Part shown: piece after piece, positions 1-46,510 of the stretch
Layout: the number at the start of each line of letters is the position of its first letter
How positions within the stretch are numbered: position 1 is the stretch's first letter
Origin: Perkinsus chesapeaki ATCC PRA-425
Lineage: Eukaryota > Protista > Perkinsozoa
Assembly (NCBI GenBank): GCA_013115145.1
Contig: JAAPAO010000253.1
Location: forward strand, 1-46,510
Length of the DNA: 46,510 nt
Direction: 5' to 3'
Translations under genes and position numbers: made by a program
The notes under the pieces: model-generated
Told to the model about the DNA's origin: nothing
What the model saw: only the letters and a program-made list of their open reading frames with translations
Databases searched by the model: none

Positions 1-227
1 CCTGGCCGGATTGCCCCCGAAGAGGCGGAAGCCTGTCGATTGCGAATAGCTGTTTGTCAAAGTCGCGCGAAAGAGTCTCCATCACCGTCACCAAATCTGG
101 AATGCCCAGAAGACGCGTCACTGCAGAAGTTACCTATCGGCAACGAGGTGACGAATACCTCTCCCCGCTCAGCCCGACAGCTCGATATTTCAGATAAGCC
201 TCGGATTTTGCTTCATAAACGCTGTAG

Positions 228-409
228 CGTTCGCGATCAAGCAAATGCTGAGCACGTCGTTCGCTGGGTCGAAGATAATGATACTCGACGTTGACGTTCA
301 TCATGGCAACGGTAACGAGACCGCGTTTTTCGACGATCCAAGAGTACTCACTTTCTCTATTCATCGGTATGGTCCTGATAATTCTACAGGGCAATACGTC
401 ATGCCCGGG
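228..409 (+). CDS. Histone deacetylase (HDAC-family) catalytic-domain exon; rest of gene not resolved
   Basis: After acceptor tgtag the frame reads AFAIKQMLSTSFAGSKIMILDVDVHHGNGNETAFFDDPRVLTFSIHRY...VMPG, containing the Zn-binding DxDxHHGNG and (V)LxxSIH motifs of class I/II HDACs. Confidence 0.8.
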
Positions 410-768
410 TTCTCCACCATGTTCAGAGCCTTGGCTGGGACACTGGTCGACTCAAGAGCCATGAGTTAAAGAGTAGAAAAAGTAGTTGGGTTTAATTGGT
501 TTATATATCATGCACGGGAATCTTTCAACGGTTTCAACAAAGATACTTGTGCGCAGCGCGTATTTGTGCAACAGCGCAAACAGGTAGTCAGATAGGTTCC
601 GAGACTACAGTAGACAGGCAGATAGGCAACAGTAATTTAAAAAAACTCAATATAATTATCTCAAGAAGTTTCAAGTGATACTAATGTAGGGCAGAACATC
701 GTAATTGGCTACAGGCTATTGCCCAAAGCAATGACGGCCTCGCGCCACGCTGGTCTGAGACGGCGCCG

Positions 769-794
769 AAAGTTCCAAAAGTTCCAAAAGTTCC
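769..794. repeat. Short tandem repeat, about 3 x 9 bp (AAAAGTTCC)
   Basis: aaagttcc-aaaagttcc-aaaagttcc read directly. Confidence 0.8.
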
Positions 795-1748
795 GGTCAC
801 CTGAGCTCTCACAACCCGAAGGACCTCCCTCGGGCATACTCTGGCATTCATGGGTCATCCAGTGTATTTCGGAGATCATTTTCTAGGATAGCACCTAAGG
901 GTGAATCCTTCAGGTTCCCGGGATGGAGCGACGTTGTATTGCCACCTGTCGTTTTCACACTTGGTGATACATCTGATCCAGTATAATCCTATCATACTGG
1001 CATTCCACATTGGAATTCCGATTTCTTGTTGCCTACTGCAGTTTGGTCCGCTCTCACTGCATAGTGCTTTGGTCATACAAGTGCGTCCACCGCGAAGCCG
1101 CTTCGCGATAGCATCCCGCAGAGTTCGCCGCTAACCCCACAGCCACTGGGAACCAACCAGCCTAACTGCTCAGTGCCGGGCCCAGGTCGACTCTTTAAGT
1201 CAAGCTTACACCTTCAACTGGTACCCTATCCTGCCTACTCTACAGCCACGCTCCGCGAGAATGTGTTATGAATTATATTGTGTGTTCATCATTTTATTTT
1301 GTATCCTTTTGCGTCAGTAGACTGCTATCGGAAGGGGCGTTCATGTTTTGTCCCCGCTGGCTTCAGAGCCAAAGTGCTAATTCTCGTTTCCGATTCCAAT
1401 ACTTCTTCTGCGAGACTGTCCCCGGTTGCGTCTGACAACTACTTTTGTTTTACATATCCTCAACCTAGGCTTAAGCGTACCATAACGCTGACTTCTTAAA
1501 GTATTGCGGATTCCACAATGTGGAACCGACTCACACCGACTGACTCAGGACCTGCAGTGTTGTGCTGAACTAGGCCAGTGCAGTTCTGCGTGGAGAACGC
1601 CGTGAGTGACAGCGGCATGCGCACGGTGCGGTTTTGTAGATGCTTTGCAGGATCTCTTAGTCACATTCTTCGGGGTAAACCGTACAGTATAGCCTATTCT
1701 GTATAGGTATTGAGCTCTCCCGGCAATTGCACGTAGAATGGATAGTTC

Positions 1749-1797
1749 AACTAAGTCATTTTTGCCGTTCGACTATAAACTCACACACACATAGCTG
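1749..1797 (+). repeat. Dispersed ~50-bp repeat, copy 1 (copy 2 at 40783-40834)
   Basis: aactaagtcatttttgccgttcgactataaactcacacacacatagctg aligns with aactaagccttcttcggcggcgttaggctataaactcacacacacttagctg; the core ctataaactcacacacac is identical. Confidence 0.6.
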
Positions 1798-2221
1798 TAC
1801 TTTGCTTATGTTTGCCTGCTCGCCTGTTGCATGAGCTAAGTTAGTTAAACTAACTCCTCGTTATGCCTGTTCTTTGATATACCACAGTTTACGTGGCAAG
1901 ATCGCTATGGGATGAAATGGATTTCGTCCGTTCAATGGACTAACACCGAGCCGTTTTCTTGCCTTGAAACGGCAGCAATAATGTAACGACGGATGAGCTT
2001 AAAGGGGACAGCCAGTCCCGGATAGGAGAATGGAAAAGTAGCACAGCTTTGGCGGAATGACCACGACACCGAACTACACTGGATTCCTGACGGGATCACT
2101 CCGTGACGGGACGAGCTATCGTGATGAAGTACACAGCCACACTGCACGCATGCTCATGCTTCCGCGCACGCCCCCTACTGGAAACAGTCCGACTTGGGGA
2201 AAGTGTTATTACTGAATATCT

Positions 2222-2910
2222 TTGGACACCATGCAGCCGACTCTCTCGCCGTGCTCGCCCATGACAGGTGTATTAAGTCCTATTCCTCCGCGGCCTTCGC
2301 GCTTCGATTCTCTGACCAGGTATGTCCCCAAACTCGCTAAACCTGAGACGCCTCCACCGTTTTCAGGTCGGCTGTTGTATTCCCAGTATCCCGTCCACGA
2401 CGAAGCTCCATTCACTTTCCTAGCCCATCAGTTGTCGGTCGACGTCGCAGCTCCCTGATAGGAAGTAAGAATCCGGCTTCACAACACATTCCATTGCTCC
2501 CCTCAGGTACCAAGATGTCTCCCTCATCACCGAGCGTTTCGCAAGTTTTACTTCCGACTCAATCGGCCATACCGATTCCGCCGGCAAGTCCCTACTTCGT
2601 GGTGCGCGCTCGTCGGCCAATCCTACCTTATGTGATCCTTCAGGACTTATCCCAAAACTCATACGTGCCAAGAGGTCACCGCTCATCAGTAACTGGCACG
2701 AACTTCCTGGTGAGCCTCAGCCGCGGGCGTATTGTACTAGTTCTCAGGCTCCATCGCGAGTCGATACGATTTATTCGAGCTCCCCGCCAGCTAGAATCTC
2801 AAGAGTTGTCACACGCATACATAGCCCCCATGGTAGAAGTCCGCCAAAGGAGTTCACGACAACTTACTCTAACACCGGTAACCTTTGAGAAGAATCTCGG
2901 TTATTTCTAA
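2222..2910 (+). CDS. Possible spliced Ser/Pro-rich hypothetical protein
   Basis: Two adjacent S/P-rich ORFs (2222-2458, 2494-2910); no recognisable domain. Confidence 0.25.
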
Positions 2911-4212
2911 TTCAGCCACGGTTACTTCCAATCCGCCATCCCCGGCGGATCCCCCGACATCCTCATCTAAGGCCTATACAATGTTCATTACTCCATGATG
3001 TACGTTTTTAAAACATCCAATTACTCAGCATGTATATTGTAACGTTGAGCAGCAATGACCTGCTCTTCGTCGTCTTGCATATATCACAGTGTTTCCCCTA
3101 TTGACTGTCTTGCAGTTAAACAGTTGAAGTAGCATCAGCCCATAGAAGGACCAAAACCCCTCATATTTAGAATCCGCAAAGGGGCCACTAGCAAGGCGTT
3201 CCGTTCCTTCATCGCTGTGCTGGTCTATTAGCCAGCGACCTTTTCATCTGGTGGTATTTACTAAAACCACGCTCAGTGCTAATCAAGGCTCATAGCGCAG
3301 TAACGGGCACATACTAAGTGGAATCGATCCTCTGTCCCGTCGTAGGCGAGGAGAAATGGGCTTCTGTTTCAGCTGTAGAATTGAGTTTAGAAGATCCATT
3401 GAAGAAAGCAGGCGCCGTGCCGTTGTGCGGAAGTTGCGCGGCGACATGATCAGCACAATCCGGTAGCACAGCAATAAACTGAATACCAACTTGAGTGATT
3501 AATTCTGGTCAAGTTTATAGCTGCACTGCATTGTCCTTTGAACGGGACCAGCTTCGAAGGGACCTTCGATCCTTAAGGCGCACTTTCAATTTCGAAGGGC
3601 AACAATCTTTAAAAGCTCCAATGGTCGATTCCTCACTCTCTTTAGGAATGGTACGAGGTGCCGCACTTTAAAGGTTAGAGCTAACAGCACCTCACCACTA
3701 GTACTGAGCTATATAGCCAATACAAGCCATTATATAAGGACCCACTGCGGATATGATTAATATAGTTCATGTGGAGCCACTTCTAACGACTCCTTTTACT
3801 CCATTTGTCGCGACTACAGCTGTCTTATCTCGTCTCGTCTCCACCAGTGTTACCCACACCTTTGCATACCCTCCAGCCCATCCCGTTGGTGGGAAATAGA
3901 TGTGTAGGTAATGTGGCAATGTAAAGCGTCCACTGCGGTGAATGGCATGAACATTTATTCAACGCGTCTGCGCCTGCGCCGTTGGTTTTCGGCGCACGGC
4001 GCCCTGCCTGAAGAAGGAGCCAGGAGGCATCCTCAACTATGGTGTGTTCTATCCCGATTGACCTTCAACTGTGGGCATTCATCGTACAGTTGCAAGAGCT
4101 GGACACTCACAGGTAACCTCACAGTCCTATGGTGCTGAGCGATAAAACAATCGATTGAGTTTGAGGAATTGGTGCCCGGGGCCGAAGGAGCTGGGGTGAC
4201 AGTCTCCGCGCC

Positions 4213-5001
4213 TTGGTGACACCGAACTCGTCGCCGATGAGCCGTCTATCGATTCTCATATTCACTATGGATCTCGACGTGAAAATGGGTCACCTTTCCG
4301 AACTTGGTCCAAGTATTCGTTTCCAAGCGAAGTACGGAGATTCGGAGCATCCGAAGGGAACATGGTACCGTGTTATTATGTCGTTAACTTTGGCATGTAC
4401 GGCAATCTATGGCGCAATCAGGATCGGTTTTTCACTATCGGTCGACAATATAATAGAAGCGTACGTGTGGCAATGGCGGATCGAACTGCGTAACCTTGAA
4501 GTTAGTCCCGACCCTGCTACATTTGGCGGTCTGGTTAATACTACAGCGTGTATCGTTTCTGGTCCAGAAGATTATGTTAATATTTCATTTGTTCTATCGA
4601 TAACCAACAATCCTCCATGGCTGGAAGTTTATATCACTTCAGTGCGGGTCATTGAACCGGACTTGGATGGTATCCAGCTTAGAGCTCGGTCTCCACCATT
4701 TAAGGGCGACGGTGAGGTTCTCGTTCGGCAAGGAATTCAAGCGTATCGTGTGACGAGAGAGAAGTACAGAGAGTCGTGGGCCGTGGCAAACACCGACACA
4801 GACTCCGCTCTATGGCTTGCACTCGATGTTCGGTTCTCAATTTTTGGTTATCAGACAGGGGACTACAGTGCGAGGAGTTATGTTACTGGCGGCTCTGCAC
4901 TACATACTGCCCACTGGGTTGGTAACAGATTATCTGTTAGCAAAAACGACTACTTCTTGCCGCTTCCAGTCCATAGGGTGAAGGGCTGTCTCGCACTGTG
5001 A
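4213..5001 (+). CDS. Intronless hypothetical type II membrane protein (one N-proximal TM, beta-rich C-terminal part; LEA_2-like only tentatively)
   Basis: 262-aa ORF with hydrophobic segment VIMSLTLACTAIYGAIRIGFSLSV followed by strand-like ISFVLSITNNPPWLEVYITSVRV. Confidence 0.5.
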   Translation: MVTPNSSPMSRLSILIFTMDLDVKMGHLSELGPSIRFQAKYGDSEHPKGTWYRVIMSLTLACTAIYGAIRIGFSLSVDNIIEAYVWQWRIELRNLEVSPDPATFGGLVNTTACIVSGPEDYVNISFVLSITNNPPWLEVYITSVRVIEPDLDGIQLRARSPPFKGDGEVLVRQGIQAYRVTREKYRESWAVANTDTDSALWLALDVRFSIFGYQTGDYSARSYVTGGSALHTAHWVGNRLSVSKNDYFLPLPVHRVKGCLAL

Positions 5002-6418
5002 AGATCGTTGTCTTAAGTGTACAATTCTATGTATCATTCATATCCACTATTCGCCAGAATCTGGATTGAGTTGTTAGAGTATTATTAATGGACAACTTGC
5101 TGCCGTTCATCCTACGGAAACCTTTTCCTATATGTGGTCGGAGCGACAAAAATGCCCCTAATTCGGAGTGTAACGGGAATCCTCATCTGAAACAGGTTCC
5201 CGGGGAAGAGCCTGCAACGCATTCTTTCTGGGGATAGTTTGATGTCTTCCTATGATTCACCGACTATTTGTCCTGGATAAGTTGCCCAGTTTTTGGCAAG
5301 TGAACAGCACCGCTCAGGTCCAGCACCCGACTAATGGATGCAGGCGGCCGACGCCGACTCAGCTTCATCAGTTCCACCGTCGGCGGGCGTACCGCCCTGG
5401 TGATGCGCGAGAAGCCAGGAGCCGCCAACTCCAAGATATGCTCATACCACATTCTCCAGACACTATGTCAGAAGTATGAACAAATTGGATGATTCGTGCG
5501 ATTGTCTTATTGTGAACAAGAATCTGCAACCCCAGAAAGTCCAGAAAGTGCTCTCAACGCGCTTCCCCCACCCCCGAAAACCATGTTGCGTGGGCGGGTA
5601 CGAAACAAGTTAGCAAACGGGTGGTGGCTACTTGTCCTCACTTCCTTCTGGTCATTGTTCGCTCTTGCCTTCCGTTCACGCTAGAATGGTTGCGGCTCAT
5701 ACTGGAGCATCTTAGTTACGTTCGGAGGTGAGAAGCCAAGTAGGAGCTCCAACCTTTCCGTAGCGTACTCTTTCCCGCGATGTGCTGCATCCTAGATAAG
5801 GTTGGATGCTTCGTTCACCCCTCAGGTCGGCCCTCCTGTTCTCCCATCTACGTCGCGGATTCTACGAAATGTCTACGCACATCTCCGCAACCGAGACGTG
5901 ATTGCACTTCAGCCCTTAAAGAGTTGGAGCTCCAATCAGTACGTCTCTGAACATTGGTTATTTATTTGATGAAGGGTGCTTCAAAACAATCTTTATGTCC
6001 GGATGGGCCCTTCAAGATTTCTTGGTAGACTTCGCATGCGTCGACGAGTAATCGATTTCCAGAAGTGCACACGGGGCTTTGACACCGCCTCTGCTATCCA
6101 TGTTATCTCCTACAAACACTACGCTTCAGCTCAAAACTTGATGAGAAAGTTCTTGGACCCCCATTGGGCCACGGTATTGGTTTATCATTATACCACACTG
6201 TCCGTGTCCGAAACTCCGACCTCCGCCGGTGACTTCGCCAAGATGTCAATTGTTCTATCTTACTATTGTATAAACTAAACCGCGCTTCATTATCTTGCAG
6301 CACTGTCGGATGTTAAGTTATTTGCACTCTCACTGGTTGGGAATAACTCAACATATCAGATGTTGGTATTAGTGGAGCTCAATGATTAAGTCGATAATAA
6401 AACACACAGCATTGGTTA

Positions 6419-9134
6419 TTAAATACTCCTCACTTCTTCTGCCACAGTGCCGTCGTTCTCACCCTCGATTCTCGTCCAGACACCACCGACATTTCCACCT
6501 CGAGACTTCCACACTATCTCTTCAATCAACGGCAAACCGTCCTCCATTTCGGCGACCTCATCAGATGTCAAAGGATACGCAAATGAATACAAACCAGAAC
6601 TGCCCCACTTCACAGATACCTACAAAAAGTTTGAAGATCAATCGTATAACAATATATAATACTTACGCTACTACTTTATACCATTTCAAGATCTAATTTC
6701 TAAAAGCCTGGACCGAATTAATATGGCCCAAAACGCATTAGTTTCTTGGAAATGCTGTATAGTGACGCTACCACAGTGAAATTGAAAGTTCTGAATGATT
6801 TTCCCACAAGGCGAATAACCCACTTCTGATCGCCTGTACATGATAATAATAAATATATTGTCGAAACATCAAACATTATACATTGTCACCATTCACCTTC
6901 AAGTATCTACTTGGGACTCAACACCACCAACGCAAAACAGTACCCCGAAAACCAGGCCAGCGGGAAATGTCATCTCTTCACACCACCCTCCTTACACTCT
7001 TCCCTGCACTCAGCAGCTCGACCACCAATGGCTTTGCAACACCTCGAGCAGCATCAGACTTGGAGTCCATGGAGAAAGAGTCTTCACCTTCGATCAGGTA
7101 ATGCTTGCCCTTCTTATCAACATATGTACCCTACAGCTCGATAACACTGCGAACCCGATATAACCAACCCCACCTGGAGCGAGGCTAGGATAGGCTCAGT
7201 GCTCAACAGTGGTTCTGAACCCGAGCTGGAACGTGTTGTCTCCGTCACTGCGACCTTCTGAAAGAGAAATGCCACATTAATAAGATCTTGACAGTAGTTT
7301 GCCGATCCACACCAACTTGGCCCGGGAGGAACACTTTAACTTTGTTTCGGAGATCGCACTGATCGGAGCGGGGAGAACCCACCTTCTGTCAAGGTGTGAA
7401 ATTGCAGCTAGGGGCTTACGAGCAAATAATTTAGAACTAGGAAGTCGGTATTGATATCCACTTGAATGAACTGCTTCCAGCGTCCACTTGGGTACTTACG
7501 GTAGTACGTATAGAGTCTCAGTAATGCCAATTCCCAGCAAACAGTACATTGTTGAACATACAGAGCAAATGAGATTCTACCGAATCGAGGAGATATACCA
7601 AGTCAAAGACCAAATCCAAGTCTTATGTCCACTTATTCACCTCCGCATACCAACTCGCAATAATCTTCTCTCCCCTCCGTACCTCATCCCGTGACTTCTT
7701 CTTTTTACCCTTCCCCCCCTCTGGCCCCTTAGTGTACCGTCCTGTACCAATAACAGCACCATAGAGAGCTTCCTCGTCATCAGTGCCTTTTAGGGCGTTC
7801 CTGAAAACATTATATCTTCAAAATGAAGATATTAGTCTTTTCCCAAAGTGCCTTCAAGACATAAATTCGATATTCCAATCTCTTTAATTCGAATACTCTA
7901 ATCAGCGTTCACATGCTACAGGTTTAGTACTTAAATCTGCTTAGTTATTTACACGGATTGGAGGATTGTTAAGTTTTAATATTAGATATATGCATATCCT
8001 CGGCGCGGGCTCAATCCAAAAATGATGTCACGTCACCCCCTCCATCAGTGCGTTCATTGCAATCCTATCCGTCTTCCATCTCACGTCAAGTTCGTCAGTT
8101 GGGGATTTCGGGCTCGCTGGCGATGCCGACGACTACGCACTAACGAAGACTGGGGAATTTTTCCAGGCAAAAAACATTGCAAAATAACAAAGGCACTAAA
8201 AACAGTACCGTGGTTGTAATTTCGATATCAAACTTGAATCTTCCATATTCATTTTGGACGGACCATATCCTGACCGGCTCCCACATTGACACTATACGAG
8301 CATCAAACGCCTACAGGTGACGAATTTGATATCCTACTATTTTGACGAATAGAGATTGTGATTTTTTTGTAATCTAAACTGGCGGCAGATCTGCCGCCTA
8401 ATGCATTGATAGAATAACCGCCAAGCGATAGGATTGTCCGAGATAGTTTCAAACTTGACAGATTGACAATGAAATATATATCGACCAAAAGATTCCCACT
8501 TCCCTTAGCCAATACTACTTCCCCCGCAGAGCCTCCTCTTTCTCTATCTCCCTCGCAATCGCTTCGACCTTAGATCTTTGAGTGTCCGTCAAATTCTTAG
8601 GGACATCAGTAGTGTACAATTTCCAGTCAAAACTGGTCTGAACTCTGAAAAGGAGACAAGTTGCACAACACTCGTCTCCGAGAAAATTAGGTCGAATACC
8701 ACGAAGGGCTACAAGTCATCACAGCCTACAAAACCTCGGCGAGATGACCGTGAAGGGAGTTTTTATCTCACCAATAAACAGTGGGACATGATGTGGTACA
8801 CTCGCCAGTGAGAACAGTTTCAATATCAATACTGCCGAGAATGGGCCATCTAACGGCACCACTACTCTCTACCCGTCACCGGTTACTACCCAAATCGCTC
8901 CTCATTCAGCTTGAACTGATCCCAGTGAAGATTCTCAGTAGCAGAAAAATCCGCATCAGCTTCCTGCAATGAAGATCATCGAATAAGGCTTCGAGGCCAT
9001 GCCGAGGGTATTCCTACAGTGTTATCTTCCAGCCAGGTATTGTCCACACGCTTGAGGGCGTGCTCGTCCAGGTTCTCATCTGAGGAGTCTCCCCGCAGCT
9101 TCGAGAGGATCTCCTTATCGGTTCCTGAGGACAA
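6419..9134 (-). CDS. Multi-exon ataxin-2/Pbp1-like LsmAD-domain protein with a C-terminal uncharacterised LQG..WG..W domain
   Basis: Exons 9134-9018, 8963-8890 and 8644-~8519 splice in frame to WDQFKLNEERFG|VQTSFDWKLYTTDVPKNLTDTQRSKVEAIAREIE (LsmAD core). Exon 7800-7683 gives DEEALYGAV (LsmAD end motif). Exons 7130-6996 and 6619-6419 give GTYVDKKGKHYLIEG...|VSVKWGSSGLYSF...IVWKSRGGNVGGVWTR. Linkage of all exons is inferred. Confidence 0.7.
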
Positions 9135-9156
9135 CTGTGATATAGAAAATGGCAAG

Positions 9157-9349
9157 CGGAGGTATAATAGAAAGGAGTATGATAGGAAATATGCTACTAG
9201 TGATACGGAGGAGATATAATAGAAAGGAGTTTGATAGGAACTATGTTACTAGTGATACGGAGGAGATATGATAGAAAGGAGTTTGATAGGAACTATGTTA
9301 CTAGTGATACGGAGGAGGAGATATAATAGAAATGAGTTTGATAGGAAAT
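9157..9349. repeat. 52-bp minisatellite, about 3.7 copies, intronic
   Basis: Unit atataatagaaaggagtttgataggaactatgttactagtgatacggaggag; copies begin at 9163, 9215, 9267 and 9322 (last spacing 55, extra gag). Confidence 0.95.
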
Positions 9350-10459
9350 GTACTTGACCCCACACGCGGTTATTACTGAAGACACTTCCCTTAGACTGGC
9401 GGCTGGCCAAACGAACATAGTTGGTAACACTTGACGGCAGCTTCCACCATACTGGTGTCTGAAAAACAATGCACTATGGCGGCAGAGACGTGGATCATCC
9501 ACGGTGGATGATATTATATACCATTGGCAAGTAAGGAGCGATAAACCAGTGATGACGTACACCGTAATAAACAATAACAGCCAAGAATGATATATAAAGT
9601 TAAAAGTATGTTGTTGAATTATTACACGCAGATGATTAATATAATAAAACGTATAATTATTATAAGAATCTAAGAGTAAGAAGTTGGCATGTAGTGTCCT
9701 AATACGGTTATTCGTAATAGCAGTTATAGTAGTATCATTCTCGATCAGTGTACTAGCCGGACTCAGTTACTCAGTCCCGCGAGTTTGGCGGCCCTGAGCG
9801 CTGCCTCAAAGGCCGGGCCGCGACCATGATGACTGGAAGGAGAAGAAGGTAGTATCATTCCTACTCGAGCCGAATGGGGGAAACCTGATTTTTTCCCTCC
9901 TCGACCTTCGGACCACTCAAAAGTAAAAAATGGCCAACTGATCATCAGCCGAAACAGAGACAGCAAAGAGGCGGAGTTTTTGCACAGCCGTTTCCACTGC
10001 ATTTGATGAATCAACATCAGCTTAATAAATAAATAGGAATGAGGTTAGTATAATGATAAGGTGATGATAGTAATAACCTAGTGCTTGGTAAAATATTATA
10101 TTATTAACAATGGGGCCAATTTCATCCGATAGATATTAATTATTATGATCATCAATGCATCACATGATCTTATAACATCCCCCACTGTGGGGCTTGATAC
10201 CCCGCTCACCTTCCTTGGACTCGCTATATACACGTTGACATAGTTGCTCCGCGAACTTGGTAACAAATACCACTTCCTTCGACCTTCGATTTCGGCAAGG
10301 TCCTAAACACATTGAAAACATCTCCCTCTGCAATCTTATAATATCTTTGATGAACCCTTCGCCGTAAATAGGCTATTCAACATTACACCGCAGATTGGCT
10401 AATATGAAGCTTTAAATGCCACTAAGATTCCCGAAACTTCCGATAAGGGAAATAGAAAT

Positions 10460-11548
10460 GCCACAGGCATCGAGTGGCGGAATCAACAGATGCAGATCGG
10501 GCTCCAAATTGGCCGTGTTGTGATACAAAACGAGCTCAAGTATACATTGCCAATACCAAAATGACTACGGCAAAATCTAGCACCCCCATTCCCAAGCCTT
10601 CTAACTTACGTTCATTTTTATAAATCTCATCGCCGTCGACCCAGAATTGACTTCCCGGTTATTTTCCGGCTTAATCGCTAATTGACTGCTGTGACTATCA
10701 GACTGCCTCTCCCAACAGAACGAGGACAACCCCTGCTTCGCGCGCCACGAAACTCGCCCGTTGGAAAATTCGGAACCTGTTTCGGAGGTCGAGTTGGTAA
10801 GATATCTTCATTACTATCCAGAATGTATCTCCCCGAGCTACCCCAATATATTGTACCTGATCAAAGATCTCAAGGTAAATAATAACTTCGCCGCGGAGAA
10901 GTCTATCGGACTTCCTTCCATTACCGTACACAATTTCACCGTGGCATCGTCTCCTCCGCCAGGAAGGAGCGGTAGATGCATTTTTGATGTCCGAAACAGG
11001 TGAGGTTCCCTTCTAGTCTAATAACATTTTCTATTAAATTTCCCCCTTAAGAACACTTCCCTGTGTTCCCCTTATTACCGTCTTTATGCTGCAATAGCTT
11101 ATCATATGTCCGTAGAGGTACACCATCCTTGGAGACATGAACAGTGCTGCCTTGAACCTGAAAAACGATTGGAAAAGGTTTACAGAAGAGAAGATGGTCG
11201 TAGAGCTATAGGCAACGTTGACTAAGCGGGGCCAATCCAATCTAGCAATTACGATGTCCGCGGGGGGATAAAAATACATTTATTCGGTCAGAAATTTTGA
11301 TACAAAAACCATCAGGAGACGGGGGGCCATAACGAACAAGGTGATGCCTTTATTATTCTAATAACCAGTCATGATATACGCGGCGCGAAAATAGTGATAT
11401 TTCTAGTGAGGATAAAAGCCATTCATTTCCCCATTTCCACTACTCTATAAGTTTTATGGTCCTCGAGTCCATGCCACTCGCCTTGCAGCCGAGCTAGCGG
11501 GTCGTTCTCGAGCACAGAGGCAAATAGGAGATCCAGCGGGGAGGACAT
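10460..11548 (-). CDS. Multi-exon hypothetical protein with a second LQG..WG..W domain; possibly the 5' part of the LsmAD gene
   Basis: ATG 11548; exons 11548-11444, 11157-11079 and from 10856 splice to MSSPLDLLFASVLENDPLARLQGEWHGLEDHKTYR|VQGSTVHVSKDGVPLRTYDKLLQHKD|GTIYWGSSGRYIL...FCWER. The 3' end is not resolved. Confidence 0.55.
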
Positions 11549-11748
11549 GTCACCCGCCTGTTGGCCGACAGAGCTGTCCTTGCTCGGGCCCAGCATATCA
11601 AACAAGACAAAAAAGATACTGCCAATTCCTCTGTCCCACTTGCAAACACAATTCCCCACAGCGAGAAGAACTCTCTAGATCGGCTCGCATTTCGCGAGTT
11701 AATTGTTGTTGTCAGACATGCAAGTCAATCTCGACATTGTCGAATAGT

Positions 11749-12959
11749 CTATGCTACCTGTATCACTACATTACCCTGCCGCATCCAAGACACACCGAGT
11801 TCGGGAAGAATTGCTACCAGCTCAGCCACCGTGTCGTCGTGTACCGAGGTACCGCGTAAATCTATCCACTTTAGAGCCTTACCGTGGACCACGACGGCAT
11901 CCAAAACCGCATCAGAGACGCCGAGATTTGCCGCAACGTCGAGCGCGGTCAGTTGCGGGCAGCTCTCTAGCAGGGCCAGGAGGCCCGAGTCAGTCACGTG
12001 GGTGCGTGCCACGTAAATTTCTTGTATGAATTTGGATACCCTGTTTTCTGCAATTGTTACCAGAACTTCGTCGCTGCAGCTGCTAATTCCGCTCAGATTG
12101 ATATAGCGAAGGTTGCAAATGCTCGAAGAGCCCAACCAATCACATAGCGCCCGGCAACACACCTGGTCGAGGCCCCTGAGGCTGATGTGCTCCAACAACT
12201 CGGCCTCTCGCAGAAGACTTATGGCATCCGACGATAAGGAGGAGCAATCGAAAAGGTCCAAGTGAGTGAGCCTACTACTGCACAAGGAGACGATGCGTGC
12301 CAGCTCAGCATCGGACAATAACGTGCAACCATAGAGATTTATTCGGGAGGCTGGGCCACGTATGGCACACCGGTGTAGTATGGCGGAAATGGCTTGCTGG
12401 TGCGTTGTGGCCTTGTAGAAGATACCTGAATAGTCGCTAATGGTGTTCGGAAGGCCGCAGGCTTCGAGTTGTGCGGAAAATGCCACCTCTTTAGTACCCT
12501 CAGTTCCACTCGAGCAACAAAACCGATGCCGGGAAGATGACCCAATTGACACCTGCCGAGCATGACCACAAGGCAGCTGGCAGATACTACCCGAGTGCTG
12601 CTCCAGGTTGAAGCAAGGCTAGAGTCATCGCTACTACCATCGCTCGTGAGAAACGGGCATGGAGCTGTTGAACCTACGAGGTACTTGCTTCAACGGAGCT
12701 CGACTTCCGATCAGTTGAACGCCGAGACGGAGAGTGCACAACAACCCTATAGTGAACAGATAATGTCGGACCAGCGTAGTCTCGAATTTCGAAGTTTCCA
12801 ATTCTACAAGGGGCAAGAAAATACCGTATAGCGCCACCCATATCCAGATTCCGCATTCCGCAGCAAGCGTACGAGCTTGGTGTGCGCGGTAGTACCCAGC
12901 TCTCGTCTTGCCCCTCGAGGTCCGATATCCTCCACTCTTCGTCTCCGCGTGTTCTTCAT
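11749..12959 (-). CDS. Leucine-rich repeat protein (Cys-containing LRR, FBXL/AMN1-like); last exon 12552-11749
   Basis: Repeats of LxxLxLxxCxxLxD type (RINLYGCTLLSD, THLDLFDCSSLSS, RYINLSGISSCSD, TALDVAANLGVSD, KWIDLRGTSVHD). Upstream exons to ATG 12959 are tentative; no F-box seen. Confidence 0.75.
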
Positions 12960-13371
12960 CCGTGATGATAAGTGGGCTTTAGTTAGGGCAATATCCGAGT
13001 AAAACATGGCACATGCTGTGGGCCTCTCAGAATACCGAAAGAGATGCTGGGAGAAATACCTAACAAACAAACGTATGTTGTGAATGGCTTGTATAAAACA
13101 AAAAACGCCGAAAGTGAAGAGGCGACTATGATTTTCAATGGTGGGATATGTGCTCATTGCTAAAGCCGTGCACGGTACATTGTTGCCCGACATTGGGACC
13201 GAGATGGTCCAATAGGTGATACTCAACATACATAGTACCTTAGTATGTACAAAAGTAGTTCAGTGGTTTCTCTTTCACTGACACGTGCCTATCACCGTAC
13301 ACTATTAGGTGACGTAGTAATCGGATAATAAGACCAATACTGAGTATTGGGCTTCGAGAGCACCGAGAATT

Positions 13372-13608
13372 TCAGCAATATAATATTGCCAATATTGTCT
13401 GTTTTCGGTAAGGTGTGTCCTCTCTGATTGTTGCATGTCGAACTAGCTGTTCATCAATTTCGCGAGTCATCCAGAGTTGTACGACCGCGACCACCAACAT
13501 AAGTGTGCTGATGACCAGGATGGCAATGAGCAACCCCGTTGACTTTTCAAACTTGGTGCTCACATCATTGGAGTCTGAGAGTCGTTGCAAAGGCGCAAGC
13601 ATGCTCAT
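13372..13608 (-). CDS. Small single-TM protein or exon
   Basis: Strong hydrophobic stretch GLLIAILVISTLMLVVAVVQLWM in a 78-aa ORF. Confidence 0.3.
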   Translation of the reverse strand: MSMLAPLQRLSDSNDVSTKFEKSTGLLIAILVISTLMLVVAVVQLWMTREIDEQLVRHATIREDTPYRKQTILAILYC

Positions 13609-14920
13609 TAGCCCATGTCATCAGTGACGACTCGTCAGTAGGAGCGTGCCGCGCAACGTGTTTAAATATCAGCATTTCCAGTGGAAATTTGGCCTGCCAT
13701 GTCATGGTCGCCATGTGGCCTGCTGTCATGTCGTGGCTATGTCACGCGGAATGTGGTACTTTCTGGTAGTTGACAAGTATTCTCGTTGCTAAGGAGTGTA
13801 GTCCACATCCAGATCCAGACCACCAAAGTCGAAGCTTTCAATAGCAAAAGGGTTGATATTAGCGATAGTTGCGGCCATGATAATCCTCACGTATGTTTTA
13901 GTTTTCTAAGACCTTTCCCGAAACCTTTCTGGGTTTCGGGTGTGCCGGCATCGGGTTTGCCAGGCGCTATACTTGTTTATGCACGAAGCCTTCGACGGCT
14001 TATTCGATATCGTTTACTACGGAACCGGCTTATACTTCAGAGTAGTGCAATTGGTCATAAGTCAGAGAATCCATAATGCAACCTGCTATGAGCAACTCTT
14101 CACCCCGCGGAGGGGTCGATCACGCCGTTCACTGCAAACTTAGTTTAACAATGATTTTTAGAAAATTCCTCTGGGACATGCAAGTTGAAAGGGATTTCAC
14201 TCGGTAAAGTGAGAACGGTAGGAATTTTCCTGCTGCAAATTCTAGAAAGGCAGCAAAAGTGCTGCAGTTGCCACTAGTAGAGCCCCAACAACCCTACTTT
14301 GACACTTGGCAGAGTATGTTTGCTTGCGTAGTTGACTTGTAAGCTGCTGCTTGATGATCATAGTAATTCCACCGGAAGCGCTCGGTTAAATATGACCTCG
14401 GGACGGCCAAGAACGACAGTATCTATGGCCCGCCAACTGCATTGTCGGCAACAGCCCATCGTCAAATCGCGAATCATAGAGCCGGGCTCGAAGCGACAGC
14501 ATTACCTTATCCTCAATTTCAACCCACCCAGCAATGTATGTTGCCCATAAATCAGCTTTGCTCTCTCGTGCTTCATTATAATTCATGATAAAACAAACTG
14601 AGTAACCCTATAGCTATCCACACTGCGACAGCTAACGGCATTCATCAGCCCGAGACTTAGAGTGGTCGGCCCTGTGACACCCTAGTGTTGGTCTCACTGC
14701 TTTCCATTCAGATAGTTGCTCACAGGCCATAGCAATGAGCCATAATGAGCAACAAAGCTAGAGTTCAATTTTTAATAGTTCCTTCAAGGATCACGCGCAC
14801 CACTTCCTGTCGCGCGCCACGAAATCCAAGTTCGTTTTCACATCTGCCCTCCACCAGCGAGCGAGCAGTGCAAGCGTTGTTGATGTATAGCTTTTCTCCA
14901 TCACCTGATCAGTGCATCGC

Positions 14921-16379
14921 ATGGCCGACGCGGGGCCCTCCCCGCAGCCAAGCACTTCACAACCTACCCCGGGCAGCAGCAGCACCGAACCCGAATGGAA
15001 GAAGTTCGTGCCAGATACTGCGCTGCTGGTATCCGGTAAGGGCTCACTTCGCCCTTGTACTTCGACACTGCCGTCTCAGGTTCATTCGGTGGCCCTTTTG
15101 TTATCTTCACTTTAACCCCTCTCCGTAATGGTTTGACTCTTGCAGCTCAGGATCGAGTACGACTCCCCCAATCAATTCTCGGTTACATCGTCGTCGTAGG
15201 TCTCCACGATGGCCAGTCTCTACCGGCGATGCTTTGCCCACGGATTTCGAAGCGGCTGGGTCGGTGGCCTTTGGCCGAGTGTCCCCGCAATTCCCCAATT
15301 CTGTGTAAGTTGTCTCCTCCTCCTCGCCATCGTCGGCGCATCTTCCCTGATAGGTCCTCGGGCCCATGTATCACCTCTACGCGAGCCTCCTCGGGCAGCA
15401 GGCAGCTCTGGTCTGTACAGGCAAGAATGATACTCCTTTGACCTTCATGAAGTTCGTATCTTTGCAGCCGTTACCGAAACCGCTATCACATACGGTGCTA
15501 ACACTAGGAATGCTGAAGTTGCCTACAACCAGTACGTGCCCCGCAAAGACCGCCTCACTAACCTTACACCAGCGTTCAAGCCCATAGGGCCGGGAGCATT
15601 CGTAAGCTGCTGACCTTCTAGGAGAGGCGTATCTTTCTATGGTGTCAGATGCACGCAGTGAGGAACGCGTTGGGAATGTGCGGAATGCGAGTCTTTGCAG
15701 CGCCGCTGGATGAGCACATGCGACATGTCATCCGAAATCCGCAGGCGTCTCGGATGGTGTCCGATTTCATTGCTTCGTGTATGAGCGGTAAGTCACTTGT
15801 AAATGCTCTATTGATTTATTATACCAGCACTTTATCGATTATTGCATAATTAAAATAGTGCTAATATCGTAAGAGTGGTATACACTACCACTGTATATTA
15901 TCAACCTTGTTATTAAATATTGCATAGTGCACATTCTTTCTTAAGGGAATATGATATGACAAAGTCATCCGATAATCGTATCCTTATGAACGTTGTTTAT
16001 GCGAAAGGTCCCGGGTTCGAATCCCAGCCAGGGCGTTAATTATGACGTTCTTCAGGAGCCTTATCCATGCCATTCAATCAACTCTATAATTTTTTCGTAA
16101 CATCAAAGGAGGCCCGAGAATCCACTCGCCTTCAGCGAGTATCGCTGGCGACCAATTTCCTGCGGGCCCAGTATTTCACCGTCACGGAGAGCGGAGCGTA
16201 AGACTGCCATTTGTCGAGAATCATTTTAACTCCTCAGAATTCGACCGAGCAGAATCATGCTGAGGGACATGGGCATGCGGTGCCTCTACGCTGGAACGCT
16301 CTTCTGCATCTACGCCACCATCGAGCGCACTCTTGTCGAGAACTGGCCGGCCTGGTCTGAAGCTTTGATGAACATTTGA
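14921..16379 (+). CDS. Divergent mitochondrial-carrier (SLC25)-like protein, multi-exon
   Basis: Manual splicing gives ...GGPFVIFTLTPLRN...SLYRRCFAHGFRSGWVGGLWPS...ETAITYGANTRN...HAVRNALGMCGMRVF...SG|ALSMPFNQLYNFF...MLRDMGMRCLYAGTLFCIYATIER...*, a three-repeat helical pattern with degenerate Px[DE]xx[KR] signatures. Introns 15790-16055 and ~16200-16240 are GT-AG. Confidence 0.6.
16001..16035 (+). pseudogene. 3' half of a tRNA (variable loop, T-arm/B-box, acceptor 3' strand), intronic, no 5' half
   Basis: gcgaa-aggtc-ccggg-ttcgaat-cccag-ccagggc-g: canonical GGTTCGAATCC B box; T-stem has one mismatch. Confidence 0.55.
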
Positions 16380-17317
16380 AGCTGTGCCCCCGAAGCTGCC
16401 ATGTGTGACGCTAGTGCAGCTAGTACAAATGTATGCTGACTATACCATTTCTGTGGCCCGGAGGCTCTGGGCCGCCGCCCTCTCCAAGTTTATGATTGCA
16501 TGGTACTGTAATTTCTATCAAAACGGGCTTTCTCAGTCTGATGTGCTGCTGCTGCTGCAACGATCGTATTACACTGGCGAGATATCTTTGCTATCATCAC
16601 ATCGTTTGCCAGCCGACCGTTGAGTCGGCTACCTTACTCTTGCGTTTGATATGAGGGGCTGGAAACGAACACAGTATCGACATGGTCGAATGGCAACGTC
16701 CGCCATCACGCATACACTCCGCGTCGATGGTGCAACTGACACGAACCTACCGAGGTGAGGTAACCCTATACATTCCTATTAAGTCGGACTGTCAGGGTCT
16801 CGCCCAGTTCTAAGCGACACTCGACCGTTGTCAAGATGTAGGACCGCTAATGGTGTTTTGTAAGTGTTCACCCGGGTTTTCGGTTTTTCGGTTTTTCGGG
16901 TTTTCACTCGAGTTGTTTTACTTAAGGTGTAAAAGTGTGAATGGTTTGGGAGAGTATTCATTGCCGTTTAATGGAACTCCTCAAGGGGATTACAGGTCAG
17001 CTGCGGGAATAACGCAAAGTTCATTCCACTGGAATGCTCAAGTGGAGATGAAGTCCCCACTGTGTCATGAATGCTGCCGTTGCTACATCACACTGAAGGA
17101 ATATAGTGTATAATTGAAGTGGAGGACATGGGAGGAAGTCGCCGTGGGATTTTGGACTTTTTATAATCTTTACATTAGCAATATACAGTAATAATTAGTT
17201 ACAGTCGAAATCTAGTTAAAAGCAATAGTGGAGCCGTTGCCACTGTTTGTGTTTTTCATATATACCTCAACTACGAGGCGATTTTTATTTTTAAAGAAAG
17301 TATGCCTCATCGTTAGG

Positions 17318-17706
17318 ATGTCGGTAGAGGATGCCACGGATCGCCGACTTCACAGAGTAGCACGTTACTCAAAGCAAGTCAAAGCAATAGGTCGACTCTG
17401 CGATGATGAACTCAAGAAAACAGGAACACTACTCCGGTCAGTCGCTACACACTCTCCCGTTCATGTTCTGTTATTTCAGACAGCTTAGTGATGTACAAAA
17501 GGAGTTCACAGTTGAAAACTCCCGCATGGAGCGTCGTTTGAAATCTATGCCATTTATCGTCGAAGATGGTAGCTGTCCGAATTCGCTCTTCGGCATCCCC
17601 TTTCACTGTCAGGCAAGCAGGACTTCCTTACGCAGTCGAGGCTTACTGATCTTAATCGGTATTACTACAGGCAGCCAGCTTACGCTATTATGGGCCGCCA
17701 GGCTAG
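17318..17706 (+). CDS. Small spliced hypothetical protein
   Basis: MSVEDATDRRLHRVARYSKQVKAIGRLCDDELKKTGTLLR|QLSDVQKEFTVENSRMERRLK... joined across a short GT-AG intron; the last junction would need a GC donor. Confidence 0.3.
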
Positions 17707-19201
17707 TATTTTTAACATGTATCCTTACAGTGACGCCATAAGGCAACGATATCGATTGTGAGAACACTCTGTTTTGTTGTTACTTTACATAACTAATAAA
17801 CCTGAGAGGCAATGAAACTGAAAGCGGGAGGGAGATTTGGAACTGTACTTGCACTGGTGTTTTGATGTACAGTTCCACTTCGAGTGGGTTCCCCTCTTAT
17901 ATACATATTTGTTGTAGGGTGAAGCTATCACGAAGTGGTAGGTCCACCACGGTAAAATGCACTCGATGCGCGCGAGAGAGACAGCGCGACACAATCCGGT
18001 GGAGCGCGCCATACATCTGGATCGGTCGCTAGCGTCCGGATTGGGTTAGAGTGCGGTTTATGTATGTTTTTTCCCACCCACCGCCCGGGATGTGAGGTAC
18101 CTTGATGGCCAACTTTAGCCTTTAGTCTGTAAGGGGGGATTAGCCGTCAGGGTGTAAACTCCTGCTCTATCCTCGTTCGATCACACGATTGCCGGTCGTC
18201 AACTGGGTGACAGTCGGAACTTCTCTTTGAGAAGGTGTGAGTCGAGGTGGAGACTTTACTGTGGAGTAACCCTTCTTGAGGGCCTCTGCTTTTACTGACA
18301 AGGCAGGTGTACTACTGGCGGCTCTCTATACGCTACTACGGATATGCGGGTCGTGGTGCGTCAATGTGTCTTCGTACCACTCGATCCTTTTCACACTATC
18401 TGACGGCGAATAACATAGACAGCCGTCAGGTCATCCATAGCTAGCGTTCGGGCCGCGGGTTCGCAGTTTTTGGGTTACCACCCCCACCTCGACCTCCTCC
18501 GTCGCCCAGGTATTCGGGCCGCGGGTTGGAGGTGTTTAGCGTTTCGCTTTGCCCCGCGCTTCCCAGTGTACCTTTTCGGTTCGAAGCGAAACGCTTGAGA
18601 GTGAGTTTTAACATCCATGTCTTCCCTATACTGCTGGTGCAGAGTGAGGCGGTGTCGGTCTGACCCAACACTAACCACTGGAACCAGATGACTAACCCAT
18701 GCACACGTTTCACTGTTTTGTTGATTGAGGACAGACCCGGTAAGGCAAAGGTACTGTCGTCATTCATTTGGAAGGCAACTCGTTGCGCGCAGCGCCGAAT
18801 TCCGTGCCACTCAGCGTGCTGTTGGGTTCTCTACCACATGGCGTCACGTGACACGCTTGTGCGAGTAGATTCACACCACGGATCTGTGCACAGTAGTGCC
18901 TGGTCTAATATCACCCATCATCGAGGATGGTCCGTTGTGCTCAGGTTTCACCGTCGGCACGAAGCGTGATACAAAGTCATAGAAAACTCTCTTTTTTGAG
19001 CAACTACTTTTCAAGTAACTAGTTGGATTTTTTAACATGTAGGCAATCTCACACATATATCTCCAACTTCACGTAATACATTCATTTATGAAAGTATACT
19101 ATTGAAACACAACCAGCATTACAACGCTGCTGACTCAAGTATGCAAAACGACCGGAAGTCAGAAAAAACAGAGGCATCAAGCCTCACGCAGTTACTGCGA
19201 T

Positions 19202-20260
19202 TTATTCTATATATTTCTGCTCTCCAGAACTTACGCCAGAGGGCTTCCGCCTTACCCTCAAGAATGCGAAGAAGGCCACGTGTGTGACTAGTAGCACAGC
19301 CATCGACGCCTTGAACCACTTTTCTATCGTGGACATCTGAGGGACCCACACAGCCGACCATTCCTCATACCCACCGCCCGGCAAAGATTGCATACATTTA
19401 AGTTGCTTCATAAAATTATCCAAATCCAAAGAGCTAATAGAGTAGGGATTGGTTGGTATCAAAACCGAATGCTTATCGGACAGAACGGTACGTGCCAGGG
19501 GATAAATCGCTGAAGTAGGAATGCAGCGCTTCGGTATAGCGTCCAGGCAAACCATTTCTGAACCCTCGCTGCCCTTCGAGTGACCCTCGCATCTGCAACG
19601 TTCTGGGTACTTGATCGCACTCGAAAGCATAAAAAAATTACTCCGGCAGCTCGCCCTTGCGGTTTCGTAAACAATCGAGAAACTCGGCAACCCACAGCCG
19701 ATCACACTTCCGGCCGTTAGATTATCCGGCGGTTGGACTCGGAACTCGGCAGCTAGGGTGGAGCCGAGGAGCTCCAAGATGTTGTGCGCGGTCCCAGAAT
19801 TTGCTACAAGGGCTGCCTCGCATTGTTGTCGATCAATGATGCCTTCGCCGGATTCCAACCATGGAACAACTTGCCCCAAGTGCGACATCCAGCTGGACAA
19901 AGTTAAACCAGAAATGAAAGGATGCATGCCAAGCCTAACCAAGGCCTCAGTTACTTTGGCAAGGGACTCCCCAAGGCAGTTTGCGTGTTCCCCGCCGGTG
20001 GAGACACGAAACTGGTCGTGCACTTCTACATCTAACAGCTTGTTGTATCCTACACACTTAGAGGAGTCCAGTGTGACTGGGTTTTCAGGCCACTTCGCCG
20101 CCTCACGAGCGGCAGCGACCACGTCAGTGGGGCAGAAGAGCACCTTGTTGAGATCCCGCGTATAGGAGTAATCCGAGCAAGTCACCGTTAGAATCTCGCC
20201 CACAGCATAGTTAACAATTACGGGTAAACACCAATAGAGTCTAAAGGTCGACGATGTCAT
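19202..20260 (-). CDS. LicD/fukutin-family paralogue with degenerate active-site motifs; signal peptide plus C-terminal TM
   Basis: Colinear with 20394-21458 (CPxD..AA...WP..P; RCxC...CxD..P..C...IxPL...D...VxIPxNP), but GTLLGWYRH...IPWDLDGD is replaced by GLTLSSWMSH...VPWLESGE. Confidence 0.8.
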   Translation of the reverse strand: MTSSTFRLYWCLPVIVNYAVGEILTVTCSDYSYTRDLNKVLFCPTDVVAAAREAAKWPENPVTLDSSKCVGYNKLLDVEVHDQFRVSTGGEHANCLGESLAKVTEALVRLGMHPFISGLTLSSWMSHLGQVVPWLESGEGIIDRQQCEAALVANSGTAHNILELLGSTLAAEFRVQPPDNLTAGSVIGCGLPSFSIVYETARASCRSNFFMLSSAIKYPERCRCEGHSKGSEGSEMVCLDAIPKRCIPTSAIYPLARTVLSDKHSVLIPTNPYSISSLDLDNFMKQLKCMQSLPGGGYEEWSAVWVPQMSTIEKWFKASMAVLLVTHVAFFAFLRVRRKPSGVSSGEQKYIE

Positions 20261-20393
20261 ACGGGAACTGCTGAAGGAGGCTCAGAAGGGATGGAAACTA
20301 AACAGCAGGGAGAGTGGCGAAAATGGTATGGTAGTCTGCATAGCTGAACAAGTCCAATAAGTACTATACAAAGTCAAATCGATTACTATAAGA

Positions 20394-21458
20394 TCACTCC
20401 GCAAGATCACCGTTGTGCCTCGCCGTCCTCTTTCGGCGGCAGACAAGGCAACATAGTAGAGCGGCGACCAATAATGGTAACAATAATAGAGCCACTACGG
20501 GCCATGATACGACTGTGACGGGATCGGCAACAACGACGAACCAGTTCTTCTCAAATATATAGTTCGTCGGGACCATTTCAAGATTTTTAAGCTCCCAGGA
20601 GCGGTCCGGATACCTGGCCTGGAGAGCTTGTATGGGGTTTGATGGAACCTTAACTTGCTTGTCGTCCGCAATTGTGGACGACTGCAATGGAAATATATCA
20701 TTTTCATCAACGCACACAAACGGCGCTGAATCGAGGCACATGCGAGGTTTGGAGATCTTATCGTTACACTGGCATCTGCCAGGATAGGTATCTTCATCAG
20801 AAAATAGCCATATGTCCGTCCAACACCAATGGGAGCTCACAGTAGCTCCAACTCGAAGTTCTTGAGTTTCACAAGCGTCAAATGCCTCGAGGGCATTGTC
20901 AGCCGTTTCATTATTGAAAATGGAGAAGACCTGCCAGCCCGGTGGGACTCTGTCCTGCATGTAGCCAGCAATATTCCGATACTTGCCATCGCTTAGTTCA
21001 GCGAATGCTCGATCGCATTGGCGTCGATCAACGGCGGTGTCACCATCGAGGTCCCACGGTATCATACCTCCATTGTGTCGGTACCAACCAAGAAGTGTCC
21101 CCGCATGGAGGAAGACGTCCATACCGATTTCTTCCATAACCTTGGTAGTTGTCTCGGTGACCTCGGCGATACACTTCAACCGATTTCTCATGAAGTCACC
21201 TTCACCGTGCTCCCAAGAGTCATAGTCGAGCACTTCTTGGTGGTCGAGGCATCTCTCGGCGTTATGCAGCACAAACGGCTGGGACGGCCAAGACGGATGC
21301 GAATGAGCAGCTTCGAGCATGTCAGAGGGGCAAAGGTAAATCTTGTCATAGGCCACCTTGGGAAGGGTCTTGTCGGTGGATACGAACAGAGACTGGTGGC
21401 CATGGTCAGGACGACCGACGACGAGAAGCCCGGATGCAGAGAAGCGAAAATAATACAT
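20394..21458 (-). CDS. LicD-family phosphotransferase (nucleotidyltransferase fold), intronless, C-terminal TM
   Basis: Hallmark FLHAGTLLGWYRHNGGMIPWDLDGD, WTDIWLF and IFPL..VKVPSNP motifs; TM VVALLLLPLLVAALLCCLVC followed by RRKR. Confidence 0.9.
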   Translation of the reverse strand: MYYFRFSASGLLVVGRPDHGHQSLFVSTDKTLPKVAYDKIYLCPSDMLEAAHSHPSWPSQPFVLHNAERCLDHQEVLDYDSWEHGEGDFMRNRLKCIAEVTETTTKVMEEIGMDVFLHAGTLLGWYRHNGGMIPWDLDGDTAVDRRQCDRAFAELSDGKYRNIAGYMQDRVPPGWQVFSIFNNETADNALEAFDACETQELRVGATVSSHWCWTDIWLFSDEDTYPGRCQCNDKISKPRMCLDSAPFVCVDENDIFPLQSSTIADDKQVKVPSNPIQALQARYPDRSWELKNLEMVPTNYIFEKNWFVVVADPVTVVSWPVVALLLLPLLVAALLCCLVCRRKRTARHNGDLAE

Positions 21459-22814
21459 AACTGCAAAGTAGAAAATTATGTTACCTCAGTAGCAGGGCAA
21501 TACCAAGTGGTGGCGAAATGGGAGTGTTTATTATTACTTCACTGGCAGTAGACTTTGTAGGAGACTAAGATGCGAAAGCAGATTGCACAAAAGATATATC
21601 TCACTGGAGCTCAGGTTTTGTACCGAATTCACACGTGACAGAGGTCTATGATCGGAAGGTCTCAATTGGCAACGATTAACCTATGCAGGCGAATGGTAAA
21701 GGTGTACCTATATCCGACAGCCTTCTGTGTCGATGGACTTAACCGAAAGCTAGAATCAAACTCGGAAAAATCCCCTCAGGGGGGAGGAAACGATCTTGAT
21801 GAGAGATATGTTACACTGAAATGCTTGGTATAAGAATGCACTAAAAAACTATTAGCATTAACTACTCTATATACAGAAAAACTAGCGACTTTATACTCAA
21901 GCATAAAGGCGCACTATACTGATCTCAGCATTCGATGGTCCTCGTAAATGGTCATCTTGAAGGGACACGATCGGACACAAAGGGTTAGTAAGTCAAATAC
22001 AGTTGGTAATGATGATAGGAGAGGCGCTAGACAATCCACAAAAGTGACACGTGATAGAACGAGGACGCGTTCATCCGTTGAGGAAATGCAAGTGAGCAAG
22101 ATTTACCTGAGACAATCTATGGCCGCTTCAGAGGCCTTCTTGATAGACCTGAAGGCGGGGCATTTTTAAGGAACATAATACAACTTCACATGGGCATGGA
22201 AACCAACGAAAGGAGTGCGGCGAATGGGATAATGAGATCGACATACGCCCCCCTCCATTCGCGGCATGTTGGCTGAATCTCAATCATCACAACTATATGA
22301 ATTCCGAGCACCTATAACCGTGCATGGCATTAAACATCGCTGAACGAACTCTGAAAGTTGGTCTATTCATAATTTGTAATTATACAAATTAATACACCTT
22401 ATTACTAATCATAATATTATCCTCGGTGGTCCATGAATCGGCAGTGAGAAAGTTGGCATTTGTCAAATCTGTGGCGTACAAGTCCACCTCACGGACCAGT
22501 TGCCAGTTGACCAATCGAGACCTATTTCCCGCGTGAATGGTGGAAGTGTACGCATAGTTATTAAGTCCTCTCGGCGCACCTTATCTAACCAATCAACTGT
22601 GGAATCGATGCCAATCTTTCGGACCCCACCACAGTTTACTGCGAACCTTTTCCTGGCGATTTTTCATTACATATATTTCTGCAGCGAGGCTCGTTTGGAA
22701 TCTTTTACAGAATCGAACAACGAGAACGATAATTCAGCGGTCTTTCTGACCATGTAAACTATCTTCAAATAAGGCGTATCTTGTAGGTCATCAAATTTGT
22801 GTTTTTCTTGAATA

Positions 22815-23119
22815 CACCGCGCAACACATTCTTAGCAACTCGTGCTTTTTCTAGTATTTTACAACAACTAGGGTTAGCCAATCAACGAGTACCTCAGGTA
22901 TACGTTCCCTGTGCATAATAAGTATACCCTCAAAGTTTCAGAGCCAAAATCCTTGCCAATAGCGAGAATAAAAAAATCGTGCAAAATCTGCGCAACAAGT
23001 TCTTAGCAATCACAGCTTGAAAATGCGCGCAAAAATATTTCGTATGGGAATTGCTTTGGTAGCCTTAGTTGTTGTAAAATCGTAAAAAACACAAGTTGCT
23101 AAGAATGTGTTGCGCGGTG
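22815..23119. mobile_element. MITE, 305 bp, TA target-site duplication (Tc1/mariner-type non-autonomous element)
   Basis: TA|caccgcgcaacacattcttagcaact... and ...agttgctaagaatgtgttgcgcggtg|TA: first 26 nt of the TIRs are identical, with imperfect pairing to ~65 nt; an internal partial TIR copy lies near 22989-23008; no ORF. Confidence 0.85.
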
Positions 23120-23993
23120 TATATTCATTACCAACTGAACAAGCATTCCTGCGGGAATAGAAGAAGTGCAAGGTTGTTGTTGGGGCGGAAAGAGCATCTT
23201 CTGCCTTTTAGTTAGGCTCTGACCGAGGACTTTTCGTGGACAACTGTGATAAGTTAAACGTCTTGATGGTTGTGGTTTTGCTTCTTCTGCTCATCACCGG
23301 CGCTGCTGCCTATTTTGAAGTCATCTACGGCGAAATGGATGCAAATGACAATATAAAGGAGGCTCTGACGAATGATGGTAATAAGGGACCTCGGAGGGGA
23401 ACCACAGAATGTATATAATGTTATTGTTGAATCCAAATTGCACAACTCTGCTGTCCCTTTACTTCAGTCGTGAACCTAGCAGAGGGATTCTCGATACTCA
23501 GTTGTACAGTATATGTTGGATAGTTTATATTACTAATAGTAATAGTTCTAAATATCATCCGTCAGCGAATGATAATATAATTTTTTTTGGATGACAGAGT
23601 ATTTCACTACTTATTGTAGACATCACCCATTACCGAATGACAACGAACGGTCGTGTTCTCGTCCGTCACATCATCCCTCTGGCCGAGAATCCTTCTGATC
23701 AGGTATGTTTATGATTACCTCGTTACCGCCATCATTCTCCTATGCCCACTCGGTCCTGTCAGAGCTATTACCGGCATGTCCGGGCGGTCGAAATGAAGTC
23801 TTGTTCGATGGAACCACTCGAACCACTTTCGCGCAAAGTAGGATATCGACTCTGACATTTTTTCAAGATCGCAAAGCGCCGCATTACCCGGGCCCGAGAG
23901 CGAGTTGGGATGGAGGCATCATTTGGCCCCCAGGGAATGTGTTAGTAGCGCAGAGATATCATAGAGCTATTCTCCCTCGAAAACGGCTCACGA

Positions 23994-24442
23994 TTAGACC
24001 GTTCGCATCATCACAGGTGCTGGTTCACTTGAGGCCAGCACGGATGCTTTATAGTCTACAGCACGGAGGGCAGCTTTGAACTCTTCGTTGTCGAATGGGG
24101 AATATTTTCTTTCAAGTGCGTAAGAAAGACGTACACTTTTATAGCATTGAAAACCCGACATGAGAGTCGTTTCAAAAGGAACCTTTGCGAACAGGACGTT
24201 TTGAGCGTCAAAGTTGCTCGGCGTTTTGGTAGGGTTTCTTTCAGAAGCGATCGAAACAAGCCCAGTTTTTCTCGCGAAGTCAGGATGTCCGTCAGCAGTC
24301 GCCGAAGCCGCACGGGTCGTCCGGGAAACCTTGGATGGTGTTGGTCAAGATGTGTCCCGCGTGTTGGATGGGGTGAGAAATGCCGGATGCTTTCCGACCC
24401 TGCCAGCTCCTTTATTTGTATATCTCTCCTATATTCCTCCAT
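23994..24442 (-). CDS. Possible spliced hypothetical protein
   Basis: MEEYRRDIQIKELA...LRRLLTDILTSREKLGLFRSLLKETLP...SQR|KYSPFDNEEFKAALRAVDYK...* with a phase-compatible GT-AG intron. Confidence 0.3.
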
Positions 24443-26449
24443 AGAAGCCTCGTAAAAATGCACTAATGATCGTAGCGTTTTTTTTTTGTAAATTGTGCTT
24501 CCTCCCCGACCGGGAGGCTCACGGGAGGCGGAATTTCACGCGCCCTTATATTGACACTTGTGATCGAGCAGTGGCGCATGATGCTGGTATGTCGGCGCTC
24601 GCTGGAATAGTTATAGAAGTATCACATTTGAAGGAAATGGTCGGCGGTTCATCTTGGTCAAGATTGATCTATCCCTTGAGCTTGGAAGTATCTTACGAGG
24701 AGATATAATCACCACTTTGCGATTTTGGGTGTTTTGAACAGCTCGCTCGATTGTGATTTCCGAATACGGCTAACCTCGCCAAGCGGGGCAATGGGAACCT
24801 GGAGAGCTCCGATACTTTTCGTGGTGAGATTATAATGTGAAAAGTTATCACTTTATCATCCGTCATGAACGATATCGTATCGAAGCATCGACATCACTGA
24901 CGCGTTAGTGAATGCTCTTCGGTAAGGTATTGCGAGTTGATTATCCAGTCGATGAGGCGAGGACGATGAAGGAGATGATAGAGTTGGGAAATGGAAGTCA
25001 TTTGGACCATATGCATTTGTATCGAGAAGGCAAGGGATTAGATAGCCGCCACGAAGAGGTAGGGGGGGGTTTGGCAAGGAAATGATGATGCACACTTAAT
25101 CACAGAATAGTAATACCACCTCTTCCCATTTCCCCCTCGACACGTCTAATAATCATTTTGTAAATTTTACCATTTTATTACTAAATACTGTAGTTTTGTT
25201 TGTATATACTTGGTGCAACTCTTCGATGAAGAATGTAATGGTATTATTATTGTTATAATAAAAGATTATAAAGGTAGCTCCTAACTAATACGGGATATGT
25301 CCCTAAAGGTCAGGAAACATTACAAACGACAATTCTTCAATATATGTGGATCGTAAGTGGCGGAAACGAGGCGGATGGCCCTTGTTAAATCTTGAGAGTC
25401 GATTAAAGCCAATCTTGCCGAATCGATCTGCATGACTCTCGTGGCAAAGCAGTTCTCATTTGCGAGGAGAAGCTGGGAAATCTCGAACGCTGAATCAAGT
25501 TTTTGTTTCAAAAATCTCGATAAATCCGTGCTGTGTGCTGTCCTTGAGTTTCTGTGAATACTTTCGGAGAAGGTAAAGGTCATCACGTTTTTAGACGAAG
25601 TCGTCCTCCCTCGCCCTCCATATCGACCAAGGTATCTTCCTCCTACTAGTTCTGCCCCCGGGAGACACAAGCTTTAATTACATCCAAGGGGGACAGCCGA
25701 CACAAGAGGTGGAGGGCTCCTCGATTGCCGTTAGTGATGGGGTGGTTAGGTTCGTTTGGATGTACCAGATGATGGAGAAGTTAGGATTGTCGTGTTGATG
25801 GGGAACACTCTCAGCGAGTTCACGAGTGAGTTCATGGTTTTCATAATCTTACGATGTCTTACGACAAGCTTGAGCCAGCAGCAAGTTGGCTGCATTAGCG
25901 GCGGACCTCTCCTTTAGTGCGCACGAACCTCTACTCAAAGCAGGGAACTAGCAATACCGAGCACACCTCTAAATCTTCCGCTCTATGAGAGCAACTTCTG
26001 AAAATGATCCCTCGACAGGAGGATCATCTCCTTTGTCTGTGTCTGTGGTCAGGTACGTCCCCTGCTATACGTCCCATACCGCACTCTGTACACATCGCGG
26101 CTCAGAGTGGTCCAAGGCTTGTGATCGGTCGGATGTTCCTGTTGCCATCGAGTGCGATGAGCTCTGCTTTGTCGATGACATTTGGCGAATGGAATAATAG
26201 AGCAATTACGGTGATGGAAGAGGATGATGCTGAGGTGGTGGCAGCGAAGAGGAGAATGCGTAAGAATAGGAACCGGGTTTTGGGTTTCGGGTTTTCGGTA
26301 CAGTAAGGCACTTTTGTTGATAAATTCCGGATCCTCAATCAGATAATTTTTACCGAATTTGGCTATTTTAGTTGACATATTTCAGCCTGAAGACAAGAAG
26401 GATCGAAGGTCTCTTCTCATTTTGATCAAAAGAGGGATTTTTTCAAGTT

Positions 26450-27295
26450 TTGTTTTTCCGACTGAAAGGGATATCTTCTCACGGAATGACAGAACTGTGT
26501 GCATGTTACTCATCAAGTCCGCTTTTGACTCGGGTTCTCGTGGTCCATTCAATTACCTACCTATTTCTGTCAGAGTCGGCCTGCGGTGATGGCGAGATCT
26601 ACTGTTGGATGCAGTGCATGCCAGCTCAGTGTAGCACAGGCCTAACACCTGTGTGTTACGATCCATCTACGTCTGGGCCATGCCCGACCGAGGGGATGCA
26701 ACCCCAGTGTAAAGTAGAGTGCAATGCCGCCGCCAATCACATCTCTCCTACGGTCGATCCCGGCGCGTTTTGTTCGGGTTCAACTGCAATGTTCATGTCT
26801 GGGTTCACCTGGTCCGGCAATCCCAGGAGCCCCTGTGTCATCCTGTTCACTCCTACGTGGATCTTGGATTCTCCTGGCAAATTCGGGGCCGGTTGCATCG
26901 GCGTCGTTATCTTGGGAATGCTCGTAGAGGGTATTCTGGCTGCTAGGAGAAGATTTCTGGAGAGAATCTCTAGGCCAATTTGGCGCGCGCTTGCGGGAGC
27001 CCTCGCCTTTGGCATAAATGTATCCATCGCCTATCTGGCGATGCTAGTTGTCATGACGTACAGTTGCGAGCTGTTCATTTGCCTCTGTGCTGGTCTGGCG
27101 GTTGGCCACTTTCTGTTCGGTAATGTGCGGCAGTCTGTCGCTGAAACGGCTGATCCTTGCTGTGGTGACACGACAGAATCTCGGCAGTCGAGTCACCAGG
27201 GGACAGCAGTCCAGAGGAAGCGATCTCAGAGAGGGGATGATCTAGATTCTTTGAGCGAAACGCCGGTCGTTGGCACACCAAGTGGTCGAGGGTAG
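26450..27295 (+). CDS. Ctr/COPT (SLC31) copper transporter with Cys-rich ectodomain; true 5' end uncertain (possible acceptor near 26574)
   Basis: AMFMSGF near TM1, three TM helices, MxxxM (MLVVM) in TM2, GxxxG (GLAVG) in TM3 and a C-terminal DPCC. Confidence 0.9.
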   Translation: MFFRLKGISSHGMTELCACYSSSPLLTRVLVVHSITYLFLSESACGDGEIYCWMQCMPAQCSTGLTPVCYDPSTSGPCPTEGMQPQCKVECNAAANHISPTVDPGAFCSGSTAMFMSGFTWSGNPRSPCVILFTPTWILDSPGKFGAGCIGVVILGMLVEGILAARRRFLERISRPIWRALAGALAFGINVSIAYLAMLVVMTYSCELFICLCAGLAVGHFLFGNVRQSVAETADPCCGDTTESRQSSHQGTAVQRKRSQRGDDLDSLSETPVVGTPSGRG

Positions 27296-28200
27296 TCCAG
27301 TCGGATTTGTAGAAGTCGTTCAAGTTCACGTTCAACCTCTGCGGCCTTTCACGCACAGTTGATGCCGTCGGGGTTTGTTCAGCCATAAGGTCAGCCAGTT
27401 TGCTGGAATCATAAGCGTCGGAGATCCCTTTTCATGTATGTCACTTCGTCTGGTATTCCGACCAGTTCTGTTATGTTGCGTTAGTTAGTGGAACTGAATT
27501 TCGTTGGGGAGGGTGGGGTCCCCTCCTCTCCAAGTCTTACTCACATGCTCCTTAGCTTTACACATACACGTACATATTAACTCCGTGTCGATACTCTTAC
27601 TATTCGTCCATAGCCTTGCCGAGTAAATTTAGACGCACAGTGTTAAGCATGTAGATGATTGTACCGCCGAAGTATAATATTAGGGTTCCTTCGTCCGAGT
27701 TGCACCCATAATTCCACAACTTGATTATCCCAAATATCTTCGGGAAATTAAACTTCCTATTTCGAGGAGCTTTGCCCAGTTTTTGGGCACACCTACTACT
27801 CTGTTTAGATCCCCTCCTCCCACATATGTGCTACAGGTTAGTTCTGCGGTAGCGAGTATCTTATCTTCTCAGTTATATTTCCTACTCGAGTATAACTCCT
27901 ACCATCCCTTCTGCTTTTCGACTTGTGTTCGCTTCAATCCCCCCTGGTGCTCTAACCCTTGCAGAGCTGGTGTCGACCGTATCGTTATATAGATTCTATA
28001 TTATAGTGAAAGGAGGTATTCTATATTGTAGAATGCCTCCCTTTACTCTGGGACTCGCGGACATCCACCGGAATTCTCGGACCATTTCTCGTCGACTAGA
28101 TCCATGTCTTTCAACACACCACCTACGGGAACCGATTCAGACCGATTTTCTCATCAGTTCTCATTCAGCATTTCTTTCATTAGTTTGTTTTTCCTCCGGC

Positions 28201-29519
28201 ATGGGTCGGCTGGTGAGCGCCCTTGAGAATTACGGCCTGACTCCCCAAGATGCAGCCGGTGTGGCTGGCACCTTCCTTGTTGTTAAATACGCTACCTTGG
28301 CGGCATTCGTGCCGATGTGTCACTACCTCCAGCCGATCAGGCGCTTCTTCTGGCACCCTTCACGGGAGCTGGCTGGTCGAATGCTCGATCAGTACAGGTT
28401 GAAAAACCGAATGCGCGGCCCTGGGATGACCCAGCGCTACTCTGGGGTGCTCAATGGGGCAGAAGGAGGAGCAGCATCGGGATTGGTACCGCAATCGGCA
28501 CGTTTGAAGTTAGCAGCGACTCGAGCGCGTCAACGGGCATGGTTGGACCGGCAGAGGGAGTTGGTGGCGTTGAGGAAGGCTGGTTGGCAGGGAAGATTTA
28601 GAGGCTTTAAAGAGAAACAGGCCGAGTCGACTTGGGGGAGGAAAATGTTCGAGTGAGCCGCTGGGGAGGGGAATTACGCAATTGCTGCTTATTATACCGG
28701 AAAACGCAGTTATAGAGGAAAAATTTTTTGCAAAGAAGGAATTATCCATTTGTTTTTCCAAAGGTTCTTGGAGCCTACGTATGACTTCAGAAATCTTTCG
28801 TTGGAGTTTTTTCACCCACAACTCGACATGGAAATTATATAGAGCAGGTTCGGAAAATAAGTGCTCGATGAGTTAATTACGGTGTTGAGTAAATCTCACT
28901 CGGTAGAAGCCCGGACTTTATCGAATAAAACTTTCTGTGAACTTCCGAGCAGTTCTCTCTCGCTTGCGGCCGCTGGCGGCCAGGCGACTCCCCAATGCAG
29001 AGTGAGCAGTATGGGAGTTTATGAGGTCGAATACACAAGGTAGATGTAGGAGGTTGACCAAGCCATAGTGGTTAGATGTTGAGGCTAGAGCCTCAAGTGT
29101 TAGCCATTATCGAGCTTCAGTAAAGGCAGACATTATTTGTTTATATTTTTTTGAGAGAAATTATGCATATGTACTTGATATCCGATCGTTGACTTCCGAT
29201 CAGATGGAGCGACAAGTTCGCCGATCGAGCGGCGAAAGCGTGGCTATGGCGAAGTGTAGCTGATGTGTTCCACATCCCCCCGAAGGTCTTTGCCTGGGAC
29301 GTCGCAGAAGCCTTCGTCACGTACAAGCTCACGTTTATATTTCACGCACCATTGGAGCTCTATATAATTGTGAAGTGGTTCAAGGCGAGGCGAGCAAACA
29401 TCGATGAGTTTATGGAAGAGTCGCCGAAGCTGCTCGAGATGGTCGAGCCGGAAGAGCCTTTGGGGAGCGCGACGACGCCGTCACGGTGGCGATTCTGGGC
29501 TAGGAATGCGGGAGGATAG
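28201..29519 (+). CDS. Two-exon membrane protein, FAM210/DUF1279-like (tentative)
   Basis: Exon 1 28201-28652 (MGRLVSALENYGL...FLVVKYATL...RKMF) and exon 2 29204-29519 (E|WSDKF...AEAFVTYKLTFIFHAPLELYIIVKWF) join in phase across GT-AG intron 28653-29203. Confidence 0.55.
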
Positions 29520-29779
29520 TTACTGTTGCATTATAGGTGTTGATATTGTACTTGTGTACCGTGGGATTTCTGAGACGCTTGGAAGCTTTGTGTTAGTTAG
29601 ATTTGGGGAAAGAGTGGTAGAGCGGGCTGAATGAGCGCCTTCGGATTTTCGGAATTTGGAATAGCTCAATAACATATCATCGGTAACATAATTTTACATG
29701 CTTTCTAAGCACTCCCCTACTTCTGGATTCAACCTACCTACCAGATGTGTTGAACTGGGAATCCAGTTGCTCAGCTGGT

Positions 29780-30430
29780 CAGGGGGAATCCATCCGTCGG
29801 ATTCCAACCGTCGGATGGAAAAGATGTGGTATCTTTGCACGCGTGCACTTCGATGGTAAAGCTCATCACATGCGTGCAGGACTCTTTCCTACAAGCCTCC
29901 AAAGGCCGGCGAGTATATTCATTCGGCTTTGTCGCCACCGCGCAAGGGATTCTGTTCCGTAACAATCGGCTTGAATGGTGACCGTATTCTATAAACTATC
30001 CCCGGCGGATGACTCCTCGCCGCCATACTACTTCCTCCACAGTCTTCGCTTTCCTATGCGTTACCTCAAACATGCCTGTGGCGCCATCGCGGCTGCAGCA
30101 CTGGCGGTGTTGATCGCTTTCTTTTCGTAAGCCAACCGTTTGCTGCGCACTTGTACTTTCCTTTGGTCAGGTTAGTAGCCGAGCTTACATGGAAGCCATG
30201 GTTTCGCTATCCACCTTTGTGTGATGTTCGTAGCGGTGGCGGGGACATCATCGATCGACCAGAATGCTTCTTTTCGGAAGAGTAAGGCGTAGAAGGGTGA
30301 TCTAACAACAATCAATTTGTAAAGACTATCGAATAGCAATGATGCTTTTTTCCAGCACGAGTTGAGGGAAATTTGGTAGCTCTCAAAGACGAATAGAAAA
30401 GCCTCGTCGCTGTCGGACGCCGGTTTTTCA
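29780..30430 (-). CDS. Possible spliced hypothetical protein, divergent from the DUF2817 gene
   Basis: Phase-consistent GT-AG joins give IDDVPATATNITQR|KVQVRSKRLAYEKKAINTA...CLR|IPCAVATKPNEY...; no domain recognised. Confidence 0.25.
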
Positions 30431-30600
30431 GCAGAAAAGAAGTTTGGAAATGAAAGAGAATTACGGGTGAACTCGGTGAAAATGAAAAATAAAAGTCCTG
30501 GAAAGATGAATGGGAACACCTCCCTGTCCCCCATGACATTTTTAATAACGTTATATTGATATATTAGGTTGAATGTATGTCCCGATTTAACAATTAAATC

Positions 30601-33350
30601 GATGTTCAGTACCACCGTTTGCGTACCAGCATTTTGTTGCCTACACTGCGATTTAACAAAATCCTGCGGTAAGCTCATCTTTCCTAGTTACTATCAAGCC
30701 CGCTCGAAGTTCCGTCGTCTGGCTCTCGCGGCCGGATTCGAAGTCAAATCATTTGAAGTGGTACCGCCTAGTCAACATGGAGACGTGTATATGATGGACG
30801 TGGCCGTCCGCAAGCCAGCGGGTGCAACTATCTCCGGCCGTGTTGTCCACACCTCTGGCATTCACGGAGTTGAAGGCTTCGCTGGTTCGGGAATTCAATG
30901 CAGTATCTTGAGTCATATTGCCAGTAAAAAACTGGATACGAACAAAACGCTGGTGAGCTGGATTGAGTCAGCTTGGCCAGGTTCGTCGGAGCGGAGGAGA
31001 TTTTGTAGACACTGTGTGGGAAATTGATTGTGGGAATCATCCCAGTCAAATTGGAGAAAATTTTTCAGATCTTCGTTCATGCGGCGAACCCATTTGGCAT
31101 GGTCCACTTAAGAAGGTTCAATGAAGAGAACGTGGACCTGAATAGGAACGCTTTAACACCGCAAGAGTTCAACTATCTCATCAACGAGCGCGATCCCAAT
31201 ATTGCCGGGTAAATGCGATGAAACGGTTGATCGATTTGCTTCGTCAAGACTTTCGTGCAGGGTGTCCCCAAAAAATGTGCTCTCGAATAACTTCCTCAGG
31301 AGGGCGAATATTTCGACGATACGTGCGACGTTCGGAAGCCCTCGAGAAAGACTTCCTAACTGTATACAGCCCATGATGATATTCGATCGGGTTGGCGAGA
31401 AATTTAAATTGGAAAGTTCCCAAAAAATCGGTTTCAATGGACGAGGTCAGATTTTGCCTTGTATTAGCCTAGCTTGATTGAGAGTATCCTTGCATACGAT
31501 AATCTCTACGGCTCCTTCAACCATTCCTTCAAGTCTACCTGTTCAGATACAATGATTTGGATCCAGTTTTGAATCCAGAGGATACTTCGATTACGTCGCT
31601 ACTCTACAACAGCGTTCTCATTATTCTAAAGTGAGCTATATGGAAGCGGTCGAGCTCTCAAACTGCGGGCATTATCATAATACTTGTTCTGGCTTATCTT
31701 TTGAGAGCTGATGTCTCTACTCGTTTTATTAGGATTGATCACTGTACCCAACACAACAAGATTTCTACTTTCTTTTATTTACCAAATCACCAATTAAATT
31801 GCCTGGATAGCACTTAAGTTGTAATTTTGTGAGTTTCCCCATTGGCCCTGTTTAGATACGGCATGTCGCATATCAAGCGTGCAGTTGTGAGTGCGCAATA
31901 TCTGAAGCCAGCGGGTATCTTTTACGGTGGTCAGAACCTCCAGCGGACTTATGAAATTATGAATGAGGCAATAGTCGCTGGGGCATCGTAGAAGACTGTG
32001 TAGGCTGTGTAGGTCCTGACCGACTTGGGTGTCTTTGAGGGGGGCAATGCGACCATGATCGACATTCACACAGGGCTTGGGCCCAGCGGGGTCGATACGC
32101 TTTTAACAGCCGATTCCGAAGATGTAAGATGCGCTTTTTGAGAGGTAATTTTTTCTGGTTTAGTTTGATTATTTTGCTGCACTGCAAAGCTCCCTTGGAC
32201 ATCTAGAAGAGTCACCAGTGGAGTGCGTTGGTATCGGTTGCACGGGCGGCGGGCCGAAGAACCCTAATGAGCCTGAGTTTGCTGCGGACGTGGCGAAGGG
32301 ATATGATCTTACTCAAGGAGATGCTGGTACATTCTGGAAGAAGAAAAGGTGGGAAATAGTTATGAAGTAAATCGGTTACCGTGAGTGTTGATTGTCGATC
32401 AACCAATCGACACTGGAAAGCGGAAACCTCGGAGCGAGGAAGGCTAAAGCTCTTCGGCAAACTCACGCATCATCTCTATCTTCTTAGCATTAGCAAAACC
32501 CTGAAAATGTCGCCGAGCTTCGTTATATGTTTGATTGGAGTTTCCGATAAATTGTGCCAGTATTATCTCCCACGGGCATGTTTTGGTGGGGCTGGGGTGA
32601 GAAGAATTCTTACAAAAAACTAATAACACTATCCGATAGAGGAAAATACGGGGATAATAATACATATCATACAGCATAGAGCTCAGGGCCCTAAACTCTA
32701 TGTATGATTTGTATTTAATACAATAATCAACTCCGTAATTTGGTTCACTATTATGTCATTATTATGATCATTAATGATTAACCTTTAACATACATTAATG
32801 TATATCATAATAAATTTGTATTATGATGTTCCAATTCCACGGACTTTCGGACATTTATATTGAGATTGTTGGTGCAGAGGAGGGGCCATCAGCTCAGATG
32901 TATTCGCTGCCAAGGAACATGTCCCCTAGCCAAATTTTCGTTGTATCTCCCATCTCCAAAAAAATCAACTCTCGACTTCCTGAGGTATTCATCATTTCTT
33001 CTCAGCAATAGGCATGCTAAAGTAAGACACGTCTCGCAGGAGTTCGGCACCCTCAACATCATGCTCGCTTTACCAGTCATGATTATTGAAAATGCAGCGT
33101 AAGCTCGGCTCTCATTTGGGGTAAGCAACAGCCCCTGATTAGGTTTCAAAAGGCCACCGAGGATCACTCGAGATGGGCTAAGTACAATAGTGATTACTTT
33201 TACGTCCGTACGCCTGAGTGGACGCGAAGCCTCGCAGAAAGGTGAGCAGTGGCATCACCCACTGGGTACCCCTGGCCTTGAAAATGGGGAGTCTAAAGGA
33301 GTCTTCCGGTCGTACGGGGACGTCTACATATATTTAAATTATGACATAAT
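30601..33350 (+). CDS. DUF2817 / M14-like zinc carboxypeptidase-family protein, multi-exon
   Basis: Exons encode SYYQARSKF, HTSGIHGVEGFAGSGIQ, VHAANPFGMVHLRRFNEENVDLNRN, AQYLKPAGIFYGG, IDIHTGLGPSG, VSQEFGT, IENAA and FYVRTPEW...RG, in the family order. Start and stop are approximate. Confidence 0.85.
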
Positions 33351-35249
33351 AATTGTGTGACACGATTTCTGTCACATGATGTACAGAAGTACATAGCATA
33401 TACAGCCCGACGCCATAAAATAGAATAATTCATTTTTTTATTTCTCCCTCAATGTTAAGGGTTGAAACTTTTAACATGAGTTTTATAAAGAGAATCGAAA
33501 ACATGACACTACATCGATTAACCGCTTTATGACTGACAGTTGATATTACACACGATGCGGATCTCATGTCACATACCGGGATGGGTACATCTGAATAATA
33601 TTAATAAATTGAAGTAAACCAGCTGAAGGTTGGTTATGAATTAAAGGAGATAATAGTATAAGTGATGACAATAATAGTATTGCAAATCTCATGTCACTTA
33701 CCGTGAGTGATGCTTCCTTGACATACAAAAAGGTTCAGTTCAGAATTCCGTTTCACGAAGAGGTTGAGTTTTTACGCATTTGCGTATCGAACGGGCACAC
33801 CCTGTACATACCGTGTATGTCATCGCGTCGTTCACAAAGGATTTAATGGCGCCATTATTGGGTCAATACCGACTTTTTCTCAGAGGTTCGCGCTTGTTCT
33901 GGAGCGTCGTAGATGATGGTGCAACTTGAATTTCTCGCGTTGAGCGGAAGCTGTGAACTAATCTCAATCTGTAAGGGTTCGGAGACGCGTTATATCTTAC
34001 CCATACCATCCTAGTCTATATAGAGAGTTGTTTCATTAGCAAGTAACATTTGTGTTCGTCAATTCATCAATGCCGATATTGCATTAAGTCGCCGTGTGCT
34101 GACAGCGGCCCTGGGGCAAAGTGCAATTCCAGCAAGTGTTGCAAATAAGATAACGCCGGCAGAGAGCTCTGCCAGGATTAGCCTCGTGGAGTTTCTCCAC
34201 CTTTCCCTAACAAAGTTTGGAAAGTGAACGCGCGAGTTTGATAATTATACTGACATTGTTACACGCAATAATATCAGCGGGCTACACAAGTCACTTGTTC
34301 ACAAGTGTGATGCGTACACAGAGTACGCCTTCAAGTTTGCCAGAGCTACATCCAAGCCTGATACCTTGCGGAAATGCTAGATCCAAGTTTGACAATACCA
34401 AAACTGCTATGTCCAATATCGTCGACACACAATTAATTTTGACAGCCCAACTTCTTTCTTGACAGGAAAGAAAGGCAGTTCAGCACTGATGTTATCAAGT
34501 AAGCGAAAAATGGTAAGAACCGCTCACTACGTCATAGCATGGGTTATGATGGCGAACGCTGATGCAACGGGGTGGGCTCAGTTACGGACACTCTATGGCA
34601 TACAGATCAAGAAATCTGATCAAGACGCCCTACAAGGCTGAATCGTAATGTGAATTATGTTATTCGGGTAACAATTTGTCCATTTCGTTACTAACAAACA
34701 CAACATCTATGGCATTGCCAAGAATTGAAGTTTAGACGGCTTCTTGGACTCGAAAAAGGCAAGGTAATGCCACAATGGCATATTGTACAAGTTAAGGACC
34801 CTGACATATCTTGAGGAAATATCTTGCTTCTTTAACAATGAAGTGAGCTATCATTGTAGGAGTCAAATGTTATGATGCTTGCACACGTCTCAGCCATATG
34901 ATCAGTGACAGGCTTCTGACTGAGACGAAGTGCATGTGGTTTGCTTAGATCAATAACATATCCGCCCGTCAACTGCTGGGTAGTTGCATCGTTATCGAGA
35001 CTCTCCCGCAGCTCCTCTTTCAGAGGGATGTGGAGGGCGTTGGAATACCATGCACTATGATTCTCCAGAACTTCCTTTGCTGGTGCTTTCCATAGACCTA
35101 ACCCCGCACTCTCGAGAACATAGAGCTCTCGCGTATCCGGGTCACGTGGGAATACTGTACCTTCTCCGGGTGGCGCTTGTCGAGGGAAGCCGCAGATTCC
35201 CAGTGTTAGTTTCTCCCACTCGGGTTTGACCTTCGCAGAAAGGTTACTA

Positions 35250-36367
35250 AGCACCACTCTTCCAGCAGCACTGCTGCGCCTGAACGGGCTCCGGTCATCG
35301 CGGAAGCTCCGTCTGTGGTAACCGAGACAAGCCCACTTTTAGGGACCTCCAGAGCCTCAAGCAGTTGTACAACTGCATTCTTCACAGCTGCGCCAGTGCC
35401 GTCGCCCTTCATGTCTCTCAAGCCAATGTAGCGTGTGCAACCCTGGGCTTTGGCGTATACAATAACTTGTTTAGTCACGGCGATGTCGGTAGTCTCATCG
35501 ACTGAGATTCCAAACTTTTTATTATGAAGCCATGCCTTCGTCTCGGCGACCTGATCGAGAATATCCCGCTGCACCGTGCCGTCTTGAAAGCCTATAGCCT
35601 TGAGCTGCAAGGCAGGCAGAGGCTTTTGAAAAGTACTACCTGTAGACTGTGTGCCGATTTGACGAATTCCCAGCCGTAATTTTTAGAGCGCCAGTGTGGG
35701 GTAATTTGAAGGCCGTGCTTTTCCGCCCATTGCGCTAGGGCTTCTGACTTATGAAGGGCGATCTCCTCGACGGCAAGGGTCACGGAAAGGTCAGCTAGAG
35801 GGGCCACGAGTTTTAACTCACCGTCCAGAAGGTCTTTCTGCTTCTCAACCACCTTTTTGAAGGCCAGTGTCACAGGCATCTGTTTGAACCTGTGCTTATT
35901 GCTATTGTCGATCGCTTTCTGATGGTCTGCGAGGTCAGATTTCTTGAATTTCTCCGGGTTGCAGACTCTCCATTCAGACCATTTTCCAGATGCCTCGTGG
36001 TCCATACACTCTCCGCAGCAATATTCGATCTTGCCAAACTGCTTGCGAGTGCGCAGCCAGAGAAAATCACCTTTGTATTTGGTTACGCAGGGCATTTAAC
36101 TTGTAGGTTATACGAAGGAATGGGGTATAACTGTTAGCTACTCACCGACAACGACCTTGCGAACAGAACTCTGGGTGACACCCAGTGAGGGGTACATGCG
36201 TGCATTTGATGGGTGTACATGCGTGCTGCTATCTTATGCGCGCGTGGCGCGCAAAAGAGTGATTTCAAGTCGCGGGAAAAATCAGGCCACGGGATTGTCC
36301 TATGGCGGATAAGTGCCGGTCGGCCGCGGAGCGGCCGAGTCGTAGCGGATCGTTAGAGGGAACACTG
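35250..36367 (-). mobile_element. 3'-truncated hAT DNA transposon: 5' TIR plus transposase N-terminal half with a 35-nt intron
   Basis: End CAGTGTTCCCTCTAA (reverse complement of 36353-36367) is a typical hAT terminus. ORF from ATG 36095 has a TTF-like Zn finger (FLWL...CCGEC...KFKKSDLADHQ...H); intron 35639-35605 joins it to ISVDETTD...SVTTDGASAMTG (first two catalytic Asp). The CxxH motif, Glu and dimerisation domain were not found. Confidence 0.85.
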
Positions 36368-36680
36368 GCAGGCCCTTTCTCGGTGCGACCTTCACTGTGT
36401 CCAATTAGAAGTGGGCCATTCGTCGTGACAAAATTCGCGCCTGCTCAGCTCATGAGGTACACCATATACTGACTCCTTCGAACAATTGATGCCGAATACG
36501 TTGTAGAAAATTGCCCACAGAATTTCATGTAAGTCTTTTATTATCGAGTTCCGTACTGAGTCAGAGTTTATTAACGTTCTTGCTTGGAGTAAGTTGTTTC
36601 AAAAGTACGCAAAGTACTAGGCTTCCGCCCAACATAGCAGGCTAGGACAAATGAGGTCTAACTAGTCTTATTTGTCTGCG

Positions 36681-39600
36681 ATGAGTCAGAGCCCTTGGCA
36701 ACTCAGAGTTCAGTCTGCTGCGTTTGCCCAACAACTTTCAATGGATACCTTGGCGACACTTCCTGCTGGTGCGCAGAGCTGGCATAAGAGCATATTGGCC
36801 GTATCCAGAACACATTTGGCTTATTTAAGCACTCTCTCGCTCAATGTGTAAGGATCCTCCAAACATCACTCTGCACATGTTCTACTAGAATACGTATATG
36901 TGACCTGGCGGCAGTGGAAACCAGAGGCCTCGAGTGGGGAAAAGCGAGAGATGAAATGCTTGCCGCAGTTATCAGGTAACCCAAAACATTCCCAAAATAT
37001 CCAAGCAGTAAGCTTGCATCTACTTGTGAATTCACTAAGCTGTAGTGCATGAGTATCATGTTTTATCCGTATATTTCACGGGTCTTCAACTGAGAACGTT
37101 GATCTCATCATCGAATGACGACATCAGCGAACATCGGCAATGATCAAGCGTTGCTATTCGTTGCCTGCGCACTTCACAACGCGATGCCTGCAACCCTCAG
37201 TCTGACGGCCTCAGGATTCAATTTCAGGAATCCTCATGCAGAGGAAGAATTTCTCATAGTCTCCAGTAGTGGGAGATCGCAGTTGGTTGAAGTAAAGGAC
37301 GGTGAGCTACCTCAGCCCGTACCAGGAAAGGTTCGCAATAAGCAGGCCGACTCATTCCAAGTCCCACGGCAAAGGAATCATTTGAGATAACTATGCCGGC
37401 AGGCTCGACCTCGAAGGGCGCAGCTGTGCCAGAGATTCTCATCGACTTCGACGCCGGTAGGGTAGCGGAACCGCGATTAACTTTATACGGCTATATCGGC
37501 CTGTAATAGGCTCCCGGTTTCTTTCAGTCGAGCAAGGGGTTCTGTGGTACTATCATAACACTGACTCTGGGCAACATCAGCTACGCCATAGGAAGGTTCA
37601 TGATCATGGTGAGCTTCGGTTGAGCCATTGATGAGGAAGAAGCTTTCTGTCCGTCAATAACTGAAATGCTCCTGATTGGTTCAATAGAAATTTGTCCCTT
37701 CGACAAAGATATCAGAGTGAGTTAAGCGGTATTCGACAGCCTACTACATTGGGCTGCCACGCTGCTTTCCACACCGCTGGGGAATCGGTTCAGTTTTGAG
37801 AAATCCTCAGGAAATCTTTATCAAGATTGTTACTAAATAGAAATTGCTGAGACTCGAGTAGCAGCATATTTCTGAAACTAATTGGTATTGCAAATACATT
37901 CGCCTCATCACATGTACTGTCCCAGGGACAGTGTCCCTAGTAGGGACTCCCTACTAAGAATGCCTTAGTCCCCGTCATTCCGTACGACTGCAACAGTTTG
38001 AACCTTTTGTTGACGTGTTGAAGTAATAACCAATGAACCTGTCAGGTTCATCGCCAGTAGAGAGATCCTTCTCTCTTTCTACTCCGGACTCGGGGTAGGT
38101 CGAGTCCCAGTATACCTCCTATATATAGAGGCACAGGTCGCCTACGAACAGAGCTGCCACCGACCTCCTCAGACCGCTGAAGAGTTTCGGCGATGGAGGA
38201 TCGTCCCCACACGCGGTGTGACTGCTCATCATAGATTTTCAGCCAGATTTTCAGCCTTGCGGGGGAAATGAGTTTCTGTAGACCGTAATGCGTCCCCACC
38301 ACGCCCGACGGAGATCGATCGCATTCGGCTGGTCAAATGGTGGCGTTACATTGATGACTGTAGAGGTCGGGGAGAGAACTCTAAGTTGCTCCCGAGGAGT
38401 AAGAATACTGACATCCAAGATGGCTGTTGGAATGTGACACCGTCACATTAGACGACTATAGGCTACTAGACTAGTAGTACTAGTTGCTGTTATTTAACAT
38501 GTTGATCATTGACTTGAATAGTTAGTTTCAGCTAAAATTTAATGATTATGACGAAATTAGTGATTTTATAATTAAAATCGTAAGTAAGGTATGTTTTAGT
38601 AAAATGGTGACTGTTGCACCGCCACCATTGTGACGCTCCGTTGCCGTCAGTATGTCGAGACGACGGACGGTAGAAAATTCGCACAACTGTTGGGGAAGAT
38701 TTGTGGCCAAAGAAAAGTTTCGATAGAAAACTTTTATCGATAGCATCAATAGTTATTACATTGCCGGGCTTTGAACTGAATCAGTTACTGATACTGGTTG
38801 TAATCATTGAGTACACATTTCCGCACTAGATTTGGTCCAAATCATTTGGACATCAGCGTCAGGCTTCAGCGGTCTGCTTCCATCACTGTACGATGATCCT
38901 GACTCCTCTTCTTCTCAGTCGTCAGTAGTGGACCTGGCTTTTGACCCTCTCTCTACTTGCTACCTAATCGTCGCCTACGGCAGTGGCGAACTCAGCATGC
39001 TGGATATGAGCTCCACTGGTCTAGCAACCCAAGTGAGCACCACGCGAGAGAATCGCTAATGCCATATTAGGCATGCCGATTCCAAAACGCCAAGGCGCCG
39101 ATAAGGTCAATATCCTGGCAATGTGGCTCGCGCGGTCCAGGGAGCTTTTTCACGGCGAGCGGCGAGGGCTCAACTATCCTGCAGCTGTGGAATGTCAGCA
39201 AACAGTCACCCATTGAAGAGATAAAGGTAGCTGACAGGCCCCCTAGTGGATACTACTGCTAGCATACATTCTAAAGGTACATAAGAACGCGAGTTGTAAT
39301 ATAGCTTCATGTGTTCCCGGCGATGACAGCAAGTAATCGAAGCCTCCTCCTCCTACGCCTGTCTGCTCTTCTTCGTGCTGCTGCAGGGTTGTTACCAGCC
39401 TGCGAAACGGCGCGGTAGAAATTGTCGATGTTAAGACGAGAAGCGTCAGAGCAGTCTGTGGATCAAGTGACTTCGCCCGTGCTGCCAGGTTTTTACCGTG
39501 TCCAGGTCACCGCGAGACCGTCTTCGACTGTTGTTTCCATCCTAGAGATCCTAACCTATTTTGTACGGGAAGCTATGATGGAACTGTCCGGCTGTGGCGC

Positions 39601-42600
39601 GTTAAATATGATATAAATGCTGGAGTTGAAAGTACAGCGGAAGTCATTGCCGAGATGGTATGAATCTTCTCATTCTTACTAGAAATTGAAAACGTAAAGA
39701 AACATTCCCGCTAGAAAATTCTAGCGGTCATAACTTATGACTCATAAGCGTAAACTGAATAACTATAGAGACTCGGTGCCATAGGGTCGGTGTTAACAGG
39801 GGGCTATGATAGATACGTCGGATCTCCTATAGTATCAAACTGCCGCAACTGCGAGCATTATCGTCTAATACGGCTCGTTATGTTACGTACATTTTTAGTG
39901 TTCAAAGTAGAGTGATGATTATTGGAAACTAATAAATCATTGTCAAAGCGGCCGTTGTCTGCTGTGATAAGACGTATAACATATATCATCTTTCGTTGTA
40001 TTCTTGGACCTGAACCTCATGTCAGAGCACTGCTTGTAAGGACGGTGGTGGAGCCCAAGCAGAGAACGGTATCAGCAGATCAATAGTGTAAGGTATATAG
40101 AGCCTTTGGTATAGAATGCATCCTGTATATTCTGTACAATACAGCAGTCTATACAGTGCTTCCTCTACCGTATGCTTGTTCATCTTTCCAACAGTTACCC
40201 CATGTATCCAGCCCGTATATCTTGGACTCTCTGTGGCTTTCGAGCATCGAAAAACTTCATGGTTCTCTTCTATGCTCTTCTAGGTATTCCAGGAAAGCTC
40301 CGTCTTGGGGTTGTTTACAAATTGTATATTACCGTCCATCTGTTTTCTATTGCCATTTGCATACGTGTACTGTTATTACACCACAAATGGTGGCACAGAA
40401 GGCTCTCCCACATCCCACTATCAGATACGGTATAGATTTTTCGTTTTGTGGTAAGAAGGTTGCGGGGGTGACAAGCCGAGGAGAGTTGCATGTCTGGCGC
40501 CTTGACACAGGTCAGGACCGCCGCACGCTGTTTATGATCGTTTTCTTTTGAGCTGGGGGAAGTTTCGGGAAGCGCCTGGAATCGGAGTCTCGGATGCACT
40601 TTATATGTTAACAAACTCTGCTTGCTAATTAGCAACTTGAAGTATTAAATACTGAATATCCTTTGTTTCATTATCGATATTGAATATAAAAGTTTAAATT
40701 ACCAATTATATGTTATAATCGATATGATTTATATCGGTATTGTTCACACTTCCATAACTATAGAGTATATAGTGGAGAGGCTAACTAAGCCTTCTTCGGC
40801 GGCGTTAGGCTATAAACTCACACACACTTAGCTGCGGAGCTGCATTGACGCTAATACACATATTTCAAAGAGTATTCTACGGGCTCGTTCCGATCCCCTG
40901 AAATTGTCCTTATGGGATTTCGGGTATTGGAGCCTATTTTATATTCTCATTTGACCTTGGTTTTTCGAGCTGCTCCATTTTATTCATTTTCCTCTCAGGG
41001 CATAAGGTTCTTTTCGTCCCACCATTGAACGTGTACAATCCAAGTAGCTTCCGAGTCTCCTGGCTCAAGGAATTCCACAACAGGTGCACAATCTCAGATG
41101 TGATCGGGCCTTATTATAAGACCCTTATAATTCTTATTACTACTATATCGTTTTTAAAGTCTAGGACATCTGCTTGGACCTGCCATGGGCTTCAATATTC
41201 ATGTGCTTGTTAAACAGTTATATAATGAAATGAGACCAATAGTTTGGCTGGCTTAGCTCTTGCTTGCATTTTGCGATATTTTCGATAGCACGTGCTCTTT
41301 TTGGTCAGCCCTCGCAGTGGCTGGATCGCCTTCGGCCGTACCGACTTCAACGCCGTTATCGTTGACCAGCTTGAAGCAGGCCGTGTTATTGCCACCATAG
41401 AGTAGCTCTAGGCTTATTGAGCTCCATTTGACAGTTCGCCTTCAGTCACCGCAGTCCTGTTATCGGCATAGCTTGGAAACCATTCGTTGAAGGACTTTCT
41501 CCTCAAGTTTGCACTGCCGCTCAAGACGGGACGGTCCGAGTCTGGGCCATCTCGGCCTCGACAGGAGTAACCAGTCTACACATCGCAATCAATCAACAAA
41601 CCTGTTTTGCCAGACAGTATCCCTTGCTCACTGTCTTCGGGGCCACGAGGGCCGAGCGTTCAACGTCCTTCCGAATCCACGTCACGGCGGTATCATCGCA
41701 TCTGGCGGTGACGATTCCACTGTACACATTGCTTGTCCAGTGGACCGTGCATATCTTTCCAGGTTAGAGTGTGGCGGGTGTCTGATTCACGATGCCTTCA
41801 AGTCCTCCGAGGTCATACTTCTAACGTTCGTGCCCTGGCATGGCACAGCGAGCTGCCCACAGTTCTCCTGTCTGGCAGCTGGGACAGTATCCTCAACCTA
41901 GCCAGAGCTAACTCAGTTCCATGGCAGGCACAATAAGGATTTGGGACGCGGCGATGGGTTGTTGTTTGCATGTTCATCGAGACCATGCAGCTGACGTCTA
42001 CGGTATCGCATCCCATCCGCTCAGACCATTTATCTTTATAAGTATGGCGGAGCTTACATTCAACTGTGAAGGAGTGTGCCAGGCACGTCCCGAGATTCAA
42101 CCATTAAATTCTCCACCACAGAATGGCTCGGGCGCCTCCCATTCATGTGCTCTCTGCTGAGTGATGATCCCAAAACAGAATTGGCGAAGTTCATATCAGA
42201 CGACAAAGACGCTATTAGAGAAGCGTTTGATAACGTAGGTCTGCATTACTTGGCTGCTTGCGTCCCCGGCGGTGGGATGTTCCCTCTATCCCATCTATGC
42301 ACGACCATGAGAACACTCCGTGTCAGCCCCAACCTGCTGAACCCACAAACTCACTCGACACGGTTTACTTCCTGTCCCTTCATGGTACCGGGTCAGCTGA
42401 TCTCCTCCAAAGTCTGCAGAGTCGGGGTGGCCAGGACCTTCTTCAAGACAAAATCGACATAGTAGGGGCCGTAGGGACGCTTAGAAGCCACCGTTCTGGC
42501 AGTTGTCATTCTTTGCCTACCGCAAAGGCATCGAGGACCTAGCAGATGTGATACGAGGCATTCTCGGGAGAACGCGGCGTCATGATGGTCCCGGGGAGTA

Positions 42601-43767
42601 CGTCCACGAGAGTGATCTCCAAGAGACCTGTGCAAGTCGCGCATTCGATGCTCTAGCGGCTGCCTCGGGCAAGCGGTCCATCGTTGGTACGGACAGGTCG
42701 AGCGTATCACTCGCAACTGGTCAAAAGGTGTCGACGCGACGCGACTAGATCCTACTAATATGGCATCTTGGCCGTCCATGACCGCCAGACCATCACACGA
42801 CCAGGCCGCCGAGTTGTTCCTGGTCAGTGGGGATTTCAAGAACTACTGCGAAACCGTGGCTAGCTGTGGCAAATGGGAGGCAGCGATCGCTGCAGCCCCC
42901 GCTGTTTCACTGCAGTACGTTCGCGCTCCGAGTGTGTGATGCAGACCCATTCAAGATACTGGCAGCAATTGTCGCGACGATACGCAGATTTTATACTAGC
43001 ATCTCGGGCACTATTAAGCAGCACTGGTGAAAGTGCAGCTCCGGCGCTGCCATACCTCATGGCTTCTGGTACGTGTGGAGTCACATTGAGCTCAGATACG
43101 AATTACCGACGCGTTAGGCTACAATTATCGTGGAGGCGTTGTCTTGTGAAGTTCGATTATCTCTCGTTCATTGTGATCGATACCCGCACAACGATTCCCG
43201 GAATGGAATGTACTTCAGGATGTTCCAATGAAGGCGTTGAGCTCCTGCTCAACCAAGAGAGCCACACTCTCTCCGCTGTGACATTGGGAAAGACGGTGGC
43301 TGACGGCCGAGTGCCTGCAGTTTGCAATGGTGTTAGCGTCCCTCCTGTCGAAGCTGGTGATCGATCCCAGTTCCTCGAGGTGGTCACTTGACACTCGCTT
43401 TTTCCAAGTGCCTTCGATTTGTATAGCATAGCCTCCTTTTCTTAGGCATCTGGCCGTATTGCAACAAGTCTAGCTCGCTCTTCCTGGACACGACTCCAGG
43501 CCTGTGGCATCCTCCTTGGCGCGGAGGATGTTGAGGGCGCTCTAGCTCTACTATGCACTTCTGCGGATTCTTTGATCTACTGTGGCGTGAGAGATCTAGT
43601 GCCATATACAGTAGGATGGACGATTAGCCTATTTCTCTGAATGGCTCCTCCAACAGGTCTGCGCACCATCGAAGGAAGTTACGGCCGGGTTGATCAGGAT
43701 CCGCGGAGAGTTGAAGAAGGAGGGTCGAGGAGTAACCTCGGATGCCTTACAGCAGCTTATGAACTAA
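36681..43767 (+). CDS. WDR17: WD repeat-containing protein 17 orthologue, many exons
   Basis: Motifs in WDR17 order: LPAGAQSWHKSILAV..LAYLSTLSLNV; AFDPLSTCYLIV; SISW...PGSFFT...LQLWNVSKQSPIEEIK; GHRETVFDCCFHPRDPNLFCTGSYDGTVRLW; GHEGRAFNV...IIASGGDD; GHTSNVRALAWHSELPTVLLSGSWDSTIRIWD; DHAADVYGIASHPLRPF...SRDSTI; YWQQLSRRYAD; LPYLMASG. Start may be 36681 or 36741; stop inferred. Confidence 0.85.
37916..37956. repeat. Three chained perfect palindromes with 1-nt centres (intronic)
   Basis: actgtccc-a-gggacagt; gtcccta-g-tagggac; tagtaggga-c-tccctacta. Confidence 0.95.
40783..40834 (+). repeat. Dispersed ~50-bp repeat, copy 2 (see 1749-1797)
   Basis: Direct alignment to copy 1; lies within the WDR17 gene span, presumably intronic. 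Confidence 0.6.
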
Positions 43768-43864
43768 CTCGTGCCATGAACACCGAATCTATTTTCGTGT
43801 AAAGTTGGCTCTGAGTCTTCAATGCAAGGGTATTCCCCTTAGGGTAAAATCCCTCCGGGCAAGC

Positions 43865-44124
43865 ACCGGGTAACCCGGTCCGGGTTTCCGCCTGCCGATG
43901 TTTCTCCGAAAGGCATTACTCTCGTCACCATAATCTCGTAGGACAATGCTCCAGAAGTAATGGCGTTACGAATCGTAACTTTCTGGATAATCGTAACTTA
44001 CGATTATCCAGAAAGTTGAACCCTCATCCACATCTGCATACAAGAATCTTGTATAGAATCTTGTCACAAGATACCTCACTAGACCGTTACGGTCTAGTAG
44101 AGGATACGGTCTGACCGTATCCTC
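43865..44124. repeat. Array of seven distinct perfect palindromes, each with a 1-nt centre
   Basis: 43865-43879 (15 bp), 43965-43979 (15), 43977-44017 (41), 44038-44054 (17), 44058-44072 (15), 44078-44098 (21) and 44100-44124 (25), each checked base by base. Confidence 0.95.
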
Positions 44125-45235
44125 GCTTTCAAAGTAGAAGAACCGTTTCACATGTAAAATCACATTTAGTGTCTCGGTGACACGTCCTTTCCAGAATCGG
44201 CAAAAGCGTACACTGCCAGAAATACTCTTTTTGCACGATCCGGGAAGCTTCAAGCTACAAGTATCCGGCATATATCTAACACGCCACGCAATGAAGATCA
44301 CCAGCACTTGAACGATCCATGATGTACCTTGTCATACTGTTAACCATCAGGGAACTCAAGAAACCAAAGTGAGGCAAGAAGACAGTAACACACTAACATC
44401 AGTACTAGCGTCGAGCTGAGCTAAGGTTTCATTGTTGTGCAACTCACACAACAGCACATACATACCATCATCATGATGGCATCATGGTCATACCCTCACC
44501 GTAGGGGCTTCCCTCTTGCAGCTCACCATTGGGTGTGACACATCCGGTGTGTGTACACTGAAATAAGTCATGTTGCCAATAAGGCGGACTACGCCGGGTC
44601 GAGGCTTATGTGCCGAGCTCCAGGTATTGGTACGGAGTAGATTTAACCCAAGTCTGACTCCTGAGGGTGGACCAGCGACATGTTTGCACTGCCAACCATC
44701 ACGCAATCAACGATGCCGGAGAAGATATCCCAAAGGCTTATGGGAATATGATGGGGTGCCACCTCAGGGGTGGTATAAATTCGGATAGCTTGCAGCGTCA
44801 CCCTACTAGGGTGACCCTTGTTCTTGAGACTGCCTAAGCGTCTCCCAAGTTCTAATATAGTCGTACTCAGGGCTGAGTCCTGGCTCATTCCGCGTTAGCT
44901 GCTCAAAGCGAATTTTGCCTTCCATTGCGTGGATTGATATAAGCATATTGTAAGATGGATAAAGCTGTATTATAGTAACGCTCCTTTGGTATTCTAACCA
45001 GCAACTTAGAAAACTCAAGACGCTCGGTATTAGTACTGGATACGGTTAAAATGAGGTGTCAGTAAAAGAGCGAATGTCGAGAATCGAATAGAATCAACAT
45101 AAGCCACCTCATCATCTGAATATCTTTGATATCAAAAAGACTCCTGAGCATCATAGTGTGCACTAGCCTTGAGGAACAACTCCTCAACGGCCACCATAGT
45201 GATAATGAGAATCATTCATACTGCGGAGTTCGCCC

Positions 45236-46306
45236 TTAGTATCGACTGGTTTGTTCTGCGTTGGTAATAAAAGGCGAAGAAAAAGTCAAATCGTCCCTCT
45301 GAGGAAGAAGATATCATAGAGCTTTTTTTGAGAACCTCACACTTACCCATAACTTGGATAAAACCCAACTTTTTGTAGAGCTCGATTGCGCGCGTGTTCT
45401 TCTTGCTAACTGTCAACGTCATAGCGAGGATATCTGGCACACTCCTTCCCTGAGATATTACGTTCGGTGTAGGTCAGTCGGCAGCGGCAGAAGCTTCTAC
45501 CTTATCGATGGCGTAGTTCATAAGATGAGTCCCAATACCTTGGCCTCTATAGCTTTTGGCGACTTCAACCTGAAAAGTAAATATGGATGAATGCAACAGG
45601 ACGAAATGGGCCAGACACAATTCGGAATAAATACCGTTGGCGCATGAGAATAGTAAGATTCAACCGCTGGAAATCGTTCAGCGAGTGCCTACCATTTGGA
45701 TGTTGCCAAAGCTTCCTTTCTTCTCATGAGGTGACCTAAATCAGTATGCGGATACTAGGATGCAGATGATATCCAAGATAAGCGAATAATAAAAACATCA
45801 TTAATGCGCTATATTTTATTGGATCCGGCCAGAGTATTAGTCAGCCGATCAGTACTAAGGCTGGGCGAGCCAAGTGGCCAGACCGTGCACTACTACTGGC
45901 TGGCCACGTGCTATATGGGGGGTCACATATACGCAAGTTTTTCATAAGTCATATAGGCATACGTAAGCCATATACTCACAACTTGGCTCTAACAGCCGCT
46001 TCTTGCTGTGGTGTCATTTCGTAAGGTATGTAAATCTTAATGTATCCGACAACCGTCTGAATAATGAACGAAACATCTTGGCCGACCCACCTTTGTTATA
46101 AATAGGTAATTCAATACCACCTCAGATCTTACATGAGCACCTGCACTGTTATCGATAGCTACATAACACGGAACCCCCTTCTTGGAATAGCACGTCGTGA
46201 TCGGCAAGCCATTAAGCTTGTCGTTGTTATCGAAGTCCCTATAAATGATACTCCCCTTCGCTGAGATTATGAAGAGGAGAACGACGAAAGGGTGAACATG
46301 AGTCAT
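45236..46306 (-). CDS. GNAT-family N-acetyltransferase with putative N-terminal signal peptide, 4 exons
   Basis: Exons 46306-46091, 45569-45501, 45449-45347 and 45255-45236 splice in phase: MTHVHPFVVLLFIISA...CYVAIDNS...LNYLFITK|VEVAKSYRGQGIGTHLMNYAIDK|...MTLTVSKKNTRAIELYKKLGF (GNAT motifs A and B). Confidence 0.85.
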
Positions 46307-46510
46307 CGTGTACGGTAATGAGAAGTTCCAACTAGGCTTACCACCCTACCGAGGATCACCCCACCGTGGCCAGTAATGCCCTTTTGTACTGGCGCTCATT
46401 GCTTACCGTCCGAGTTGCTCATCCAGAAGACCTCCTATTGTTGGGGATCCGTCCATACTAGTAACGCAACAAGGGGCAAATACTAATGCTGCTCTTATAT
46501 ATCTGCTATA

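Follow-up and report, generated by a model that had tools for sequence, protein, structure and literature searches.

What process leaves several different perfect palindromes side by side in a short stretch of non-coding DNA? The question is raised by positions 43865-44124 of a stretch of 46,510 nucleotides from Perkinsus chesapeaki, the whole of which is called the window here. This 260-bp array lies in non-coding DNA beside a WD40-repeat gene, whose exons are found at approximately 41.5-42.2 kb on the + strand; this agrees in part with an earlier placement of the array directly downstream of a putative WDR17 gene. A spurious ORF that spans the array has no counterpart on record. A preliminary description had listed seven perfect palindromes with a 1-nt centre, and all of them are present, with the arms and single central bases as written, at 43865-43879, 43965-43979, 43977-44017, 44038-44054, 44058-44072, 44078-44098 and 44100-44124. 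The arms of the palindrome at 43977-44017 are 20 nt long. An eighth palindrome, absent from that description, is located at 43872-43886 and overlaps the first (43865-43879) by 8 nt.

The folding analysis showed that the array, taken as single-stranded DNA, folds at -61.5 kcal/mol, compared with -26.3 ± 3.4 kcal/mol for 200 dinucleotide shuffles (z = -10.2). This agrees with the earlier statement that the palindromes are not a product of chance. The statement that the array is neither a tandem repeat nor CRISPR also held, because Tandem Repeats Finder and a direct-repeat search detected no tandem or direct repeats in 43865-44124. A tandem-repeat or CRISPR-like array was rejected, as no unit is repeated at regular spacing there. 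Palindromes with a single central base are a trait of the whole window, in which perfect palindromes with arms of at least 7 nt number 37 with a 1-nt centre, 6 without a centre and 7 with a 2-nt centre. Many of the 1-nt-centre palindromes form overlapping chains.

The eight palindromes of the array form four adjoining pairs, each of which rebuilds an 8-bp target-site duplication. The left 8-mer is read as the last 7 bases of the left flank arm followed by the complement of the left centre, and the right 8-mer as the complement of the right centre followed by the first 7 bases of the right flank arm. Scar 1 (43865-43886) consists of two 7-nt-arm palindromes offset by 7, with the duplication ACCGGGTT recovered at 8/8 positions and a net gain of 14 bp. 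Scar 2 (43965-44017) has arms of 7 nt on the left and 20 nt on the right, which overlap by the 3 nt AAC; its duplication is GTTACGAT (8/8, net gain 32 bp). Scar 3 (44038-44072) has arms of 8 and 7 nt with 3 filler bases between the palindromes, and its duplication TACAAGAT is recovered at 7/8 positions (net gain 26 bp). Scar 4 (44078-44124) has arms of 10 and 12 nt with 1 filler base between them, and its duplication is AGACCGTA (8/8, net gain 31 bp). None of these four features has a strand. The preliminary description had noticed that the palindromes come in related pairs with a common core; this was borne out, and the core is the target-site duplication.

The centre bases follow a rule. Of the eight centres in the array, seven are complementary to the base formerly adjacent to the inserted element, that is, to the outer base of the duplication. 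The eighth, the right centre of scar 3 at 44065, is a C in the window and does not fit, whereas a second isolate has a T at this position, which fits. T is the original base of the duplication TACAAGAT, and with it scar 3 also scores 8/8. When all neighbouring palindrome pairs in the window were scored in this manner, 11 reached 8/8, one reached 7/8 and all others stayed at or below 4/8, a bimodal distribution. Collapsing the four scars to their 8-mers removed 103 of the 260 bp, so that scars make up 40% of the array. After the collapse, the target sites of scars 3 and 4 are at most 8 bp apart.

Scar 1 represents the canonical scar, which is 22 bp long and comprises two 7-nt-arm palindromes offset by 7. 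Counted by duplication length, the canonical form in the window numbers nine at 8 bp, one at 7 bp and none at 6 bp or 9-12 bp. It did not occur in 100 Markov shuffles. A second P. chesapeaki contig (L005, 17.9 kb) contains six canonical scars, all for 8 bp only. The centre rule was examined in these 15 scars (9 in the window and 6 in L005) by a search that fixed nothing but the core (6 nt, its reverse complement, 6 nt), so that both centres were free to vary. All 30 centres were complementary to the outer bases; the chance expectation is 1 in 4 for each centre, and the probability of this outcome by chance is approximately 1e-18.

The target sites themselves showed only a weak enrichment for nTnnnnAn, the consensus of classical hAT elements: 7/18 have T at position 2, 8/18 have A at position 7 and 4/18 have both (p ~0.03). 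In the 15 canonical scars, the duplication never starts with T and ends with A only once. This first- and last-base rule is broken in two of the three long-armed twin scars. The bias may reflect a target preference or a constraint on the annealing ends, and the numbers are small.

The preliminary description had read the array as a record of iterative fold-back synthesis at a hotspot. Repeated and independent hairpin events at one spot are retained from that reading, whereas synthesis by fold-back fails to explain the geometry. In a transposon-free process of fold-back or template-switch synthesis, 3′ ends would snap back at a fragile site and copy their own strand. Such a process yields inverted repeats, a fragile site would suit the clustering at one spot, and no transposon is present at any site of the array. 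However, neither an 8-bp direct duplication nor a fixed geometry nor a centre rule follows from it, and it is set against the exact 8-bp specificity, the complementary centres (30/30) and the separation of pair scores (8/8 against ≤4/8). Snap-back priming also needs a loop of several bases. The templated insertions and snap-back products of polymerase theta resemble the array in their short inverted duplications at repaired breaks and in their use of microhomology, but they require no 8-bp direct duplication and have no complementary single-base centre. We consider fold-back or template-switch synthesis very unlikely as the origin of the array.

We conclude that the array very probably consists of four footprints, left independently when hAT-type cut-and-paste transposons were excised from single-copy non-coding DNA beside the WD40-repeat gene. 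The 8-bp direct duplication presupposes insertion at a staggered cut in the target, and the inverted copy between the duplicates presupposes flank hairpins. Where a centre is the complement of the base beside the insert, one strand of the hairpin must have been shorter by 1 nt, which points to the hAT pathway. Zhou et al. 2004 reportedly placed the first nick of Hermes 1 nt inside the flank. From the footprints we infer the element itself, the nuclease that opened the hairpins and the pathway that joined the ends.

The proposed series of events would start with an element that inserts and duplicates 8 bp of the target. On excision, the transposase would nick one strand 1 nt inside the flank, the 3′-OH of this first nick would attack the other strand at the element end, and each flank would thus be closed into a hairpin whose tip carries one unpaired base. 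Host enzymes would then open each hairpin 7-20 nt from the tip and join the ends. An opened hairpin would become a perfect palindrome whose centre is the complement of the base abutting the element. Opening at least 8 nt from the tip would leave 3′ tails that are complementary over 8 duplication-derived nt. Annealing of these tails, together with trimming, would give the 22-bp scar regardless of the opening point, as in scar 1. Joining through the 3-nt microhomology AAC (scar 2) or with filler of 3 bases (scar 3) or 1 base (scar 4) would allow both long palindromes to persist. For scar 3, we speculate that the hairpin was opened to a 5′ overhang and filled in to give T at 44065, and that the C of the reference is a later transition; the T lends weak weight to this explanation, as two of the four bases would have fitted.

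Excision of Ac/Ds proceeds through a flank hairpin that is offset by one nucleotide, opened at a distance from the tip and rejoined, and the arms of the products reach 20 nt in Saccharomyces cerevisiae (PMC5873905). Ac/Ds footprints and the array are alike in keeping copies of the 8-bp duplication, in palindromic (P-nucleotide) insertions centred on the complement of the element-adjacent base, and in junctions with microhomology or filler bases (PMC5873905). The footprints of TcBuster also agree with the hAT excision signature (PMC3499496). The Ac/Ds footprints come from experiments with marked donor sites, whereas the array is natural, fixed, and unusually long and dense. The array differs further in its dominant product, which is one stereotyped 22-bp form that keeps the full inverted copy of the duplication.

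Sealed flank hairpins are also formed by other enzymes of the transposase type. In V(D)J recombination by RAG, and in Transib, off-tip opening of such hairpins leads to palindromic additions, as is proposed here. The RAG and Transib hairpins are symmetrical and lack the 1-nt offset, whereas the scars of the array are offset. The P tracts of V(D)J joints are usually 1-4 nt long, and Transib elements make 5-bp duplications. The even form without an offset (S-rc(S)-S), which would be expected of the Mutator or Transib type, was found zero times for duplication lengths of 6-10 bp. Scars with a 5-bp duplication numbered 2 in the window against 0.7 expected, and scars with a 9-bp duplication were not found there; neither the even-type nor the 5-bp scars are enriched in the window.

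The Mutator-like element Muta1 resembles the array in its flank hairpin intermediate and its long (8-9 bp) duplications (PMC5499845). In the Muta1 hairpin, unlike in the array, each flank strand is complete (43 + 43 nt), so that the 1-nt offset is missing, and excision is precise in more than 90% of cases (PMC5499845). The scars could thus in principle come from another hairpin-forming cut-and-paste superfamily, Mutator-like, Transib or one so far undescribed, since flank hairpins occur with MULE, Transib and RAG as well, and duplications of 8-9 bp are known from some MULEs (PMC5499845). Besides the missing offset and the precise excision of Muta1, the lack of 9-bp and even-type scars and the low count of 5-bp scars speak against a Mutator or Transib origin, and the window contains coding sequence that is derived from a hAT element. 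An origin in another superfamily is therefore improbable in our view.

The hAT-derived sequence is a truncated hAT-superfamily transposase gene at 35206-36095 on the minus strand. Its N-terminal part is rich in Cys and His, and an RNase-H-like part can be aligned with the transposase core (DUF4371 region). The gene belongs to three consecutive minus-strand ORFs within 34832-36095, 8 kb upstream of the array. The middle ORF (35206-35610, minus strand) reached ESM Atlas scores of 0.92-0.94 to clusters annotated with FAM200-ZBED5_RNase-like and DUF4371, and an exhaustive HMMER search found 195 relatives at E ≤ 0.001. Ten of these relatives were scanned: seven carried DUF4371, the hAT dimerisation domain or both, and three carried both together with a zinc finger. 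The pairwise alignment with one of these three full-length proteins gave E = 3e-14 over a stretch that spans the DETTD and TDGA motifs. Pfam gave no matches for the ORFs of the remnant, and the homology was found only through ESM Atlas and HMMER. The nearest relatives on long contigs belong to metagenome assemblies and added no information. After the end of the reading frame, no match was found for the rest of the catalytic domain or for the hAT dimerisation domain, which indicates that this copy, the only hAT gene seen in the window, is truncated.

The relatives of the first ORF are 65% identical in P. olseni and 49% identical in P. chesapeaki (L005). They lie in unrelated, non-syntenic gene neighbourhoods, which indicates that the gene is dispersed; the P. 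olseni relative is at a contig end. The coding DNA of P. olseni is only about 75% identical, so an intergenic alignment with this species would probably fail. The truncated hAT transposase gene is a candidate source of the scars. No resident element came out of a scan of the window for inverted ends combined with a duplication of 7-10 bp. An 18-nt inverted repeat (34786-34803 and 36088-36105, 15/18 matched) exactly brackets the remnant, with the inner ends CCCTG and CAGGG and no flanking 8-bp duplication. It may be due to chance or may be the unproven remains of the element ends. Three canonical scars were observed within 410 bp at 7044-7446 of L005, directly upstream of the P. chesapeaki paralogue (7452-7909).

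The reality and copy number of the array were assessed in public sequencing runs, which were compared over 38800-44700 of the window. A 704-bp contig over 43663-44366 is identical to the window in run X1, which is possibly the source sample. Runs X2 and X5, which belong to a different sample and a different study, contain the same contig apart from C>T at 44065. This sole difference between the isolates is the centre base of a palindrome. Over 43922-44315, the contigs have the same depth as the neighbouring gene, the value for single-copy DNA. When the array was compared by BLAST with the window and with two other Perkinsus loci (75 kb of Perkinsus DNA), it matched only itself, and each of the four footprints is a unique sequence in single-copy DNA. 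The run contigs list no indel alleles over the array, all scars are common to both isolates, and neither an empty allele (the unscarred 8-mer) nor an occupied allele was found for the array sites in these two isolates. The stretch 38800-44700 is absent from the RNA runs of P. chesapeaki.

The preliminary description had considered that the array might be an artefact or one copy of an ordinary multi-copy element. The second possibility does not agree with the single-copy depth and with the lack of another copy in the DNA compared. A sequencing, amplification or assembly artefact could be imagined because inverted chimeras arise in amplified libraries. The array contig, however, was recovered from two samples of two studies at single-copy depth and with one substitution, and the structures obey a biological rule. 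The chance that the array is an artefact is negligible in our judgement.

Some contigs of the runs depart from the window close to the array. Contigs of about single-copy depth at 43053-43290 and 43556-43660 skip 236 bp and 103 bp, respectively. A 3525-bp contig fits 43663-43750 with 3 differences and then leaves the window sequence. These contigs may come from a paralogous segment, or from a second haplotype that carries indels and departs from the window immediately upstream of the array. On the other side, approximately 115 bp at 44338-44453 reach, in each of the three DNA runs, a contig depth of 20-40 times the single-copy value. Positions 44336-44338, 44380 and 44453 are points of divergence for many contigs, and 44381-44399 is missing from some copies. 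This segment is a multi-copy repeat; the window contains it only once, clear inverted ends are lacking, and Rfam gave no match.

Scars with mutated pairings were also counted. The 8-bp form with 1, 2 and 3 mismatches occurred 2, 10 and 10 times, against expectations of 0.02, 0.08 and 1.9, and the 7- and 9-bp controls gave far fewer scars with broken pairings. This tail, far above expectation, fits the neutral decay of old scars. That the scars decay like neutral DNA argues against a selected hairpin function, such as the multi-hairpin RNA, cruciform origin or resolution site that had been suggested for the array. Under selection, the hairpins would be RNA stem-loops of a 3′ UTR or terminator zone, or cruciform DNA sites. 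The array does fold far better than its shuffles, and it lies beside a gene end. However, the Rfam covariance models gave no match to the array at the gathering score and nothing real at permissive thresholds, and the 41-bp palindrome obtained only sub-threshold, generic matches to miRNA hairpins. The hairpins have no sequence in common, the same structures are scattered over the non-coding DNA of the window and L005, the mutated versions form a decay series, and a function would not explain the 8-bp duplication rule. Selected hairpin elements are accordingly highly improbable, and the suggested functions were not retained.

The window also contains 13 perfect palindromes that have a 1-nt centre, arms of 7-9 nt and no partner, against approximately 3 expected by chance. 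Their centres are at 1099, 1518, 1847, 4931, 13342, 13681, 17029, 23536, 27994, 32716, 36178, 38042 and 44806. They may be scars of one side only, the tail of the other side having been lost.

The neighbourhood of the array contains further scars, again without strand. A decayed canonical 22-bp scar with 2/14 pairings broken is located at 43826-43847, just upstream of the array. A perfect canonical scar with the duplication CCATCATG lies at 44465-44486 in the intergenic stretch of the array, and a canonical scar with one broken pairing at 44799-44820 is also close to it. Further decayed scars start at 44531 and 44752. The array and its flanking scars amount to about nine events in 1 kb. A second scar cluster is found at 37.9-39.7 kb, on the opposite side of the WD40-repeat gene. 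At 37917-37954, two canonical scars (starting at 37917 and 37933) overlap by 6 bp. Their target sites, CTGTCCCT and GTCCCTAC, are shifted by 2 bp relative to each other, which means that insertion was repeated at nearly one site.

Two variants were observed at 38774-38792 and 34285-34307. One is canonical in shape but has a 7-bp duplication. The other consists of the left palindrome, one filler base and then the intact 8-mer CACAAGTG, an arrangement that would fit a right hairpin opened at its tip.

The mechanism of hAT excision is textbook knowledge, and the array shows those features of hAT excision footprints that can be tested. The array is unusual in being preserved in a natural genome, in its long palindromic tracts, in the stereotyped 22-bp product and in its density. 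As a rule, excision footprints are observed singly, in reversion experiments. Literature searches in a limited collection found no description of such scars in Perkinsus.

These scars make past cut-and-paste activity measurable from sequence alone. Censuses of elements are blind to such activity because the element has left. Insertion hotspots beside genes can be measured in the same way, and the manner in which the host opens and joins DNA hairpins can be read in a protist whose repair is little studied. Perkinsus is a parasite of shellfish, and its non-coding DNA has kept the scars unusually cleanly and densely. Intergenic DNA can grow appreciably through such scars. Annotation of Perkinsus DNA should not take dense perfect hairpins as evidence of RNA genes, origins or assembly errors.

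We tentatively suggest, as a possibility that we hold doubtful, that a hAT family is still active or was active very recently, that it reinserts locally again and again, and that the non-coding DNA is built in good part from its scars. If this is true, the genome would be a countable and datable ledger of transposition and of its own break repair, in which hairpins are opened at least 8 nt from the tip and joined mainly by annealing of the duplication-derived tails. A more remote variant is that a domesticated, hAT-derived nuclease makes the breaks.

A tandem repeat was also observed elsewhere in the window. Its 52-bp unit is present in 3.6 copies at 9158-9347 with 92% matches, and it lies approximately 140 bp upstream of a canonical scar at 9489-9510.
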